In this document: one piece after another, positions 1 to 64,000 of the stretch
How the letters are laid out: each line of letters opens with the position of its first letter
Position numbering within the stretch: the first letter of the stretch is position 1
Assembly (NCBI RefSeq): GCF_044324875.1
Contig: NZ_CP172185.1
Source of the DNA: Escherichia coli
Lineage (GTDB): Bacteria; Pseudomonadota; Gammaproteobacteria; Enterobacterales; Enterobacteriaceae
Length of the DNA stretch: 64,000 nucleotides
Direction: 5' to 3' (one strand)
The notes under the pieces: model-generated
Told to the model about the DNA's origin: nothing
What the model saw: only the letters and a program-made list of their open reading frames with translations
Database searches by the model: none
Position numbers and translations under genes: made by a program

Positions 1-1150
1 ATAAGCGTGTAGAAACGGGATACTGCGACAACTGTGCGAGGATCTCTTTCATCGGACGGTTAAGGTCAACGCGCACCGCTTCGCCTTCTCCCGCTTTGCG
101 CAGCTCTTCCGGGATATATTTGCCTGGATTATGTTCCAGTTTTTCGATCCAAATCCCCTGACGGTTGATCTTTGCTTTGATATTACGGTCAGCAGAACAA
201 GAGACGCCCATACCGACCGGGCAGGATGCGCCGTGACGTGGCAGGCGAATCACGCGGATGTCGTGAGCGAAGTATTTACCGCCAAACTGCGCACCCAGAC
301 CAAGATTTTGCGCTTCGATCAGCAATTCTTTTTCCAGTTCCACATCGCGGAACGCCTGTCCGTGCTCATTCCCTTCCGTTGGCAGTTCATCATAGTATTT
401 AGCGGAAGCCAGTTTCACCGTTTTAAGGTTCGTTTCTGCAGAAGTTCCACCAATAACGAACGCAATATGATACGGAGGACAGGCCGCCGTACCCAGCGTG
501 CGCATCTTCTCAACCAGGTAATTTTTCAGTTTCCCCGGCGTTAGTAACGCTTTGGTTTCCTGATAGAGATACGTCTTGTTTGCCGAACCGCCACCTTTGG
601 CGATACAGAGGAATTTGTACTCGTCGCCATCAACGGCATAAAGATCGATCTGCGCTGGTAGATTGGTGCCGGTATTCACCTCTTTATACATATCCAGCGG
701 CGCGTTTTGCGAGTAGCGCAGATTATCTTCGATATAAGTGTTATAGACACCGCGTGCCAGCGCCGCTTCATCACCGCCACCGGTCCATACACGCTGCCCT
801 TTTTTACCAACAATAATCGCGGTGCCGGTATCCTGACAGGTTGGCAGAACGCCTTTCGCCGCGATGTCGGAGTTGCGCAGGAATTGCAGCGCCACATATT
901 TATCATTTTCGCTGGCTTCCGGGTCACGCAGAATGTCGGCCACCTGTTGTTGGTGAGCCGGACGCAGCATAAATGACGCATCATGAAACGCCTGACGCGC
1001 CAACAAAGTTAACGCTTCGGGTGCGACTTTCAAAATCTCCTGCCCTTCAAATTCAGATACGCTAACGTGTTCGCTGGTTAGCAGGTAATACTCAGTATCA
1101 TCTTTTTTGAGTGGAAAAGGAGCCTGATAATGAAAGGGTTTGTTTGACAT
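1..1150 (-). CDS. fumA: Fumarate hydratase class I (5' portion; 3' end lies beyond window start)
   Basis: Reverse-strand translation from ATG at 1150 ([22 protein letters not shown]...) stays open to the window edge and matches class I fumarase; divergent from manA as in K-12. Confidence 0.85.
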
Positions 1151-1348
1151 TGTTCTCTCACTTACTGCCTGGTTTGGTTATGCTCTGGGCGGGTGTTCCG
1201 TTGCCCTGTTAAAAGCGAGTAACAATATCCTACACACTTTTTTAACAAAAACTGAGACTAGTACGACTTTTTGCGGCTCCAGGTTACTTCCCGTAGGATT
1301 CTTGCTTTAATAGCGGGATTAATTTCCACATATAAACAGGGATTGATC

Positions 1349-2524
1349 ATGCAAAAACTCATTAACTCAGTGCAAAACTATGCCTGGGGCAGCAAAACGG
1401 CGTTGACTGAACTTTATGGTATGGAAAATCCGTCCAGCCAGCCGATGGCCGAGCTGTGGATGGGCGCACATCCAAAAAGCAGTTCACGAGTGCAGAATGC
1501 CGCCGGAGATATCGTTTCACTGCGTGATGTGATTGAGAGTAATAAATCGACTCTGCTCGGAGAGGCCGTTGCCAAACGCTTTGGCGAACTGCCTTTCCTG
1601 TTCAAAGTATTATGCGCAGCACAGCCGCTCTCCATTCAGGTTCATCCAAACAAACGCAATTCTGAAATCGGTTTTGCCAAAGAAAATGCCGCAGGTATTC
1701 CGATGGATGCCGCCGAGCGTAACTATAAAGATCCTAACCACAAGCCGGAGCTGGTTTTTGCGCTGACGCCTTTCCTTGCGATGAACGCGTTTCGTGAATT
1801 TTCCGAGATTGTCTCCCTACTCCAGCCAGTCGCAGGTGCACATCCGGCGATTGCTCACTTTTTACAACAGCCTGATGCCGAACGTTTAAGCGAACTGTTC
1901 GCCAGCCTGCTGAATATGCAGGGGGAAGAAAAATCCCGCGCGCTGGCGATTTTAAAATCGGCCCTTGACAGTCAGCAGGGTGAACCGTGGCAAACGATTC
2001 GTTTAATTTCTGAATTTTACCCGGATGACAGCGGTCTGTTCTCCCCGCTGTTGCTGAATGTGGTGAAATTGAATCCTGGCGAAGCGATGTTCCTGTTCGC
2101 TGAAACGCCGCACGCTTACCTGCAAGGCGTGGCGCTGGAAGTGATGGCGAACTCCGATAACGTGCTGCGTGCGGGTCTGACGCCTAAATACATTGATATT
2201 CCGGAACTGGTTGCCAATGTGAAGTTCGAAGCCAAACCGGCTAACCAGTTGTTGACCCAGCCGGTGAAACAAGGTGCAGAACTGGACTTCCCGATTCCTG
2301 TGGATGATTTTGCCTTCTCGCTGCATGACCTTAGTGATAAAGAAACCACCATCAGCCAGCAGAGTGCCGCCATTTTGTTCTGCGTCGAAGGCGATGCAAC
2401 GCTGTGGAAAGGTTCTCAGCAGTTACAGCTTAAACCGGGTGAATCAGCGTTTATTGCCGCCAACGAATCACCGGTGACTGTCAAAGGCCACGGCCGTTTA
2501 GCGCGTGTTTACAACAAGCTGTAA
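1349..2524 (+). CDS. manA: Mannose-6-phosphate isomerase
   Basis: Start taken at internal ATG giving MQKLINSVQNYAWGSK..., 391 aa; the upstream in-frame extension in the ORF track is unlikely to be real. Confidence 0.95.
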   Translation: MQKLINSVQNYAWGSKTALTELYGMENPSSQPMAELWMGAHPKSSSRVQNAAGDIVSLRDVIESNKSTLLGEAVAKRFGELPFLFKVLCAAQPLSIQVHPNKRNSEIGFAKENAAGIPMDAAERNYKDPNHKPELVFALTPFLAMNAFREFSEIVSLLQPVAGAHPAIAHFLQQPDAERLSELFASLLNMQGEEKSRALAILKSALDSQQGEPWQTIRLISEFYPDDSGLFSPLLLNVVKLNPGEAMFLFAETPHAYLQGVALEVMANSDNVLRAGLTPKYIDIPELVANVKFEAKPANQLLTQPVKQGAELDFPIPVDDFAFSLHDLSDKETTISQQSAAILFCVEGDATLWKGSQQLQLKPGESAFIAANESPVTVKGHGRLARVYNKL

Positions 2525-2582
2525 GAGCTTACTGAAAAAATTAACATCTCTTGCTAAGCTTATTAAAGGCTTATAACACCTT

Positions 2583-2612
2583 CAGGCGGCCAGTCCGCCT
2601 GATTTCATTTTA
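2583..2612 (+). terminator. Rho-independent terminator after manA
   Basis: GC stem CAGGCGG..CCGCCTG followed by a T-rich tract. Confidence 0.5.
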
Positions 2613-2624
2613 TGGATAATCATT

Positions 2625-4133
2625 ATGAATAAATCGCTGGTAGCGGTAGGCGTCATTGTTGCGCTAGGCGTAGTCTGGACAGGCGGCGCATGGTATACAG
2701 GCAAGAAGATTGAAACCCATCTCGAAGACATGGTCGCGCAGGCGAACGCGCAACTCAAACTGACCGCTCCTGAATCCAACCTGGAAGTGAGTTATCAAAA
2801 CTATCATCGCGGCGTATTCAGCAGTCAGCTGCAACTGTTGGTGAAACCCATTGCCGGGAAAGAAAATCCGTGGATTAAAAGCGGTCAGAGCGTCATCTTC
2901 AACGAATCGGTTGATCATGGTCCCTTCCCCCTTGCCCAGCTTAAAAAACTGAACCTGATCCCGTCGATGGCATCAATTCAAACCACGCTGGTTAATAACG
3001 AAGTTAGCAAGCCACTGTTTGATATGGCAAAAGGTGAAACGCCTTTTGAGATTAACTCCCGCATTGGTTACAGCGGAGATTCCAGTTCCGATATTTCGCT
3101 CAAGCCACTGAATTACGAGCAAAAGGATGAAAAAGTCGCCTTTAGCGGCGGCGAGTTCCAGTTAAATGCAGACAGAGACGGCAAAGCTATCTCCCTTTCC
3201 GGGGAGGCGCAAAGTGGTCGGATAGACGCGGTTAACGAATATAACCAGAAAGTACAGTTGACCTTTAATAATCTGAAAACCGACGGTTCCAGCACGCTGG
3301 CAAGTTTTGGTGAGCGCGTAGGAAATCAAAAACTGTCACTGGAAAAAATGACCATTTCAGTGGAAGGCAAAGAACTGGCACTGCTGGAAGGCATGGAGAT
3401 CAGCGGTAAATCGGATCTGGTCAATGACGGTAAAACGATCAATAGCCAACTGGATTACTCGCTAAGCAGCCTGAAGGTACAGAATCAGGATCTGGGCAGC
3501 GGCAAGCTGACTTTAAAAGTCGGCCAGATTGATGGTGAAGCCTGGCATCAGTTTAGCCAGCAATATAACGCGCAAACTCAGGCGCTGCTGGCACAGCCAG
3601 AAATTGCCAACAATCCCGAACTTTATCAGGAGAAAGTGACGGAAGCCTTCTTTAGCGCCCTGCCGCTGATGTTGAAAGGCGATCCGGTGATTACTATCGC
3701 GCCGCTAAGCTGGAAAAACAGTCAGGGTGAAAGTGCGCTGAATCTGTCGCTGTTCCTGAAAGATCCGGCAACGACTAAAGAAGCGCCGCAAACGCTGGCG
3801 CAGGAAGTAGATCGTTCGGTTAAATCTCTGGATGCGAAACTGACCATTCCGGTGGATATGGCAACTGAGTTTATGACTCAAGTAGCGAAGCTGGAAGGTT
3901 ATCAGGAAGATCAAGCAAAAAAACTGGCGAAACAGCAAGTTGAAGGTGCGTCAGCAATGGGGCAGATGTTCCGTCTGACCACCTTGCAGGACAATACCAT
4001 CACCACCAGCCTGCAATATGCTAACGGTCAGATCACGTTAAACGGGCAGAAAATGCCACTGGAAGATTTCGTTGGTATGTTTGCAATGCCGGCATTAAAC
4101 GTTCCGGTCGTACCCGCTCTTCCGCAGCAGTAA
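2625..4133 (+). CDS. ydgA: DUF945 family protein YdgA
   Basis: 502-aa ORF with N-terminal signal/anchor; matches YdgA and its position after manA. Confidence 0.9.
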   Translation: MNKSLVAVGVIVALGVVWTGGAWYTGKKIETHLEDMVAQANAQLKLTAPESNLEVSYQNYHRGVFSSQLQLLVKPIAGKENPWIKSGQSVIFNESVDHGPFPLAQLKKLNLIPSMASIQTTLVNNEVSKPLFDMAKGETPFEINSRIGYSGDSSSDISLKPLNYEQKDEKVAFSGGEFQLNADRDGKAISLSGEAQSGRIDAVNEYNQKVQLTFNNLKTDGSSTLASFGERVGNQKLSLEKMTISVEGKELALLEGMEISGKSDLVNDGKTINSQLDYSLSSLKVQNQDLGSGKLTLKVGQIDGEAWHQFSQQYNAQTQALLAQPEIANNPELYQEKVTEAFFSALPLMLKGDPVITIAPLSWKNSQGESALNLSLFLKDPATTKEAPQTLAQEVDRSVKSLDAKLTIPVDMATEFMTQVAKLEGYQEDQAKKLAKQQVEGASAMGQMFRLTTLQDNTITTSLQYANGQITLNGQKMPLEDFVGMFAMPALNVPVVPALPQQ

Positions 4134-4143
4134 TTCACAGCCA

Positions 4144-4176
4144 AAACGCCGGAGGTTTTTCTCTCCGGCGTTATTT
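4144..4176. terminator. Bidirectional terminator between ydgA and uidC
   Basis: Inverted repeat AACGCCGGAG/CTCCGGCGTT with T-run between convergent genes. Confidence 0.5.
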
Positions 4177-4177
4177 C

Positions 4178-5443
4178 TTACTTCAGCATAAAGTCATACT
4201 GAATACTCATTTTCACATCCCAGTAATTCAGGCGATCGCCCAGCGCACTGCCATCGCGCTTTTCCCGCCCTTTATCGGCAGCAAGAAAGAAATTCATCCC
4301 TTGTAACGGCCCTTCGCTGACCCGATAGTTCATACCACCTAAGATACCCGCGCCTTCAATCCGCACATCTCGTTTACTGGATTCATAGCCGCGAGTCACA
4401 ATCGGTGCAAATGTCAGCGTAAATTGCGGCGTTAAACGATAGTTGACACCCAATTGCCAGGACTGCATTCCTTCACGGTTACGATCAAGACTTAATGAAA
4501 AGGGATAGCCAATGTCGGTATCCACCACGGCACCATTCATTGCATGGCGCAAATAACCACCACTGCCAAATACGCTTCCCCACGGCGCATTCCAGGTCAA
4601 TTGTCCACTAACCAATGCCGTTTCATTGGGCTGGCTGGTATTACGACTTAAACCTTCGAGTTGCGCGTAAAAGCCGAGCAACTCCCCTTTCAACGTATAA
4701 TTCGGGTCAAGCGGTATGCTTTTCTCGAGAATACTTTGTATCTGATTGGATACATCTTTCTGTACCGATGCCCCCAGAGAATAGCGACTGGTATCATCAT
4801 GCCAACTGGCGGCTAAAAAAGAACGTGCGCGGTGTTTATCGTATTTTCCCGTCTGGCTGTTATACACCCCTTCATCACGAATACCGGTTGTTGAATCGGT
4901 CCATAAAAATACTCGTGAACGCCACATTCCCCACAGATCAATATTTGGCGTTAAAGCCCAATAACCTAATGCTCCTTCAGAAACTGTCGGTAATGTACGT
5001 TGCGAACTGCCAGCCATTAACGGAATACGATAAGGTAAGCTACCATAACTATAATCCGTCCCGAAGCGACCTAATTTAAGCAGACTATTTTCACTGGGTT
5101 TTATTTTTACTGCCCCCAGGGCAAAGCCAAAACTTTTATCACCATCAAGATACCACCGGGTACTCATATCAGCACGAGCACCTAATTTATAAACATAATA
5201 CGCTCCGCCTTCAACGCCAATAATATTGGAATAATAACCACTATTGAAATCGAGCAATCCTCCCTGTACCCATGCGTAAATATCTCTTCCCGCGCCAGCA
5301 CTGGGCTTATCAGCCCTGCGCAATTCGTTTTTCAGTCTGATGCGTAGTCCCGCTTCATCGTCAGCCAGTTGCGCCGCGTAAGCAGAGGTAAGGCCAGAGG
5401 CAGCCGTCAGGCAAATAACGGCCATGGCCACTATTTTTCTCAT
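4178..5443 (-). CDS. uidC: Outer membrane porin for glucuronides
   Basis: 421-aa ORF with signal peptide and C-terminal aromatic residue typical of beta-barrel proteins; last gene of uidABC. Confidence 0.9.
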   Translation of the reverse strand: MRKIVAMAVICLTAASGLTSAYAAQLADDEAGLRIRLKNELRRADKPSAGAGRDIYAWVQGGLLDFNSGYYSNIIGVEGGAYYVYKLGARADMSTRWYLDGDKSFGFALGAVKIKPSENSLLKLGRFGTDYSYGSLPYRIPLMAGSSQRTLPTVSEGALGYWALTPNIDLWGMWRSRVFLWTDSTTGIRDEGVYNSQTGKYDKHRARSFLAASWHDDTSRYSLGASVQKDVSNQIQSILEKSIPLDPNYTLKGELLGFYAQLEGLSRNTSQPNETALVSGQLTWNAPWGSVFGSGGYLRHAMNGAVVDTDIGYPFSLSLDRNREGMQSWQLGVNYRLTPQFTLTFAPIVTRGYESSKRDVRIEGAGILGGMNYRVSEGPLQGMNFFLAADKGREKRDGSALGDRLNYWDVKMSIQYDFMLK

Positions 5444-5481
5444 AGTTGCACCTTTGATGTTCTGATTATTTTTATTGAATA

Positions 5482-8714
<3,233 letters not shown>

Positions 8715-9052
8715 TTAACCAATTCTGTATTGCACACAGTTATCTGTGAGAAACCCATGGAAGAGAAATGGAAATAAAAAGAACTGACACCGCGATCAAA
8801 AAACCAAAAACTGCAATACCCACAGCGTGATATAGATCGCATTAATCTTTAAAACAGCGTTGACATAAGCCACAAAATAAGCAATCGAACGTTCGTTCGA
8901 GCATATTGGGAACGATAAACTCTCATGACATATGGCTACAGTGAATATTTGGGGGGAATTCTCCGAACCCAGGAAGGATATTTTTTGCACAGAGAAATTA
9001 CGATATGAAACGCGGGCTCAGTTGTCACCAGCCCGCGGAAAGAGAGAGAGGA

Positions 9053-9643
9053 TCAGGATGCGGTTAAGATACCGCCAATCATCGCGCGTAATCCCTGAGC
9101 AAACGACGCTTCACGCGCCAGATCTTCCGCTTCGATATCGGCCAGTACACCGTAGGTCAGATCCAGCAGTAAACGTGAAGTCATTGCCGTGTTGATGTCT
9201 GGGCTTATCTCGCCTTTTTGCTGGGCATCACGCATCCGCTGGGCAACAAATTCCGTGATCGTCATATGCTTATTTTTAAGCATGGCGGCGACCTGTGGGT
9301 TACGCATCCCTTCCGCCATAATTTCGACCACCAGCGCCCGTTGTCCAAAGGCTTCATGGGTGAGAGAGACAATAGACTCGACCATATAGTCAACGAAATG
9401 AATCCCTTCAATCGGTTCCCGGAAACGGGCCAGCGCCCTCTCCTGGTCCTGTAAGATAATCGCCTGAATCAGGGCTTCTTTGGAGATGAAATGGTGATAG
9501 AGCGTCCCGGGACTAATGGCGCAAGATTTACAGATGGCTTTCATCGAGGCACTGTGAAATCCATTTTCTGAAAAAATCTCTCTGGCAGCATTGAGGATCC
9601 GGGTCCGTGTCGGTTGTGCTTCAGTCTGCATGTTATCCATCAT
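9053..9643 (-). CDS. uidR: TetR-family repressor of the uid operon
   Basis: 196-aa ORF with N-terminal TetR-type HTH; position upstream of uidA. Confidence 0.9.
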   Translation of the reverse strand: MMDNMQTEAQPTRTRILNAAREIFSENGFHSASMKAICKSCAISPGTLYHHFISKEALIQAIILQDQERALARFREPIEGIHFVDYMVESIVSLTHEAFGQRALVVEIMAEGMRNPQVAAMLKNKHMTITEFVAQRMRDAQQKGEISPDINTAMTSRLLLDLTYGVLADIEAEDLAREASFAQGLRAMIGGILTAS

Positions 9644-9863
9644 AAAACCATTATAGTTAGCGTGAATAACTAGTTTACCGCGTTGTCAGGTGAGCGCCTA
9701 TCATTGCTGTTGAATAGTGCGAAGGCACACTCTATTCGTATACTTTTCACTCGGAAATTGGTTAACCAATAGCCGTGATTTGGCTGCCAGTTATTTAGCT
9801 GAGACGTTGATGAGTTTATCCCGGTAAACAACACGCACGGTTGTTTACCGGTCCGTTAGTGTA

Positions 9864-10631
9864 TTAATTGAGCTCCTGTACCCCACCACCGGAGACGGTG
9901 AGAATTTGTCCGCTTACCCAGCTGGCTGCAGGCGAGCAAAGGAACAGCGCCGCGTTAGCAATATCTTGCGGTTGGCCCAGACGTCTAATCGGTGTGTGCT
10001 GTAACATTTTTTGTTCAATTTCAGGTGTAATAACGGATTTCAGGGCATCGGTTAATATTGCCCCCGGCGCAATGCCATTCACCCGAATATTTTTTTCACC
10101 CAGGTCAAACGCCATGTTTCTGACCAGATGACTGGCCGCAGCTTTAGATGATGCATAGGAGGTCATGTTTATATTTTTATTTTCTGCCGCCATAGAAGTA
10201 ATGGTCAGAATAACGCCACCGCCATTTTTTTCCATTTCTGGCGCAACAAGTTGTGACAGATGGAAAAAAGAAAATACATTCAGTTCATAAGCGCGGCGAA
10301 AATCTGCCATTGGCATATCAAACGGTTTAGGCCCACCGCCACCGGCGTTGTTAACCAGGATATCAACTTTACCCAGCTTACTGACGGCAAAGTCTGCCAG
10401 TGCAGAGAGTTCCTGTTCGGAAGTAATATCGCAGCGCCAGGCAAATGCCTGACCACCCAGTTGTTGAATTTCATCTACAACATGATTAGCTGCATCGGCG
10501 TTAATATCACTGACCACCACAGATGCGCCAGCAGTCGCGAATGTAATGGCAATTTCTTTACCAATACCTGCACCGGCACCTGTGATGATGGCACATTTTC
10601 CGTCGAGTCTCAGGTTGTCAGAATTAAACAC
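9864..10631 (-). CDS. hdhA: 7-alpha-hydroxysteroid dehydrogenase (SDR family)
   Basis: 255 aa; GAGAGIG Rossmann motif and YxxxK catalytic motif. Confidence 0.9.
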   Translation of the reverse strand: MFNSDNLRLDGKCAIITGAGAGIGKEIAITFATAGASVVVSDINADAANHVVDEIQQLGGQAFAWRCDITSEQELSALADFAVSKLGKVDILVNNAGGGGPKPFDMPMADFRRAYELNVFSFFHLSQLVAPEMEKNGGGVILTITSMAAENKNINMTSYASSKAAASHLVRNMAFDLGEKNIRVNGIAPGAILTDALKSVITPEIEQKMLQHTPIRRLGQPQDIANAALFLCSPAASWVSGQILTVSGGGVQELN

Positions 10632-10742
10632 ATAAACCTCCTGTGAACTTCAGTAAAAATAAAAGGCACCGCCTGTGTGCCACATTTTTTATCATTAACC
10701 TTGAGGAAAGGACACTACCAGGTATAGCAGATAAAGAGAGGA

Positions 10743-13538
<2,796 letters not shown>

Positions 13539-13547
13539 GGATAAGAT

Positions 13548-14720
13548 ATGTTCGATTTTTCAAAGGTCGTGGATCGTCATGGCACATGGTGTACGCAGTG
13601 GGATTATGTCGCTGACCGTTTCGGCACTGCTGACCTGTTACCGTTCACGATTTCAGACATGGATTTTGCCACTGCCCCCTGCATTATCGAGGCGCTGAAT
13701 CAGCGCCTGATGCACGGCGTGTTTGGCTACAGCCGCTGGAAAAACGATGAGTTTCTCGCGGCTATTGCCCACTGGTTTTCCACCCAGCATTACACCGCCA
13801 TTGATACGCAGTCGGTGGTGTATGGCCCTTCTGTTATCTATATGGTTTCAGAACTGATTCGTCAGTGGTCTGAAACAGGTGAAGGCGTGGTGATCCACAC
13901 ACCCGCCTATGACGCATTTTACAAGGCCATTGAAGGTAACCAGCGCACAGTAATGCCCGTTGCTTTAGAGAAGCAGGCTGACGGCTGGTTTTGCGATATG
14001 GGCAAGCTGGAAGCCGTGTTGGCGAAACCAGAATGTAAAATTATGCTCCTGTGTAGCCCACAGAATCCTACCGGGAAAGTGTGGACGTGCGATGAGCTGG
14101 AGATCATGGCTGACCTGTGCGAGCGTCATGGTGTGCGGGTTATTTCCGATGAAATCCATATGGATATGGTTTGGGGCGAGCAGCCGCATATTCCCTGGAG
14201 TAATGTGGCGCGCGGAGACTGGGCATTGCTAACGTCGGGATCGAAAAGTTTCAATATTCCCGCCCTGACCGGTGCTTACGGGATTATAGAAAATAGCAGC
14301 AGCCGTGATGCCTATTTATCGGCACTGAAAGGACGTGATGGCCTTTCTTCCCCTTCGGTACTGGCGTTAACTGCCCATATCGCCGCCTATCAGCAAGGCG
14401 CGCCGTGGCTGGATGCCTTACGCGTCTATCTGAAAGATAACCTGACGTATATCGCAGATAAAATGAACGCCGCGTTCCCTGAACTCAACTGGCAGATCCC
14501 GCAATCCACTTATCTGGCCTGGATTGATCTACGTCCGTTGAATATTGACGACAACGCGTTGCAAAAAGCGCTTATCGAGCAAGAGAAGGTCGCGATCATG
14601 CCGGGGTATACCTACGGTGAAGAAGGTCGTGGTTTTGTCCGTCTCAATGCCGGGTGCCCGCGTTCGAAACTGGAAAAAGGTGTGGCTGGATTAATTAACG
14701 CCATCCGCGCTGTTCGCTAA
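13548..14720 (+). CDS. malY: Bifunctional cystathionine beta-lyase / MalT-regulon modulator MalY
   Basis: 390-aa PLP aminotransferase-fold protein directly downstream of malX. Confidence 0.9.
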   Translation: MFDFSKVVDRHGTWCTQWDYVADRFGTADLLPFTISDMDFATAPCIIEALNQRLMHGVFGYSRWKNDEFLAAIAHWFSTQHYTAIDTQSVVYGPSVIYMVSELIRQWSETGEGVVIHTPAYDAFYKAIEGNQRTVMPVALEKQADGWFCDMGKLEAVLAKPECKIMLLCSPQNPTGKVWTCDELEIMADLCERHGVRVISDEIHMDMVWGEQPHIPWSNVARGDWALLTSGSKSFNIPALTGAYGIIENSSSRDAYLSALKGRDGLSSPSVLALTAHIAAYQQGAPWLDALRVYLKDNLTYIADKMNAAFPELNWQIPQSTYLAWIDLRPLNIDDNALQKALIEQEKVAIMPGYTYGEEGRGFVRLNAGCPRSKLEKGVAGLINAIRAVR

Positions 14721-14823
14721 CCCCAATTGCGCAACGTAAAAAATCGTTGCGCAATCGTGGATTTTTACCCTGCTTTGTTTTTATAATGGTGCGCACTTTT
14801 ATATCCAGAAAAAGAGTGCGACC

Positions 14824-15825
14824 ATGATTGATACCACCCTGCCATTAACTGATATCCATCGCCACCTTGATGGCAACATTCGTCCCCAGACCATTCTTGA
14901 ACTTGGCCGCCAGTATAATATCTCGCTTCCTGCACAATCCCTGGCAACACTGATTCCCCACGTTCAGGTCATTGCCAACGAACCCGATCTGGTGAGCTTT
15001 CTGACCAAACTTGACTGGGGCGTTAAAGTTCTCGCCTCTCTTGATGCCTGTCGCCGCGTGGCATTTGAAAACATTGAAGATGCATCCCGTAACGGCCTGC
15101 ACTATGTCGAGCTGCGTTTTTCACCGGGCTACATGGCAATGGCTCATCAGCTGCCTGTAGCGGGTGTTGTCGAAGCGGTGATCGATGGCGTATGTGAAGG
15201 TTGCCGTACCTTTGGTGTGCAGGCGAAGCTTATCGGCATTATGAGCCGAACCTTCGGTGAAGCTGCCTGTCAGCAAGAGCTGGAGGCCTTTTTAGCCCAT
15301 CGTGACCAGATTACCGCACTTGATTTAGCCGGTGATGAACTTGGTTTCCCGGGAAGTCTGTTCCTTTCTCACTTCAACCGCGCGCGTGATGCGGGCTGGC
15401 ATATTACCGTCCATGCAGGCGAAGCTGCCGGGCCGGAAAGCATCTGGCAGGCGATTCGTGAACTGGGGGCGGAACGTATTGGACATGGCGTAAAAGCCAT
15501 TGAAGATCGGGCGCTGATGGATTTTCTCGCCGAGCAGCAAATTGGTATTGAATCCTGTCTGACCTCCAATATTCAGACCAGCACCGTGGCAGAGCTGGCG
15601 GCACATCCGCTGAAAACGTTCCTTGAGCATGGCATTCGTGCCAGCATTAACACTGACGATCCCGGCGTACAGGGAGTGGATATCATTCACGAATATACCG
15701 TTGCCGCGCCGGCTGCTGGGTTATCCCGCGAGCAAATCCGCCAGGCGCAGATTAATGGTCTGGAAATGGCTTTCCTCAGCGCAGAGGAAAAACGCGCACT
15801 GCGAGAAAAAGTCGCTGCGAAGTAA
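14824..15825 (+). CDS. add: Adenosine deaminase
   Basis: 333 aa with metal-binding HxH motif near the N-terminus (DIHRHLDGN). Confidence 0.95.
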
Positions 15826-15830
15826 CAAAA

Positions 15831-15860
15831 ATGGATGGTGCTAATTGCACCATCCTCTTT
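15831..15860. terminator. Bidirectional terminator between add and ydgJ
   Basis: Hairpin TGGATGGTGC..GCACCATCC followed by TCTTTT, between convergent genes. Confidence 0.55.
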
Positions 15861-16901
15861 TCACGCAAGGCACAGCGTCGCGCGATGTTTGGCGGATTCG
15901 ATGCCCAGCTCAATCAACTCCATTACCTGGATTGCCTGACTTGCCGGAACCGGATTTTCACCATCGCCATTTAACGCATCACGAATAGCCGCATAGTAAG
16001 CCGGATAATTCCCTGGTACTGTCAACAGCGTTTCTTCGACACGTTCCTCACCTTCCACGCGGGTAAGTACGCCATCACGCATATCGTAGCCCCAGTCTTC
16101 CTGCGGCAGACGCTCGCCATTTTTCAGACGTTCTTCCTGTGGATCGAGGCCATATTTCACATAACTGCCTCGGGATCCATGCACGATATAACGTGCTGAC
16201 TCAGCGGCTGCCAGCATGGTGCCGTGTAAAATGACTCGCCGCTGCGGATAGGACAAGATGGCGTGGAAATAATCAGTCGACTGCGCTCCGGGCCGTAACT
16301 GTGCCAAATCTACCGTCATGCTAACCGGTAAACCAAATAGCGTAATGGCCTGATCAAGAAGATGCGGTGCTAAATCGTACCAGATACCGCTGCCAGGGCC
16401 GCCCTGTTCACGCCAACGATCGCGCACCTGCGGACGGAAGCGGTCAAAATGAGACTCAAAGTAAGCAACTTCACCCAGTACGCCTTCCGCGAGCAAACCT
16501 TTTAGCGTCAGGAAATCGCTATCCCAGCGACGGTTATGGAATACAGACAGCACACGCCCCAGGCTTTTTGCCAGCGCTTCCAGCTCTCGCGCTTGTGACA
16601 GTGTCACGGTAAAGGGTTTATCAACGACCACATGTTTACCCGCCTCAAGCGCCGCTTTGGCTAACGGGAAATGGGTATCGTTGGGTGTAGGAATGACAAT
16701 CAGGTCTATGTTGGGATCGTTAAACAGATGCTTCGGCTCAGAGACAACCGTAACCGTTGGCCAGTCGGCTTTTACTTTTGTTTCATCGCTGCTGGAGATT
16801 ACCGCCAGTTCCAGCCCGGGCGTGCCCGCAATCAGGGGCGCATGGAAGGTTTTGCTCGCATAACCATACCCAATCAACCCAACACGGATGTTGTCGCTCA
16901 T
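15861..16901 (-). CDS. ydgJ: Gfo/Idh/MocA-family oxidoreductase YdgJ
   Basis: Start at internal ATG (MSDNIRVGLIGYGYASKTFHAPLI), 346 aa; Rossmann N-terminus. Confidence 0.85.
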   Translation of the reverse strand: MSDNIRVGLIGYGYASKTFHAPLIAGTPGLELAVISSSDETKVKADWPTVTVVSEPKHLFNDPNIDLIVIPTPNDTHFPLAKAALEAGKHVVVDKPFTVTLSQARELEALAKSLGRVLSVFHNRRWDSDFLTLKGLLAEGVLGEVAYFESHFDRFRPQVRDRWREQGGPGSGIWYDLAPHLLDQAITLFGLPVSMTVDLAQLRPGAQSTDYFHAILSYPQRRVILHGTMLAAAESARYIVHGSRGSYVKYGLDPQEERLKNGERLPQEDWGYDMRDGVLTRVEGEERVEETLLTVPGNYPAYYAAIRDALNGDGENPVPASQAIQVMELIELGIESAKHRATLCLA

Positions 16902-17143
16902 GTCATTGCCTCTCATTGAAGTATGATGGCTATTTGACACTATCCTTTACCCTCGCTCAACAGTTTAATAACCTGCCAGCAATAAGGGATGTTGTTTAAC
17001 TTAAGTCAAAAAAATAGCGAATTTTCCAACGACAAAAGCTAAATATCGCAAAAACCTCAGTAAAAATCTTGCTGGAGCTATTATTGCTAAGTAACATTTA
17101 CCCCCTGAAGTTAATGGATCAATCAACAGAGATGTGGGCTGTA

Positions 17144-17269
17144 ATGAATCGTCTTATTGAATTAACAGGTTGGATCGTTCTTGTCGTTTCAGTCATTCTT
17201 CTTGGCGTGGCGAGTCACATTGACAACTATCAGCCACCTGAACAGAGTACTACGGTACAACACAAGTAA
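17144..17269 (+). CDS. blr: Small membrane protein Blr (41 aa)
   Basis: MNRLIELTGWIVLVVSVILLGVASHIDNYQPPEQSTTVQHK; single TM segment; between ydgJ and cnu. Confidence 0.8.
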   Translation: MNRLIELTGWIVLVVSVILLGVASHIDNYQPPEQSTTVQHK

Positions 17270-17290
17270 GCTCTGCGCTTGTAGAGCGAC

Positions 17291-17383
17291 ATGCTGCCCG
17301 TCCGGGTGCATGTTTTCACTTGTCGGATATTAAACCAGGAATTTATTATCTTGTTCGATGTTGTTGGTGATTGTCAGAGATAG
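17291..17383 (+). CDS. Possible small ORF (30 aa), unverified
   Basis: ATG-initiated ORF MLPVRVHVFTCRILNQEFIILFDVVGDCQR in the blr-cnu intergenic region; no strong SD seen. Confidence 0.2.
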   Translation: MLPVRVHVFTCRILNQEFIILFDVVGDCQR

Positions 17384-17541
17384 TAAAGCGCGTTACTCTT
17401 TTCAGAGCAGTTTTTCATCCCTGAATATTTGCCATCAGCGCATTCTTATTATTGTAATAACACACGCGTTCACTTTTGGTGAAATTTTATCATCACTAAT
17501 AATACCTACCCCTTTGGTATTAATTATTTTATGGACCTTTT

Positions 17542-17757
17542 ATGACTGTTCAGGACTACTTATTAAAATTTCGCAAAATCAGTTCACTCGAAAGTTTGGA
17601 AAAACTCTACGACCATCTTAATTACACCCTGACGGACGATCAGGAACTGATCAATATGTATCGTGCTGCCGATCACCGTCGCGCAGAGCTGGTTTCTGGC
17701 GGGCGTTTGTTTGACCTCGGCCAGGTACCGAAGTCCGTCTGGCACTATGTCCAATAA
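17542..17757 (+). CDS. cnu: Hha/YmoA-family nucleoid-associated protein Cnu (YdgT)
   Basis: 71-aa [53 protein letters not shown]... Confidence 0.9.
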
Positions 17758-17842
17758 AGAAAGTAGCGATCGGTTATAAAAGCCTTATAATAACGCCCCT
17801 AAAATTAGATTTGCCTGTTTGCGTCGCTATTCTGGAGAACCT

Positions 17843-18283
17843 ATGACCACCACAACGCCACAACGTATTGGAGGCTGGTTGCTTGGCCCATTGGCCTGGC
17901 TTTTAGTCGCTCTGTTAAGTACGACGCTGGCGTTGTTGCTGTATACCGCTGCGTTATCTTCTCCGCAAACATTTCAAACGCTCGGCGAACAAGCACTGAC
18001 GACACAAATCTTATGGGGCGTTTCATTTATTACCGCTATCGCCATGTGGTATTACACACTGTGGTTGACCATCGCTTTCTTTAAACGTCGGCGTTGTGTT
18101 CCTAAACACTATATTATCTGGCTGCTTATTTCCGTATTGCTGGCAGTAAAAGCGTTCGCTTTTTCACCCGTGGAAGATGGCATAGCCGTTCGCCAGTTAC
18201 TGTTTACTTTGTTGGCAACCGCATTGATCGTCCCCTATTTTAAACGCTCGTCGCGGGTGAAAGCGACGTTTGTGAATCCGTAA
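17843..18283 (+). CDS. ydgK: Inner membrane protein YdgK
   Basis: Start at internal ATG (MTTTTPQRIGGWLLGP), 146 aa, multiple TM helices; precedes rsxA. Confidence 0.85.
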   Translation: MTTTTPQRIGGWLLGPLAWLLVALLSTTLALLLYTAALSSPQTFQTLGEQALTTQILWGVSFITAIAMWYYTLWLTIAFFKRRRCVPKHYIIWLLISVLLAVKAFAFSPVEDGIAVRQLLFTLLATALIVPYFKRSSRVKATFVNP

Positions 18284-18359
18284 TAACCTTACAGTTAACC
18301 TGTTGTCGCCTGCTCTGGATTAACGGATAATAGGCGGCTTTTTTATTTCAGGCCGAAAA

Positions 18360-18940
18360 ATGACTGACTACCTGTTACTGTTTGTCGGAACTGTACTGGT
18401 CAATAACTTTGTACTGGTCAAGTTTCTCGGTCTCTGTCCGTTTATGGGGGTTTCCAAAAAGCTGGAAACCGCGATGGGCATGGGGCTGGCTACAACGTTT
18501 GTGATGACGCTGGCGTCTATTTGCGCCTGGCTTATCGATACGTGGATTTTGATCCCGCTTAATCTGATTTACCTGCGCACCCTGGCGTTTATTCTGGTGA
18601 TTGCTGTGGTTGTGCAGTTCACCGAGATGGTGGTGCGCAAAACCAGCCCGGTGCTTTACCGTCTGCTGGGGATTTTTTTGCCGCTTATCACCACCAACTG
18701 TGCAGTGCTCGGCGTGGCGTTGCTGAATATCAATCTCGGGCACAATTTCTTGCAGTCGGCGCTGTACGGTTTTTCCGCCGCTGTCGGTTTCTCGCTGGTG
18801 ATGGTGCTTTTCGCCGCCATCCGCGAACGCCTTGCTGTGGCTGATGTCCCGGCACCTTTTCGCGGTAATGCCATTGCGTTAATTACCGCAGGTCTTATGT
18901 CTCTGGCCTTTATGGGCTTTACTGGTTTGGTGAAGTTGTA

Positions 18941-18941
<1 letters not shown>
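18360..18941 (+). CDS. rsxA: Rnf/Rsx electron transport complex subunit A
   Basis: 193-aa polytopic membrane protein; first gene of rsxABCDGE. Confidence 0.9.
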
Positions 18942-21638
<2,697 letters not shown>

Positions 21639-22697
21639 ATGGTATTCAGAATAGCTAGCTCCCCTTATACCCATAACCAGCGCCAAACATCGCGCATTAT
21701 GCTGTTGGTGTTGCTCGCAGCTGTGCCAGGAATCGCAGCGCAACTGTGGTTTTTTGGTTGGGGTACTCTCGTTCAGATCCTGTTGGCGTCGGTCAGTGCT
21801 CTGTTAGCCGAAGCTCTCGTACTCAAACTACGCAAGCAGTCGGTAGCCGCAACGTTGAAAGATAACTCAGCATTGCTGACAGGCTTATTGCTGGCGGTAA
21901 GTATTCCCCCCCTCGCGCCATGGTGGATGGTCGTACTAGGTACGGTGTTTGCGGTGATCATCGCTAAACAGTTGTATGGCGGTCTGGGGCAAAACCCGTT
22001 TAATCCGGCAATGATTGGTTATGTGGTCTTACTGATCTCCTTCCCGGTGCAGATGACCAGCTGGTTACCGCCACATGAAATTGCGGTCAACATCCCTGGT
22101 TTTATCGACGCCATACAGGTTATTTTCAGCGGACATACCACCAGTGGTGGTGATATGAACACGCTACGCTTAGGTATTGATGGCATTAGTCAGGCGACAC
22201 CGTTGGATACATTTAAAACCTCTGTCCGTGCCGGTCATTCGGTTGAACAGATTATGCAATATCCGATCTACAGCGGTATTCTGGCGGGCGCTGGTTGGCA
22301 ATGGGTAAATCTCGCCTGGCTGGCTGGCGGCGTGTGGTTGCTATGGCAGAAAGCGATTCGCTGGCATATTCCCCTCAGCTTCTTAGTAACGCTGGCGTTA
22401 TGCGCAACGTTGGGCTGGTTGTTCTCACCAGAAACACTGGCATCACCGCAAATTCATCTGCTGTCTGGTGCGACTATGCTCGGCGCATTCTTTATTTTGA
22501 CTGACCCGGTTACTGCTTCTACGACCAATCGTGGTCGTCTTATTTTCGGCGCGCTGGCGGGTTTATTAGTCTGGTTGATCCGCAGTTTCGGCGGCTATCC
22601 TGACGGCGTGGCTTTTGCCGTCCTGCTGGCGAACATCACGGTTCCTCTGATCGATTACTACACGCGTCCGCGCGTCTACGGCCATCGCAAAGGGTAA
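21639..22697 (+). CDS. rsxD: Rnf/Rsx complex subunit D
   Basis: 352-aa membrane protein; start overlaps rsxC stop. Confidence 0.9.
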
Positions 22698-22700
22698 ACC

Positions 22701-23321
22701 ATGCTGAAAACTATCCGAAAACACGGCATTACACTGGCACTATTTGCAGCGGGTTCTACAGGGTTAACTGCGGCCATCAACCAGATGACCAAAACGACAA
22801 TTGCTGAACAGGCCAGTCTGCAACAAAAGGCGTTATTTGATCAGGTGCTGCCAGCCGAACGCTATAACAATGCGCTGGCACAGAGTTGCTATCTGGTCAC
22901 TGCGCCAGAGTTAGGTAAAGGTGAGCATCGGGTTTACATCGCCAAACAGGATGACAAACCGGTAGCCGCCGTTCTGGAAACAACCGCGCCAGATGGCTAT
23001 TCTGGTGCGATTCAGCTGCTGGTGGGAGCCGATTTTAACGGCACGGTACTTGGCACGCGCGTGACAGAGCACCACGAAACGCCAGGGCTTGGCGATAAAA
23101 TCGAACTGCGCCTTTCTGACTGGATTACCCATTTTGCGGGTAAAAAAATCAGTGGTGCGGATGATGCGCACTGGGCGGTGAAGAAAGATGGTGGTGATTT
23201 CGACCAGTTCACCGGCGCGACGATTACTCCGCGCGCGGTGGTAAATGCGGTAAAACGCGCCGGATTGTACGCTCAGACGTTACCGGCACAACTTTCTCAA
23301 CTTCCTGCCTGTGGAGAATAA
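22701..23321 (+). CDS. rsxG: Rnf/Rsx complex subunit G
   Basis: 206 aa with N-terminal anchor and FMN-binding-type domain. Confidence 0.9.
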
Positions 23322-23324
23322 AGC

Positions 23325-24020
23325 GTGAGCGAAATTAAAGACGTTATTGTTCAGGGGTTGTGGAAAAACAACTCTGCGCTGGTCCAGTTGCTCGGCCTTT
23401 GTCCGCTGCTGGCGGTCACGTCCACTGCCACCAACGCCCTGGGTTTAGGACTTGCGACTACGCTGGTACTGACGCTGACCAACCTGACCATTTCGACGCT
23501 GCGTCACTGGACGCCAGCCGAGATCCGCATTCCCATTTACGTGATGATCATCGCCTCGGTGGTCAGCGCTGTACAGATGCTGATCAACGCCTACGCCTTT
23601 GGCCTGTATCAATCATTAGGGATTTTTATTCCGCTGATTGTCACTAACTGTATCGTTGTGGGCCGCGCTGAAGCCTTCGCCGCCAAAAAAGGTCCGGCGC
23701 TTTCGGCACTGGACGGTTTTTCAATTGGTATGGGCGCAACCTGCGCCATGTTCGTGCTGGGTTCACTACGCGAAATAATCGGCAATGGCACGTTGTTTGA
23801 CGGTGCAGATGCGCTGTTAGGTAGCTGGGCAAAAGTATTACGCGTGGAGATTTTCCACACCGACTCCCCTTTCCTGCTGGCGATGCTGCCACCAGGTGCA
23901 TTTATTGGCCTGGGACTGATGCTGGCAGGGAAATACCTGATTGATGAAAGAATGAAAAAGCGCCGTACTGAAGCAGCTGCCGAACGTGCATTGCCAAACG
24001 GTGAAACAGGGAGTGTCTGA
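23325..24020 (+). CDS. rsxE: Rnf/Rsx complex subunit E
   Basis: 231-aa membrane protein paralogous to rsxA. Confidence 0.9.
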
Positions 24021-24655
24021 TGAACAAAGCAAAACGCCTGGAGATCCTCACTCGCCTGCGTGAGAACAATCCTCATCCCACCACCGAGCTTAATTTCAGT
24101 TCGCCTTTTGAATTGCTGATTGCCGTACTGCTTTCCGCTCAGGCGACCGATGTCAGTGTTAATAAGGCGACGGCGAAACTCTACCCGGTGGCTAATACAC
24201 CTGCAGCGATGCTTGAACTGGGCGTCGAAGGGGTGAAAACCTATATCAAAACCATTGGGCTTTATAACAGCAAAGCAGAAAATATCATCAAAACCTGCCG
24301 TATCTTACTGGAACAGCATAATGGCGAGGTTCCGGAAGATCGTGCTGCGCTTGAAGCCCTGCCTGGTGTAGGTCGTAAAACAGCCAACGTCGTATTAAAC
24401 ACTGCATTCGGCTGGCCGACTATTGCTGTCGACACGCACATTTTCCGCGTTTGTAATCGTACTCAATTTGCGCCGGGGAAAAACGTCGAACAGGTAGAAG
24501 AAAAGCTACTGAAAGTGGTTCCGGCAGAGTTTAAAGTCGACTGCCACCATTGGTTGATCCTGCACGGGCGTTATACCTGTATTGCCCGCAAGCCTCGCTG
24601 TGGCTCTTGTATTATTGAAGATCTTTGTGAATACAAAGAGAAAGTTGACATCTGA
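24020..24655 (+). CDS. nth: Endonuclease III (DNA glycosylase/AP lyase)
   Basis: 211 aa; helix-hairpin-helix and C-terminal CxxxxxxCxxCxxxxxC Fe-S cluster. Confidence 0.95.
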   Translation: MNKAKRLEILTRLRENNPHPTTELNFSSPFELLIAVLLSAQATDVSVNKATAKLYPVANTPAAMLELGVEGVKTYIKTIGLYNSKAENIIKTCRILLEQHNGEVPEDRAALEALPGVGRKTANVVLNTAFGWPTIAVDTHIFRVCNRTQFAPGKNVEQVEEKLLKVVPAEFKVDCHHWLILHGRYTCIARKPRCGSCIIEDLCEYKEKVDI

Positions 24656-25265
24656 AGAAAAGGGGTAACACCGATTACCCCATTGATAACCTTTCTTTAT
24701 CCTCTTTTAAAACATCTTTTTAACGTCAATGATGCCATTGCTTAGCGTTATCATCAGGTAATCCGTTTGCGGATAACCAAAAATGCAGGTTAATTGTTTT
24801 TTTAATAGCGAAATTTTCTATTCATTCGTGATCAAGATCACGATGCTGTGGCAATGTAAAAACATTGCAAGAACTAGGTTAAAATCATTTAAATTTACAC
24901 ACGCAACAAATATTGACCTACAAAACATTACACTGGCTATTTTTCAGAAACTGGACTATCTCACTAGGAAAAACGCTAAATAGCAGAACATATCGCCGTT
25001 AAGCCATCATCCCCCTCTCAGGGTAGTGAAAAAATCTGCCGTTACGTTTTTTGAAAAATTTAACGCTGGATAACATTTCCCGGAATGGTTGAATTCCCCG
25101 CCTCAGTTATATGTAACAGATTATTACAAAGGACTTGTCTGAAAGTGCAAGATAGTGAACATTACCTGCCGTTTCCCCTCCCACTATAACAATTGCGCGT
25201 ATGTTTTTTAGGCATAACGCGAGAAAGCACCCCCGTTAATATGGGATGTAAAAAAAGAGGTAAAA

Positions 25266-26768
25266 GTGTCCACTGCAAACCAAAAACCAACTGAAAGCGT
25301 CAGTTTGAACGCTTTCAAACAACCGAAGGCGTTCTATCTCATCTTCTCGATTGAGTTATGGGAACGTTTTGGTTATTACGGCCTACAAGGAATTATGGCT
25401 GTTTACCTGGTTAAACAACTGGGTATGTCTGAAGCGGATTCAATCACCCTTTTCTCTTCCTTTAGTGCCCTGGTTTATGGTCTGGTCGCTATCGGCGGCT
25501 GGTTAGGTGACAAGGTACTGGGTACTAAACGCGTAATTATGCTTGGCGCTATTGTGCTGGCGATTGGTTATGCTCTGGTTGCCTGGTCTGGTCACGACGC
25601 CGGTATCGTTTATATGGGTATGGCGGCTATTGCGGTCGGTAACGGCCTGTTTAAAGCTAACCCGTCTTCTCTGCTTTCTACATGCTATGAGAAAAACGAC
25701 CCGCGTCTGGACGGTGCATTCACCATGTACTACATGTCCGTCAACATCGGCTCTTTCTTCTCTATGATCGCCACCCCGTGGCTGGCCGCGAAATACGGCT
25801 GGAGTGTTGCGTTTGCGTTGAGCGTTGTAGGCCTGCTGATCACTATCGTTAACTTCGCCTTCTGCCAACGCTGGGTTAAACAGTACGGTTCAAAACCAGA
25901 CTTCGAGCCTATCAACTACCGTAACCTGCTGCTGACCATTATTGGTGTTGTGGCACTGATCGCTATCGCCACCTGGCTGCTGCACAATCAGGAAGTTGCG
26001 CGTATGGCGCTGGGCGTTGTTGCCTTCGGTATTGTGGTTATCTTCGGTAAAGAAGCCTTCGCGATGAAAGGTGCTGCGCGTCGTAAAATGATCGTTGCCT
26101 TCATCCTGATGCTCGAAGCCATTATCTTCTTCGTGCTGTACAGCCAGATGCCAACGTCACTGAACTTCTTTGCGATTCGTAACGTTGAACACACCATTCT
26201 GGGCCTGGCCGTAGAACCTGAGCAGTATCAGGCACTGAACCCGTTCTGGATCATCATTGGTAGCCCGATTCTGGCCGCTATCTATAACAAGATGGGCGAT
26301 ACCCTGCCGATGCCAACTAAGTTTGCAATCGGTATGGTGATGTGTTCTGGTGCGTTCCTGATTCTGCCGCTGGGTGCAAAATTCGCGTCTGACGCAGGTA
26401 TCGTGTCTGTAAGCTGGCTGGTCGCAAGCTATGGCCTGCAGAGTATCGGGGAACTTATGATCTCTGGTCTGGGTCTGGCAATGGTTGCACAACTCGTTCC
26501 GCAGCGTCTGATGGGCTTCATTATGGGTAGCTGGTTCCTGACCACTGCCGGTGCAAACCTGATTGGTGGTTATGTTGCGGGTATGATGGCTGTGCCGGAT
26601 AACGTTACCGATCCGCTGATGTCACTGGAAGTCTATGGTCGCGTATTCTTGCAGATTGGTGTCGCTACTGCCGTTATTGCTGTACTGATGCTGCTGACCG
26701 CGCCGAAACTGCACCGCATGACGCAGGATGACGCTGCAGACAAAGCGGCGAAAGCTGCTGTAGCGTAA
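25266..26768 (+). CDS. dtpA: Proton-dependent di/tripeptide permease
   Basis: 500-aa MFS/POT transporter ([15 protein letters not shown]); long AT-rich leader upstream. Confidence 0.9.
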
Positions 26769-26789
26769 AATTCAGGGAAACTCTTTTAC

Positions 26790-26825
26790 AAGCCGCTAAC
26801 TTTTCGTTAGCGGCTTTTTTTTTGT
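26790..26825 (+). terminator. Rho-independent terminator after dtpA
   Basis: AAGCCGCTAAC-TTTTC-GTTAGCGGCTT followed by a T-run. Confidence 0.7.
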
Positions 26826-26873
26826 TCAGCAACGCACTACCATACTTTAAACCACAGACAAAAGGAGTTACCG

Positions 26874-27479
26874 ATGAAATTGTTCTACAAACCGGGTGCC
26901 TGCTCTCTCGCTTCCCATATCACCCTGCGTGAGAGCGGAAAGGATTTTACGCTCGTCAGTGTGGATTTAATGAAAAAACGTCTCGAAAACGGTGACGATT
27001 ACTTTGCCGTTAACCCTAAGGGACAGGTGCCTGCATTGCTGCTGGACGATGGTACTTTGCTGACGGAAGGCGTAGCAATTATGCAGTATCTTGCCGACAG
27101 CGTCCCCGACCGCCAGTTGCTGGCACCGGTAAACAGTATTTCCCGCTATAAAACCATCGAATGGCTGAATTACATCGCCACCGAGCTGCATAAAGGTTTC
27201 ACACCTCTGTTTCGCCCTGATACACCGGAAGAGTACAAACCGACAGTTCGCGCGCAGCTGGAGAAGAAGCTGCAATATGTGAACGAGGCACTGAAGGATG
27301 AGCACTGGATCTGCGGGCAACGATTCACAATTGCTGATGCCTATCTGTTTACGGTTATGCGCTGGGCATACGCGGTGAAACTGAATCTGGAAGGGTTAGA
27401 GCACATTGCGGCATTTATGCAACGTATGGCTGAACGTCCGGAAGTACAAGACGCGCTGTCAGCGGAAGGCTTAAAGTAA
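26874..27479 (+). CDS. gstA: Glutathione S-transferase
   Basis: 201 aa with thioredoxin-like N-terminal and helical C-terminal GST domains. Confidence 0.9.
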
Positions 27480-27522
27480 TAGCCATCGGCCCACAGGTCG
27501 TTGTGGGCCGAAATGAGATATT

Positions 27523-28386
27523 TCAGAGCTTTGTTGCGCTGAAATAATGTTCTGGATTGGCAATACGATCCTGAGCAGCAACCACTTGCAGCTCATATTC
27601 CTGCATTGCTTTGGTGGTCACCATGATTTCGTATACTGCAGCGGTCACATGTTCCAGGGCCTCCTGCAGCGTTGCCCCCTGAAGCAGTTTCACCAGCAGT
27701 AAACCGCTCGTCACATCACCAACACCTACCGGCTGGCGCATACCAAAATCCACCAGCGGACGGCTGATATGCCAGGCTTCATCGGCGGTAACCAGCAGCA
27801 TTTCAAAACGGTCACGGCTGTAGCCAGCTCGCGCCAGGTGTTTAACCAACACAATTTGTGGCCCTTGCGCAATGAGTTCGCGCGCTGCCAGAACCGCTTC
27901 TTCGACGTTATTTACTGGATGCTCACAGAGTATTTCCAGCTCAACCAGATTCGGCGCAATGATATCGCTGGCAGGCAAACCGTGACGCACATGAAACTCT
28001 GCGACACCCGGTGCAACGATACAGCCTTTTTCCGGATGACCCATTACCGGATCGCAAAAATATTTCGCCTGCGGATTTGCTGCTTTCACCTGACGAACGA
28101 TACCGAGAATATGTTCCCCCTGCTCCGCCGAACCCAGATAGCCACTTAATACGGCATCACAGGTGTGTAATTTATCAATGGCGGCAATGCCTTGCACAAT
28201 TTCGGTTAAATGGCTGGGCGGCATCACGCAGCCAGTCCATTTGCCGTATTGGGTGTGATTAGAAAATTGAACGGTGTTCAGCGGCCAGACGTTCGCGCCC
28301 AGGCGGCGCATCGGAAACTCTGCCGCACTGTTACCCGCATGACCATAAACAACGTGAGACTGGATAGCGAGAATATTTTTCATCAT
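27523..28386 (-). CDS. pdxY: Pyridoxal kinase 2
   Basis: 287-aa ribokinase-fold kinase; cotranscribed downstream of tyrS/pdxH. Confidence 0.9.
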
Positions 28387-28444
28387 GTTCCCTGTATAAA
28401 AACCAGGGGGAGTGATTTCTCACTCCCCCTTTCCACTTAATGCA

Positions 28445-29719
28445 TTATTTCCAGCAAATCAGACAGTAATTCTTTTTGCCGCGACGCAGTAAGGTAAAAC
28501 GACCAAACAGACGATCTTCTTCTTTAAAGAAGTATTCAGGATCGGACTGTTTTTCACCGTTAATGGTGATGGCATTGGAGGCGATGGTTTTACGCGCCTG
28601 ACCACGGGAAGGTTGCAGTTCAGAATCGACCAGCGCCTGCATCAGGTCTGCGCCCTTTTCCATCTCAACCATCGGTACGCCGTCCTGCGCCAGCTGTTCG
28701 AAGTCCGCTTCACTCAGCGCACTCAAGGAACCGCTGAACAGGCATTCGGTAATACGTTTTGCCGCCTGTAAACCTTCTTCACCGTGAACCAGACGAGTCA
28801 CCTGCTCCGCCAGTACATACTGGGCGCGCGGTGCTTTACCGCTGTTTTTATCTTCTTCTTCCAGGGCGTTGATCTCTTCAATGCTCATAAAGGTGAAGAA
28901 CTTCAGGAAGCGGTAAACGTCGGCATCCGCAGTGTTGATCCAGAACTGGTAGAATTTGTACGGGCTGGTTTTCTTCGGATCCAACCAGACTGCGCCGCCT
29001 TCAGTTTTACCAAATTTGGTGCCGTCTGCTTTGGTGATCAGCGGAACGGTCAGGCCAAACACCTGATTCTGATGCAGACGACGGGTCAGGTCGATACCAG
29101 AAGTGATGTTACCCCACTGGTCAGAACCACCAATTTGCAGCACCACACCGTACTGTTTGTTCAGACAGGCGAAGTCATAACCCTGCAACAGGTTGTAGGA
29201 AAACTCAGTGAACGAAATCCCCTGATCTTCACGGTTGAGACGCTGCTTAACCGCTTCTTTGTTGATCATCTGGTTAACGGAGAAGTGTTTGCCAATATCG
29301 CGCAGGAAGGTCAGCACATTCATATTGCCGAACCAGTCATAGTTGTTCGCCGCGATAGCAGAGTTTTCTCCACAGTCGAAATCGAGGAACGGGGCAACCT
29401 GCTTGCGGATTTTGTCCACCCATTCCTGAACAGTTTCTTCGGTGTTCAGCTTACGCTCAGCAGCTTTGAAGCTCGGGTCGCCAATCAGACCCGTCGCGCC
29501 GCCTACCAGCGCAACCGGCTTGTGGCCCGCCTGCTGGAAGCGTTTCAGGCATAACAATGGAACAAGATGCCCCAAATGCAAGCTGTCAGCGGTAGGATCG
29601 AAGCCGCAATAGAGCGCGATCGGGCCTTGCGCCAGTCGCTCTGCTAACGCTTCCTCGTCCGTCACCTGGGCTACCAGCCCCCGCTCTTGCAATTGTTTAA
29701 TCAAGTTACTGCTTGCCAT
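28445..29719 (-). CDS. tyrS: Tyrosyl-tRNA synthetase
   Basis: Start at internal ATG ([16 protein letters not shown]), 424 aa; HLGH and KFGKT class I motifs. Confidence 0.95.
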
Positions 29720-29847
29720 CAAAATCTCCATGTATATAACGACTGCACCTTTGCCGGTACACGACTTTTCGCCAGATGCGAAAGAGACATAGAATAAAGT
29801 GCCAGAATCAGGAGTACCAGCGATTAAAGCAAGATTTTTGCATCTTT

Positions 29848-30504
29848 TCAGGGGGCAAGACGATCAATCTTCCACGCATCATTTTCACGCTGGTACAAAA
29901 AGCGGTCATGCAGGCGATGCTCACCGCCCTGCCAGAACTCAATCTGTTCAAGGCTGACGCGAAAACCGCCCCAAAAACTCGGCAATGGCACTTCGCCCTG
30001 TTGAAACTTCTGCTTCAGCTCCAGGAATTTACTTTCAAGGATACCGCGGGCAGAAATGCGACTGGACTGCTTCGAAACCCATGCACCAATCTGGCTATCA
30101 CGCGGGCGGCTATGAAAATATTTCATCACTTCGAGAGTCGAAAGTCGTTCCGCTTTACCGATCACCATCACCTGGCGCTCAAGGGTATGCCACGGGAACA
30201 GCAGGCTAACGCGCGGATTATTTTCGATTTGATGTGCTTTACGGCTGCCGAGGTTGGTGTAAAACACCATGCCTTTTTCGTCGTAATGTTTGAGTAAAAC
30301 GATGCGCTGATAAGGCTGACCATGTTCATCCACGGTAGCGACCACCATCGCGGTAGGGTCCGCCAGTTTGGCTTCACACGCCTGAGAGAGCCAGCGTTCA
30401 AAAAGGGTTAATGGATCGGCGGGAAGATCGCGGCGGCGTAATCCGCCTTTGGTGTATTCACGGCGCAGATGCGCGATTTGCTGCAATTCGTCGTTATCAG
30501 ACAT
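29848..30504 (-). CDS. pdxH: Pyridoxine/pyridoxamine 5'-phosphate oxidase
   Basis: 218-aa FMN-binding split-barrel protein. Confidence 0.9.
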
Positions 30505-30562
30505 GGTTTTCTTTACGGATTGTCAGTGGGTGACGCTATTGTGCGCCGCCCCTGGAAAAATC

Positions 30563-30892
30563 TCAACGCTGTGGATTTTGTAACTGACAGTTATTCAAGA
30601 CGATGCGGTCGCGTTTATAGACAGTCGCTTCCTCGCCTTTCGACCAGAAAACATAGATCCCGTCGGTGTAACGTGCACCAGACGCAGAAATGCCCTGTTT
30701 GAGATGCAGTAGTTGATTATCGTAAACAAAACTGACTTCCTGGCGCGGATTATTCAGTTTGACCGTCAACGGTTTTTCATCACACTGGTATTCCAGCGTA
30801 TCGGTTTGCATGCGCTCAACCAGTTGATTGAACGCGCTACAGCCGGTGAGAAGGACCGGCAAACAGATCAGTAACAGTTTTTTCATAGACAT
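30563..30892 (-). CDS. mliC: Membrane-bound lysozyme inhibitor of C-type lysozyme (lipoprotein)
   Basis: 109 aa; lipoprotein signal with LTGC lipobox. Confidence 0.85.
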
Positions 30893-30989
30893 ATCCCGAA
30901 GACTTTCCTGGTCTGGAGGGCAATACGCCCTCCCTAACGTTCCAAGTGTAACGGCAGACGCGGTAAGAAAAATTCAGTTAACTCTGATA

Positions 30990-32099
30990 TCACGGGTTAG
31001 CGGGGAAAATAGCCCCGAGTACCGTCTCCTGGCTTGCGCCAGTGACGGAAGGCAGATTTCCTGGTAATCCCGCCAGCGTCCGCCAGGCAAGCCAGGCGAA
31101 AGCCAATGCTTCCATGTCATCGCCACTAATGCCAACGGCATCGGTGGTGGTGACTTCTGTGCCTGGCAGTAATGCCGCCAGACGCGCCATGAGTAGCGGA
31201 TTACGACTTCCTCCACCACATACCATCAATCGTTCGCAGCCACCGCTCAACAAAACTTGTTCAGAAATGGTCACGGCGGTGAGTTCTGCCAGTGTCGCCT
31301 GTACATCTCGGGGATCAACACCCGGAAAATGGCGCAAATGGCGCTCCAGCCAGCCGTAGTTAAAGTATTCGCGTCCGGTACTTTTCGGTGCAGGTTGCGA
31401 GAAATACGGGTCGCTAAGCATATTTTGCAGCAGTGGGAGAATGACTTTACCCGCCCGTGCCCACTCGGCATCTTTATCGTAAGGTTTACCTGCCTGACGC
31501 CAGATCCAGGCATCCATCAGCATGTTACCAGGACCGGTATCGTAGCCCCCTACCGGCTGCCCAGGAATGAGCAGTGACAGATTGGCGATGCCACCAATAT
31601 TGAGCACCATTCGTCGCTCGGTTGGGTGAGCCAGCAGCGCATGATGGAACGCAGGTACCAGCGGTGCGCCTTGTCCTCCTAAGGCAATATCGCGACGGCG
31701 AAAATCACCGACAACCGTAATTCCGGTGCGTGCCACAATTTGATTGTTATCGCCAATCTGTAAAGTGTGTGGTGCCACGCCCGTCGGTTCATGCCAGACG
31801 GTTTGACCGTGACAGCCGATCGCAACGATATCTCTCGCCTGCAGGTTTTGTTCCTTAAGCAAGGCATTGACCGCATCAGCAAAAAGTCGCCCGAGTTGAG
31901 TATCAAGCTGTCCAAACTGAGAAAGTGTAAGCTGCTGGCCCTGGCAAATATCCAGTACAGCCTGTTTCAGAGACACCGGGATCGGCCAGCTCAAACTTGC
32001 CAGCTGTGCGACCCGGTGTTCATCAATTGTCGCCAACACAACATCAACACCATCAAGGCTGGTGCCTGACATAACGCCAATAAAGCGGCCCGATTTCAT
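30990..32099 (-). CDS. anmK: Anhydro-N-acetylmuramic acid kinase
   Basis: 369-aa ORF ([22 protein letters not shown]...). Confidence 0.9.
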
Positions 32100-32232
32100 A
32101 GTTCATCCTTTTTCAATCTGACGTTTGCGCACCACTCAAACATAAACTTTTCGTGAATACCATGCGGAATGACCGATTTTTACCGTTGGTAGTAAAACAT
32201 TATCTTCAAATCAATAATCATCATGAATGTTT

Positions 32233-32249
32233 TGTTTATAATTGGTTGA
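32233..32249 (+). promoter_or_regulatory. Putative PhoP box upstream of slyB
   Basis: Direct repeat TGTTTA-TAATT-GGTTGA about 125 bp upstream of the slyB start; slyB is a known PhoP-regulated gene. Confidence 0.35.
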
Positions 32250-32372
32250 TCCTACTTTCATTATGATTTGCTCATATTTGGTAGAACATGTAACCATGGA
32301 TTCACATATGCCATATACTTTGACCATGAGGGATGCTTGCGTGGCGTTTCATGGTGAACAGGAGATTTTTCA

Positions 32373-32840
32373 ATGATTAAACGCGTATTGGTTGTTTCAA
32401 TGGTAGGTCTGTCTCTTGTCGGTTGTGTTAATAACGACACCCTGTCAGGGGATGTTTATACCGCTTCTGAAGCGAAACAAGTACAGAATGTCAGCTATGG
32501 CACCATCGTTAACGTACGTCCGGTACAGATTCAGGGCGGTGATGATTCCAACGTTATCGGCGCAATTGGCGGTGCTGTTCTTGGTGGTTTCCTGGGGAAT
32601 ACTGTTGGTGGCGGAACCGGGCGTTCTCTGGCTACTGCAGCAGGCGCTGTTGCAGGTGGCGTAGCCGGTCAGGGCGTACAGAGTGCAATGAACAAAACGC
32701 AGGGTGTCGAGCTGGAAATTCGTAAAGACGATGGTAATACCATCATGGTGGTACAGAAACAAGGCAACACTCGTTTCTCTCCGGGCCAACGTGTCGTACT
32801 GGCCAGCAATGGCAGTCAGGTGACCGTTTCTCCGCGCTAA
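32373..32840 (+). CDS. slyB: Outer membrane lipoprotein SlyB
   Basis: 155 aa; lipobox LVGC and glycine-rich region. Confidence 0.9.
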   Translation: MIKRVLVVSMVGLSLVGCVNNDTLSGDVYTASEAKQVQNVSYGTIVNVRPVQIQGGDDSNVIGAIGGAVLGGFLGNTVGGGTGRSLATAAGAVAGGVAGQGVQSAMNKTQGVELEIRKDDGNTIMVVQKQGNTRFSPGQRVVLASNGSQVTVSPR

Positions 32841-32848
32841 ATAGTTTG

Positions 32849-32876
32849 CGTGTGGTCAGGTTACTGACCACACGCC
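32849..32876. terminator. Bidirectional terminator between slyB and slyA
   Basis: Hairpin GCGTGTGGTCAG..CTGACCACACGC between convergent genes. Confidence 0.55.
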
Positions 32877-32885
32877 TCCTTCATT

Positions 32886-33320
32886 TCACCCTTTGGCCTG
32901 TAACTCAATGATATTATGCTCAAGTTTTGCGATGAGCTTAATCAGTTGTTCCAGTTCCTCTGCGGAGATGCCATGTAAAATTTCCGCGCGGGTTTTGTTA
33001 ATAACAGCTTCCATTTCGCTGATCAGCGGCTCTGCCTTTTCCGTCAGTTTAATACGTTTAGCCCGACGATCGCTGGCACAAGTTTGACGCGAAATTAACC
33101 CTTTTTCTTCCAGTTGGTCCAGAGTACGGACCAGTGATGGCTGCTCGATGCCAATCGCTTTTGCCAGTTGAATTTGCGACTGGTCTGGAGGTAACTGATG
33201 GATATTGTGTAACGTAACCCAATGGGTTTGTGTTAACTCCAGCGGTTTCAGGCGATGGTCTATCAGAGCACGCCATATGCGCACCAACCGTGCCAGATCA
33301 GAACCTAGTGGCGATTCCAA
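32886..33320 (-). CDS. slyA: MarR-family transcriptional regulator SlyA
   Basis: Winged-helix MarR fold; start placed at the TTG used in the K-12 annotation (144 aa); an in-frame ATG lies two codons upstream at 33326. Confidence 0.85.
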
Positions 33321-33520
33321 TTTCATCTCCTTATAATTAGCTTGCTAAGATATTATGCGGCTTTTAGAATAGTGTGCAGCAATTGTATTGCTAAAACAAA
33401 TGTATTGCTGCATTTGGTTACCGTCAGACATATTTTTCAGAAATTGCGCGTAAATTTTTCGCACTTAAAGAATATTTATTAATCTAACGCAATATATTCG
33501 GTCGTAAAGGAATCTACTTT

Positions 33521-33757
33521 GTGAAGTTTATGCTCAATGCAACAGGATTGCCCTTACAAGATCTGGTGTTCGGTGCGTCCGTCTACTTTCCTCCGTTTTT
33601 CAAAGCCTTCGCGTTTGGATTCGTCATCTGGCTTGTCGTACACCGCCTGCTTCGTGGCTGGATCTACGCCGGTGACATCTGGCATCCCTTGTTAATGGAT
33701 TTATCGCTGTTTGCGATTTGCGTTTGCCTTGCCCTGGCAATACTGATTGCGTGGTAA
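33521..33757 (+). CDS. ydhI: Small inner membrane protein YdhI (DUF1656)
   Basis: 78 aa, two TM helices; precedes ydhJ. Confidence 0.8.
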
Positions 33758-33759
33758 CT

Positions 33760-34617
33760 ATGTCAATTAAAACAATTAAGTATTTCTCAACAATCATTGT
33801 AGCGGTAGTTGCGGTTCTTGCCGGATGGTGGCTGTGGAATTATTACATGCAATCTCCGTGGACACGCGACGGGAAAATACGCGCAGAACAGGTTTCTATC
33901 ACCCCTCAGGTGTCGGGACGTATTGTTGAGCTGAATATAAAAGACAACCAACTGGTTAACGCGGGGGATCTTCTGCTCACGATCGATAAAACGCCCTTTC
34001 AGATCGCCGAGCTGAACGCACAGGCTCAGCTGGCGAAAGCGCAATCTGACCTCGCAAAAGCCAATAACGAAGCGAATCGTCGTCGTCATCTCTCACAAAA
34101 TTTTATTTCTGCCGAAGAACTCGATACCGCTAACCTCAATGTTAAAGCGATGCAGGCCAGTGTTGATGCCGCACAGGCGACGCTGAAACAGGCACAATGG
34201 CAACTGGCGCAAACGGAAATTCGCGCCCCGGTGAGTGGATGGGTGACTAACCTCACTACCCGCATCGGCGATTACGCTGACACCGGGAAACCGCTGTTTG
34301 CCCTTGTCGACAGCCACTCGTTTTACGTCATTGGTTATTTTGAAGAAACCAAGTTGCGCCATATCCGCGAAGGTGCACCAGCACAAATTACCCTCTATAG
34401 TGATAACAAAACGTTACAGGGTCACGTTTCCAGTATCGGTCGGGCGATTTATGATCAGAGCGTTGAAAGTGACTCAAGCCTTATTCCGGATGTGAAACCT
34501 AACGTCCCCTGGGTTCGACTTGCCCAACGCGTTCCCGTCCGCTTTGCGCTGGATAAAGTCCCAGGCGATGTCACGCTGGTGTCGGGCACCACCTGTAGCA
34601 TTGCCGTAGGTCAATAA
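33760..34617 (+). CDS. ydhJ: HlyD-family membrane fusion protein YdhJ
   Basis: Start at internal ATG ([26 protein letters not shown]), 285 aa; coiled-coil periplasmic adaptor. Confidence 0.85.
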
Positions 34618-36629
34618 TGAACGCATCGTCATGGTCCTTGCGCAATTTGCCCTGGTTCAGGGCCACGCTGGCGCAATGGCGTTATGCGTTACGCAATACC
34701 ATTGCCATGTGTCTGGCGCTGACGGTTGCCTATTATTTAAATCTGGATGAACCCTATTGGGCGATGACCTCGGCTGCCGTGGTTAGCTTTCCCACCGTTG
34801 GCGGTGTCATCAGCAAAAGCCTCGGACGCATCGCTGGCAGTTTGCTCGGAGCCATTGCGGCACTGCTTCTTGCCGGACATACGCTCAATGAGCCGTGGTT
34901 TTTTCTTTTGAGCATGGCGGCGTGGCTTGGCTTTTGTACCTGGGCCTGTGCGCACTTCACGAATAATGTCGCGTATGCATTTCAACTGGCGGGCTACACG
35001 GCTGCCATCATCGCCTTTCCGATGGTTAATATTACTGAGGCCAGCCAGCTGTGGGATATCGCTCAGGCGCGCGTTTGCGAGGTGATTGTCGGTATTTTGT
35101 GCGGCGGCATGATGATGATGATCCTGCCGAGCAGTTCCGATGCTACTGCCCTTTTAACCGCATTGAAAAACATGCACGCCCGATTACTGGAACATGCCAG
35201 TTTACTCTGGCAGCCTGAAACAACCGATGCCATTCGTGCAGCACATGAGGGGGTGATTGGACAGATACTGACCATGAATTTGCTCCGTATCCAGGCTTTC
35301 TGGAGCCACTATCGTTTTCGCCAGCAAAACGCACGCCTTAATGCGCTGCTCCACCAGCAATTACGTATGACCAGTGTCATCTCCAGCCTGCGACGTATGT
35401 TGCTCAACTGGCCCTCACCGCCATGTGCCACACGAGAAATTCTCGAACAGCTGCTGACGGCGCTCGCCAGTTCGCAAACAGATGTTTACACCGTCGCACG
35501 TATTATCGCCCCGCTACGCCCGACCAACGTCGCCGACTACCGGCACGTCGCCTTCTGGCAGCGACTACGTTATTTTTGCCGCCTTTATCTGCAAAGTAGT
35601 CAGGAATTACATCGTCTGCAAAGCGGTGTGGATGATCATACCAGACTCCCACGGACATCCGGCCTGGCTCGTCATACCGATAACGCCGAAGCTATGTGGA
35701 GCGGACTGCGTACATTTTGTACGTTGATGATGATTGGCGCATGGAGTATTGCTTCGCAATGGGATGCCGGTGCCAATGCATTAACGCTGGCAGCAATTAG
35801 CTGCGTACTCTACTCCGCCGTCGCAGCACCGTTTAAGTCGTTGTCACTGCTGATGCGCACGCTGGTGTTACTTTCGCTATTCAGCTTTGTGGTCAAATTT
35901 GGCCTGATGGTCCAGATTAGCGATCTGTGGCAATTTTTACTGTTTCTCTTTCCACTGCTGGCGACGATGCAGCTTCTTAAATTGCAGATGCCCAAATTTG
36001 CCGCACTGTGGGGGCAACTGATTGTTTTTATGGGTTCGTTTATCGCTGTCACTAATCCCCCGGTGTATGATTTTGCTGATTTTCTTAACGATAATTTGGC
36101 AAAAATCGTTGGCGTCGCGTTGGCGTGGTTAGCGTTCGCCATTTTGCGTCCAGGGTCGGATGCTCGTAAAAGCCGTCGTCATATTCGCGCGCTGCGCCGG
36201 GATTTTGTCGATCAACTAAGCCGCCATCCAACACTGAGTGAAAGCGAATTTGAATCGCTCACTTATCATCACGTCAGTCAGTTGAGTAACAGCCAGGATG
36301 CGCTGGCTCGCCGTTGGTTATTACGCTGGGGTGTAGTGCTGCTGAACTGTTCTCATGTTGTCTGGCAATTACGCGACTGGGAATCGCGTTCCGATCCGTT
36401 ATCGCGAGTACGGGATAACTGTATTTCACTGTTGCGGGGAGTGATGAGTGAGCGTGGCGTTCAGCAAAAATCACTGGCGACCACACTTGAAGAATTACAG
36501 CGGATTTGTGACAGCCTTGCCCGTCATCATCAACCTGCTGCCCGTGAGCTGGCGGCAATTGTCTGGCGGCTGTACTGCTCGCTTTCGCAACTTGAGCAAG
36601 CACCGCCACAAGGTACGCTGGCCTCTTAA
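34617..36629 (+). CDS. ydhK: FUSC-family (aromatic acid exporter-like) inner membrane protein YdhK
   Basis: 670 aa with two hydrophobic blocks; start overlaps ydhJ stop. Confidence 0.85.
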
Positions 36630-37151
36630 TTACTTAATTACACCACAGGCATAGCGTTCACCGCCACCGCCCAGCGGTTTAGGTTGATCGGACATATTAT
36701 CGCCGCCAACGTGGACCATCAGTGCTTTGTCTTTGACTTCATCCAGTGATTTCAGACGAGGTGCGATGACGGCATCGGTAGCTTTGCCGTCATTATTGAC
36801 GACCAGTGCAGGCAGATCGCCTAAATGCCCGGCACCTTCTGGCCCTTCATGTTTACCGGTATTTTGTGGATCAAGATGCCCGCCTGCGGATTCCGCGGCG
36901 CTGGCTTTGCCATCTTTGGTGGCTGGCTGGCAGCTTCCTTTGGCATGAATATGGAAGCCATGTTCACCGGGGGGTAATGCTTTCAGATCGGGCGAAAACT
37001 CCAGACCTTTATCGGTTTCAGTAATGGTGACGCTACCAATTGACTGCCCAACCCCTTGCGACGTGACGAGGTTCATCTCGACTTTTTCACTGGCAGCTTG
37101 TGCGCCGGTCGCAACAACCAGCGCCAGAATGGCCAGACTAAAACGTTTCAT
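36630..37151 (-). CDS. sodC: Periplasmic Cu,Zn superoxide dismutase
   Basis: Start at internal ATG (MKRFSLAILALVVATGAQA signal peptide), 173 aa; Cu/Zn-binding His cluster. Confidence 0.9.
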   Translation of the reverse strand: MKRFSLAILALVVATGAQAASEKVEMNLVTSQGVGQSIGSVTITETDKGLEFSPDLKALPPGEHGFHIHAKGSCQPATKDGKASAAESAGGHLDPQNTGKHEGPEGAGHLGDLPALVVNNDGKATDAVIAPRLKSLDEVKDKALMVHVGGDNMSDQPKPLGGGGERYACGVIK

Positions 37152-37231
37152 AGGACCTCCGTTCATTGTGCATTCCTGAATAAGTGTAAACCAGTGACAC
37201 ATTTTTGAACGGCGGCTATTCCTAAAAGTGC

Positions 37232-38128
37232 TTACGGTACGTCGTAACCCAGTGCCGCTTTACGGATACGGAACCATTGTTGACGGGTCATTTTCAGTGT
37301 TTCTGCTTCGACAGCTGCCCGTACGCGCTCAATTTTACCTGAGCCGATAATTGGCAGCGGCTGCGACGGTAAACGTAATACCCAGGCGTAAACCACCTGT
37401 TCAATCGAGCCCGCGTTTAACTCCTCCGCCACCACAGCCAGTTCATCACGCAGCGGCTGGAAATAATCATCATTAAACAGACGACCACCACCAAGGCAGG
37501 ACCACGCCATCGGACGAACACGCAGTTGTTGCAGTTGGTCGAGCGTGCCATCCAGCAGTAACGGCTGATGCACCGGGGATATTTCCACCTGATTAGTGGC
37601 AAGGGTAAACGGCAGACGTGATTGCAACAGGGCAAATTGCGCAGGCGTAAAGTTCGATACGCCAAAATGGCGCACTTTGCCGCTCTGATGCAGATGTTTA
37701 AACGCGTCCGCCACTTCATCGGCATCCATTAACGGGTCTGGTCGGTGGATTAACAGCAGATCCAGATGATCGGTCGCGAGATTAATTAGCGACTGTTCGG
37801 CGCTCTTAATGATGTGATCGCGGTCAGTGATGTAATGACCAATGACGTTTTCTTCACGCGCGGTCGTCGCGATACCGCATTTACTGACGATTTCCATCCG
37901 TTCACGCAGATGAGGTGCAAGTTTCAGCGCCTCGCCAAACGCCGCTTCGCACTGATAGCCACCATAAATATCAGCATGGTCCACGGTGGTCACGCCGAGA
38001 TCCAGATGCTCTTCAATAAAACTGACCAGCTGGCGGGCGGACATATTCCAGTCCATCAATCGCCAGTAGCCCATCACAAAACGGGAAAACTCCGGGCCTT
38101 GCGGCGCAATAGTAATACGCTGAACCAT
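37232..38128 (-). CDS. ydhF: Aldo-keto reductase family oxidoreductase YdhF
   Basis: 298-aa AKR-fold ORF. Confidence 0.85.
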   Translation of the reverse strand: MVQRITIAPQGPEFSRFVMGYWRLMDWNMSARQLVSFIEEHLDLGVTTVDHADIYGGYQCEAAFGEALKLAPHLRERMEIVSKCGIATTAREENVIGHYITDRDHIIKSAEQSLINLATDHLDLLLIHRPDPLMDADEVADAFKHLHQSGKVRHFGVSNFTPAQFALLQSRLPFTLATNQVEISPVHQPLLLDGTLDQLQQLRVRPMAWSCLGGGRLFNDDYFQPLRDELAVVAEELNAGSIEQVVYAWVLRLPSQPLPIIGSGKIERVRAAVEAETLKMTRQQWFRIRKAALGYDVP

Positions 38129-38176
38129 AATCGCTTCCTCTTATCAGATATGAGAGGAGTATACGCAAGATTAGAC

Positions 38177-38416
38177 TCAAAAGAGTGATGGTTGCTCCGG
38201 TTCGTCTGATGACGCTGGCTTATTTGCGCGTAATTTGCGCATTAATCGCTGCCGACAAAGGCGCAGCACCTCTTGTTTTTCGCCATCGCTCATTTTATTC
38301 CAGTTAAAACGCTCATCCCGACTACGAAAACAGCCGCGACAAAACCCGCGTTCGTCAGACTGGCAAATTCCCCGGCACGGGCTCTGTACGGGAAAGAACT
38401 CTAATTGCTCCGCCAC
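38177..38416 (-). CDS. ydhL: DUF1289 family protein YdhL
   Basis: 79 aa with CxxxC...CxGC cysteine motif. Confidence 0.8.
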   Translation of the reverse strand: MAEQLEFFPVQSPCRGICQSDERGFCRGCFRSRDERFNWNKMSDGEKQEVLRLCRQRLMRKLRANKPASSDEPEQPSLF

Positions 38417-38489
38417 TTCGCCCTCCTCAAAATAAGATTATTACCATTATTGAAGCTGTTAATGCCCAAAGTAGCAACTTTGCTTGCAC

Positions 38490-38505
38490 TAGACCGACTG
38501 GTCTA
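38490..38505 (+). promoter_or_regulatory. Putative NemR operator (palindrome)
   Basis: TAGACC-N4-GGTCTA inverted repeat immediately upstream of nemR; this palindrome is the half-site arrangement I recall for the NemR box. Confidence 0.4.
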
Positions 38506-38519
38506 CTACACTCCAACGC

Positions 38520-39119
38520 ATGAACAAACACACCGAACATGATACTCGCGAACATCTCCTGGCAACGGGCGAGCAACTTTGCCTGCAACGTGGATTCACC
38601 GGGATGGGGCTAAGCGAATTACTAAAAACCGCTGAAGTGCCGAAAGGGTCCTTCTATCACTACTTTCGCTCTAAAGAAGCGTTTGGCGTTGCCATGCTTG
38701 AGCGCCATTACGCCGCATATCACCAGCGACTGACTGAGTTGCTGCAATCCGGCGAAGGTAACTACCGCGACCGCATACTGGCTTATTACCAGCAAACACT
38801 GAACCAGTTTTGCCAACATGGAACCATCAGTGGTTGCCTGACAGTAAAACTCTCTGCCGAAGTGTGCGATCTGTCAGAAGATATGCGTAGCGCGATGGAT
38901 AAAGGCGCTCGCGGCGTGATCGTTCTGCTCTCGCAGGCGCTGGAAAATGGCCGTGATAGCCATTGTTTAACCTTTTGTGGCGAACCGCTGCAACAGGCAC
39001 AAGTGCTTTACGCACTATGGCTGGGTGCGAATCTGCAGGCCAAAATTTCGCGCAATTCCGAGCCACTGGAAAACGCGCTGGCACATGTAAAAACCATTAT
39101 TGCGACGCCTGCCGTTTAG
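38520..39119 (+). CDS. nemR: TetR-family electrophile-sensing repressor NemR
   Basis: 199 aa with N-terminal TetR HTH; first gene of nemRA-gloA. Confidence 0.9.
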   Translation: MNKHTEHDTREHLLATGEQLCLQRGFTGMGLSELLKTAEVPKGSFYHYFRSKEAFGVAMLERHYAAYHQRLTELLQSGEGNYRDRILAYYQQTLNQFCQHGTISGCLTVKLSAEVCDLSEDMRSAMDKGARGVIVLLSQALENGRDSHCLTFCGEPLQQAQVLYALWLGANLQAKISRNSEPLENALAHVKTIIATPAV

Positions 39120-39155
39120 CAGGCATTTTTTATCACCAGACGACCGGGAGCCTTT

Positions 39156-40253
39156 ATGTCATCTGAAAAACTGTATTCCCCACTGAAAGTGGGCGCGATC
39201 ACGGCGGCAAACCGTATTTTTATGGCACCGCTGACGCGTCTGCGCAGTATTGAACCGGGTGACATCCCTACCCCGTTGATGGCGGAATACTATCGCCAAC
39301 GTGCCAGTGCCGGTTTGATTATTAGCGAAGCCACGCAAATTTCTGCCCAGGCAAAAGGGTATGCTGGTGCACCTGGCATCCATAGTCCGGAACAAATTGC
39401 CGCATGGAAAAAAATTACCGCTGGCGTTCATGCTGAAAATGGTCATATGGCCGTACAGCTGTGGCACACCGGACGCATTTCTCACGCCAGCCTGCAACCT
39501 GGCGGTCAGGCACCGGTAGCGCCTTCCGCACTTAGCGCGGGAACACGTACTTCTCTGCGCGATGAAAATGGTCAGGCGATCCGTGTTGAAACATCCATGC
39601 CGCGTGCGCTTGAACTGGAAGAGATTCCGGGTATCGTCAATGATTTCCGTCAGGCCATTGCTAACGCGCGTGAAGCCGGTTTTGATCTGGTAGAGCTCCA
39701 CTCTGCTCATGGTTATTTGCTGCATCAGTTCCTTTCTCCTTCTTCAAACCATCGTACCGATCAGTACGGCGGCAGCGTGGAAAATCGCGCACGTCTGGTG
39801 CTGGAAGTGGTCGATGCAGGGATTGAAGAATGGGGGGCCGATCGCATTGGCATTCGCGTTTCGCCAATCGGTACTTTCCAGAACACGGATAACGGCCCGA
39901 ATGAAGAAGCCGATGCACTGTATCTGATTGAACAACTGGGTAAACGCGGCATTGCTTATCTGCATATGTCAGAACCAGATTGGGCGGGAGGTGAACCGTA
40001 TACTGATGCGTTCCGCGAAAAAGTACGCGCCCGTTTCCACGGTCCGATTATCGGCGCAGGTGCATACACGGTAGAAAAAGCCGAAACGCTGATTGGCAAA
40101 GGGTTAATTGATGCGGTGGCATTTGGTCGTGACTGGATTGCGAACCCGGATCTGGTCGCCCGCTTGCAGCGCAAAGCTGAGCTTAACCCACAGCGTGCCG
40201 AAAGTTTTTACGGTGGCGGCGCGGAAGGCTACACTGATTACCCGACGCTATAA
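39156..40253 (+). CDS. nemA: N-ethylmaleimide reductase (Old Yellow Enzyme family)
   Basis: 365-aa OYE-type flavoprotein. Confidence 0.9.
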
Positions 40254-40333
40254 TCCAACATTGCGAGCGGCGCAAAGCCGCCGCTATACTAAAACAACAT
40301 TTTGAATCTGTTAGCCATTTTGAGGATATAAAG

Positions 40334-40741
40334 ATGCGTCTTCTTCATACCATGCTGCGCGTTGGCGATCTGCAACGCTCCATCGATTTTTATACCAAAG
40401 TACTGGGCATGAAACTGCTGCGTACCAGCGAAAACCCGGAATACAAATACTCACTGGCGTTTGTTGGCTACGGCCCGGAAACCGAAGAAGCGGTGATTGA
40501 ACTGACCTACAACTGGGGCGTGGATAAATACGAACTCGGCACTGCTTATGGTCACATCGCGCTTAGCGTTGATAACGCCGCTGAAGCGTGCGAAAAAATC
40601 CGTCAAAACGGGGGTAACGTCACCCGTGAAGCGGGTCCGGTAAAAGGCGGTACTACGGTTATCGCGTTTGTGGAAGATCCGGACGGTTACAAAATTGAGT
40701 TAATCGAAGAGAAAGACGCCGGTCGCGGTCTGGGCAACTAA
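40334..40741 (+). CDS. gloA: Glyoxalase I (lactoylglutathione lyase)
   Basis: 135 aa ([26 protein letters not shown]...). Confidence 0.95.
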
Positions 40742-40843
40742 TCTCCTGCCGGGCGTGAACTCATCGCGCCCGCATCTTTACTGCATCGACAAGTAATATT
40801 TGTCATAATGCGCGCTGCAATTTATCCGTATTAAGAGAATCAG

Positions 40844-41491
40844 ATGTCCGATAACGCTCAACTTACCGGTCTGTGCGACCGTTTTCGTGGTTTTTATCCT
40901 GTTGTGATCGATGTTGAAACAGCCGGATTTAACGCCAAAACCGATGCGCTGCTTGAGATTGCCGCCATCACCCTGAAAATGGATGAACAAGGCTGGCTGA
41001 TGCCGGACACCACATTACATTTCCACGTCGAACCATTTGTCGGCGCAAATTTGCAGCCAGAGGCCCTCGCCTTCAACGGCATTGACCCGAACGATCCCGA
41101 TCGCGGCGCGGTCAGCGAATACGAGGCGCTGCACGAAATTTTTAAAGCTGTACGTAAAGGCATTAAAGCGAGCGGCTGTAACCGCGCCATTATAGTGGCG
41201 CACAACGCCAATTTCGATCACAGCTTTATGATGGCCGCCGCAGAACGCGCCTCACTGAAACGTAACCCGTTCCACCCTTTCGCCACTTTTGACACTGCTG
41301 CACTTGCCGGGCTGGCACTCGGACAAACCGTATTGTCAAAGGCTTGCCAGACCGCTGGCATGGACTTCGACAGCACCCAGGCGCACTCCGCGCTGTACGA
41401 CACCGAACGCACTGCTGTGCTGTTTTGTGAAATCGTCAACCGCTGGAAACGTCTGGGAGGCTGGCCGCTACCTGCCGCCGAAGAGGTGTAA
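40844..41491 (+). CDS. rnt: Ribonuclease T
   Basis: 215-aa DEDDh exonuclease ([10 protein letters not shown]). Confidence 0.95.
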
Positions 41492-41583
41492 TCGAGTCGA
41501 TGCCTGATGACATGCAATGATTCAGGCATCTATAGTGAGGCTATTCCACGCATCATGCATGATATTCACGGGGAATAGCGTTA

Positions 41584-44500
41584 ATGGCAGATAATCCAAA
41601 CCTTTCATCGCCCCTGCCGGACGTGTTTTCACCGGCAACCCGCGACTGGTTTCTTCGCGCCTTTAAACAGCCGACCGCTGTCCAGTCGCAAACCTGGCAT
41701 GTGGCGGCGCGAGGCGAACATGCGCTGGTGATTGCACCGACTGGCTCCGGGAAAACGCTGGCAGCATTTCTCTACGCCCTCGATCAGCTCTTCCGCGAAG
41801 GCGGCGAAGATACCCGCGAGGCGCATAAACGTAAAACCTCACGCATCCTCTATATTTCACCGATCAAAGCTCTGGGCACCGACGTTCAGCGCAACTTGCA
41901 GATCCCGTTACAGGGTATTGCCGATGAACGGCGGCGGCGCGGCGAAACGGAAGTCAATCTTCGCGTGGGGATCCGTACTGGCGATACGCCTGCACAGGAA
42001 CGCAGCAAACTCACCCGTAATCCGCCGGATATTCTGATCACCACACCCGAATCACTCTATCTGATGCTGACCTCCCGCGCGCGCGAAACGCTACGCGGCG
42101 TCGAAACGGTAATTATTGATGAAGTCCACGCGGTAGCGGGCAGTAAACGTGGTGCGCATCTGGCGTTAAGTCTGGAGCGGCTCGATGCGCTGCTCCACAC
42201 CTCAGCACAGCGAATTGGCCTTTCTGCCACTGTACGCTCAGCCAGCGATGTTGCAGCATTTCTTGGTGGCGATCGCCCGGTTACGGTAGTAAACCCGCCC
42301 GCAATGCGCCATCCGCAGATACGGATTGTCGTACCGGTCGCCAATATGGATGATGTCTCATCGGTCGCCAGCGGCACCGGCGAAGACAGCCATGCCGGCC
42401 GAGAAGGCTCCATCTGGCCATATATTGAAACGGGTATCCTTGATGAAGTTTTGCGCCATCGCTCGACCATTGTCTTTACTAATTCACGCGGGCTGGCGGA
42501 AAAACTGACGGCACGATTGAATGAACTTTACGCCGCACGCTTACAGCGTTCCCCGTCTATCGCCGTTGATGCGGTCCATTTCGAGTCGACCTCCGGCGCA
42601 ACCTCTAACCGTGTACAAAATAGCGACATTTTTATTGCCCGCTCACACCACGGCTCCGTCTCTAAAGAACAACGAGCAATCACCGAACAGGCGCTGAAAT
42701 CGGGTGAATTACGCTGCGTGGTCGCAACCTCCAGTCTCGAACTGGGGATTGATATGGGCGCGGTGGATCTGGTGATTCAGGTGGCAACGCCGCTTTCTGT
42801 TGCCAGTGGGTTACAACGCATTGGACGTGCCGGACACCAGGTAGGTGGTATCTCCAAAGGGCTTTTTTTCCCCCGAACCAGGCGTGACTTAGTCGATTCC
42901 GCAGTCATTGTAGAGTGTATGTTCGCAGGCAGGCTGGAAAACCTGACACCGCCGCATAATCCACTCGACGTCCTTGCGCAGCAAACCGTTGCCGCCGCGG
43001 CGATGGATGCATTACAGGTAGACGAATGGTAATCCCGCGTACGCCGTGCCGCACCGTGGAAAGATCTGCCAAGACGTGTTTTTGACGCCACGCTGGATAT
43101 GCTTTCCGGGCGCTATCCCTCTGGCGATTTTTCTGCTTTTCGCCCCAAACTGGTCTGGAACCGGGAGACCGGGATATTGACCGCCCGACCTGGCGCTCAA
43201 TTGTTGGCGGTTACCAGCGGCGGCACCATTCCGGATCGTGGCATGTATAGCGTGTTATTACCCGAAGGTGAAGAACAGGCCGGTTCGCGGCGGGTGGGTG
43301 AACTGGATGAGGAGATGGTATATGAGTCGCGGGTGAACGACATTATCACTCTCGGCGCTACCTCATGGCGGATCCAGCAAATCACCCGCGATCAGGTGAT
43401 TGTGACTCCTGCTCCAGGTCGTTCTGCCCGCCTTCCCTTCTGGCGTGGTGAAGGTAACGGACGTCCGGCAGAATTAGGCGAGATGATCGGCGATTTTCTC
43501 CATTTACTGGCGGATGGCGCGTTCTTTTCCGGGACTATTCCCCCGTGGTTGGCAGAAGAAAATACGATCGCCAATATTCAGGGGTTGATTGACGAGCAGC
43601 GCAACGCGACGGGCATCGTTCCAGGTAGTCGTCATCTGGTCCTCGAACGGTGCCGTGATGAAATTGGTGACTGGCGTATTATTTTGCACTCTCCCTATGG
43701 AAGACGGGTGCATGAACCCTGGGCGCTGGCGATTGCCGGGCGAATACATGCACTATGGGGCGCTGACGCGTCTGTGGTTGCCAGTGATGACGGCATTGTT
43801 GCGCGCATTCCTGACACCGATGGTAAATTGCCTGATGCCGCGATTTTTTTGTTTGAACCAGAAAAGTTGCTGCAAATTGTCCGCGAGGCGGTAGGCAGCT
43901 CGGCACTTTTCGCCGCCCGTTTTCGCGAATGCTCCGCGCGGGCATTATTAATGCCGGGCCGCACGCCGGGCCATCGCACCCCGCTCTGGCAACAACGGCT
44001 GCGCGCCAGTCAGTTGCTGGAAATCGCTCAGGGATATCCGGATTTTCCGGTCATTCTCGAAACACTACGCGAATGTCTGCAAGATGTTTATGATCTTCCC
44101 GCGCTGGAACGTTTGATGCGTCGCCTGAACGGTGGCGAAATTCAAATATCCGATGTAACGACCACTACGCCTTCGCCTTTCGCCGCCAGTTTATTGTTCG
44201 GCTATGTCGCGGAATTTATGTACCAGAGCGACGCCCCGCTGGCAGAGCGCCGGGCATCCGTACTGTCGCTGGACAGCGAGTTACTGCGCAATCTACTCGG
44301 ACAGGTCGATCCGGGGGAATTACTCGACCCGCAGGTCATTCGCCAGGTGGAAGAAGAGTTGCAACGACTGGCTCCTGGCAGAAGAGCGAAAGGTGAAGAA
44401 GGATTGTTCGACCTGCTGCGCGAACTGGGGCCAATGACCGTTGAAGACCTGGCGCAACGACATACAGGCAGCAGTGAAGAGATTGCGTCGTATCTGGAAA

Positions 44501-45297
44501 ATCTTCTTGCAGTAAAACGAATCTTCCCGACCATGATTAGCGGGCAGGAGCGTCTTGCCTGTATGGATGATGCCGCCAGGCTGCGCGATGCTCTCGGCGT
44601 ACGACTACCAGAGTCACTGCCAGAGATTTATTTGCACCGAGTCAGTTACCCGCTTCGCGACCTCTTTCTGCGCTATCTCCGGGCTCATGCTCTGGTCACG
44701 TCTGAACAACTGGCTCATGAGTTTAGTCTCGGTACTGCCATTGTCGAAGAGCAACTTCAGCAACTGCGCGAACAGGGGCTGGTGATGAATCTGCAACAAG
44801 ACATCTGGGTGAGCGATGAAGTATTTCGTCGTCTGCGTTTGCGCTCGCTGCAAGCCGCCAGAGAAGCGACACGTCCCGTTGCGGCCACGACCTATGCGCG
44901 ATTGCTGCTGGAACGTCAGGGCGTATTACCCGCCACCGATGGTAGCCCGGCACTCTTTGCCTCAACATCGCCAGGCGTTTATGAGGGCGTGGATGGCGTG
45001 ATGCGGGTGATCGAACAGCTTGCTGGCGTTGGTTTACCCGCCTCACTCTGGGAAAGCCAGATCCTGCCTGCCCGCGTACGCGACTATTCGCCAGAAATGC
45101 TCGATGAATTACTGGCAACCGGTGCGGTTATCTGGTCGGGGCAAAAAAAGCTGGGTGAAGATGACGGTCTGGTGGCACTGCATCTACAGGAATATGCCGC
45201 AGAATCGTTCACTCCCGCCGAAGCAGATCAGGCGAATCGTTCGGCGCTGCAGCAAGCGATAATCGCTGTTCTGGCTGACGGAGGTGATCAGACATGA
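41584..45297 (+). pseudogene. lhr: ATP-dependent helicase Lhr, inactivated by an in-frame TAA at 43030-43032 and a 3' truncation at the prophage junction
   Basis: ORFs 41584..43032 and 43099..45297 are in the same frame and separated only by TAA; helicase motifs GSGKT and DEVH lie in the first part. The combined length is about 1237 codons against about 1538 expected. Confidence 0.8.
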
Positions 45298-45480
45298 GAT
45301 AAATGAAGGGGGATCCGTGAGATAAATAACGAATTGGAGTGGGTTAACATGGGTTCTGGTGAACAGAACTGAAATTCTTTTCCGCTATACGATAGATAAG
45401 TCGGGCATTGAAATCATCCTTCCTGGCAACTTAGAATCGAGTTTGCTGAAACATGACCCGCAACAAAAAGGATGATTCCA

Positions 45481-45642
45481 ATGACTACTCAAAACAATAA
45501 GCATGATAGCCTGGATTACTCAGAAAAGCCCAAAAGCAAGCACATCGTGACGTTCGAGCGCGATTCCGGTAGAAAAGGAGAATCGTCTTCCTCTGCCAAT
45601 AAAACCACTATGCCGGCAGCCCCTGCCCCAGGGAAAAAATAA
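45481..45642 (+). CDS. Possible small hydrophilic protein (53 aa) at prophage end
   Basis: ATG with AAGGA SD 6 bp upstream; MTTQNNKHDSLDYSEKPKSKHIVTFERDSGRKGESSSSANKTTMPAAPAPGKK. Convergent with the next gene with only 3 bp between stops, so uncertain. Confidence 0.25.
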   Translation: MTTQNNKHDSLDYSEKPKSKHIVTFERDSGRKGESSSSANKTTMPAAPAPGKK

Positions 45643-45645
45643 ACA

Positions 45646-46278
45646 TCATTCATCGTTCGTTGCACGAACGCGCCTGATCTCCACTCTGGCAATCTGATCT
45701 GCTGGAATATAGGTTGCCAGAGCTCCCCAGTACTTATCAACCACGCCTTTATACTCTTCCCATTCGTTACTGCCTGAAGGGCTGCTGTGCGTGACGTAAA
45801 GAACCATATCGCCTTTATTCCCCAGGGTAAACGGACCGTTAGGCCACTCTTCAAAGTTCCCTGGCAGCCGTGACATCATACCGGAACCATCGCGAAGAAT
45901 CACTCTGACCTCGGTAACGCTGAAGCCTGTTTGATCAAACATTGCCTGCCATGCTGAGCTGGTATCGTCAGACCATGAAATATCATTATTCCACAGTAAT
46001 CTGTACATCCATTTGCGACCGTACCTGCGCCACCACGCACCGCATGTAACGGCACACAGAAGTGCTGGTGGTGTTGCCAGCCAGGCATTCAGACCTGCCC
46101 ACATAACAGCCTGGTAAGCCATCATTGCTGTCAGGCCAAAAATCAGCGAAGAAAAAGTCACCTCAATGGGCTTGTGGTGATCCTTCAGTCCCACATTCGC
46201 AATAAAATACCCAATATAGCCACTGGTCAGGGTCACCAGTGTTGCCCATGGCAGATTTAACAACGAAACGTCAAACAT
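45646..46278 (-). CDS. Prophage terminal membrane protein of unknown function (3 predicted TM helices plus about 120-aa soluble domain)
   Basis: Start chosen at MFDVSLLNLPW..., which has a GGGAGA SD; lies downstream of a terminator that follows mor. Confidence 0.6.
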   Translation of the reverse strand: MFDVSLLNLPWATLVTLTSGYIGYFIANVGLKDHHKPIEVTFSSLIFGLTAMMAYQAVMWAGLNAWLATPPALLCAVTCGAWWRRYGRKWMYRLLWNNDISWSDDTSSAWQAMFDQTGFSVTEVRVILRDGSGMMSRLPGNFEEWPNGPFTLGNKGDMVLYVTHSSPSGSNEWEEYKGVVDKYWGALATYIPADQIARVEIRRVRATNDE

Positions 46279-46313
46279 ATTTTCTCCCTGCATCCTGAAT
46301 ACTAAAGAGAGAG

Positions 46314-46349
46314 CATAAAAAAAGCACGGTAAGGGGTCTACCGTGCTTT
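46314..46349 (-). terminator. Rho-independent terminator after mor
   Basis: On the minus strand: GCACGGTA-GACCCCTT-ACCGTGC followed by TTTTTTT. Confidence 0.6.
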
Positions 46350-46392
46350 TATACAATAAGGAGATTTTTGAAAGGACTTTAACAAGCAGGAA

Positions 46393-46791
46393 TTATCTGG
46401 ATTTGTTAACGTCTTTCGTCTCCTCTGGCAGATCTTCATCAAACAACCTGCCCTGCATCCGATCCAGTTCTTCTTTTCTGACCCGCTTAACCACGCTGTA
46501 GACCCACTGAAGCGAAACACCAAACTTGCGGGCCAGTTCGTGGTGGTTGCGTCCGTTAAACTCCCTGAAGATTTCCCGGTCGCGCTGACTGACCTTCCAT
46601 ACCATGCCCATCGGGAAATAAACGTTTTGCCCGCCCCAGACCTGCATCATTCGGTTCGCGACGGCCTGACCAATCTGGTCGGCAATTGCGGGCTCAATAT
46701 CAATAATCTCGCGAACGGTCTCAGAGGTATGCTGTGCCAGCTCCACCAGGAGTTCCGGCCCTTTACTTCGAAACTGATTCAGGTCGCTCAT
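46393..46791 (-). CDS. mor: Mor/C-family transcription activator (Mu middle operon regulator-like)
   Basis: 132 aa with C-terminal HTH (ELARKFGVSLQWVYSVVKR) typical of Mor; last gene of the early operon, after gemA, as in Mu. Confidence 0.75.
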   Translation of the reverse strand: MSDLNQFRSKGPELLVELAQHTSETVREIIDIEPAIADQIGQAVANRMMQVWGGQNVYFPMGMVWKVSQRDREIFREFNGRNHHELARKFGVSLQWVYSVVKRVRKEELDRMQGRLFDEDLPEETKDVNKSR

Positions 46792-47215
46792 GTTTTACTC
46801 CCGCAGCTCTGTGCTGCCACTTCTTCAGTTTCTCAATAACACTGCTTGCCTGTTCAGTATTGAGCCAGCGCAGGGCGCTGATGCCCGTTTCCCGCTTGAT
46901 CCACCGCGCTAATGCATTTTCTGAACGGTCACGAACAATGCCGGCAGCAGCCATTTCAAGCCATAGCGCACGGATTTTCCTGGACTGCGGATGGTTATCC
47001 AGCGGTAAACCGGAGCTGGCTTTTCCGGCAGGCTTAACGCGAAAGCCTTTCCTTTTCATGGATTCCAGCACGCAGTTTAGTTGTGTGGTATCCATTCCTT
47101 TGGTTGAGGCTTTACCGGTCAGCCCCTGTAACATCTGGCGATAGGTGTCTTCATCCATACCCAGTTCATTACGGGCAATATGAATGAGCTGGATAAGACG
47201 TTGTTTAGTCATCAT
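46763..47215 (-). CDS. gemA: GemA-like phage regulatory protein (Mu gp16 family)
   Basis: Core RLIQLIHIARNELGMDEDTYRQML...SRKIRALWLE resembles Mu GemA; start placed at internal Met. Confidence 0.7.
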   Translation of the reverse strand: MMTKQRLIQLIHIARNELGMDEDTYRQMLQGLTGKASTKGMDTTQLNCVLESMKRKGFRVKPAGKASSGLPLDNHPQSRKIRALWLEMAAAGIVRDRSENALARWIKRETGISALRWLNTEQASSVIEKLKKWQHRAAGVKHERPESVSK

Positions 47216-47420
47216 CGTTGCTCCTTTTACCTGCGCCACCGATATAATCGACATATAAAGGAAGCGCCACAGGCCAGCACAGGAACATCACCGACCAGCT
47301 AATCCAGTAGCCGGCACCACTGTAACGTGAATAAAACCCTGAACGGCGGTGCAGTTCAGCAGTACACCAACCGACAAAACAATACCAGAACAGGGCACAT
47401 ACAACAGATTCAGCCGTCAT
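47205..47420 (-). CDS. Small phage membrane protein, hypothetical
   Basis: Hydrophobic 71-aa product from internal Met (MTAESVVCALFWYCFVGW...); the longer upstream extension overlaps the neighbouring gene. Confidence 0.4.
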   Translation of the reverse strand: MTAESVVCALFWYCFVGWCTAELHRRSGFYSRYSGAGYWISWSVMFLCWPVALPLYVDYIGGAGKRSNDDD

Positions 47421-47640
47421 TCTGAATATCCCCCCAACTGATATGAATATTACGGGCAGCAATGACAGGGTCGTTATTCCACCATGCACCTGACATGTAT
47501 TTTTCAACCTGTTCGCGTCCGGCAATAACACCAATTGTGATCCCCGGCCTGACGTTCTTAAAAAAGGCGCGGGCAAAAAGGTATCTGGCAGATATTCGGC
47601 AGGCTTTTAATTTCCGGCTGTTACCTGATAGCGTAATCAT
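47410..47640 (-). CDS. Hypothetical phage early protein
   Basis: 76-aa ORF in an operon-like tandem with overlapping stop/start. Confidence 0.4.
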   Translation of the reverse strand: MITLSGNSRKLKACRISARYLFARAFFKNVRPGITIGVIAGREQVEKYMSGAWWNNDPVIAARNIHISWGDIQNDG

Positions 47641-48320
47641 CTGGCCTCCAGTTTCTGTTGTTCCTGCCCACTGACCGGGCGGTGCAGTCTGACGTTCTGC
47701 CCTTCACGAAACCCCGCATAGCGCGAGGCGTCGCCATTGCGGCTTCTTCCCGGTTTACGCGCCCTGGTGGTTTGCGTCTGCGGGTATTTATGTTCCAGCC
47801 ACTGCTGCATCAGTTCACGCTCATCATCGGTCAGGGCAAAGGACTGTATTTCACTGATAACGGCCAGCACCCAGCCTTCGGCAAACTGGTCTCCACGGCT
47901 GGTGCGGGTGGCGGTTTTTATTCTTTTGTTCTGTGCACTGATATACTGCTGACGCGCCTTTTTCAGCTGACGGGCCAGCACTTCCCAGGTGTATGCAGCC
48001 AGTGCCGCACGTTCCCGGTTGCCGTAGAACCCCACAGACGGATGCGTGCCGGGGTGAATGATGGAGTTAACACCAAATACCTCGCGGATGATGTTCATCA
48101 GGCCTGGCATGTAGCGCGGTGGACGGAGACTGCCTGTCGGCCAGTAGTGACTGATGGTTTCATCAATATCACTCATAGCAATGTCGGAATGTGTGATGCC
48201 GTGAACATCCATCAGTTTACGGGCTCGGCGCAGTGCCAGAGCGGCCTCGTGCGGGTTGCCGGATGCGGCCAGCGCCAGCAACTTTTTCAGTTTCTCAATG
48301 TGTTTATTCTGGTCTGTCAT
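47637..48320 (-). CDS. Hypothetical phage early protein
   Basis: Charged, protein-like composition; start placed at an internal Met to avoid overlap with the upstream gene. Confidence 0.5.
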   Translation of the reverse strand: MTDQNKHIEKLKKLLALAASGNPHEAALALRRARKLMDVHGITHSDIAMSDIDETISHYWPTGSLRPPRYMPGLMNIIREVFGVNSIIHPGTHPSVGFYGNRERAALAAYTWEVLARQLKKARQQYISAQNKRIKTATRTSRGDQFAEGWVLAVISEIQSFALTDDERELMQQWLEHKYPQTQTTRARKPGRSRNGDASRYAGFREGQNVRLHRPVSGQEQQKLEAR

Positions 48321-48532
48321 TGTTCTGTATCTCCGGTATTTTTCTGCCGTTTCCATGCCCGGACAGCGTCGGACAGCTCTTTCAGGCTGTATGCTGCTTT
48401 AAGCTTTTCCCATAACCACTGTGTTGTTATGTGCATCAGCAGGGCAGCCAGGGCTGCCCCCGCACTGAGGCATGTCGCCAGGCCAGTAAGAATCAGTATC
48501 CATGCGGTGATTTCCCTGAGTATGTCAGCCAT
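48317..48532 (-). CDS. Hypothetical small phage membrane protein
   Basis: 71 aa with one hydrophobic helix. Confidence 0.45.
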   Translation of the reverse strand: MADILREITAWILILTGLATCLSAGAALAALLMHITTQWLWEKLKAAYSLKELSDAVRAWKRQKNTGDTEQ

Positions 48533-48546
48533 TGAATGCCTCCCGG

Positions 48547-48843
48547 TTACTCGTTCGTGTAAATCACGCCCAGTCGTGCAGCCAGACGTTCCAGTTTTTT
48601 CTGTTTGTGGAAGTCAATCAGCCGGTCCATCCCCTGAAGGCGCAATTGCTCTGTCATGATTTCCACGTCTGCCAGCTCTGCCGCGAGGTCGCTTTCGCTG
48701 CCCTGTCCGTTCAGATTGCGGGCAGCACTGGCCGCCAGTTCAGCGGCCTCTTCTGTCAGTTTCAGGGCCTGTGCGTCCGGCCCGAAACGCTGCAGGGCCA
48801 GACGGTAGAGGGCGGTGCGGGTGAGTATGGTGTTCCGTGTCAT
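48547..48843 (-). CDS. Hypothetical phage early protein
   Basis: 98-aa ORF in the early operon. Confidence 0.5.
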   Translation of the reverse strand: MTRNTILTRTALYRLALQRFGPDAQALKLTEEAAELAASAARNLNGQGSESDLAAELADVEIMTEQLRLQGMDRLIDFHKQKKLERLAARLGVIYTNE

Positions 48844-48852
48844 GCCGCGCCC

Positions 48853-49125
48853 TCAGTGCTTCCGGCTGACGGTGATGTGCAGGCCGCCTTCTGCAGTGGT
48901 TTCCATCCGGTACGGCACCTCATGCTCTGCCGTGTGGGTGAGTGTGTTCATCAGTACCTGCAGGGCAGCCGCCTTTCCGTTGGTTGCCACAATGGCCTGT
49001 GTGGTCATGCTGATTAGCGCCGTCAGGACGTGCTTCACATCGGTGAGGTCGCGGCATTCACACTCGTTGACATAGTGTTCAACAAGGGTTCGGGTGCGCT
49101 GTCGTGCTTCCTGTGGGGTAATCAT
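48853..49125 (-). CDS. Hypothetical phage early protein
   Basis: 90-aa ORF. Confidence 0.5.
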   Translation of the reverse strand: MITPQEARQRTRTLVEHYVNECECRDLTDVKHVLTALISMTTQAIVATNGKAAALQVLMNTLTHTAEHEVPYRMETTAEGGLHITVSRKH

Positions 49126-49316
49126 TGCGAGTCCTCCCTGTCAGGGCGGGAGAATTCCATGACGGGCACGTCTGCCGAAAAATGCTGGCTGCAGTACGGG
49201 CAGACCAGGGTGACGCGTACCGCAGGGATGTGGTATTTACCGGACATCACGGCGATGGCGCTGTGAAAACGCAGGGCTGTTATATCCCTCTCGCACTGAA
49301 TACATTTAAATATCAT
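49122..49316 (-). CDS. Small zinc-ribbon-like phage protein
   Basis: 64 aa with two CxxC pairs (CIQC ... CPYC). Confidence 0.45.
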   Translation of the reverse strand: MIFKCIQCERDITALRFHSAIAVMSGKYHIPAVRVTLVCPYCSQHFSADVPVMEFSRPDREDSQ

Positions 49317-49413
49317 GATTTAATTCTCCTCTGTTTCCGGCGTGCAGAAGCCCGCGGCGCTGACGCCGGAATAAAAAAGAAAATGTTTTTATTAAATAAT
49401 TAACGTGGTGTGT

Positions 49414-49944
49414 TTACTGCACATCCTGCTCAAAAGGAATTATTGAAAAATCCTCAATGTCGCTTTTAATGGAAATACCGGGAATATTTTTCACGGCCTC
49501 TTTTTCATTCAGGATAGCGTCTTTATTTATTTCCTCTTTTACACGAATAAAGCGCTCAAGCCCCAGACGTCTCAGTAATTCAATAACATTATCCGCCCCA
49601 CGGATACTGACTGATGGCGGACGGTTTCGCCACTGCACCTCGCCGGTGGTAAGGTTAGCGAACTTCACCTTCCCGTTGCCGGTCAGTTCATCACGGTGCG
49701 CCTCACACCATGTCTGGATACCGGACTGCAGTTCGGCCATGCGTTTTTTCAGGCTCTCGGTGAGCGGGGCATAACGTGCGGTGATATCGCCAATGGCGTC
49801 ATTCATTTCTGTTTCAGCCCTGACCAGTTCACGTTGTGCGTCACCGAGTAGTCTGATTCCCTCAATGACCTCTTCGCGTGTCCCTGGTACCCAGAGTGCC
49901 GCTGCGGCCTTGATACGTTTTGCCCCTTTTGTACTTTTTGCCAT
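49414..49944 (-). CDS. gam: Host-nuclease inhibitor protein Gam (Mu Gam family)
   Basis: 176 aa; MAKSTKGAKRIKAAAALWVP...LETEMNDAI...DFSIIPFEQ matches my recollection of Mu Gam along its whole length. Confidence 0.9.
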   Translation of the reverse strand: MAKSTKGAKRIKAAAALWVPGTREEVIEGIRLLGDAQRELVRAETEMNDAIGDITARYAPLTESLKKRMAELQSGIQTWCEAHRDELTGNGKVKFANLTTGEVQWRNRPPSVSIRGADNVIELLRRLGLERFIRVKEEINKDAILNEKEAVKNIPGISIKSDIEDFSIIPFEQDVQ

Positions 49945-49971
49945 ATTTTATGATTTCTCCGGTTGTGCTGA

Positions 49972-50241
49972 TTACCACAAAGATTCCGGCCACACGACGC
50001 GACAGCCGTGCAGTTCGAAAACGCCCTGACGGAAATATCCCCTGTGGTCATGTCCGGTATACAGATAACAGGCCTTTCCCTGCTCAAGCATGCGCATGCA
50101 ATGCGCACTCCGGGAAACGCGGATGACAGGTTTGTTACCCCTGATGGTGATGCTTTGTACATCCGTGTTCGTCGCCTTAAGCGCCATAATGGCTGACTGC
50201 ACTTTGCTGATTTGCTGGTTGATACCTGTGGTGGATTTCAT
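49972..50241 (-). CDS. Hypothetical phage early protein (position of Mu kil)
   Basis: 89-aa ORF directly downstream of the B-like gene. Confidence 0.45.
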   Translation of the reverse strand: MKSTTGINQQISKVQSAIMALKATNTDVQSITIRGNKPVIRVSRSAHCMRMLEQGKACYLYTGHDHRGYFRQGVFELHGCRVVWPESLW

Positions 50242-50243
50242 TA

Positions 50244-51437
50244 TTAAACTCCTTTGACAACGTCAGCGTTGACCTGTGGAACCCCGATTTCAGCGGCCAG
50301 ATTCATGGCGGCTATTACCAGGTTACTGACGGCCAGCGGATACAGCAGGCTGACCATATTTTTACGATGACTTCCCGGATTGCTCAGGCGGGCACGTATG
50401 GCATCCACTGCGCTGGCGTCCATAATGTCCGTCAGTTGTTTACCGGCCCGTTGCAGTTTGAACGTCAGAAATTCTTCAAGGTTATTGTCCAGAGGCAGAA
50501 GTTCGACCACCTCACAGCGCTGAACGACTTCACGGACTTCCATATTGCGTTCAGACAGTTTTGTCGCCAGTTCCGGCTGGCCAATCAGCACGATGGACAG
50601 CAGTTTTTTGAAACCGGACTCCAGCTCAAAAAAGCGTTTGAGGTGTTTCAGTGTCGGAATGGGCAGACTGTGGGCCTCCTCAATCACCAGAACGTGGCTG
50701 AACCCCGCCTGGCTGCTGTCTTTCAGGACGCGATGCAACTGGCGAAAGCGGGCGTCCTGACTGCGTCTGATGCTTTCCAGTGGTGCGATGGTACTGATAA
50801 TGGCTTCGGCAATAGCTGCTGCCTTCAGGGTTTTCCCTTTCACATCGTTGTCTTCCATAGCGATGATGTATGGCTCGATAACAATTACCGGCGCATTCTC
50901 GCGGTTAATACGTTCAGTCAGGTCGCGGCGCAGCGTGGATTTACCCGCACCGGACTCACCGATGACGGCCATAAACCCACCATGACGGGCTGTCTGGTAC
51001 AGCGCCTCACGCACGTAGCGAATGTCCGGGGTGGTGAACACATCATCAGAACCCTGCATGGCTTCATCGGCGAACGGGTCACGGAAAAGACCAAACGCTT
51101 TTTTGGTTGCTGGAAATAACACCTGTTTTTTGAGTAACATATTCTCTTCCTCACTGAGGCTCGTTTTATCTGTGGTACCCGCTGTACGGGGCGTGGCCGC
51201 GCCCTGTACAGCATCAAAACTCTTCGTTGTATCAATCCCCTGACTTTCCAGCCAGGACGCAAGACGCCGGCGCACTTCTCCGGGGCTGGTGCGGGGCCAC
51301 GCGTTATGATTCACAATCTGGGCCAGCGTGGCCTCAGAAACATCGACAGCTCTCGCCGCCACCGCCTGTGGAATACGGGCCTCTTTCAGTTGCTGCTTCA
51401 GTACCAGCATGTTTCCCTCCTCAGTTGCCGTTAACAA
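50244..51437 (-). CDS. Transposition helper ATPase (MuB-like, AAA+)
   Basis: 397 aa; N-terminal HTH-like region then Walker A GESGAGKST and Walker B VLVIEEAH; start overlaps the transposase stop. Confidence 0.8.
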   Translation of the reverse strand: MLTATEEGNMLVLKQQLKEARIPQAVAARAVDVSEATLAQIVNHNAWPRTSPGEVRRRLASWLESQGIDTTKSFDAVQGAATPRTAGTTDKTSLSEEENMLLKKQVLFPATKKAFGLFRDPFADEAMQGSDDVFTTPDIRYVREALYQTARHGGFMAVIGESGAGKSTLRRDLTERINRENAPVIVIEPYIIAMEDNDVKGKTLKAAAIAEAIISTIAPLESIRRSQDARFRQLHRVLKDSSQAGFSHVLVIEEAHSLPIPTLKHLKRFFELESGFKKLLSIVLIGQPELATKLSERNMEVREVVQRCEVVELLPLDNNLEEFLTFKLQRAGKQLTDIMDASAVDAIRARLSNPGSHRKNMVSLLYPLAVSNLVIAAMNLAAEIGVPQVNADVVKGV

Positions 51438-53190
51438 TGCTGATAACGCTGCTGCGGGCCGGCGTGGTCAGCGTGGCCATGACTTCATCCAGTGCGGCTT
51501 CCGGTACGCCGTCCGGGTACTGTGCTGTTAACTGGCGGTAATGTTCCGGCGTCCAGGTCAGGCCGTCGGCGCTGAACTTATCGCGCAGGGCTTTCGCGGC
51601 CTCCACATGAGTCATGGGACGCTGTTCAGTGCGCGGTCCGCGTACGTCAGAGGCCTGACCACGCTTCGGTATACAGGCCGGAAGTGTGGCGTCATCAATA
51701 TGTTTATACGGGTCAAGCCGCCCGCCGAACGGCAGCGCCTTCGCCTTGCGTGCGGCAGCTGCATCTGCGGCGTTGTCTGTACCGGTGACCAGCGCTTCGG
51801 TTTCTTTTGCCGCCATCTGCGCCGGGGTTTCCGGCAGGGCTTTGTAACTTTCGCCAAATACCGCCGCGCCTTCAGCAAAGCCAAACTCGTTCTTTCTGAC
51901 CTCTTCGACCAGGAAGAACGTCTCGTGGCCGTCCTCACCGGTCAGAACCACCTGTGCCACATCGCTGCGCCACGGGTTACGGGTAATCATCAGTTTTTCA
52001 CCGACCAGTACGCCCGGTACCGTTGATACGTCAAATTCAGTGCCCCGGAACGAGACACGAAGTTTTGGCGTGACTTTGCGGAGTTCTGGTGCCGCCACAG
52101 CCAGTTCACGACATACCTCAACGGAAGGCGCTTTTTTCAGCTGCTCAGCAGTAATCTTCAGCCAGATATCCGTGCGGGTTTTACCGTGGCGGCTGTGAAC
52201 AGCCGTGGCGTTAAAGTGGCTGCGCCATTTCGCGGCCAGCGCGTTGAGTTCTTCCAGACTGTGAACCGGCCGGAACTTCAGACCCGGCTCCAGCTTGCGT
52301 TCGATAATGTCACGCGCCTTTTCCACCTGTCCGGTGGCGCGGGCGTTATGCGGCTTGTGCGCTATCAGGTCGATGCCCAGTGAGCGGCACATGTTTTTCG
52401 TCATACCCGCGGTGTTTGCCGAGCCGGGGTCGAGATAGAGTATTTTTGGCACGCCGTGCAGCACGTCTGCGCCGCCACGCTCCTGCATGGCGTTGATAAG
52501 CACAGAACACAGGTTCTCACCGGATTCCGCACCCGTCACATACTCAACGTAAATCCAGCCGCTGGCATGGTCGGTAATCTCGTAACTCCACACGCGGTCA
52601 CTGGCGATACGGGCAAGGTTAGCGGGCTTGTTTTTGTAGAATTTCGCGCTGTCCATCACCTGCAGCCCTTTATGTCCATTGCTCAGGTAGTAAAGCGTGC
52701 AGAGTGAGGCGTCAATCTGCCAGACATGATTGGGGTGCAGACTGGCCACTTCGGTATGCGGTGCAGGGGCATCCAGTTGTTCCGGGTGCAGGCCATAGTT
52801 ACGCAGGGCACGACTGATGGCATCTTCGGACAACGGGAAAAACTCACCGGTGGTTTCATCTGTTCTGCCTGCGGAGATAAAGCCGTTAGCCCGCAGGGTT
52901 TCCACTGCATCCGCGATGGAATAGAGACGCTTACCGTTCTTGCGGGTGGCCTCACGTAGTGTGGCAGATATCAGCGCGGCTTCGTCGCGGGTCAGGGTGC
53001 TGCGTCCGGCATCGGCGCGTTTTTTGCGTTTATCAGTCACAGAGACCTCCTTCAGCCTGCGCAGCAGAGTGGCGCGGGACATGCCAAGTTCAGCACAGGC
53101 AGCGTCGTATATTGCACCGCGTTTACCATGCCCCGCATTACGTGCCGCGCGGGCTGTTTCAACAAGTTTTTCAGTCAGTGCCGGGGTCAT
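51421..53190 (-). CDS. DDE (rve-type) transposase of the transposable phage, TnpA
   Basis: 589 aa; N-terminal HTH then an integrase-core-like region (HVWQIDASL...LYLDPGSANTA); followed by the AAA+ partner as in Mu A-B. Confidence 0.8.
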   Translation of the reverse strand: MTPALTEKLVETARAARNAGHGKRGAIYDAACAELGMSRATLLRRLKEVSVTDKRKKRADAGRSTLTRDEAALISATLREATRKNGKRLYSIADAVETLRANGFISAGRTDETTGEFFPLSEDAISRALRNYGLHPEQLDAPAPHTEVASLHPNHVWQIDASLCTLYYLSNGHKGLQVMDSAKFYKNKPANLARIASDRVWSYEITDHASGWIYVEYVTGAESGENLCSVLINAMQERGGADVLHGVPKILYLDPGSANTAGMTKNMCRSLGIDLIAHKPHNARATGQVEKARDIIERKLEPGLKFRPVHSLEELNALAAKWRSHFNATAVHSRHGKTRTDIWLKITAEQLKKAPSVEVCRELAVAAPELRKVTPKLRVSFRGTEFDVSTVPGVLVGEKLMITRNPWRSDVAQVVLTGEDGHETFFLVEEVRKNEFGFAEGAAVFGESYKALPETPAQMAAKETEALVTGTDNAADAAAARKAKALPFGGRLDPYKHIDDATLPACIPKRGQASDVRGPRTEQRPMTHVEAAKALRDKFSADGLTWTPEHYRQLTAQYPDGVPEAALDEVMATLTTPARSSVISIVNGN

Positions 53191-53205
53191 AGCTTGTCTT
53201 CCCTG

Positions 53206-53523
53206 TTATCCGATTCTGGCGGCAATTTTTCTGGCACGGTCGCGCAGGGTTTCGCCATCGCAGGTTTTCACCACGTTATTTACCGGTTGCGGCGCAACTG
53301 CCGGGCGCAATGCTGACTGATGCTGCAGACGTCTTATCTGCTGCATCAGCATCACTTCCATCGTCAGTACAAACGGATGCGCCTCCTGTGCGGGTACGCA
53401 GATTTCACCGGAAGGTGTCACCACGCGGAAACCCTGCACCATCTCCGGCAGCAGATTACACAGTGCGTGCCCCAGTGCCTCCGGGCTGTCCATCAGGATA
53501 TTTTGTGTGTTATCCGTGTTCAT
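53206..53523 (-). CDS. Hypothetical phage early protein
   Basis: 105-aa ORF between the Ner-like gene and the transposase. Confidence 0.45.
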   Translation of the reverse strand: MNTDNTQNILMDSPEALGHALCNLLPEMVQGFRVVTPSGEICVPAQEAHPFVLTMEVMLMQQIRRLQHQSALRPAVAPQPVNNVVKTCDGETLRDRARKIAARIG

Positions 53524-54440
53524 TACTGCATGCCCTCCGGTCGGTTGATTTCAGGCTCCGGTTCGGTCAGCCATGCGGGGACATCGTTACCCGATGGTGC
53601 GGCATCAAGGTCGAACGTCTCACGCAATGCATGAACACTGCGTTCAATCTGGCAGACCAGACCGGCCATGAAATCTCTGGGGGTATCAATCATGTTTTTA
53701 CTGCAGTATTCACACAGGGTTTCAAAGGCACCGGAGAGCCGGACGGCGATGGCAGATTCCGCCTCAACCGCTAATGCGGTCACTTCCGCCCGCAGCTTCT
53801 TCACCTCTTCATCAGGCTCAGGCGGTTGAATACGGGATTTCTTCTCCAGTTTTGTGGCCAGTTCGTTGATTTTTTCGTCCTTTCCGGCAAGCACCTGTTG
53901 CTGAGCTGCGTTAGTTTCGCGCGCTTCACGCAGGGCCTGGCGAAGTTCACGTACTGACATGCGATCAACATCATCAAGCGTCAGGCCGGCAACTGTGCCG
54001 CCGTCGGCCAGTTCGGCAAGGTCTTCATCGTCTTCAGCAACAAGTTCAAATAATTTTGCCTTACCCAAAAGCGACAACGTTGTCGCTTTTGGCTCTAGTT
54101 TTGGTGAAAGGTATTTCAAAGATGCTTTCATCATTCGTTGTGCTGCGCGCACGTGCAAACCAAGTTGTTCTTCTACAATTCCAACAAAGTCCCCGTGTGG
54201 CTCATTTTCTTTTAAGATGATCAGCCGTTTACCCGCTTCCAGCATAGATTCAGCACTCTGCGCCATATAAAAACGTGCTTCGTGAACGATGCGATCACGT
54301 TCATAAGGCAGTCCATCACCAAACTGCTGCATGATCTCCATGCGATGCTGTGTCATGGCATTCAGGCTGACGTTGAGATCATCCGACAGCGGTACCTCGG
54401 CGTTCAGTTCAGTGTTAACCGGTGATTTGGTGCGTCCCAT
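53523..54440 (-). CDS. Hypothetical acidic, helix-rich phage early protein
   Basis: 305 aa with long charged helical segments; family not recognised. Confidence 0.55.
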   Translation of the reverse strand: MGRTKSPVNTELNAEVPLSDDLNVSLNAMTQHRMEIMQQFGDGLPYERDRIVHEARFYMAQSAESMLEAGKRLIILKENEPHGDFVGIVEEQLGLHVRAAQRMMKASLKYLSPKLEPKATTLSLLGKAKLFELVAEDDEDLAELADGGTVAGLTLDDVDRMSVRELRQALREARETNAAQQQVLAGKDEKINELATKLEKKSRIQPPEPDEEVKKLRAEVTALAVEAESAIAVRLSGAFETLCEYCSKNMIDTPRDFMAGLVCQIERSVHALRETFDLDAAPSGNDVPAWLTEPEPEINRPEGMQ

Positions 54441-54450
54441 TGATTACTCC

Positions 54451-54765
54451 TTACAAACGACTACCTGAAATGACACGTTGGTTGATTTCGTTAATGCGAT
54501 CCTGTGCACGTGCCATCTCGTTACTGTGGGCCATGGCGATCTGCAGCAACTGGATGCCCGGTGCGAAACGCCCGTTTTCCAGTTTCAGGGCCAGTCCTTC
54601 TTCAATGAGGGTGTTGAGTGCCCGGTTGATGTTTGCCGGTGACTCGTGCAGTGCTGCCGCCAGTTCACCATTGGAAATACCGTTCAGGGCATGACCGCGC
54701 AGCGCTTTGAGTACCCGGAGGATGCGACTGCCGGAGCTTGAAACATTCGTCTTACTCATCTGCAT
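54451..54765 (-). CDS. Putative winged-helix DNA-binding protein
   Basis: 104 aa; SRILRVLKAL...GISNGELAAALHESPANINRALNTLIEEGLA resembles IclR/MarR-type HTH regions; AGAGG SD present. Confidence 0.5.
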   Translation of the reverse strand: MQMSKTNVSSSGSRILRVLKALRGHALNGISNGELAAALHESPANINRALNTLIEEGLALKLENGRFAPGIQLLQIAMAHSNEMARAQDRINEINQRVISGSRL

Positions 54766-54811
54766 ACCTCTTTTGCGATATGTGATAACCTTTTACAAAG
54801 AATCAAAATAT

Positions 54812-55000
54812 TCAGGCTGCCTGAGCTGTTGATTTCAGCCCCAGTTTCACGGCGATTTCATGGGATTTACCGTAACGTGCTTTGCTCTGCCCATTGAGAA
54901 CGCGGTATACCTCATTGCGGTTGTAGCCGTTTTCTTCTGCCCAGCGGGTGAAAGTGATCCCGCGCTGGCGGAAGAGAGCTTTGACTTGTTCTGCAGTCAT
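54812..55000 (-). CDS. Ner-like (Cro-analog) DNA-binding protein
   Basis: 62 aa; strong SD AAGGAG 8 bp upstream; spacing of G-T/S, NG, and KxxIAxxLG residues parallels Ner/Nlp; divergent from the repressor. Confidence 0.6.
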   Translation of the reverse strand: MTAEQVKALFRQRGITFTRWAEENGYNRNEVYRVLNGQSKARYGKSHEIAVKLGLKSTAQAA

Positions 55001-55100
55001 CGTTGTCTCCTTTGTTGATGCAATGATGTTTGCCTTATGTGTGATAGATTATGGTGCAGATTATCTCACCAGTCAACTTAAAGAGTGCAGAAAAACTCAC
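55001..55100. promoter_or_regulatory. Divergent promoter/operator region between Ner-like gene and repressor
   Basis: 100-bp intergenic region containing GTGATAGATTAT and an inverted copy AGATTATCTCAC. Confidence 0.45.
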
Positions 55101-55439
55101 ATGATCGGGTTACGTATTAAAGAAGAAAGAGAGCGTCTATCTCTTACACAGCAAGGGTTGGCTGATGCTATCGGTGTGGCAAAGAGAACTTTTATTGATT
55201 GGGAAAAAGATCGCACTTCTCCTACTGCAGTGCAGTTATCTGCACTATCAGAAATCGGTGTAGATGTTTTGTATGTAGTTACTGGGGTGCGGAGTCAGCC
55301 TGTTGTTGCACCTTATATGTCACAAGAAAAGAAAGAGTTAATGGATGCATTCGACGAGATGAGCCCCGAACAACGGAGGGCAATTCTTGAGGTCGGCAAA
55401 GTCTTCATTCAACCCAAACCAAGCAAACTCGCAGGCTGA
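55101..55439 (+). CDS. Phage repressor, HTH_XRE (Cro/C1-type)
   Basis: Start at internal ATG (MIGLRIKEERERLSLTQQGLADAIGVAKRTFIDWEKDRTSP), 112 aa. Confidence 0.7.
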   Translation: MIGLRIKEERERLSLTQQGLADAIGVAKRTFIDWEKDRTSPTAVQLSALSEIGVDVLYVVTGVRSQPVVAPYMSQEKKELMDAFDEMSPEQRRAILEVGKVFIQPKPSKLAG

Positions 55440-55524
55440 TTCTGACCTGGACAGAAAGGACAGGTGGTTGATCTGGATGCTTTCAGAAAACGCCGTCAGT
55501 AGCATGGCAGAAATCGGCGGGCTT

Positions 55525-55560
55525 ACCGGAAAGCACTGTACTTTCCGGTTATGGCTTTTA
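55525..55560. terminator. Terminator between repressor and dam
   Basis: Hairpin ACCGGAAAG..CTTTCCGGT followed by a T-rich tract. Confidence 0.45.
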
Positions 55561-56322
55561 GAAATTGCAGATCACCAGCTCACGGCGTGGAGTTGATTTG
55601 CCTGCCAGACTGTAGTTGATGTTCACTGTCTGTATGTTCAGTCCAGTGAACACCTCGCGCATCTGCGGGATGTCGTTCACCGAAATTATCATCTTTCCTC
55701 TGATGCACCGGGCCAGCTCTGCCAGCCGCGAGTAGTTCCCTTCAGGAAAATCCACACCATAGCCTTCTGTACCCAGATACGGCGGGTCACAGTAGAACAG
55801 CGTGTGCGGACGGTCATAGCGCTCAATGCACTGTTGCCAGTCCATGTGTTCTATCACCGTTCTGGAAAGCCGCAGGTGTGCCGCTGACAGTTCTTCCTCG
55901 ATACGCAGCAGGTTGAAGCGTGGCGGGGATGTGGTGGAGGTGCCGAAGCTGTGCTCTGCCACCTTGCCGCCAAACGCCTGCTTCTGGAGGTAGTAGAACC
56001 GTGCTGCACGCTGGATATCCGTCAGTGTTTCTGTCGGGGTGATCTGCAGCCATTTGTAGATCTGCCGGCTGACCAGCGCCCATTTGAACTGGCGGACAAA
56101 TTCTTCCAGATGATGTTTTACCACCCGATACAGATTTACCAGTTCACCATTGATATCGTTAATGACTTCGAGCTTACCAGGTGTCTTAAGAAAATAGAGC
56201 GCTGCTGCGCCGCAGAACGGCTCCACGTAACATTCATGCGCCGGAAACAGCGGCAGGATGTGTTTTGCCAGGCGACGTTTGCCACCAATCCATGGAACGA
56301 TGGGTAATGTCTGCATTTTCAT
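55558..56322 (-). CDS. dam: DNA adenine methyltransferase (Dam-like, no adjacent restriction gene)
   Basis: 254 aa; SAM motif EPFCGAAALYF and catalytic DPPY. Confidence 0.85.
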   Translation of the reverse strand: MKMQTLPIVPWIGGKRRLAKHILPLFPAHECYVEPFCGAAALYFLKTPGKLEVINDINGELVNLYRVVKHHLEEFVRQFKWALVSRQIYKWLQITPTETLTDIQRAARFYYLQKQAFGGKVAEHSFGTSTTSPPRFNLLRIEEELSAAHLRLSRTVIEHMDWQQCIERYDRPHTLFYCDPPYLGTEGYGVDFPEGNYSRLAELARCIRGKMIISVNDIPQMREVFTGLNIQTVNINYSLAGKSTPRRELVICNF

Positions 56323-56514
56323 AATCTGTAAGCCTTTTACAATTATTAAAAATATGGCAGGCTAGTCTGGTCTCGCGAGACTGACTGAACCCCGGTCGGC
56401 TCACAGCGCATTCCTGTGGGACGATGGCCAGCCCGGTGGGTCCGAAGCACCGGGCTGGTCGTTCTTTCATGATGCGGCAGGGATGAAGTGATTTCTGTTA
56501 ATGTGGTTTAGGGA

Positions 56515-56730
56515 TTATCCGGGGCGATTTTCTGACCTTATCTGGTCCAGGGCATAAGTGATCCCTTCTGCAAAAACAGAAGTATCAAACTGCTTTTGTA
56601 TTTCCTGAAAATGAACAGTGGCACGACAGACACTCAGTTCTCCGCGATGTAACCGGATAATATCTTCCAGAACATTGTTCACTGCTTCGGCACGGCGCTG
56701 ATGTTCTGTTAACGTTAATCGGGGATTCAT
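56515..56730 (-). CDS. Hypothetical 71-aa phage protein
   Basis: Strong SD AAGGAG 6 bp upstream of ATG; no family recognised. Confidence 0.55.
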   Translation of the reverse strand: MNPRLTLTEHQRRAEAVNNVLEDIIRLHRGELSVCRATVHFQEIQKQFDTSVFAEGITYALDQIRSENRPG

Positions 56731-57107
56731 GATGCACTCCTTAAATGATGATTTTTATGTACTCACCGGCAAAATATTCTGCCGATTACTGAACACGCAT
56801 CCGGCTCCTCAGGTTTTGATTTATTCTGGTTTTTTCGATATCCCGGACCAGGTTGATCACGACAGAAAAAGTGCCGGTATTTTATTGATACGCTGATATG
56901 GCTTCGGGATAACAGCTATATTCGTTACTCTCAGTTGCTGGCTGTGGGAGCGGCTGATGTCGTCCTCACGGAAAAAACGCTCTGTCTGCTCAATGCCATG
57001 CCGACCTTTCTGCAGCCCCGGCCCGTACCATTTAAAGAGTCACTTCTGGATGCAGTAAAAACCGGTGAAAATGCAGTCATCGCTGAATGCGTATCCCGGA
57101 TTATGCG

Positions 57108-57656
57108 TTACGTGTTTAATGAACGTAAGTGAGGTTTATCCGCTGTCTGCATAATCCCGATAGCCAGTGCGAGGGGAAGCAATTCCGGGGAAACTCTTTC
57201 AAACAGCGATTCCCATTCTCCTCTCGCCATCACTCTGTCCAGCCCGCCCTCCAGCTGCATTTCAGCAATCTTCCTGATTTCCCGGAACAACGCCGCTTTG
57301 ATCTCTTCATGCTCAGCTTTATTTTCCGGTGTCAGAATGTATTCGTCGAAGAACCGGGGAGGCTGGTTAACGGGGGGCATGTTCACCGGGATGTGTTCCT
57401 GTATCCCGTACTCCGGGGCTGAAAAACATTTTGTTGTCTGACCGGTGAGTTTGCGTAACACCTTCATGAGTTGCTCCTGAAGCAGCTCATTCGTCCGACA
57501 GATACGCTCGTCGTCCACAACTGCGGCATCGACAATGACGCTTTTTCCAAATTCCTTTTTCACCATCTCTTTTATACGCGTCAGAACGTAACTTTTACCG
57601 CTGCCTACAGGCCCGGACACTCTGACGGTGATGGTCGGCTTCGGTGTGACTGTCAT
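57108..57656 (-). CDS. P-loop NTPase-like protein of unknown function (182 aa)
   Basis: Start at internal ATG with SD AAGGAGA 7 bp upstream; Walker A GPVGSGKS at residues 14-21; divergent from the lysis cassette. Confidence 0.6.
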   Translation of the reverse strand: MTVTPKPTITVRVSGPVGSGKSYVLTRIKEMVKKEFGKSVIVDAAVVDDERICRTNELLQEQLMKVLRKLTGQTTKCFSAPEYGIQEHIPVNMPPVNQPPRFFDEYILTPENKAEHEEIKAALFREIRKIAEMQLEGGLDRVMARGEWESLFERVSPELLPLALAIGIMQTADKPHLRSLNT

Positions 57657-57787
57657 TCTGTATCTCCTTTGTGAGTGATCCAGCGTGTATTCTGCATACC
57701 CCGAACACGCCTCTCTCTTAACGCGCTTTAAAATCCTCCGCGCCACGCTTTTGCCATGCTGTCTCCACACAACAAGGAGACATTTTC

Positions 57788-58138
57788 ATGAAACCATTCA
57801 CTTCCCTTATCGTTGACGTACAAAAAACCCGCCTGCGTGGATGGCTTGTTGCGGCCGTGCTGCTGCTCCTCATCATCGCGCTGGTCTCACCCCAGCAGTT
57901 GCCGGTGGTGGTGTACAAGCTCTCTCTCATCTCCCTCGCCGCCGTGCTCGGCTACTGGCTGGACCGCTCACTCTTCCCGAAGGCCCGTCCGGGGCAGTAC
58001 CTGAAGCATGACGAGCGCCTCATGGCTGAGGGGCGCTGGCCCGTACAGACCGGCCTTCACCTGGTGTTTTCTGCTGCGTTAATCCGCCGTGCACTGATTG
58101 TTGCAGCTGTCTGTCTGGCTGTTGCGATGGGGCTTTAA
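57788..58138 (+). CDS. Putative holin (membrane protein, first late/lysis gene)
   Basis: 116 aa with 2-3 hydrophobic helices; AAGGAGA SD; immediately precedes the endolysin. Confidence 0.55.
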   Translation: MKPFTSLIVDVQKTRLRGWLVAAVLLLLIIALVSPQQLPVVVYKLSLISLAAVLGYWLDRSLFPKARPGQYLKHDERLMAEGRWPVQTGLHLVFSAALIRRALIVAAVCLAVAMGL

Positions 58139-58140
58139 TC

Positions 58141-58875
58141 ATGAACTGGCCACAGAGCACCTGGATTGTATGCATGTCCCTGAAACTGGCTTTCGAAGCC
58201 TTTCTGGTCTTCATCAGAACCGAACGCCTGTCAGTCCGTGTCGGGACCTTTCTGGTTCATATGGCATGGGTATTCTTTGTCGCAATGTTGCTCTGGTGTG
58301 GCGGCTTCTTCAGTCAGGCCCGCGCAGCGCAGCCTCCGCAGGCTGCGCTGCAGTATCGCGATGATGTGATCCGTAATGCCCGGCTTGAATGGGGGCTGTC
58401 TGCGCCGGTGGCCGATTTCGCCGCGCAACTGCATCAGGAAAGCGGCTGGCGGACTGATGCGGTCTCGCCGGTGGGCGCTCAGGGGCTGGCGCAGTTTATG
58501 CCCGCCACCGCTGACTGGATAAGCCAGTTGATGCCGGCGTTGAGCAGTCGTGAGCCGTTTAATCCGGCATGGGCCATCCGGGCGCTGGTCAGCTATGACC
58601 GCTGGCTGTGGCAGCGCATCAGCGCCGCCAGTGACTGCGAGCGTATGGCCATGACACTGTCGGGCTATAACGGTGGTCTGGGTTGGGTACAACGGGACAG
58701 GCGGCTCGCATCACAGAAAGGTCTGGACAGCACCCGCTGGTTCGGACATGTCGCCACGGTGAATGCCGGACGCAATGCTGCCAGCTGGCGGGAGAACCGC
58801 CATTATCCGCAGCGCATCCTGCACGAACTGGCCCCCCGTTATCTGACATGGGGGGGCGGCAGCTGTGTGGACTAA
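58141..58875 (+). CDS. Endolysin, lytic transglycosylase (SLT domain), possibly signal-anchored
   Basis: QLHQESGWRTDAVSPVGAQGLAQFMP matches the SLT catalytic E-S...GLxQ motif; hydrophobic N-terminal segment. Start codon uncertain. Confidence 0.75.
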   Translation: MNWPQSTWIVCMSLKLAFEAFLVFIRTERLSVRVGTFLVHMAWVFFVAMLLWCGGFFSQARAAQPPQAALQYRDDVIRNARLEWGLSAPVADFAAQLHQESGWRTDAVSPVGAQGLAQFMPATADWISQLMPALSSREPFNPAWAIRALVSYDRWLWQRISAASDCERMAMTLSGYNGGLGWVQRDRRLASQKGLDSTRWFGHVATVNAGRNAASWRENRHYPQRILHELAPRYLTWGGGSCVD

Positions 58876-59167
58876 CCTGCTAAAAAATCTGCCGTGGCGC
58901 AGTCTGCTGCTGGCAGTGCTCATAAATGCTTTTCTGATTGGACTTTATTACCTGGGCTACAAAAGTGCAAAATGGCATCTGAATCGATCGCAGTTTGGCA
59001 TTCGAATCGATCATGATTTGGCATCCATCTCCGATCACAGTTTGGCATCACAATCGATCACGATTTGGCATGCTTCCGATCATTGATTGGCATCCTGCCA
59101 GTCACTCCGGGAATTAACTCTTTTCACCACAGTCTCCATTGCCGTGTTTAAACCAGTGGAGACGTCA

Positions 59168-60733
59168 ATGTCCAGAAAGAGAAAATCCAGGAGCACTATG
59201 GAAACCTGTTTTAAGATCCTTCAGCTCAAGTTCGACAAGAAGCTGACTAACCGTTGTATCGGACTGACGTTACACATCAGCGCCTCAACCGTTTTTGAGG
59301 TTCTTGCCCGCTTCAAAGCCTCTTCTCTGTCATGGCCATTACCTGCTGATATATCCCATGACACGCTGGAGAAACTCATTTTTCCGCCCAAAGACACCTT
59401 TGCATCAGAGCTTGTAATGCCTGACATGTTGTACTTCGATACGGAAATGAGAAAACCAGGTGTGACGCGGCAACTGTTGTGGATGGAATACAAGGCACAG
59501 GCGGGTAACAAAGCGATGGGATACTCGCACTTCTGCCGTTGCTACCGGGAGTGGAAAAAAACGCGACGTCTCTCCATGCGCCAGGAGCATCGTGCCGGCG
59601 AAAAGCTTTTTATCGACTTCTGTGGTCCTACGGTTCCTGTTATTAATCCGGACACCGGTGAGATACGCCGCGTGGCAATCTTCGTGGCCGTAATGGGGGC
59701 GTCCAACTATACCTACGTTGAAGCGTGCGAAGGTCAGGACATGATGTCATGGTTAAATGCCCACAGCCGTTGCCTGACCTTCCTGGGCGGCGTACCGAAG
59801 CTGCTCATCCCCGATAACCTCAGAAGCGCAGTGAAAAAGGCCGATCGATATGAGCCTGTCATCAACGACAGTTATCAGGCACTGGCTGAGCACTATGGCA
59901 CGGTTATCATCCCGGCCCGACCACGCAAACCTAAAGATAAACCAAAAGCAGAAAACGGCGTCCTCATCGTTGAACGATGGCTTCTTGCCCGCATCCGTAA
60001 TGAAACCTTCCACACGCTCAGGGCGCTGAATGCGCGCCTTAGGGAGTTACTGACAGACATGAATAACCGGCCAATGAAGGGGTACGGCAATCAAACCCGT
60101 GCAGAACGCTTCCGCATACTGGATGCGCCAGCACTCTCTCCGCTGCCTCTGGCACCTTATGAATACACGGAATACAAAGCTGTGAAGGTTGGCCCTGACT
60201 ACCACGTTGAATATGCCCGTCACTGGTACTCCGTTCCACACGAACTGGTCGGTCAGCGTCTGTCACTGAAGGCGGGGCAGTCGGTGGTACAGCTCTGGCA
60301 CAAGGGGCAGTGTGTGGCGCAACATCCGCGCAGCACACATGAATATAAACACACAACCAATCCGCTTCACATGCCAGAGCGCCACCGGCAGCACGGGACA
60401 TGGACACCGGAACGCCTGATCGAGCAGGGAAAACGTACGGGCCCGTCCACAGGCCGGGTGGTTGAATCCATGCTGAAGGCAAAACCCCATCCGGAACTGG
60501 CTTATCGTGCAGTTCTGGGGCTGCTGGCACTTCAGAAAAAATACGGCCCGGAACGGCTGGAAAAGGCCTGTTACGTTGCCCTGCACTATAACGCCCCTGA
60601 CAGACGCTTTATCGACAATCTGCTGCGTCACCATCGGGAGAACCTGGAGCTTCCATTATCCCGCCAGGGCGAACAACATCCGGCATATGCTTCAGAGCAT
60701 GAAAACCTGCGTGGTCCGGGCTACTACCACTGA
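59168..60733 (+). CDS. istA: IS21-family transposase IstA
   Basis: N-terminal HTH, DDE core; alternative start at 59198 (METCF...) has an AGGAG SD. Confidence 0.8.
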   Translation: MSRKRKSRSTMETCFKILQLKFDKKLTNRCIGLTLHISASTVFEVLARFKASSLSWPLPADISHDTLEKLIFPPKDTFASELVMPDMLYFDTEMRKPGVTRQLLWMEYKAQAGNKAMGYSHFCRCYREWKKTRRLSMRQEHRAGEKLFIDFCGPTVPVINPDTGEIRRVAIFVAVMGASNYTYVEACEGQDMMSWLNAHSRCLTFLGGVPKLLIPDNLRSAVKKADRYEPVINDSYQALAEHYGTVIIPARPRKPKDKPKAENGVLIVERWLLARIRNETFHTLRALNARLRELLTDMNNRPMKGYGNQTRAERFRILDAPALSPLPLAPYEYTEYKAVKVGPDYHVEYARHWYSVPHELVGQRLSLKAGQSVVQLWHKGQCVAQHPRSTHEYKHTTNPLHMPERHRQHGTWTPERLIEQGKRTGPSTGRVVESMLKAKPHPELAYRAVLGLLALQKKYGPERLEKACYVALHYNAPDRRFIDNLLRHHRENLELPLSRQGEQHPAYASEHENLRGPGYYH

Positions 60734-60749
60734 CAGAAGGAACAACAGT

Positions 60750-61505
60750 ATGAGTGATAACCTGTTAAACAAACTGACCCAACTGAAACTCCCGGCGATG
60801 GCCGGGAGCCTGATACGGCAGCGGGAAACGCCTCAGACCTACGACGAACTGTCGTTCGAGGAAAGGCTGACGCTGCTGGTTGATGACGAGCTTCTGAGCA
60901 GGGAAAACAGCCGTGTGGCACGGTTGAGAAAAAATGCCGGCCTGAAATACCAGGCAACACCGGAAGGGCTGCGCTATCCGGCCTCAAGAGGTCTGCGGGC
61001 TGAACAGATGAGAGAACTGCTGAACGGCCACTACATAACCCACAGGAAAAACCTGCTGATAACCGGTCCGACAGGATGTGGCAAGAGCTGGATAGCCAAT
61101 GCGCTGGGCGAACAGGCATGTCGACAGAAACACAGCGTCCGGTACTGTAGAACCGGGCGATTACTGGAACAACTGGCTCAGGGACGTGTTGATGGCAGCT
61201 GGCTGAAATATCTGAAACAGTTGCAAAAAATACAGGTTCTAATCCTGGACGATCTGGGGCTGGAACAGTTAAGTAACGCCCAGTGTAATGACCTTCTGGA
61301 GCTCATAGAGGATCGTTACGGACAAAGCAGCACGATAGTGGTAAGCCAGTTCCCGGTAGATAAATGGCATGGTCTGATGGAGAACCCAACAACAGCAGAT
61401 GCCATCCTGGACAGACTGGTACATAACTCACACCGAGTGGTCCTTCAGGGAGAGTCACTGAGGAAAAATCCCCCGGTAGTGGAAAGCAGCGAAAAAACGC
61501 GTTAA
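60750..61505 (+). CDS. istB: IS21-family helper ATPase IstB
   Basis: 251 aa; Walker A GPTGCGKS and Walker B LILDDLG; start at internal ATG (MSDNLLNKLTQLKLPAMAGS). Confidence 0.85.
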   Translation: MSDNLLNKLTQLKLPAMAGSLIRQRETPQTYDELSFEERLTLLVDDELLSRENSRVARLRKNAGLKYQATPEGLRYPASRGLRAEQMRELLNGHYITHRKNLLITGPTGCGKSWIANALGEQACRQKHSVRYCRTGRLLEQLAQGRVDGSWLKYLKQLQKIQVLILDDLGLEQLSNAQCNDLLELIEDRYGQSSTIVVSQFPVDKWHGLMENPTTADAILDRLVHNSHRVVLQGESLRKNPPVVESSEKTR

Positions 61506-61856
61506 AAAGCGGTAGAAAAAGTTAAGTTCCCGGTTGATCGAATGGATGCGAATCGCTGATCGGACTTCGATGCCAATCCGTGATCGAATAGAGCGGAATA
61601 CGCAAAAGCGGGCATGAAAACGCCACGCGCGACGGCGATAAGGCGATCAGTGAGTTGCAGTCAGCATTCGACACATACAAAACGGAGCAGGCAATGCTTG
61701 AGAACGCTGCATTGCGAGCATGGGCAAAACGGTATCAGGAGCAGGTGGCCGCTGGGCAGCAGGCTGAGGCCGGTTATCTTGAGCAGATTGCTCAACTGGA
61801 GAGTCAGAACAAACAACTACAGGGGCAAATTAACGATGTCACACAGCGCTGGATTG

Positions 61857-62123
61857 ATGAAAAAGGTAAGAGCCATCCCATTGAGTGCGTGTTTACTCGC
61901 GGTTTCGTGCGCCAGTACAACGCCGCACTCGGGTATGACAACGCATCCGTCGACACCGGTCATTCAGACTCAGTTGCCGCCACTGGCACCCGCTCTGGCA
62001 CAGCGACCGGGCAACCTGAAACCACTGACACCCGGTTACGCGATTCGGGTGTCTCCCAGCGTGACGTTCTCGCCAACATCATCGACAACGCAGGACAATG
62101 TCGTCGCTGGCGGAACCAGATAA
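61857..62123 (+). CDS. Rz1-like o-spanin lipoprotein, embedded in the +1 frame of Rz
   Basis: MKKVRAIPLSACLLAVSCASTTP (lipobox AVSC) followed by a proline-rich tail; lies entirely within the Rz C-terminal fragment. Confidence 0.65.
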   Translation: MKKVRAIPLSACLLAVSCASTTPHSGMTTHPSTPVIQTQLPPLAPALAQRPGNLKPLTPGYAIRVSPSVTFSPTSSTTQDNVVAGGTR

Positions 62124-62157
62124 ACGCGTTGCTGGATGAACGGGAAGGATTACAGAA

Positions 62158-62484
62158 ATGACACTGCAGGTTGAATTCTGGACGGTGGTGGGCTTTCTCA
62201 TCACCTTCATGAGCTTTGTTGGCGGTATGGCCAAATGGCTGTTCAGTAAAGCGGAGGAACGTCAGGCTGCACGTTTTGCCTCTCTTGAGCAGTCACTGCA
62301 GCAGTCCGCCTCCAGTTGGGGCGAGCTGGAAAAAGAATTGATGCGATTTAAAGCGGATTTACCGCTGAATTATGTCCGTCGCGAGGATTATATCCGTGGC
62401 CAGACAGTCATCGAGGCCAAACTGGACGCGCTTTACAACAAACTGGAAGTGGTACAGCAGTACCGCAATACCGGAGGTCAATAA
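62158..62484 (+). CDS. Hypothetical phage membrane protein
   Basis: 108 aa, N-terminal TM helix; start overlaps Rz stop. Confidence 0.5.
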   Translation: MTLQVEFWTVVGFLITFMSFVGGMAKWLFSKAEERQAARFASLEQSLQQSASSWGELEKELMRFKADLPLNYVRREDYIRGQTVIEAKLDALYNKLEVVQQYRNTGGQ

Positions 62485-62795
62485 TGGTCGATATTACCCG
62501 GGTACGCCGTGAATCCCTGCGCTGGAGTCTGCTGGTTGCCCTTAACAAAACCCGCCCTTACACCGCCAGCGAGACGCTGCTGCTGGAAGTGTCCCGCGCC
62601 ATCTACCCGGACACCACGCAACTGGAACTGCGCCGTGAGCTTGATTACCTGGCAGATCGCAAAATGGTGGAACTGGAGAGGAGACCGTCCGGTGACTGGT
62701 TTGCCGATCTGAGTCGCCTTGGTGTGGATATTGTGGAATACACCGTGGAATGCGGCCCCGGTATTGCCCGCCCGGAAAAATACTGGAGTGAGTGA
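62484..62795 (+). CDS. Hypothetical phage protein
   Basis: 103-aa ORF translationally coupled to its neighbours. Confidence 0.5.
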   Translation: MVDITRVRRESLRWSLLVALNKTRPYTASETLLLEVSRAIYPDTTQLELRRELDYLADRKMVELERRPSGDWFADLSRLGVDIVEYTVECGPGIARPEKYWSE

Positions 62796-63340
62796 TTATG
62801 GGACGTCGCAGCAGCATTGATTCTCTGCCGAAGGAGGTCCGTCGCTGGCTTGAGCGGGCACTGACGGAGAATAATTTCACCGGCTATGCAGAGCTTGAAA
62901 GTCTGTTGAAGGAAAAGGGGTACAGCATCACCCGCTCTTCCCTGCAGCGGTTTGGCTACAAAATGGAGCAGCAACTGGCCCGTGTGCGGGCGGCAACCGA
63001 GGCAGCGCGTCTGCTTGCCCGGGAGGCCGGAGACGATCCTGATGACCGTTCAGCCGGACTGATAACCCTCGTCCAGACCGAAATGACGGATATCCTGATG
63101 CGCCTGCAGGAGTCGCGGGAAAACGACGATCCCTTCGCCCGGGCAAAACTGCTGGCAACGGCTTCAAAAAATATCGCCACACTGACCCGCGCCTCGGTCA
63201 ACCTCAAGCGCTATCAGGCAGAAGTCAGAGAGAGGGTTGAACGTGCTGCCGCTGCCGCCGAGAAAATTGCCCGTAAGGGCGGGCTCTCTGCGGAAGCCGT
63301 ACAGGCACTGCGCCGGGAAATTCTGGGGGTGGCGTCATGA
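62792..63340 (+). CDS. Mu gp27-like protein (putative small terminase subunit)
   Basis: 182 aa; MGRRSSIDSLPKEVRRWLERAL... resembles Mu gp27; directly precedes the large terminase. Confidence 0.7.
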   Translation: MIMGRRSSIDSLPKEVRRWLERALTENNFTGYAELESLLKEKGYSITRSSLQRFGYKMEQQLARVRAATEAARLLAREAGDDPDDRSAGLITLVQTEMTDILMRLQESRENDDPFARAKLLATASKNIATLTRASVNLKRYQAEVRERVERAAAAAEKIARKGGLSAEAVQALRREILGVAS

Positions 63341-64000
63341 CGGAGCTGCCGCCGCACATTCCTGACACCGCGAGTTATGAGACACCGCCGGTTCTGTTGC
63401 CTTACCAGCAGCGCTGGGTGGCAGATACCTCTCCGCTTAAGGTGATGGAAAAGAGCCGTCGTACCGGTATTACATGGGCTGAGGCATCCGATAACGTACT
63501 GACCGCAGCCTCTTCTGCGCCTGCAGGCGGGATGAATGTGTATTACATCGCCTATAACCAGGATATGACCGTCGAATACATTCAGGCGTGTGCGATGTGG
63601 GCGCGGGCATTCAACTATGCGGCCAGTGAAATTGAAGAAGGATTCTGGGAGGAGGACGACGACGATAAACACATCAGGACTTACACCATCAAATTTCCTG
63701 ACTCCGGCTTTCGCATTGTCGCGCTCTCCAGCCGCCCGTCTAACCTGCGTGGCCGTCAGGGTATTATTGTTATCGACGAAGCGGCGTTCCATGAGCAACT
63801 GGACGAACTGCTGAAAGCGGCGCTGGCGATGCTTATCTGGGGGGGCAAGGTACGCGTTATCTCCACCCATGACGGTGACGACAATCCATTCAGTACGCTT
63901 ATCGGAGATATCCGTGCCGGACGTCAGGGAGGCAGCGTACATCGCATCACTTTCCGGGAAGCCGTATCTGAGGGGCTGTTCCAGCGCGTTTGTCTGCGCA
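63337..64000 (+). CDS. Terminase large subunit (5' portion; continues past window end)
   Basis: N-terminus with LPYQQRW motif and ATPase-like region; open to the window end. Confidence 0.8.
   Translation, partial: MTELPPHIPDTASYETPPVLLPYQQRWVADTSPLKVMEKSRRTGITWAEASDNVLTAASSAPAGGMNVYYIAYNQDMTVEYIQACAMWARAFNYAASEIEEGFWEEDDDDKHIRTYTIKFPDSGFRIVALSSRPSNLRGRQGIIVIDEAAFHEQLDELLKAALAMLIWGGKVRVISTHDGDDNPFSTLIGDIRAGRQGGSVHRITFREAVSEGLFQRVCLR

Follow-up and report, generated by a model that had tools for sequence, protein, structure and literature searches.

We found that the gene of a Dam-family adenine methyltransferase in a transposable Escherichia coli prophage is preceded by a conserved and covarying element, which is biased toward the strand opposite the mRNA leader of the gene and is associated with this gene across phages. 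As a whole, the locus is best explained as a Mom-like DNA-modification gene under the control of an antisense RNA and of its own leader, a reading that we hold with moderate confidence. The opposite strand would then be transcribed into a regulatory RNA, the methylase would be made late in the phage cycle, and its job would probably be to counter host restriction. Phages often carry orphan methylases, which tend to be written off as anti-restriction genes, and the silencing of potentially harmful phage modification enzymes in lysogens is, to our knowledge, understood in detail only for mom of Mu. Here, one RNA element, which falls just outside an Rfam family, and a methylase clade have been inherited together in unrelated phage types and hosts.

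The methylase gene and its neighbours

The window, by which we mean the whole stretch of 64,000 nucleotides that was analysed, contains a BcepMu-like transposable prophage of E. coli as the host element of the gene. The prophage has a 100% identical counterpart in E. coli LH10-b-1 and shares 93% identity with the Bcepmuvirus phage PhiKM, and the same region is carried by 555 of 5426 complete E. coli genomes. The features around the methylase gene are the following:

55101-55439, + strand: HTH repressor
55525..55549, strand given as (.): repressor/dam intergenic hairpin, terminator-like on the + strand, tail TATGGCTTTT
55558..56322, - strand: Dam-family N6-adenine DNA methyltransferase, 254 aa, alpha class
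56515..56730, - strand: 71-aa ORF (p71), an ORFan, ribosome-binding site AAGGAG at 56742-56737
56729..57132, + strand: relic of a 134-aa ORF (phrog_2266), broken here by a 1-nt deletion
57108..57656 (RefSeq start), - strand: P-loop protein (phrog_3787), 182 aa
57716..57787, + strand: late (lysis operon) promoter region upstream of the holin gene
57788-58138, + strand: holin

The methylase, the 71-aa ORF and the P-loop ORF are real genes or ORFs, chance being ruled out, and all three lie between the HTH repressor and the holin gene. As the initial annotation had described, this is a position between repressor and late genes that Mu does not have; the interval is the variable region of BcepMu-type genomes. 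Between the repressor and dam genes, which converge, stands the hairpin at 55525..55549 (repeat I15), a marker of the 3' end of each gene.

The assignment of the - strand gene as a D12-class adenine methyltransferase with a DPPY motif, already proposed in the initial annotation, was confirmed. The protein matches Pfam PF02086 (MethyltransfD12) at 1.1e-28, its catalytic motif IV DPPY occupies residues 179-182, and its AdoMet motif I PFCGAAA (FxGxA, of the FxGxG type), aligned with PFVGAGS of E. coli Dam, sits N-terminally at residues 35-41, which is the motif order of the alpha class. It also matches phrog_56 and a PADLOC type II methyltransferase model, barely exceeds the cut-off of TIGR00571 'dam' (116.8 versus 114.85 bits), and is 63-66% identical to the methylases of phages B3 (ORF48), VP882, phiE125 (gp27) and KS9. 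Against the E. coli Dam equivalog NF008152, in contrast, it reaches 67.2 bits at a cut-off of 441. The residues K9, L122, R124 and P134 are known from the Dam-DNA structure to read GATC in E. coli Dam. In the HMMER alignment to this enzyme, K9 is replaced by P, L122 by K and R124 by A, with P134 retained, and the Dam recognition motif NGL-x-R-x-N reads GGKVAEH. Because neither the GATC-reading residues nor the equivalog score are kept, GATC specificity of the methylase cannot be assumed from its sequence. The literature offered nothing usable on the specificity of the VP882 and phiE125 homologues or on methylomes of E. coli with this prophage. M.EcoGII and M.EcoGI were dismissed as relatives, being unrelated beta-class enzymes, and the Hia5 family is a different subfamily, B3 ORF48 not being near Hia5 (PMC3299994).

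Within several kb of the methylase, no nuclease-like gene was annotated or detected (RefSeq annotation, PADLOC), as had been claimed for restriction endonuclease genes before. Where a type II restriction-modification system would have an adjacent cognate endonuclease, the neighbours here are the repressor and holin genes, the 71-aa ORF and the P-loop gene, none of which matches a nuclease or a PADLOC restriction endonuclease model. Judged by homology and locus comparison, the methylase is an orphan Dam-family enzyme and part of the backbone of enterobacterial BcepMu-like transposable prophages.

The initial annotation had further taken the 71-aa ORF for a partner of the methylase and had joined both with the P-loop gene into one three-gene accessory block. 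Neither claim survived the comparison of about 60 related loci, in which dam and about 150 nt upstream of it form the conserved backbone and the 71-aa ORF and the P-loop gene are separate cargo restricted to E. coli. A single accessory module of the three proteins, in which the 71-aa protein would assist or regulate the methylase in the manner of Com or a C-protein, is suggested by genes that are adjacent and on the same strand, by the small regulators ahead of the methylase clade in B3 and TJ1, and by the strong ribosome-binding site of the 71-aa ORF, whose AAGGAG stands six bases ahead of the ATG just as first described. However, the ORF travels with the P-loop gene and not with dam: it was found only alongside the P-loop gene (9/9 loci) and only in E. 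coli-type prophages, whereas Klebsiella-type and 'no-cargo' prophages keep the same dam gene and upstream element without it. Additionally, a gap of 192 nt with its own regulatory element separates it from dam.

The 71-aa protein itself does not resemble a regulator of this kind either. Com is the known small Cys4 zinc-finger partner of phage DNA-modification genes, with a gene of its own that directly precedes and overlaps the modification gene, whereas the 71-aa protein has a single Cys and no Cys4. It has no zinc finger, no HTH and no Pfam, NCBIfam or PADLOC match. AlphaFold2 predicts a three-helix bundle (pLDDT 77.6), for which Foldseek returned no match below E 0.5 in PDB and BFVD. The BLAST/HMM check that had been proposed for this protein was run with a word-indexed search of 5.8 billion proteins, HMMER on 1.84 billion representatives and tblastn against phages; apart from near-identical E. 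coli copies, it gave a lone distant match, P0016, which was spurious, a low-complexity eukaryotic repeat protein. RefSeq labels the ORF a hypothetical protein, phrog_4490 matches it over its full length, and its dN/dS of 0.56, compared with 0.66 and 0.80 in the other frames, does not separate the reading frames. A com homologue was not found in the prophage by tblastn with B3, TJ1 and Mu Com. The distribution by itself has largely refuted the one-module reading, which we now regard as extremely improbable.

The inserts that separate the dam module from the late promoter, namely the 71-aa ORF, the P-loop gene and the third ORF with its frameshift, are by the same comparison unrelated cargo. The P-loop protein carries the Walker A motif GPVGSGKS, with weak AAA/P-loop Pfam matches, and is present here in a short form that lacks 65 internal residues of the common 247-aa form; its AlphaFold2 model is poor and unusable (pLDDT 41.7). 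Its PADLOC matches are marginal and at the level of the P-loop (SngB 6e-4, HerA 2e-3), short of a significant match to a known defence system, and no PADLOC defence model matched the 71-aa protein. In the 'no-cargo' loci, about 250 nt lie between the holin ATG and the dam ATG. The spacer from the dam module to the late promoter is a hotspot of cargo insertion, with copies of the late-promoter element on both flanks.

A structured element antisense to the dam leader

Inside the region covered by the initial annotation lies a conserved non-coding element (56323-56470) that had been missed. The features upstream of dam are:

56316..56343, + strand: sigma-70-like promoter candidate for the antisense RNA (TTTTCA, 16 nt, TACAAT)
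56323..56470, - strand: dam mRNA 5' leader
56348..56474, + strand: conserved structured element, candidate cis-antisense RNA of ~100-120 nt, antisense to the dam 5' leader
56469..56510, - strand: candidate dam promoter region, with TAAACCACATTAACAG (56510-56495), 20 nt and CATCAT (56474-56469)

On the + strand, the element comprises a palindromic hairpin (56364-56386), a hairpin 2 (56400-56406 paired with 56414-56420) and a terminator-like hairpin (56428-56438 with 56448-56458), which is followed by UCGUUCUUUCA (56459-56469). In most lineages the terminator tail is pyrimidine-rich and not a clean U run. Covariance models match the element at 133.6 and 95.2 bits. Its fold z-score is -4.0 on the + strand versus -2.65 on the - strand, and for the enterobacterial set RNAalifold gave -51 kcal/mol for the + strand versus -32 for the - strand. 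In this set, the one-sided changes in the terminator stem all yield G.U on the + strand.

We analyzed covariation in a diverse set of dam loci, gathered through the Dam protein. Here, 86.8% of the cells are paired versus 68.1% in shuffles, and both sides have changed in 34 of the 40 pairs of the antisense-element model. The covariation score is 0.538 versus 0.218 in shuffles and was reached by none of 500; slid controls gave 0.08-0.13. The model helices 1 and 3 are weak (79.5% and 67.6% paired). Cells that pair on the antisense strand only outnumber those that pair on the sense strand only by 179 to 22, in alignments (A6 and A7) that had been fitted to a model of the antisense strand, a fit that favours G.U over A.C. 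Structure on the opposite strand, covariation and strand-specific G.U pairs, which together characterize a cis-antisense RNA, were all found.

The element is inherited with dam far beyond the enterobacteria. A covariance model built from enterobacterial sequences only (R1) also finds the element in Vibrio VP882, Burkholderia phiE125 and others, where it lies on the antisense strand directly ahead of dam. A second model (R2) matches 62 of the 63 distant dam loci found in a protein-based scan and also the reference phages B3, TJ1, KS9, VP882 and phiE125, with about 85 bits on the antisense strand versus about 31 bits for sense-strand matches. In B3 and TJ1, the element precedes com (34 and 37.7 bits). 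In BcepMu, a phage without dam, R2 gave no match. Dam and the antisense element are found together in Mu-like, lambda-like and telomere phages of gamma- and beta-proteobacteria.

The Rfam model RF00236 (ctRNA_pGA1) can be aligned from end to end with the antisense strand of the Burkholderia-type copies (44.4 and 38.4 bits). The gathering score of 45 bits is reached neither by the relatives (44.4, 38.4 and 29.5 bits) nor by any of 20 further loci, and the window's own copy gave no match at E<=10. On these scores the element resembles RF00236 but is not a member by Rfam's criterion.

These strand data bear on the question whether the element is just a sense-strand switch in the dam 5' leader, protein-binding or self-regulating like the mom leader, which is opened by Com, with no antisense RNA at all. 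We consider this unlikely. Conserved U.G pairs of hairpin 2 on the antisense strand are C.A mismatches on the sense strand (35 versus 0 cells), and hairpin 1 shows the same bias (56 versus 11). Moreover, hairpin 1 is always followed by a pyrimidine/U tract on the antisense strand, the antisense-RNA model RF00236 fits this strand, and sense-strand matches are far weaker. Such a switch would nevertheless account for the position of the element ahead of com in com-dam phages, where a leader is expected, for an antisense promoter that is weak or unrecognisable in many lineages, and for the covariation and the sense-strand G.U pairs of the helix that joins the anti-SD segment to the ribosome-binding region.

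The + strand hairpin could also be a plain intrinsic terminator that shields the late operon from read-through on the repressor strand, with the other conservation being incidental. In the window and in the no-cargo prophages, the hairpin does lie between the + strand repressor gene and the late promoter. The element is, however, also present upstream of dam in phiE125, KS9, VP882 and B3-type phages, in which dam and its neighbours point the same way and there is no late promoter to be shielded on that side. With about 120 nt conserved and covarying, which is more than one hairpin, we rate this explanation as very unlikely.

A leader peptide or 78-aa ORF (56234-56470) upstream of dam was rejected: the loop-length differences are not multiples of three, one allele stops after 22 codons, and there is no ribosome-binding site. 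The palindrome GTCTCGCGAGAC was rejected as a repeated operator or Mor site, with a single occurrence in the window.

Candidate promoters, proposed translational control and proposed function

The -35 of the candidate antisense promoter overlies the dam start codon, and the dam ribosome-binding site lies in its spacer. A like geometry is seen in phiE125 (TTGCCA-16-TAAACT) and in a further locus, L130 (TTTTCA-16-TATTAT), and the geometry of promoter and terminator, both matched at the level of the consensus, recurs in three lineages. Klebsiella-type copies have a G at position 2 of the -10. Since only 26% of the lineages (versus 4% of shuffles) reach 9/12 promoter matches, the start of the antisense transcript is not pinned.

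On the other strand, TAAACCACATTAACAG is a degenerate copy of the upstream element of the late promoter. Of 39 distinct upstream sequences, 35 have the order TTAA[TC]AG, 20-21 nt, CAT[GC][AC]T in front of the conserved block, irrespective of what comes before it. The arrangement mirrors that of the holin promoter, in which TTAACGCGCTTTAAAATCC (57716-57734), 18 nt, CATGCT, GTCTCC and the ribosome-binding site lead to the holin gene. The late promoter region is kept in all context types compared; its motif occurs once in the prophage, and related motifs stand ahead of another late operon. The motif CTGTCTCC, common to two late promoters, is absent upstream of dam. From the mirrored arrangement we infer that 56469..56510 may serve as a mirror-image, Mor-dependent promoter of dam.

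In the minimum-free-energy fold of the leader, GGCUUACAG (56334-56326), directly 5' of the dam AUG, is a possible pairing partner of the anti-SD segment CUGUGAGCC (56406-56398). The duplex, which can sequester the ribosome-binding region of dam, recurs in nearly all lineages (z about -2 to -6), and its sequence covaries among them.

We propose that this pairing of the upstream leader segment with the ribosome-binding region would keep translation off by default. The strand opposite the leader would encode a structured RNA of ~100-120 nt, fully complementary to the leader, which would act as a cis-antisense regulator of the ctRNA type and probably silences dam in the lysogen. Alternatively, the antisense RNA may re-pair the leader and so gate dam translation. 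Because the predicted RNA spans the anti-SD segment and not the ribosome-binding site, it could even be an activator. The joint reading, an undescribed RNA control module dedicated to one methyltransferase clade in which the antisense RNA could unlock translation as a counterpart of Com, is a tentative one that we put forward as possible.

The methylase would then methylate replicating phage DNA before packaging, and the progeny would resist host restriction. An anti-restriction job seems the likeliest, because the clade ends late operons in other phages and, in B3 and TJ1, stands behind a com-like gene as Mom does in Mu. Dam methylation is also known to regulate Mu mom, IS10 and Tn5, and the enzyme passes the cut-off of the Dam-family model. 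One may therefore think of a lysogenic-conversion or epigenetic gene that is expressed from the prophage and tunes host or phage transcription, or transposition, through host DNA methylation at GATC or another motif, instead of acting against restriction; the initial annotation had raised the tuning of phage gene expression as an option. Published RNA-seq data for a phi1026b lysogen show a high read count for a gene listed as 'putative DNA adenine methylase' (PMC2920897). These reads from a homologous region in a Burkholderia lysogen would suit an epigenetic gene, and they argue against silence of dam in lysogens unless they derive from the antisense RNA. E. coli, however, already has Dam, which would make a second GATC enzyme superfluous, and the GATC-reading residues are not kept. 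The late-operon and com-linked positions of the clade and the elaborate, negative-looking control suit a gene that is off in lysogens, and we hold the epigenetic role to be rather improbable.

For the preferred reading, antisense RNA plus leader control of a Mom-like gene, the element offers a general and testable account of how phages time the modification of their DNA. It is an annotation marker for these methylase genes, and its covariation is clean enough for a new RNA family. Methylome studies should be read with caution, as the prophage enzyme may be invisible in lysogens.

Comparison with known systems

E. coli Dam, T4 Dam and DpnM share fold family and motif order with the enzyme and are its best PDB matches, though distant ones (6.5e-17 to 4e-14); E. 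coli Dam differs in K9 and in the recognition motif as described above. Hia5, Hin1523 and Nma1821 are non-specific alpha-class DPPY enzymes that replace Mom in Mu-like prophages, and Hia5-type enzymes protect DNA against many restriction enzymes (PMC3299994). They share class and motif with our methylase and belong to a different sequence subfamily. Since the authors of that study report that B3 ORF48, which shares the clade of the window enzyme, falls outside the 1000 closest relatives of Hia5 (PMC3299994), their relaxed specificity is not transferable to the enzyme of the window. In BcepMu, the same slot between repressor and holin holds gp18-gp20, the variable accessory region of Bcepmuvirus genomes, without dam and without the antisense element.

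Closest in gene content are B3, with its com-like ORF47 and the Dam methylase ORF48, and the Curvibacter phage TJ1, whose methylases belong to the same clade (63-66% identity). These phages and our prophage are transposable, and in all of them post-transcriptional control, proposed in our case, lies ahead of the methylase. In B3 and TJ1, com is present and dam lies within or behind the tail genes, whereas the prophage in the window lacks a com homologue and has dam between repressor and late genes, divergent from the lysis operon.

The mom gene of Mu is expressed late and is potentially harmful to the host; its ribosome-binding site is locked in an mRNA hairpin that is handled by a dedicated factor. 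The com-mom pair is thus likewise built around a DNA-modification gene of a transposable phage with a ribosome-binding site locked in the mRNA. Mom, which makes acetamido-adenine, is unrelated to our adenine methyltransferase, and the Com zinc finger of Mu appears to be replaced here by an antisense RNA and the leader, with a dependence on Mor/C that we infer. The plasmid ctRNAs of the RF00236 type are similar in length (~80-120 nt), in lying antisense to the leader of an mRNA and in combining two stem-loops with a terminator tail. They target a rep gene, whereas the candidate RNA described here would target a phage methyltransferase gene, and the window-type element is longer than ctRNA_pGA1 by an extra 5' palindromic hairpin.

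The prophage and its methylase gene

The transposable prophage extends from position 45285 to the end of the window, and PhiKM, a phage classified in Bcepmuvirus, shares 93% identity with it. The region containing the finding is matched at 100% identity by prophages of several E. coli chromosomes. The left end begins with TGATCAGACATGAGATAAATGAAG...CGTGAGATAAATAACG, a TG terminus with repeated GAGATAAAT motifs, which are likely transposase-binding sites. The order of the genes is BcepMu-like:

Minus strand: Mor and the early genes, the DDE transposase (51421-53190) among them
54812-55000: Ner-like gene
55101-55439, plus strand: HTH repressor
55558-56322, minus strand: dam
56515-56730, minus strand: 71-aa ORF
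57108-57656, minus strand: P-loop ORF
Beyond the P-loop ORF, plus strand: holin/SLT lysis cassette and late genes

The same prophage sits in tnaB in E. coli LH10-b-1, with a host flank different from that of the window, which fits transpositional insertion. An IS21-family element (58966-61602; istA 59087-60733, istB to 61505) interrupts the gene directly 3' of the SLT endolysin and probably disrupts the lysis cassette; the 6-bp overlap of its flanks suggests a target duplication. The LH10-b-1 prophage lacks this insertion and is otherwise 99.99% identical.

The initial annotation had described a D12-class adenine methyltransferase with a DPPY motif and no nuclease gene nearby, and both points are confirmed. 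PF02086 matches at 1.1e-28, TIGR00571 barely exceeds its cut-off, DPPY occupies residues 179-182 and motif I lies near the N-terminus, while annotation and a PADLOC search of the neighbourhood gave no nuclease gene. DpnM and E. coli Dam are its closest relatives of solved structure; residues K9 and R124 of E. coli Dam align with Pro and Ala, and GGKVAEH stands at the NGLxRxN motif. The gene encodes an ordinary orphan phage methylase, annotated already, beside unrelated ORFan cargo.

Cargo between dam and the late promoter

Four routes led to related loci: matches to exact DNA words taken from the region upstream of dam (47 viral contigs); species-representative genomes, among them Pantoea, Citrobacter, Mixta, Buttiauxella, Erwinia and Limnobaculum; annotated records; and, independently of these, the Dam protein. 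Mapping the window proteins onto them gave three context types. In the no-cargo type, the divergent dam and holin genes have their ATG codons only about 250 nt apart. In the E. coli type, to which the window belongs, the P-loop gene, the 71-aa ORF and sometimes a 134-aa plus-strand ORF (phrog_2266) separate the dam module from the late promoter, and in the Klebsiella type other cargo (phrog_5663) fills the identical slot. Two copies of the holin-promoter upstream element bracket the cargo, TTAACGCGCTTTAAAATCC beside holin and a degenerate copy beside dam, and the slot has the look of an insertion hotspot. All nine loci with the P-loop gene have the 71-aa ORF and no locus without that gene does; dam is found in all loci bar a few truncated copies. 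The earlier idea that dam, the 71-aa ORF and the P-loop gene form one block is therefore not upheld: the ORF tracks the P-loop gene, and dam occurs with or without cargo.

The 71-aa ORF does have the good ribosome-binding site first ascribed to it, and its frame is open in most alleles. Its product is an ORFan, since searches of billions of proteins returned only E. coli copies (at least 70% identity); one phage record carries the ORF. Profile searches of NCBIfam, PADLOC and Pfam found no family or defence-system match. AlphaFold2 predicts a three-helix bundle with moderate confidence, for which Foldseek gave no significant neighbour in PDB or BFVD. As an equivalent of Com, the translational activator of Mu mom, the protein was rejected, all Com features being absent. 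By cysteine pattern the prophage's sole Com-like candidate is a zinc-ribbon-like small ORF of the early region (about 49125-49319, minus strand) with two CxxC pairs (…KCIQCERD…VCPYCSQH…) and no sequence similarity to Com. Our weak guess is that the 71-aa protein is a late-expressed accessory protein acting with the P-loop protein.

The window's cargo looks partly decayed. In the phrog_2266 ORF (56729-57132, plus strand), a 1-nt deletion (CTTTTTCTGGTCG to CTTTTTCTGTCG) breaks the 134-aa frame, intact in E. coli AREA_487 and further loci, into pieces of 55 and 65 aa. The P-loop protein, at 182 aa, has lost 65 internal residues in frame relative to the common 247-aa form. Because the short form is known from two alleles, at 99% and 84% identity, it may still function and be a variant rather than a product of decay; the AlphaFold2 model is too poor for judging it.

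A structured element upstream of dam

Identity is 87% in the 148 nt that precede dam (56323-56470) and 81% in the coding sequence, a comparison biased because many loci were recruited through this very region; unbiased megablast matches to Klebsiella-type records also extend precisely to 56470. A coding role was rejected. The region forms three hairpins with variable loops. In the enterobacterial set, all one-sided substitutions in the strongest of the stems (56428-56438 paired with 56448-56458) give G.U on the plus strand, equal to C.A on the dam strand, an invariant UCGUUCUUUCA directly follows this stem on the plus strand, and the RNAalifold energy is 19 kcal/mol better for the plus strand.

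A covariance model from enterobacterial sequences alone (R1) gave full-length matches, on the strand antisense to dam, in the roughly 120 nt directly 5' of dam homologues that are only 64-74% identical and come from very dissimilar phages, VP882 and phiE125 among them. These matches were used to build another model (R2), which detects the element at 62 of the 63 distant dam loci supplied by a protein-based scan and in the reference records of B3, TJ1, KS9, VP882 and phiE125; in B3, TJ1 and relatives a com-like gene precedes dam, and the match is upstream of that gene. R2 found no match in BcepMu, which lacks dam, and no further match in the window. Across 41 distinct sequences, 86.8% of cells are paired versus 68.1% after shuffling (hairpin 2, 98.6%; terminator hairpin, 92.3%). 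Both sides change at 34 of 40 pairs, and the covariation score is 0.538 versus 0.218 for shuffles (0/500 reach 0.538) and 0.08-0.13 for slid registers. Antisense-only pairing cells outnumber sense-only ones by 179 to 22. One U.G pair of hairpin 2 is kept in 31 of the 41 sequences. All these figures come from alignments fitted to an antisense-strand model, whose helices 1 and 3 are weak.

Three further observations concern individual loci. In Burkholderia-type phages (L055, L134-L141), weaker sense-strand R2 matches (27-35 bits, at about 2278-2410) lie some 70 nt further upstream and may reflect another hairpin-rich structure or an artefact of GC-rich palindromes. In L009, L021, L065 and L058, which look like decaying copies, the element is kept, with dam cut short after about 25 codons or divergence setting in directly past the palindrome. 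The deposited dam CDS of PhiKM (PQ738613, 29908-30762; L002) begins 90 nt upstream of the RefSeq and window start, probably too far, because the extension would enter the conserved element.

A putative antisense RNA, the dam leader and their proposed control of dam

An Rfam scan of the window's copy found no family. RF00236 (ctRNA_pGA1), a family of antisense RNAs, matches end to end on the antisense strand of Burkholderia-type copies, with 44.4 bits (E 1.6e-5) against a gathering score of 45, and of the phiE125 copy, with 38.4 bits; none of 20 further loci passed its threshold. Promoter-like sites share an identical geometry in the window (TTTTCA/TACAAT), phiE125 (TTGCCA/TAAACT) and locus L130 (TTTTCA/TATTAT): the -35 overlies the dam start codon, 16 nt separate the two hexamers, and the last base of the -10 is 4-5 nt short of where the model begins. 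In L130, a 17-bp stem is followed by U8. Promoter scores of at least 9/12 matches occur in only 26% of lineages versus 4% of shuffles, and a conserved TAGAAT/TAGGCT hexamer within the 5' part of the model is an alternative candidate -10.

In the dam mRNA, CUGUGAGCC (56406-56398), made up of the 3' arm of hairpin 2 and GCC, pairs with GGCUUACAG (56334-56326), which adjoins the AUG and takes in the GG of the ribosome-binding site. The same helix, with wobble pairs on the sense strand, recurs in nearly all lineages in differing sequences (GUGAGCC/GGCUCAC, CUGCAAG/CUUGCAG, GUGAA..GCC/GGC.UUCAC, GCUGGCC/GGCCAGC), so that the dam leader seems to keep its own ribosome-binding region locked. The helix and hairpin 2 compete with each other, and on the sense strand a conserved C.A mismatch weakens the hairpin.

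The late promoter upstream of holin (57716-57787) consists of TTAA-N6-TTAA, an imperfect palindrome, followed after about 18-21 nt by CATGCT and then GTCTCC. A second late operon, before the head protease-like gene, shares ATTAAAATC...ACTGTCTCC, and a third TTAAACGCCTTTAA site precedes the gpW-like baseplate gene; besides the window, these observations refer to locus L001 (27290-27365 and 39553-39601). We consider these late-promoter elements candidate Mor-binding sites. A motif that mirrors the holin promoter, TTAA[TC]AG, 20-21 nt and CAT[GC][AC]T, lies just upstream of the dam block.

Taken together, a Dam-family enzyme without nuclease is inherited with a covarying, strand-biased element, and there is a helix that sequesters the ribosome-binding region. 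Transcription of the plus strand would give a ctRNA-like product, about 100-120 nt long and complementary to roughly positions -28 to -148 of the dam leader, and in the lysogen this RNA and the locked leader would keep dam off. Because the RNA would cover the anti-SD segment and not the ribosome-binding site, it is also possible that it activates dam translation. With dam kept off in the lysogen, lytic growth would bring transcription from a promoter immediately ahead of the block, which may have a Mor-type activator in common with the holin promoter, and the enzyme would then methylate progeny DNA.

The main worth of the locus lies in the non-coding element, overlooked so far. The element would represent ctRNA-type antisense control, a known mechanism, on a new kind of target, kept across many phage lineages. 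Adenine methylases that block many restriction enzymes stand in for mom in other Mu-like prophages (PMC3299994), and by analogy the methylase may serve anti-restriction. Indeed, its clade is found at the ends of late operons and, in B3 and TJ1, behind com, matching Mu mom in position and control logic.

Follow-up and report, generated by a model that had tools for sequence, protein, structure and literature searches.

The spacer between dam and a 71-aa gene in an Escherichia coli prophage holds a conserved RNA module that is read on the plus strand, antisense to dam, consists of four covarying helices, is inherited together with dam, and stands ahead of the probable late promoter of the phage. 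From these features we infer that a divergent non-coding RNA starts beside dam and ends at a terminator that insulates the lysis operon, a reading to which we give about an even chance. The window analysed here was the whole 64,000-nucleotide stretch of contig NZ_CP172185.1, and all positions are counted from its first base.

Genetic setting of the spacer

Over this region, identity was 100% to E. coli chromosomes and 94% to Escherichia phage PhiKM, a phage classed in Bcepmuvirus; judged by sequence, the window represents a BcepMu-like transposable prophage. Its early operon runs leftward and encodes Ner-like, IclR-like HTH, DUF3102, transposase, MuB-like ATPase, Gam, GemA and Mor-family activator proteins, the last two (PF06252 and PF08765) at the distal end (46393-47254). 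The Mor-family protein is likely the activator of the late promoter. It was the single Mor/C-family protein among the early-region ORFs scanned; Mu itself has two such proteins, Mor and C. The HTH repressor gene (55101-55439) is transcribed rightward and has its own terminator-like hairpin at 55525-55549 on the plus strand (ACCGGAAAG...CTTTCCGGT followed by TATGGCTTTT); 9 nt separate it from the stop codon of dam. The two units, repressor and dam, converge, with no U-tract on the dam strand at this hairpin. Past dam come the spacer, the genes of the 71-aa and 220-aa proteins on the minus strand, and the holin/SLT endolysin/structural operon running rightward from 57788. The main features outside the RNA were as follows.

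46393-46791, minus strand: Mor-family transcription activator (Pfam PF08765, E = 1e-43)
55558-56322, minus strand: dam, D12-class N6-adenine DNA methyltransferase (Pfam PF02086, E = 1e-28)
56469-56520, no strand assigned: degenerate partial copy of the late promoter, ATGATGCGG ... CTGTTAATGTGGTTTAGGGATTATCC, where compact relatives read CCATCATGCGG ... CTATTAACGCTGTTTAAAATCC
57689-57787, plus strand: probable late promoter and holin leader, conserved in all relatives

A conserved module spans the palindrome and the hairpin

The spacer (56323-56514) is bordered by dam (55558-56322, minus strand) on one side and by the 71-aa ORF (56515-56730, minus strand) on the other. A first-pass annotation of the sequence had described a perfect palindrome and a long hairpin here, and both were present exactly where it had placed them: the palindrome GTCTCGCGAGAC at 56370-56381, and the hairpin at 56428-56458, with the arms CCAGCCCGGTG (56428-56438) and CACCGGGCTGG (56448-56458) around a 9-nt loop. 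The number of perfect 12-bp palindromes in the window (18, versus 16.3 +/- 3.7 in shuffles) was unremarkable on its own; hairpins whose stem was perfect over 11 bp or more were far above chance (14 versus 0.17). The palindrome and the hairpin were judged to be above chance because of their conservation. Further hairpins of this class were located at 46320, 54065, 58324, 9821, 14726, 26790, 28405 and 32848, three of them within the prophage.

Conservation of the block at about 56323-56470 exceeded that of the first part of the dam coding region. In the alignment with PhiKM, Klebsiella phage KP12 and phage Phi06 it ran from the dam ATG to about 56470 and ended abruptly after TCGTTCTTTCA in every relative, the flank beyond being unrelated, and the same boundary was found by BLAST in E. 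coli genomes and plasmids. The covariance model R1 scored 138.5 bits at 56346-56472, the sole copy in the window. The palindrome and the hairpin proved to be two stems of one folded RNA motif of about 110-125 bases.

The module was carried by 555 of the 5426 complete E. coli genomes. Among 60 viral contigs picked by a 15-mer scan, 47 were true homologues (36 distinct), and 27 genomes from about 15 Enterobacterales genera also had the module. Divergent copies were added by a holin-anchored scan and a degenerate-pattern scan, with one genome per species, and came from Serratia, Xenorhabdus, Photorhabdus, Arsenophonus, Symbiopectobacterium, Brenneria, Salmonella diarizonae, Citrobacter, Pantoea, Mixta, Erwinia and others. 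The search of Rfam 15 gave no covariance-model match at E <= 10 in positions 54000-59000 of the window, and nothing relevant at E <= 1 for four divergent loci, where only eukaryotic miRNA and snoRNA matches at chance level appeared. The literature search with the invariant 21-mer found no paper, and text searches on BcepMu late transcription and on small RNAs of Mu-like prophages returned nothing relevant.

One viral contig (L116) contained two copies of the element, at 732-855 and 1367-1490; the divergent copy (78 bits) lies beside dam and the window-type copy (145 bits) beside the 71-aa gene. The double copy is consistent with cassette exchange through recombination at the element.

Four helices supported by covariation

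RNAalifold and the covariance model agreed on four helices, SL1, P, SL2 and SL3. The module begins with a short 5' end and SL1; next comes a three-way junction of helix P, SL2 and SL3, which P closes, and last a U-rich tail.

56346-56472, plus strand: the whole conserved RNA module, delimited by covariance model R1, alignments and block boundaries
56364-56386, plus strand: SL1, AGUC.UG-GUCU(CGCG)AGAC-UGACU, with the palindrome 56370-56381 as its tip; 6 of 9 pairs covary
56387-56390, plus strand: 5' strand of helix P, GAAC, whose partner is GUUC at 56461-56464
56395-56425, plus strand: SL2, GGUCG.CUCACAG, a 7-nt hypervariable loop, and CUGUGGG.CGAU
56426-56460, plus strand: SL3, the terminator hairpin, comprising the hairpin 56428-56458 and two additional pairs
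56461-56470, plus strand: tail GUUCUUUCAU, whose first four bases are the 3' strand of helix P and are followed by the U-rich tract

In the alignment of 37 distinct sequences, 97.7% of the cells were paired, and 15 of the 36 pairs changed on both sides, compared to 7.6 +/- 1.6 in shuffles; none of 500 shuffles reached the observed value by any measure. When the partner was moved by 1-3 columns as a control, only 25-53% of the cells could pair.

The outer stem of SL1, in which an asymmetric bulge is conserved, showed the compensatory change of AGUC/GACU to UUCC/GGAA, and its tip occurred as GTCATCGATGAC, GTTCTCGAGAAC and GUUCU-CGCG-GGAAC, the last containing a U-G pair formed on the plus strand only. 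Helix P changed from GAAC/GUUC to GAGC/GCUC, again by compensation, in nine distinct sequences. The stem of SL2 was nearly invariant in sequence around a freely variable loop of 6-7 nt, and its one-sided changes gave G-U pairs on the plus strand only. In SL3, 7 of 12 pairs covaried, with the compensatory versions GGUG/CACC, GGC/GCC, GGA/UCC and CCGGUCCGG/CCGGACCGG, and the loop was hypervariable like that of SL2. The first-pass annotation had proposed an RNA fold prediction and a look at related prophages as checks; the former gave four covarying helices with both reported features among the stems, and the latter showed the module to be kept across E. coli, viral contigs and about 15 Enterobacterales genera.

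The SL1 tip took several forms. Four perfect palindromes occurred along with variants that pair through G-U only, a non-palindromic loop in one locus (L131), and a replaced tip in Photorhabdus, where the palindrome is swapped for two or three tandem AATCAAT repeats (L147, L150, L153, L168 and L173). Read on the minus strand, these repeats give TTGATG/TTGATT hexamers 17 bp upstream of the predicted -10 of dam.

Three other readings of these stems were discarded. A riboswitch-like alternative, in which the 3' arm of SL1 pairs with the 5' base of SL2 in the minimum free energy fold of the window, lost its pairing in divergent homologues. Pairing between SL1 and the holin leader was suggested by GUCUC/GAGAC in both, but the two do not co-vary. 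As a DNA site, CACAG-N7-CTGTG has the reverse order of the LexA box, and its loop length varies between 6 and 7 nt.

The module is read on the plus strand and ends in a terminator-like structure

All evidence on the strand agreed. Cells with G-U on the plus strand numbered 186 in 20 pairs, whereas A-C cells, which would be G-U on the minus strand, numbered only 14 in 9 pairs. The consensus fold by RNAalifold was -36.4 kcal/mol on the plus strand and -25.6 kcal/mol on the minus strand, the plus strand being more stable in 36 of the 37 sequences. For the window sequence alone the values were -56.2 kcal/mol (z = -3.25) and -43.9 kcal/mol (z = -1.61), and for SL3, with its stem of 12-14 bp, -29.7 and -22.9 kcal/mol, respectively. 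The structures had previously been assigned to the minus-strand transcript of dam and the 71-aa gene; the G-U pairs, the fold energies and the U-rich tail favour the opposite strand.

In the 10 nt past SL3, the 55 distinct homologues had 4-7 U on the plus strand and 1-3 U on the minus strand. The earlier remark that a T-tract is missing on the minus strand was therefore correct, and the conclusion that the hairpin is not an obvious terminator holds for that strand but fails for the plus strand, on which a terminator scanner called a site in the window. The same scanner also called the Serratia homologue, with a 14-bp stem and the tail CTCTTTTTAC. SL3 is a stable GC-rich stem-loop with a U-rich tract directly 3' of it on the plus strand, as expected of an intrinsic terminator. 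TCGTTCTTTCA was invariant in the close clade and GCUCUUUU was found in distant clades, and the tails of distant homologues read CUCUUUUUU or CUCUUUUUACG. In the clade of the window the U-tract is interrupted (GUUCUUUCA), and the window tail GUUCUUUCAU is a mediocre U-tract. Taken together, the G-U bias, the fold energies and the U-tail on the plus strand point to the reported hairpin as a probable intrinsic terminator for rightward transcription. Termination would take place at SL3 and the tail, with the predicted 3' end near 56466-56469.

A candidate bidirectional promoter shared with dam

56348-56354, both strands: putative shared -10 box, AAAAAT at 56348-56353 on the plus strand and TATTTT at 56354-56349 on the minus strand

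The A-N3-T pair of this box was kept in nearly all homologues, as GAAAAT, AAAAAT or GAAATT on the plus strand; on the minus strand the box reads TATTTT or CATTTT. Its spacing to the dam Shine-Dalgarno sequence was fixed, as was that to the dam ATG (25-26 nt), and the distance to SL1 varied by 12 nt in one clade. Bidirectional promoters, as the work of Warman et al. 2021 is cited in PMC10268837, have A(-11) and T(-7) paired reciprocally and start sites 18 bp apart. The reciprocal -10 hexamers at 56348-56354 match this 18-bp rule in the form given there (PMC10268837), and the box is compatible with a bidirectional promoter from which dam would be transcribed leftward and the RNA rightward. The predicted start sites lie near 56359-56360 on the plus strand (AGGCU...) and near 56342-56343 for dam, which would give dam an untranslated region of about 20 nt and a rightward RNA of about 108 nt.

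A conserved -35 element was found for neither direction, and scanning the upstream 950 nt of 15 relatives gave no conserved -35/-10 pair for the plus strand; its only recurring hit was AT-rich coding sequence about 680 nt inside dam. The classical sigma-70 candidate on the plus strand, TTTTCA-16-TACAAT, was rejected, as it is restricted to the window clade and reads TGCAAT, TCATAG or TCCATT elsewhere. A sigma-54 reading was also rejected, since no -12 element accompanies TGGCA, which itself lacks conservation.

Linkage to dam and position relative to the late promoter

The distance between the start of the model and the dam ATG, which is on the other strand, was 24 nt in 24 of the 27 genomes and in most viral contigs. 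The exceptions were two genomes of the clade with the 12-nt insertion, where the distance was 34-36 nt, and one genome with a truncated dam. All 11 holin loci without dam (L068, L069, L073, L074, L077, L091, L097, L134, L135, L138 and L139) were also without the element. On the other hand, the element was kept where cargo genes on the plus strand replace dam (L108, L110 and L131); in L131 a lipoprotein-like gene on the plus strand ends at the start of the element. In another locus with dam replaced by plus-strand cargo (L136), only SL3 and the tail were kept. Retention behind plus-strand genes and absence without dam fit a need to stop plus-strand transcription ahead of the late promoter.

Holin is encoded on the same strand as the element, and its ATG follows the element by 97-102 nt in compact relatives, whose layout is probably ancestral. 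About 110 nt upstream of holin were conserved in every relative, irrespective of the presence of dam or of inserted genes, and contained the box CCATC(A/C)TGC, about 20 nt, CTnTTAACGCnnTTTAAAATCC, and a hairpin GTCTCC/GGAGAC over the holin Shine-Dalgarno sequence. In the window the box ATTCTGCA is at 57689-57696, the -10 sequence TAAAAT at 57729-57734, and the hairpin GCTGTCTCC/GGAGACA at 57758-57782 covers the Shine-Dalgarno sequence of holin, an arrangement that suggests translational control of holin. Since a good -10 sequence is present without a -35 and the phage encodes a Mor-family activator, the region would most simply be an activator-dependent late promoter. The tail of the element abuts the conserved box CCATCATGCG in compact relatives and overlaps the upstream box in Photorhabdus; the -10 TAAAAT that comes after this box is common to all relatives.

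The remnant of the late promoter at 56469-56520 directly follows the element in the window, indicating that the cassette of the 71-aa and 220-aa genes was inserted inside the promoter region. The 71-aa gene was missing from most relatives. Its treatment in the first-pass annotation as a member of the unit could not be maintained, as it is a late insertion into the probably ancestral compact layout of dam, element and holin promoter.

The interval between the element terminator and the late promoter (56469-57770 in the window) is a hot spot for accessory genes. The same insertion point was used in L003, L012, L037, L048, L053, L108 and L131, where the cargo consisted of unrelated genes of 65-314 aa on either strand. 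The cargo of the window encodes the 71-aa protein (phrog_4490) and the 220-aa P-loop NTPase (phrog_3787). The Pfam scan of the 71-aa protein gave no match, and assignment of the inserted genes to a defence system was not adopted, as PADLOC gave only a marginal match of the 220-aa protein to SngB (E = 6e-4). The sequence GATC is absent from 56323-56514, so Dam autoregulation via GATC in the spacer was dismissed.

Alternative explanations

The main rival to the insulator reading accepts the RNA as described and sees its chief role as that of a functional small RNA, acting in protein binding or in the regulation of dam or phage development, with the terminator merely forming its 3' end. We consider this possible but doubtful. 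SL1, SL2 and helix P covary across genera, more than termination requires; a near-invariant SL2 stem beneath a hypervariable loop is expected of a sequence-specific protein contact, an internal U-G/U-U pair is conserved, and the compact, almost fully paired architecture resembles that of stable sRNAs. Against it, the longest conserved single-stranded seed is about 5 nt (AGGCU), which makes a base-pairing role in trans unlikely, no Rfam relative exists, and in Xenorhabdus-type phages the sequence shared by SL1 and the holin leader (GUCUC/GAGAC) shows no covariation. A DNA-level explanation would make the palindrome the operator of a dimeric regulator over the -35 region of the dam promoter, leaving the RNA fold of SL1 secondary. 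Indeed, the tip of SL1 is a perfect DNA palindrome in four versions (GTCTCGCGAGAC, GTCATCGATGAC, GTTCTCGAGAAC and GTTCTCGCGAGAAC), the loop being self-complementary in each, which an RNA hairpin does not require, and the tip is placed at the -35 position, about 28-39 bp ahead of the start site predicted for dam. This explanation is nevertheless unlikely: several variants, GTCGTCGATGAC and GTTCTCGCGGGAAC among them, break the DNA symmetry yet pair as RNA via G-U on the plus strand, the L131 loop is non-palindromic, the Photorhabdus tip consists of AT-rich repeats, an asymmetric bulge is conserved in the outer stem, and palindromes of 12 bp are no more frequent in the window than expected by chance. 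An immunity operator in particular is contradicted by the identity of the palindrome in phages whose repressors are 34-49% identical.

The first-pass annotation had suggested a regulatory site or processing structure, of which the conserved, structured regulatory element stands and the placement on the minus transcript does not. In that explanation the structures belong to the mRNA of the 71-aa gene and dam, or to the 5' UTR of dam, and serve processing, stabilization or translational control. The 220-aa, 71-aa and dam genes have the same orientation in the window, and one transcript could run through all of them and the spacer; the hairpin can fold on the minus strand too (-22.9 kcal/mol), and a related Dam, that of Pseudomonas phage B3, is annotated with the translational regulator Com. 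We consider it quite unlikely all the same, as the G-U versus A-C asymmetry and the fold energies favour the plus strand, most relatives have no 71-aa gene and their element abuts the late promoter, leaving no room for an upstream minus-strand promoter, and the conserved -10 box, 26 bp from the dam ATG, would place the element upstream of the dam start. Moreover, the 71-aa protein, with no Pfam match and a single Cys, is not Com-like. The element could also be the leader and regulated terminator of the late operon, in the manner of lambda PR'-6S RNA-tR', with antitermination reaching the late genes, given that the element shares its strand with holin, precedes it by 97-102 nt in compact relatives, and has a terminator at its end. 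This is very improbable when a promoter-like region separates terminator and holin in all relatives, even those without the element, when the phage has a Mor-type activator and no Q-like protein was seen among the early genes scanned, when 1.3 kb of opposite-strand genes intervene in the window, and when the alternative pairing of the minimum free energy fold is not conserved. Finally, protein coding, either by the 78-aa minus-strand ORF at 56234-56470 or by an N-terminal extension of Dam, deserves hardly any credence. The start ATG-AAA-GAA-CGA of the ORF does fall on the block boundary, and the dam of PhiKM (PQ738613; L001, 6148-7002) is annotated 90 nt longer than that of the window and reaches into the element. 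Insertions and deletions of 1 nt in the loops of SL2 and SL3, however, shift every minus-strand frame between close relatives, many of which also have stop codons, so that neither the ORF nor the extension is credible, and in the window the dam frame, followed upstream from 56322, meets a stop before any start codon. The extended PhiKM dam is probably a mis-called start, as the frames there are not conserved.

The insulator reading, favoured here at about even chance, explains the strand and position of the module, its co-inheritance with dam, its absence where dam is absent, and its retention behind plus-strand genes. Some observations do not sit easily with it. A plain terminator needs neither SL1, SL2 nor a three-way junction, and termination alone leaves the covariation of SL1, SL2 and the junction and the invariance of the SL2 stem unaccounted for. 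The relatives without dam manage without the element, and with 1.3 kb of minus-strand genes between the element and the late promoter, insulation in the window is less direct.

Discussion

To our knowledge, regulation in BcepMu-like transposable prophages has been little studied, although they are common in Enterobacterales. The present analysis defines a conserved RNA motif, previously unannotated, that is supported by covariation and matches no Rfam family. It also establishes that the motif keeps a fixed position between dam of the phage and the late promoter, and it delimits a probable late promoter with a holin leader. In the proposed mechanism, the RNA would begin at the bidirectional -10 box that also serves as the dam promoter. 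RNA polymerase heading rightward from the dam promoter region, or from the immunity side, would transcribe the tightly folded RNA and stop at SL3, helix P and the U-tract, at the upstream edge of the activator-dependent late promoter, and the holin, endolysin and structural genes would thereby be kept silent in the lysogen. If this is true, it shows that a bidirectional-promoter cassette can adjoin lysis genes without killing the lysogen.

The conservation of SL1, SL2 and the junction beyond what termination needs implies that the RNA may have a second role, such as protein binding, stability or competition at the bidirectional promoter; any additional function would make it a new riboregulator of phage origin. 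Carried further, and only as a tentative suggestion, the element might represent a new family of phage structured small RNA with a three-way junction and a sequence-invariant SL2 stem, made in lysogens from the bidirectional promoter of dam, and binding a phage or host protein or controlling the lysis-lysogeny or dam/late-gene decision of BcepMu-like transposable prophages. Such a family would be carried by about one in ten of the complete E. coli genomes searched. The motif model also helps annotators to avoid spurious ORFs, such as the extended dam of PhiKM, and marks the accessory-gene hot spot.

The element belongs to a known kind, the structured phage non-coding RNA with a terminator. It resembles intrinsic (Rho-independent) terminator insulators in having a GC-rich hairpin (14 bp, -29.7 kcal/mol) and a U-rich tract just before a promoter that has to be silent in the lysogen. 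Unlike those insulators, the hairpin here is an arm of a three-way junction whose closing helix takes in the first bases of the tail, an extra conserved stem-loop precedes it, and the U-tract is interrupted (GUUCUUUCA) in the window clade. The module is also like the divergent transcripts of bidirectional sigma-70 promoters, as these are described in PMC10268837, with one A/T-rich -10 and predicted starts 18 bp apart for an mRNA (dam) and a non-coding RNA. It differs from the typical by-product transcripts of that description (PMC10268837) in that the structure of its RNA is strongly conserved across genera, and its start sites are predicted ones. A leader of the lambda PR'-tR' type is a poor match, because the late promoter lies downstream of the terminator and is also present without the element.

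The RNAs sar of P22, oop of lambda, C4 of P1/P7 and CI of P4 are, like the present one, short, structured and terminated, and come from the regulatory region of a temperate phage opposite a neighbouring gene. They act by base-pairing with an overlapping or complementary transcript. Unlike these, the RNA described here is not overlapped by the predicted dam mRNA, has no conserved single-stranded seed, and is similar to them neither in sequence nor by Rfam. With dam predicted to start at about 56342 and the RNA at about 56360, the start of dam falls outside the RNA, and the two would overlap only if dam were also read from upstream, which is possible in the 220-aa/71-aa/dam arrangement of the window.

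The com-mom system of Mu and the com-dam system of B3 share with this prophage a transposable phage, a DNA-modification gene and a conserved RNA structure beside its start. In contrast to them, a Com-like zinc-finger gene is missing here, and the structure is opposite the methylase mRNA and upstream of its predicted start; control of the com-mom type does not apply, because Com is absent and the strand is wrong. The Dam of the Pseudomonas transposable phage B3 (AF232233, 26018-26779) is 63% identical to that of the window and is annotated with Com, and the Dam of the window has no such partner, so related methylases seem to be differently controlled in different Mu-like phages.

What the first reader, a model, noticed from the sequence alone, without database searches (positions are those of the whole stretch)
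57108..57787. Orphan P-loop NTPase-like gene divergent from the prophage lysis cassette
A 182-aa protein with a strong SD and a Walker A motif (GPVGSGKS) close to its N-terminus, followed by about 140 aa with no recognisable family. It sits alone on the minus strand, separated by 131 bp from the holin-endolysin-spanin block. Small N-terminal P-loop proteins of this shape are typical of nucleotide or polynucleotide kinases and of kinase-type toxins, so a defence, anti-defence or toxin role is plausible. That role is inference only; I could not place it in a named family from sequence.
Basis: partly seen in the sequence, partly recalled or inferred. Interest (0 to 1): 0.75.

Follow-up and report, generated by a model that had tools for sequence, protein, structure and literature searches.

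The report
Deletion allele of orphan phage P-loop gene
The gene is real and carries a Walker A motif, but it is a rare, internally deleted copy of a common, uncharacterised accessory gene of Mu-like E. coli prophages, not a recognisable kinase, toxin or defence gene.

Summary
The ORF is real: window 57108..57656 (-), 182 aa, AAGGAG 7 nt before the ATG, GPVGSGKS at aa 15-22, 131 bp from the holin start.

It is not an orphan and not alone. It belongs to PHROG 3787 (unknown function, E 6e-89). A 71-aa gene and a Dam methylase follow on the same strand. A convergent 134-aa gene, frameshifted here, overlaps its 3' end.

Family members sit in 582 of 5426 complete E. coli genomes, always as the first gene divergent from the holin of BcepMu-like prophages. 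The usual forms are 242-247 aa. Only 18 genomes carry the 182-aa form.

Distant relatives share only a ~75-aa N-terminal mini P-loop module. It occurs alone (73-90 aa) or fused to very different tails. The window allele has two in-frame deletions (36 and 29 codons). They remove the second half of that module (W61, P64, E74) and most of the next module.

Best reading: a mosaic, dispensable accessory gene in the variable immunity-to-lysis region, probably impaired here, in a prophage that also carries an IS21-family insertion in its spanin-like gene. Its function is still inference.

The parts
57108..57656 (-). CDS of the 182-aa protein (stop 57108-57110), the short allele of PHROG 3787
   Evidence: identical to WP_021537374.1 in Ec1117
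57664..57669 (-). Shine-Dalgarno AAGGAG, 7 nt before the ATG
   Evidence: conserved in 7 loci
57591..57614 (-). Walker A motif GPVGSGKS (aa 15-22)
   Evidence: G15, G20, K21 and S22 are invariant or nearly so in 40 family members
57504..57509 (-). Junction of in-frame deletion 1 (36 codons, 108 bp, relative to 242-247-aa alleles). It is bounded by a GAGCG direct repeat in the long alleles and removes D57, W61, P64, T68, L72 and E74 of the N-module.
57477..57482 (-). Junction of in-frame deletion 2 (29 codons, 87 bp). It removes most of 'module B' (PWILPDALHATIAALMTVYD).
57111..57359 (-). C-terminal helical module (about aa 100-182). It is nearly identical between alleles (dS 0.04-0.09) and absent from the 141- and 158-aa alleles.
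57657..57787 (.). 131-bp divergent intergenic region shared with the holin gene. It holds a conserved block TTTTAAAG(C/G)GC(G/T)TTAA and the holin SD hairpin. No sigma-70 consensus promoter was found.
56729..57132 (+). Convergent 134-aa gene (PHROG 2266, unknown function). It overlaps the 3' end of the P-loop gene by 25 nt. A 1-bp deletion near 56862/56863 frameshifts it here.
56515..56730 (-). 71-aa gene (PHROG 4490, unknown function), same strand, downstream
55558..56322 (-). DNA adenine methylase (Dam, MethyltransfD12), last gene of the same-strand run
57788..58138 (+). Holin (PHROG 1528), divergent neighbour and first gene of the lysis cassette

Best explanation
The gene is a rare deletion allele of a mosaic accessory gene family (PHROG 3787) of BcepMu-like transposable prophages of Enterobacteriaceae.

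Shown. The gene is always the first gene transcribed divergently from the holin, at the edge of the variable region between the immunity repressor and the lysis cassette. All other E. coli alleles (141, 158, 242, 247 aa) keep a ~75-aa N-terminal mini P-loop module followed by a helical 'module B'. The module reads strand - GxxGxGKS - helix - strand - ER..D...W..P - strand - E. Its conserved residues are G15, G20, K21, S22, E50, W61, P64 and E74. In other phages the module also occurs alone or fused to unrelated tails. The window allele keeps the strand, Walker A, helix and second strand (aa 1-51) and the optional C-terminal helical module. Two in-frame deletions removed the second half of the N-module and nearly all of module B.

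Inferred. In full-length proteins the mini-module binds a nucleotide or another phosphate-bearing ligand through the Walker A lysine and serine, with conserved acidic residues (E50, E74) nearby. The exchangeable helical tails would direct this to a host or phage partner. The protein is a soluble, dispensable accessory factor. It is probably co-transcribed with the 71-aa gene and dam, and acts in phage-host conflict (host takeover, anti-restriction or exclusion), not in virion production. In this window the nucleotide-dependent core is probably crippled, so at most a C-terminal-module function remains. The prophage is also decaying: it has an IS21-family insertion in the spanin-like gene and a frameshifted neighbouring gene.
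For: Family and position:
- PHROG 3787 match at E 5.9e-89, in two stretches that skip about 65 profile positions.
- PhiKM has a 242-aa homologue in the same slot.
- All 24 IMG/VR loci, plus L003, L004, L010, L011 and L015, have the gene divergent from holin and SLT.

Allele spectrum:
- 582 of 5426 E. coli genomes carry the family; 483 have a match covering at least 80% of the 247-aa gene, and 18 have the 182-aa form.
- Both 182-aa lineages share the same deletion boundaries, with GAGCG repeats at junction 1.

The module:
- An exhaustive HMM search gives 69 hits. The remote ones share only residues 1-75, with tails of 0 to ~290 aa.
- The conserved residues are listed.
- AlphaFold gives pLDDT 90-95 for the module in the 247-aa form. 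The window form scores about 80-84 for aa 11-40 and below 50 for aa 46-109.
- The module profile hits PDB P-loop proteins only over the strand, Walker A, helix and second strand.

Accessory status:
- The gene is absent from BcepMu, phiE255 and KP12.
- Many frameshifted or truncated alleles exist.
- The cassette downstream is swapped in the 158-aa type.
- The protein is soluble: the highest Kyte-Doolittle 19-residue window is 1.29.

Operon inference:
- The genes share a strand, and no minus-strand terminator is predicted between the P-loop gene and dam.
- dam follows the gene within about 0.2-0.9 kb in L015, L022, L023 and L044.

Prophage decay.
Against: - No biochemical or genetic datum exists for any family member, and the literature searches found nothing on this gene.
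- Nucleotide binding is inferred from motif conservation alone. Three members have GKN instead of GK[ST].
- DSSP on the models calls no beta-strand in the module, and I could not inspect the coordinates.
- The 182-aa allele remains an intact ORF in two lineages that are 84% identical. dN/dS is 0.44 in the retained N-terminal part (P=0.046) and the Walker A is unchanged. This argues that it may still be functional.
- Co-transcription with dam is not shown. No promoter was detected, and the 158-aa type has no dam at all.
- Nothing here separates a role in conflict from any other accessory role.
Confidence: 0.55

Rival explanations
1. The 182-aa allele is a functional, streamlined variant. The Walker A strand-loop-helix plus the C-terminal helical module would suffice for activity, or would have gained a new one. 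The two clean in-frame deletions would then have been selected, not merely tolerated.
For: - Both deletions are in frame, and AlphaFold joins the remnants into one continuous helix, aa 51-71.
- Two lineages that are 84% identical share the deletions and stay intact, with Walker A unchanged. dN/dS is 0.44 in the N-terminal part (P=0.046) and 0.19 in the C-terminal module.
- The allele occurs in 18 complete genomes from poultry, humans and wild birds.
Against: - It lacks W61, P64 and E74, which are conserved in 36/38, 32/38 and 36/38 family members.
- It lacks module B, which every other E. coli allele retains.
- Model confidence collapses.
- The allele is rare: 18 genomes against 483 with the long form.
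- The divergence between the two 182-aa lineages may reflect recombination with long alleles and not long persistence. dS differs about 7-fold between the two halves of the gene.
Confidence: 0.2
2. One reading: a small N-terminal P-loop kinase (nucleotide or polynucleotide kinase) or kinase-type toxin that acts in defence or as a toxin.
For: - The Walker A lies close to the N-terminus and the protein is small.
- There are weak hits to guanylate kinase (E 0.059), Zeta_toxin (E 0.047 on the module), cytidylate kinase (1 of 24 members) and PADLOC SngB (E 3.8e-4).
- Frequent truncation of the gene in prophages could reflect counter-selection of a toxic product.
Against: - All these hits cover only the Walker A segment and fall far below family cut-offs (for example 12.6 bits against 263 for guanylate kinase).
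- The SngB hit drops to E 0.026 for the full-length protein.
- The conserved unit is 75 aa, and everything after it is predicted helical.
- There is no obligate partner gene. The 134-aa neighbour is deleted next to full-length alleles.
Confidence: 0.08
3. The gene, or its conserved 5' part, serves the lysis or late-gene programme. It might modulate holin-endolysin timing, or its 5' coding DNA might carry cis-acting sites for the divergent late promoter. Either would explain why it always sits next to the holin.
For: - Its position next to the holin is invariant in every enterobacterial locus examined.
- The intergenic region holds a strongly conserved block and an SD-sequestering hairpin.
- One remote homologue fuses the module to a PG_binding_1 domain typical of endolysins (P0085).
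Against: - The module is conserved at protein level in unrelated phage contigs, where no neighbouring gene matched a lysis family.
- BcepMu, phiE255 and KP12 have homologous lysis cassettes without this gene.
- The protein is soluble, with no predicted membrane segment.
- The PG-binding fusion is a single case.
Confidence: 0.1

Closest known systems
PHROG 3787 (unknown function), e.g. Escherichia phage PhiKM XRL29432.1 (242 aa) and E. coli WP_000194949.1 (247 aa)
   Same: Homologous over the whole retained sequence (62% identity counting gaps, about 86% over aligned residues). Same slot, divergent from the holin. Same SD and start context.
   Different: The window protein lacks 36 + 29 internal residues. 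These are the second half of the N-terminal module and most of module B.
Walker A segment of ABC-transporter nucleotide-binding domains and other P-loop NTPases (the source of the automatic names 'ABC transporter ATPase', 'KAP family NTPase' and 'P-loop NTPase family protein')
   Same: The strand, GxxGxGKS, helix and following strand resemble the ABC pattern 'GPSGCGKS..I......G.I.IDG.D' (best PDB hit ABCB1, E 2e-5, module positions 6-44).
Designed minimal phosphate-loop proteins (PDB 6c2u 'phosphate-loop protein'; 9jix 'De Novo Designed ATPase')
   Same: Similar size and beta-(P-loop)-alpha architecture. They are among the best sequence hits (E 7e-5 and 2e-4). From my own knowledge, not tested here: such designed P-loop prototypes bind nucleotides and nucleic acids.
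   Different: They are laboratory designs built from consensus P-loop sequences, so the similarity probably reflects consensus Walker A features and not descent. No activity is known for the phage module.
Accessory ('moron') genes in the repressor-to-holin interval of other BcepMu-like phages (BcepMu gp18-gp20, phiE255 gp47-gp50, KP12_281-283)
   Same: Same genomic interval, variable content, mostly unknown function, and not part of the conserved early or late modules.
   Different: No sequence similarity. Those genes are mostly on the holin or repressor strand, and some are membrane proteins. The gene here is soluble and divergent from the holin.

Membership tests
PHROG 3787 | Significant match to the family HMM | tested here: met
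   E 5.9e-89, 298.6 bits. The match falls in two stretches; the best-scoring one is aa 60-182 on profile 125-242 of 242, and the deleted part is skipped. The full-length relative P0008 scores E 3.8e-151 over profile 1-242.
PHROG 3787 | Complete N-terminal ~75-aa module (G15, G20, K21, S22, E50, W61, P64, E74) | tested here: not met
   The window protein keeps G15-S22 and E50 but lacks D57, W61, P64, T68, L72 and E74.
P-loop NTPase superfamily (canonical fold) | Walker A GxxxxGK[ST] after a beta-strand | tested here: met
   GPVGSGKS at aa 15-22, preceded by TITVRVS. GK is invariant in 40 members.
P-loop NTPase superfamily (canonical fold) | Walker B (hhhhD/E) on a neighbouring strand | tested here: inconclusive
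   SVIVD (aa 39-43) is a possible candidate. The family-wide hhhLEE ending in E74 is deleted in this allele. No structure is available to decide.
P-loop NTPase superfamily (canonical fold) | Three-layer alpha/beta/alpha core with a parallel sheet of about 5 strands | tested here: not met
P-loop NTPase superfamily (canonical fold) | NTP binding or hydrolysis | not testable with these tools
   Needs biochemistry.
Nucleotide / polynucleotide kinases and kinase-type toxins (NMP kinases, Zeta toxin) | Profile match beyond the Walker A segment, with substrate-binding or LID regions | tested here: not met
   Guanylate kinase E 0.059, 12.6 bits against a cut-off of 263, aa 5-32 only. Zeta_toxin E 0.047 on module positions 7-42. 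No kinase appears among the structure matches.
Toxin-antitoxin pair | Obligate adjacent partner gene | tested here: not met
   The overlapping 134-aa gene is reduced to 18 codons next to intact 247-aa alleles (L004, L026, L032). It is intact next to a 182-aa allele in LH50-c.
Known anti-phage defence systems (PADLOC-DB v2) | Significant match to a defence protein model | tested here: not met
   The best hit is SngB at E 3.8e-4, 17.6 bits. It falls to E 0.026 for the full-length relative. The neighbours give no hits.
ABC transporter ATPase (automatic database name) | ABC signature LSGGQ, Walker B, and Q, D and H loops | tested here: not met
   None of these motifs is present in the sequence. 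Pfam ABC_tran matches 1 of 24 module sequences at E<=0.001, over the Walker A region only. The NCBIfam ABC hits score 13-17 bits against cut-offs of 220-379.

The most novel reading that the evidence does not exclude
The ~75-aa N-terminal unit would be a natural, autonomously folding minimal P-loop domain, smaller than any characterised P-loop NTPase. Phages would use it alone (73-90-aa proteins) or as a constant head on exchangeable helical tails. It would then be a polymorphic effector family acting in phage-host or phage-phage conflict, found in about 11% of complete E. coli genomes, including many ST131 strains. The window copy would be a natural half-module mutant of that system.
Probability: 0.2. 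Interest if true: 0.6.

Novelty: new member of a known kind. Interest (0 to 1): 0.28.

Why it matters
The window gene itself matters little. It is a rare, probably impaired allele in a decaying prophage.

The family behind it is more interesting. It is widespread: 582 of 5426 complete E. coli genomes carry it. It is entirely uncharacterised and is mislabelled 'ABC transporter ATPase' or 'KAP family NTPase' in databases. It is built on a 75-aa Walker-A-containing module that also exists as a stand-alone protein in unrelated phages.

If that module really binds nucleotides, it would be a natural counterpart of the designed minimal P-loop proteins used to model the origin of NTPases. The head-plus-variable-tail architecture would then point to a new class of phage accessory effectors.

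The practical gain from this work is corrected annotation and a clear set of alleles (75-aa module alone, 141, 158, 182 and 247 aa) for experimental comparison.

Tried and rejected
- PHROGs, NCBIfam, PADLOC and Pfam on the protein, on the full-length relative and on the isolated module gave only PHROG 3787 and weak Walker-A hits.
- PDB sequence searches with two profiles gave P-loop hits limited to the Walker A segment.
- PHROG and NCBIfam scans of ten long-tailed relatives, looking for informative fused domains, found only other unknown-function PHROGs (18255, 17476, 21394, 35734, 25421). One sub-threshold match to a chlamydial effector family I regard as noise.
- Neighbours of remote homologues were all of unknown function.
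- A second large protein search with the module profile added only more short hypothetical proteins.
- The search for related loci with the diverse module alignment failed for lack of a conserved stretch. A narrower alignment worked.
- Two literature searches found nothing on this gene.
- The promoter scan found no sigma-70 consensus in the 131-bp intergenic region.
- I considered a toxin-antitoxin pairing with the 134-aa gene and rejected it on gene-presence patterns.
- I considered a membrane or tail-anchor role for the hydrophobic C-terminal stretch and rejected it (KD maximum 1.29).

Full report
**The observation**

The minus strand carries an ORF at 57108..57770. The supported start is the ATG at 57656, giving 182 aa. 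An AAGGAG lies 7 nt upstream, GPVGSGKS is at aa 15-22, and the holin ATG at 57788 is 131 bp away. The SD and ATG are conserved in six other prophage loci. The gene is real:
- It matches PHROG 3787 at E 5.9e-89.
- It is 100% identical to WP_021537374.1 of E. coli Ec1117.
- Substitutions against other alleles are biased towards synonymous changes (dN/dS 0.20-0.29 in the N-terminal part, P<=0.002).

**Context**

The window carries a BcepMu-like (Bcepmuvirus) transposable prophage. Its gene order is:
- the early operon (Ner-like, IclR-like HTH, DUF3102, transposase, ExeA/MuB-like, Gam ... Mor) on the minus strand;
- an HTH repressor on the plus strand;
- dam, a 71-aa gene and the P-loop gene on the minus strand;
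- holin, SLT endolysin, spanin-like genes, terminase and the rest on the plus strand.

So the gene is not alone on its strand. The 71-aa gene (PHROG 4490) and dam follow it, with no predicted minus-strand terminator between the P-loop gene and dam; the only one lies inside dam.

In related prophages a 134-aa gene (PHROG 2266, no Pfam match) lies convergent to it and overlaps its last 25 nt. A 1-bp deletion near 56862/56863 frameshifts that gene in the window.

The window prophage is 99.985% identical to that of Ec1117 over the aligned 13.7 kb. The exception is a 2.6-kb IS21-family element (istA/istB) inserted at 58966..61602 in the spanin-like gene, with a 6-bp target duplication.

**The family and its alleles**

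Close homologues are almost all from E. coli, with some from Citrobacter and Salmonella. Their lengths vary:
- 247 or 242 aa is the common form. Database clusters have 785, 243 and 124 members, and phage PhiKM has the 242-aa form.
- 158-aa and 141-aa forms keep the N-terminal 135 aa only.
- The 182-aa form is the window's.
- Many further copies are frameshifted.

Among 5426 complete E. coli genomes, 582 carry a family member. Of these, 483 have a match covering at least 80% of the 247-aa gene; many of those listed are ST131. Some have the 158-aa type, and 18 have the 182-aa allele.

A codon alignment shows the 182-aa allele differs from the long form by two in-frame deletions. The first removes 36 codons and is bounded by GAGCG direct repeats. 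The second removes 29 codons. A second 182-aa lineage, P0002 at 84% identity, has the same boundaries.

Synonymous divergence is 0.36-0.63 in the 5' half but only 0.04-0.09 in the 3' module. A recombination breakpoint therefore lies inside the gene.

**What is conserved**

I searched 1.84 billion representative proteins exhaustively with a profile and obtained 69 hits. The remote hits share only the first ~75 residues. That module reads hTITVSGPxGxGKS - helix - hIIID - xxERxxxGxDxxxWxxP - TIFKLEE. Its conserved residues:

| Residue | Conservation |
|---|---|
| G20, K21 | invariant |
| G15, S22, I28, W61, E74 | >=90% |
| E50, P64 | about 85% |

The module occurs alone in 73-90-aa proteins. Two of these I verified as complete genes inside phage-like contigs. 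It also occurs fused to unrelated tails, giving proteins of 196-364 aa. The tails match only other unknown-function PHROGs.

In enterobacterial BcepMu-like prophages, every gene carrying the module is the first gene divergent from the holin. This holds whatever its tail (140 to about 290 aa among the non-E. coli-type alleles in IMG/VR, and 343 and 364 aa in two assembled contigs). It holds in all 24 IMG/VR loci and 5 other loci.

What lies downstream is swapped between prophages:
- C-terminal module + 134-aa gene + 71-aa gene + dam; or
- dam within about 0.2-0.9 kb, without the 71-aa and 134-aa genes; or
- in the 158-aa type, two membrane proteins transcribed with the repressor and no dam.

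BcepMu, phiE255 and Klebsiella KP12 have other genes in this interval and lack the family. The gene is therefore accessory, with a constant head at the edge of a variable region.

**The window allele**

All other E. coli alleles keep the N-module plus 'module B' (aa 1-135 of the long form). The window allele has lost the second half of the N-module (D57, W61, P64, T68, L72, E74) and nearly all of module B. It retains the optional C-terminal helical module.

AlphaFold gives pLDDT 90-95 for the module in the 247-aa protein. For the window protein it gives about 80-84 for aa 11-40 and below 50 for aa 46-109. I read this as a probably impaired allele.

There is counter-evidence. The ORF and the Walker A are intact in two diverged lineages, and dN/dS between them is 0.44 (P=0.046).

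**Is it a P-loop NTPase, kinase, toxin or defence gene?**

- The Walker A motif is present and strongly conserved.
- Sequence similarity to known P-loop proteins is limited to the strand, Walker A, helix and next strand. The best hits are ABC transporters (E 2e-5) and designed phosphate-loop proteins (E 7e-5).
- Pfam, NCBIfam and PADLOC hits are weak and scattered over many P-loop families.
- A 75-aa unit cannot form the canonical five-stranded NTPase core on its own, and everything after it is predicted helical.
- The protein has no membrane segment.
- The 134-aa neighbour is not an obligate partner.

The kinase, toxin or defence reading is therefore not supported. A role somewhere in phage-host conflict remains a reasonable guess, given the location, the mosaicism and the dispensability.

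**Mechanism, with its basis marked**

Shown: family membership, position, allele structure, module conservation, and the absence of a canonical fold match.

Inferred:
- The mini-module binds a nucleotide or phosphate ligand through K21 and S22, with E50 and E74 nearby.
- The tails give partner specificity.
- The gene is expressed with the 71-aa gene and dam from the divergent intergenic region.
- This function is lost or weakened in the window allele.

No publication on the gene was found.

**Verdict**

This is an ordinary, probably degenerate allele of a widespread but uncharacterised accessory gene. The interesting object is the family's minimal P-loop module, not this copy.

Noticed in passing
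window 58966..61602: An IS21-family element (istA 59087..60733, istB about 60507..61505) is inserted with a 6-bp target duplication into the spanin-like gene that follows the SLT endolysin. The prophage is otherwise 99.985% identical, over the aligned 13.7 kb, to the uninterrupted one in E. coli Ec1117. The prophage is probably defective in lysis.
   Followed up: partly
window 56729..57132 (+): The 134-aa gene of PHROG 2266 (unknown function, no Pfam match) is convergent with the P-loop gene and overlaps it by 25 nt. A 1-bp deletion near 56862/56863 frameshifts it here. It is intact in LH50-c and FORC_031 and reduced to 18 codons in LR-31.
   Followed up: partly
window 57755..57790 (+): On the holin mRNA strand a hairpin GUCUCC-N9-GGAGAC pairs the holin Shine-Dalgarno sequence, and an outer CAUG/CAUG stem pairs the start codon (dG -12.9 kcal/mol, z -3.1). 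The stem bases are invariant in 7 prophage loci. This may be translational control of the holin.
   Followed up: partly
window 57700..57735: A conserved block (minus strand: GATTTTAAAGCGCGTTAAGAGAG) in the divergent intergenic region is kept even in prophages whose holin is only 66% identical. It is a candidate activator or late-promoter element. No sigma-70 consensus promoter was found in this region.
   Followed up: no
L038 5503..7619 (IMG/VR contig, 158-aa allele type): In prophages with the 158-aa allele, the C-terminal module, the 134-aa gene, the 71-aa gene and dam are replaced. In their place are two predicted membrane proteins (196 and 328 aa) on the repressor strand, directly downstream of a 153-aa HTH repressor. 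This arrangement resembles BcepMu gp17-gp18. They are candidate superinfection-exclusion genes.
   Followed up: no
L018 1919..2398 (protein P0085): A 159-aa protein from a short metagenomic contig fuses an N-terminal PG_binding_1 domain of the endolysin type to the mini P-loop module. This is the only fusion of the module to a domain of known function that I found.
   Followed up: partly
window 55525..55549: A 9-bp-stem hairpin lies between the convergent 3' ends of the repressor gene (ends 55439) and dam (ends 55558). It is probably a shared terminator.
   Followed up: no

Follow-up and report, generated by a model that had tools for sequence, protein, structure and literature searches.

An active insertion sequence (IS) of the IS21 family has very probably transposed into codon 34 of the i-spanin gene of a Bcepmuvirus-like prophage and duplicated the target AAAG, which would leave the prophage with a lysis defect. 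The prophage is a transposable (Mu-like) element located within lhr on the E. coli chromosome. Its left end, beginning TGATCAG, lies at position 45285 of the window, i.e. the whole 64-kb stretch of DNA that was analysed, and its right end lies beyond the window. An identical prophage in strain PK8275, annotated with genes for Mor, Gam, an ExeA-type ATPase and a DDE transposase, occupies another host gene. Among named phages, PhiKM is the closest, and it has been assigned to Bcepmuvirus. The insertion amounts to an ordinary gene knockout, and the 2.6-kb IS is a common, already catalogued jumping gene.

The lysis cassette starts with a holin gene (57788..58138, + strand; phrog_1528, E = 1.2e-50), named 'putative holin' by RefSeq in identical prophages. 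It is followed by the gene of an SLT lytic transglycosylase endolysin (58141..58875, + strand; phrog_669 endolysin, E = 4.9e-67; RefSeq name 'transglycosylase SLT domain-containing protein') and then directly by the i-spanin gene, which is present in two fragments. The 5' fragment (58865..58965, + strand) has a GTG start, the same as in the intact 654-nt CDS in RefSeq, and comprises codons 1–33 plus 2 nt, encoding the N-terminal transmembrane segment. The 3' fragment (61609..62161, + strand) runs from the third base of codon 34 to the stop codon and encodes the whole periplasmic domain, without a start codon and without a membrane anchor. Tightly packed late genes follow (62158..63340, + strand), assigned with PHROG to phrog_462, phrog_436 and the terminase small subunit (DUF3486). 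In uninterrupted prophages, the next genes encode the terminase large subunit and a DUF935 protein.

The initial annotation had proposed that excision of the IS and one repeat copy would rejoin the reading frame. Joining 58865–58965 to 61609–62161 indeed gave a 654-nt open frame for a protein of 217 aa, reading ...LGYKSGHENATRDGDKAISELQSAF... across the insertion point. The two fragments can be aligned to one contiguous homologue, as the restored protein aligned unbroken across the insertion point with relatives of 90% and 36% identity. It matched PHROG 1403 'Rz-like spanin' from end to end (E = 1.9e-89; residues 1–217 of 217, profile positions 1–212 of 212) and, more weakly, four other Rz-like PHROGs; the RefSeq homologue WP_011410681.1 is named 'lysis system spanin subunit'. 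Searches of Pfam and NCBIfam with the restored protein gave no match, and the Pfam Rz family PF03245 was likewise not matched. Since Pfam and NCBIfam are silent, the assignment as a spanin is based on the PHROG name, the position of the gene and its architecture, and 'Rz' is used here as a functional label only, because PF03245 was not matched. Of the earlier identification of the gene as Rz, the spanin function was thus retained on the basis of PHROG and architecture, while support from Pfam was absent.

The predicted architecture would be compatible with an inner-membrane spanin. The best 19-residue Kyte–Doolittle window (mean 2.03) marked an N-terminal hydrophobic segment at approximately residues 13–31, and two cysteines (127 and 198) are located in the predicted periplasmic domain. 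An AlphaFold model of low confidence (mean pLDDT 57) contained a helix at residues 11–119, a linker and a second helix at residues 184–215. The Rz1-type o-spanin ORF (61857..62123, + strand; 88 aa) was found intact in the +1 frame within the i-spanin gene, downstream of the insertion as initially described, and was identical to that of an uninterrupted prophage. It encodes a signal peptide (MKKVRAIPLSACLLAVS) followed by a predicted lipid-modified cysteine (Cys18), and 11 of the 70 residues after Cys18 are prolines. Five relatives have retained this ORF together with its start and lipobox, and a similar lipoprotein ORF, likewise in the +1 frame, was present in a Pseudomonas phage with a 36% identical i-spanin. 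No match to the o-spanin ORF was obtained in PHROG or NCBIfam. The ORF occupies 0.54–0.94 of the i-spanin length (L), close to the usual range of embedded spanins, which mostly start at 0.4–0.5 L and end at 0.9–1 L (PMC6139136). Such a +1-frame ORF for a lipoprotein is a hallmark of spanins with two components (PMC6139136). The PHROG match, the position after the holin and endolysin genes, the unbroken alignments and the RefSeq name of the homologue support the reading that the IS interrupts a putative i-spanin gene of the prophage, in which an o-spanin ORF is embedded.

The inserted DNA (58966..61604, + strand) is a complete member of the IS21 family, 2639 bp long with the termini TGC...GCA, annotated as 'ISSso4 family' by PGAP and oriented in the same direction as the phage late genes. 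Two consecutive genes are encoded, with 16 nt between the istA stop and the istB start. The istA gene (59198..60733, + strand) encodes the IS21-family DDE transposase, with 511 aa according to the RefSeq copies and a possible alternative upstream ATG at 59169, and istB (60750..61505, + strand) encodes the IS21 helper AAA+ ATPase of 251 aa. Both products exceeded the curated NCBIfam cut-offs: IstA scored 284.7 bits with NF033546 (transpos_IS21; cut-off 160) and IstB 257.8 bits with NF038214 (IS21_help_AAA; cut-off 200). IstA additionally matched the phrog_1157 transposase (E = 1.1e-90). In identical IS copies, the two proteins are annotated as WP_045147483.1 (IstA) and WP_001282653.1 (IstB; 'ISSso4 family helper ATPase IstB' in the PGAP/RefSeq annotation). 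Full-length copies with 100% identity occurred in many unrelated chromosomal and plasmid contexts of E. coli. At least 80% of the IS was covered at one place in 225 genomes and likewise in 232 plasmid records, and up to 23 places were occupied per genome. The copies annotated as ISSso4-family members shared the sequence (100% over 2639 bp), the istA–istB pair, the TG...CA ends, multiple subterminal repeats and short target duplications with the element studied here, the insertion site being the only difference. The IS may be ISSso4 or a named isoform thereof, as judged by comparison with annotated copies.

The left IS end (58966..59094, + strand) consists of the terminal inverted repeat and five direct copies of the motif GATC-N5-TTGGCAT, presumed to be IstA binding sites. 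These five copies were exact and started at 58986, 59009, 59033, 59056 and 59078, a spacing of 22–24 nt. The right IS end (61546..61604, − strand) consists of the terminal inverted repeat and two inverted copies of the motif, one exact (61570–61585) and one with a single mismatch (61546–61561); there was no further exact match to the motif anywhere in the 64-kb window. The first 60 nt of the IS and the reverse complement of its last 60 nt aligned as an imperfect inverted repeat. The limits of the IS were set by comparison with seven further identical copies from unrelated contexts, each of which starts with TGCAAAATGGCA and finishes with GCGGAATACGCA, so that eight copies agree, including the present one. 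The reiterated IS21-type end motifs reported in the initial annotation were thereby recovered as five direct copies on the left and two inverted copies on the right. Its assignment of the element to the IS21 family is likewise upheld by the NCBIfam scores, the TG...CA ends, the subterminal repeats and target duplications of 4–7 bp.

The left junction reads ...GGCTACAAAAG/TGCAAAATGGCAT between positions 58965 and 58966, and the right junction ...GGAATACGCA/AAAGCGGGCATGAA between positions 61604 and 61605. From the junctions and the comparison of copies, the target-site duplication was identified as AAAG, with its left copy at 58962..58965 and its right copy at 61605..61608. The terminal CA belongs to the IS, because the seven other copies share the same ends, and the duplication is therefore AAAG (4 bp) and not CAAAAG; the flanking direct repeat was thus confirmed in its shorter form, whereas the longer form that had been considered includes the IS terminus. 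Target duplications of 4, 5, 6, 7, 7 and 7 bp were found in six other identical IS copies, and those reported for the IS21 family measure 4–8 bp.

Uninterrupted prophages carry the empty site GGCTACAAAAGCGGGC with only one AAAG. With the IS and one AAAG removed, 710 nt matched in a single BLAST piece with 100% identity in 11 complete E. coli genomes, which carries much more weight than a 4-bp repeat by itself (chance expectation 1 in 256). Together with the IS limits, the empty site bears out an insertion at 58966–61604. The left flank had 1 mismatch in 4157 nt to an uninterrupted prophage, and the right flank up to position 64000 of the window had 0 mismatches in 2392 nt to the uninterrupted prophage L002. 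Since the flanks match uninterrupted prophage copies and the IS matches many other copies, the insertion is, judging by sequence, a recent event. The junction between the IS and the spanin gene was absent from 5,426 complete E. coli genomes, and no record of the 73-aa fusion product described below was found among public assemblies.

Three other readings of the interruption can be weighed against these data. The possibility that the gene has long been in two parts, conserved and functional with DNA in between, was rejected, and its probability is practically nil. The initial annotation had named related prophages sharing the split Rz gene as evidence against its own interpretation; the gene was found in one piece in 574 complete E. 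coli genomes and none contained the junction. The flanks are nearly or fully identical to those of uninterrupted copies, the intervening DNA is a standard IS known from unrelated places, and nothing was found in favour of an old two-part gene. An assembly artefact, in which an IS repeat contig had been misplaced into the prophage, would be in keeping with the multicopy nature of the IS in many strains (up to the 23 places per genome given above) and with the occurrence of IS-only contigs in assemblies, such as a 2636-bp record. However, a misjoin would not yield a target duplication, whereas the present one is perfect, its 4 bp fall inside the 4–7 bp range of the other copies, and both junctions are located exactly at the IS termini; we regard an artefact as highly improbable. 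Alternatively, the product of the interrupted gene might be a different small membrane protein encoded in the lysis region, and the insertion would then leave outer-membrane disruption unaffected. The missing Pfam and NCBIfam matches and the varying RefSeq names of the intact protein (hypothetical, lipoprotein, membrane protein, MreC domain-containing) leave some room for this, and no experiments on this protein family were found. It is nevertheless very unlikely in view of the end-to-end match to PHROG 1403 and the matches to four other Rz-like PHROG families, the position as third gene after holin and endolysin, the transmembrane segment at the N-terminus with a long helix predicted after it, and the conserved +1 lipoprotein ORF, which is also present in the distant Pseudomonas relative.

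For an IS insertion into the i-spanin gene, the consequences for the protein can be read from the two fragments. The frame of the 5' fragment continues for 40 codons into the IS and ends with TGA at 59084–59086, giving a predicted product of 73 aa. The N-terminal anchor is thus cut off from the periplasmic domain and would be made as a 73-aa stub ending in IS sequence. Because the periplasmic domain has neither a start codon nor an export signal, a functional i-spanin is predicted to be impossible to make; the loss of the i-spanin claimed in the initial annotation holds at the level of the coding sequence, where anchor and periplasmic domain are separated. Rz1, although its own ORF is intact, would be useless without the i-spanin partner, and its transcription must traverse the IS. 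In lambda, Rz and Rz1 are needed for the disruption of the outer membrane, the final step of lysis, as known from the spanin-null phenotype (PMC6139136). By analogy with lambda genetics, host lysis would be impaired. In induced cells, degradation of the wall by holin and SLT endolysin would go ahead as usual, leaving the outer membrane unbreached. Cells would become fragile spheres, from which phage would be freed only by shear or at low concentrations of divalent cations.

The IS may also lower the expression of the downstream terminase and head genes in the same string of genes. Such polarity on the packaging genes, on which the initial annotation was silent, is compatible with the preferred explanation and differs from it in the dominant consequence if it, rather than the lysis defect, is the main effect, so that no particles would be formed. 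This is possible but doubtful. The IS separates the late promoter, located ahead of the holin gene, from the terminase, portal and head genes, the transcription of which might be lowered or abolished. All genes from the holin through the DUF935 protein (holin, endolysin, spanin, three small genes, terminase small and large subunits, DUF935 protein) are encoded on the same strand and either overlap or are only a few bases apart. After istB, approximately 100 nt of IS end are followed by approximately 550 nt of start-less spanin fragment, which together presumably could serve as a Rho entry region. On the other hand, the IS is co-oriented with the operon, istA and istB are translated, and internal late promoters may exist, as in Mu. 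Polarity is uncertain because terminator prediction for the + strand of the IS yielded no intrinsic terminator.

The spanin pair resembles Rz/Rz1 of lambda in its predicted type II protein of the inner membrane, the periplasmic domain of which would be long and helical and contains cysteines, in the gene of a predicted proline-rich outer-membrane lipoprotein embedded in the +1 frame, and in its place as the last of the holin–endolysin–spanin cassette (PMC6139136). In contrast to lambda, Pfam-level homology to Rz was undetected in the Pfam scan (PF03245 unmatched), the mature o-spanin has approximately 70 instead of 40 residues and no cysteine beyond the lipidated one, and the endolysin partner is an SLT transglycosylase. 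The i-spanin is also longer, with 217 aa compared to the 153 aa of lambda Rz. Bcepmuvirus-like phages and prophages, such as BcepMu and Escherichia phage PhiKM, have the same lysis cassette and gene order, and the PhiKM spanin shares approximately 90% protein identity with the restored spanin. They also have Mor, Gam, the ExeA-type ATPase and the DDE transposase in common, and the host gene varies among strains. The present copy carries the IS in its spanin gene; in the PhiKM record, as in hundreds of copies of the prophage, it is missing. Prophage genes inactivated by an IS occur in E. coli and Shigella, for example through IS629 in O157 prophages. The present case matches these in having a single IS with a target duplication and one gene knocked out in an otherwise conserved prophage, and differs only in the particular IS and gene.

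The 2639-bp insert occupied positions 58966–61604 and interrupted a prophage gene for an i-spanin, the Rz-like inner-membrane spanin. The left junction passed from GGCTACAAAAG to TGCAAAATGGCAT at 58965/58966 and the right junction from GGAATACGCA to AAAGCGGGCATGAA at 61604/61605. From its GTG start at 58865, the interrupted 5' part ran through 33 phage codons and 40 insert codons to a stop at 59084–59086, encoding a 73-aa product (the Rz stub). The insert contained two large ORFs on the + strand, istA (59198–60733) and istB (60750–61505). On its 3' side, a 168-codon open frame ended at 62161 and another ORF, in the +1 frame, at 62123. Joining 58865–58965 to 61609–62161, with the insertion sequence (IS) and one copy of AAAG removed, restored a 654-nt ORF encoding 217 aa, in agreement with the initial annotation, which had described the Rz reading frame as reconstructable.

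The 710-nt reconstructed site was 100% identical to 11 complete E. coli genomes in a single BLAST piece, and 574 genomes contained it in one place at an identity of at least 90%. The RefSeq CDS at the uninterrupted site was 654 nt long and had the identical GTG start. A query with the left junction returned no genome with a match running past 58965, and the 73-aa Rz'-IS fusion product was not on record in an exact look-up in public assemblies. Compared with the uninterrupted prophage of Ec1117, the left flank had 1 mismatch in 4157 nt and the right flank none in 2392 nt. Since the gene was contiguous in relatives, the junction was absent elsewhere and the flanks were nearly identical, these comparisons identify the insertion as real and recent and, as far as the searched collections show, private to the strain.

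Full-length copies with 100% identity to the insert were present in many E. coli chromosomes and plasmids, and the identical copies examined came largely from poultry-associated strains and their plasmids. At a coverage of at least 80%, the element was found in 225 complete genomes (up to 23 places per genome) and in 232 plasmid records, mostly of Escherichia and some of Salmonella, Shigella and Klebsiella. RefSeq labelled istA of identical copies as ‘IS21 family transposase’ and istB as ‘IS21-like element ISSso4 family helper ATPase IstB’. Both proteins passed the curated NCBIfam cut-offs (IstA: 284.7 bits, cut-off 160; IstB: 257.8 bits, cut-off 200). The left IS end carried five direct copies of the 16-mer GATC-N5-TTGGCAT and the right end two inverted copies (one exact, one with a single mismatch); no exact match was present elsewhere in the 64-kb window. 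The 60-nt termini aligned as an imperfect inverted repeat. Judged by its sequence, the insert thus has all the hallmarks that define the IS21 family, and the family assignment made initially is supported by the NCBIfam scores, the reiterated end motifs, the inverted repeat and the termini shared among copies.

Seven other identical copies, whose surroundings were unrelated and included plasmid genes and the genes for a dynamin-family protein, a phage terminase and a helicase, all started with TGCAAAATGGCA and ended with GCGGAATACGCA. These shared termini set the limits of the IS at 58966–61604 and make AAAG the duplication at the present site. The initial annotation had given AAAG, possibly CAAAAG; the 6-bp version was rejected because the IS itself ends in CA in every copy. 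Six of the seven other copies had flanking direct repeats, of 4, 5, 6, 7, 7 and 7 bp. The flanks of the copy on plasmid pD2-tet(X4) did not match (TTAAG versus ACTTT), which points to a deletion beside it or to a rearrangement that involved more than one copy. A 100% identical copy of the IS in E. coli E2 (NZ_CP104509.1) split the terminase large-subunit gene of another prophage, lambdoid in appearance, and was flanked by a 4-bp duplication (AGGA); together with the present copy, this means that the IS has struck prophage genes at least twice. A 2636-bp IS-only record from strain ESDR8 was considered as a circular intermediate and rejected as a linear leftover contig. The literature found on ISSso4 merely listed the element, and a literature search for IS-disrupted spanins yielded nothing specific. 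The insertion adds one further data point for current activity of an ISSso4-family element in E. coli.

The restored protein matched PHROG 1403 (‘Rz-like spanin’) along its full length (E = 1.9e-89) and four further Rz-like spanin PHROGs weakly. Its gene followed those of a holin (phrog_1528) and an SLT endolysin (phrog_669). A Pfam scan gave no significant hit, including to PF03245, NCBIfam gave no hit for Rz, and homology to lambda Rz was not detected in either scan. The i-spanin label therefore rests on PHROG membership and architecture, by which the interrupted gene is a spanin. Residues ~13–31 were strongly hydrophobic and two cysteines were located in the predicted periplasmic part. A low-confidence AlphaFold2 model built from an alignment of six sequences (mean pLDDT 57) contained a long helix (11–119), an unstructured linker and a C-terminal helix (184–215). 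Lambda Rz has a CC1–linker–CC2 layout (PMC6139136), which the modelled helix–linker–helix resembles, a likeness that is weak evidence at this mean pLDDT. The restored protein aligned unbroken across the insertion point to relatives of ~90% identity, among them Escherichia phage PhiKM (Bcepmuvirus) and a module from the record of Klebsiella phage KP12, as well as, at 36% identity, to the ‘Rz-like spanin’ of Pseudomonas phage Komp_PAO1_1. Both fragments thus aligned to one contiguous homologue, and a split gene was not seen in the relatives. RefSeq named one i-spanin homologue ‘lysis system spanin subunit’ and others hypothetical, lipoprotein, membrane protein or MreC domain-containing.

The +1-frame ORF at 61857–62123 encoded MKKVRAIPLSACLLAVS-C..., a lipoprotein signal with a predicted lipobox cysteine (Cys18), followed by 70 residues of which 11 were proline. 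It was identical to that of the uninterrupted prophage, so the Rz1-type o-spanin gene was intact, as had been annotated. Neither NCBIfam nor PHROGs gave a hit for Rz1, and the assignment therefore rests on the signal and lipobox features and on conservation; the start and lipobox were conserved in all five relatives examined. An ATG at 61614, well before the lipoprotein start, began a stretch of 169 open codons in the +1 frame; this long open frame (61614–62123) was also present in the uninterrupted gene and has no obvious significance. The o-spanin ORF spanned 0.54–0.94 of the i-spanin length, close to the usual range of embedded spanins (PMC6139136). Komp_PAO1_1, whose i-spanin was 36% identical from end to end, had a comparable +1 lipoprotein ORF (…LVVGC-ATTTP…, 35% identity). 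Whereas the o-spanin ORF was fully embedded here, that of Komp_PAO1_1 extended 19 nt past the i-spanin stop and was hence overlapped. Kongari et al. 2018 (PMC6139136) described no family of spanins with both embedded and overlapped architectures; the present family may be a counter-example. The embedded o-spanin gene was unannotated in all five uninterrupted related records inspected, exposing an annotation gap in which the o-spanin is missing and the i-spanin inconsistently named.

The membrane anchor (residues 1–33) and the periplasmic domain (34–217) of the i-spanin are now separated by the 2.6-kb insert. The first in-frame restarts 3' of the IS, TTG 61655 and ATG 61694, would yield cytoplasmic fragments without an export signal. 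Judged from the reading frames, a functional i-spanin cannot be made. In lambda, the last lysis step is blocked when either spanin subunit is missing, and spanin-null cells become outer-membrane-bounded spheres, which stay whole unless sheared or deprived of millimolar divalent cations (PMC6139136). By analogy with lambda genetics, the last lysis step would be blocked in induced cells of the present strain, which would end as such spheres.

The dominant effect of the IS might instead be polarity on downstream late genes. The element is codirectional with a tightly packed late-gene string whose later members include the terminase and portal genes, and the spanin fragment 3' of istB has no start codon, which could permit Rho-dependent polarity. 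However, a terminator scan predicted no intrinsic + strand terminator inside the IS, and we consider a dominant polar effect rather unlikely. An outward-reading IS promoter was unsupported, as no sigma-70-like sites were found in a promoter scan of 57600–62600. The Rz stub and istA were in the same frame with a lone TGA (59084–59086) between them, and the istA frame was open from this codon onward, beginning 111 nt before the annotated start (59198). The shared frame is probably due to chance (1 in 3). It is highly improbable, in our judgement, that the spanin knockout reflects selection rather than an accident of drift, as a ‘grounding’ of a prophage still intact and inducible in other respects, whereby the lysogen would retain prophage benefits and release would be blunted by the outer membrane continuing to enclose induced cells, or that, in a more exotic variant of this idea, TGA read-through would produce a membrane-anchored IstA fusion, tying IS expression to the phage late promoter.

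The disruption of the i-spanin gene is a correct and cleanly demonstrable finding, already known in kind. It is not novel, because the IS, the prophage type and the functional gene class are known and the mechanism, with its target duplication, is ordinary. Disruption of prophage genes by IS elements is common in both E. coli and Shigella, and the significance is slight beyond annotation of the strain. Since the insertion makes this prophage copy spanin-defective, the strain would, by the same analogy, be a poor source of free phage; the copy could serve as a natural spanin-null mutant for this i-spanin/o-spanin family. The apparently mixed architecture of the family and its deficient annotation are mildly useful by-products.

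The left end of the prophage was at 45285 (TGATCAGACATGAGATAAATG..., TGATCAG...) and lay within lhr, the host gene for an ATP-dependent helicase; the insertion of the prophage truncated this gene to a 732-codon ORF (43099–45297). The host sequence was E. coli, 99.9% identical to strain GN25, and the window ended within the prophage packaging genes. In E. coli PK8275, a 100% identical prophage resided in a different host gene (alkaline phosphatase family), which fits integration by transposition, as expected. Its genes encoded Mor, gp16, Gam, an ExeA-type ATPase and a DDE transposase. Based on this gene set and the differing host gene, the prophage is a Mu-like transposable prophage of the Bcepmuvirus type. 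A Bcepmuvirus-like lysis and packaging module, with a spanin protein ~91% identical to the one described here, was also present in Klebsiella phage KP12 clone KP12_2 (OM835952.1), a 34.9-kb ‘partial sequence’ filed under Vequintavirinae; the record appears to be a Mu-like prophage, either co-purified or induced, and not a piece of a Vequintavirinae genome.
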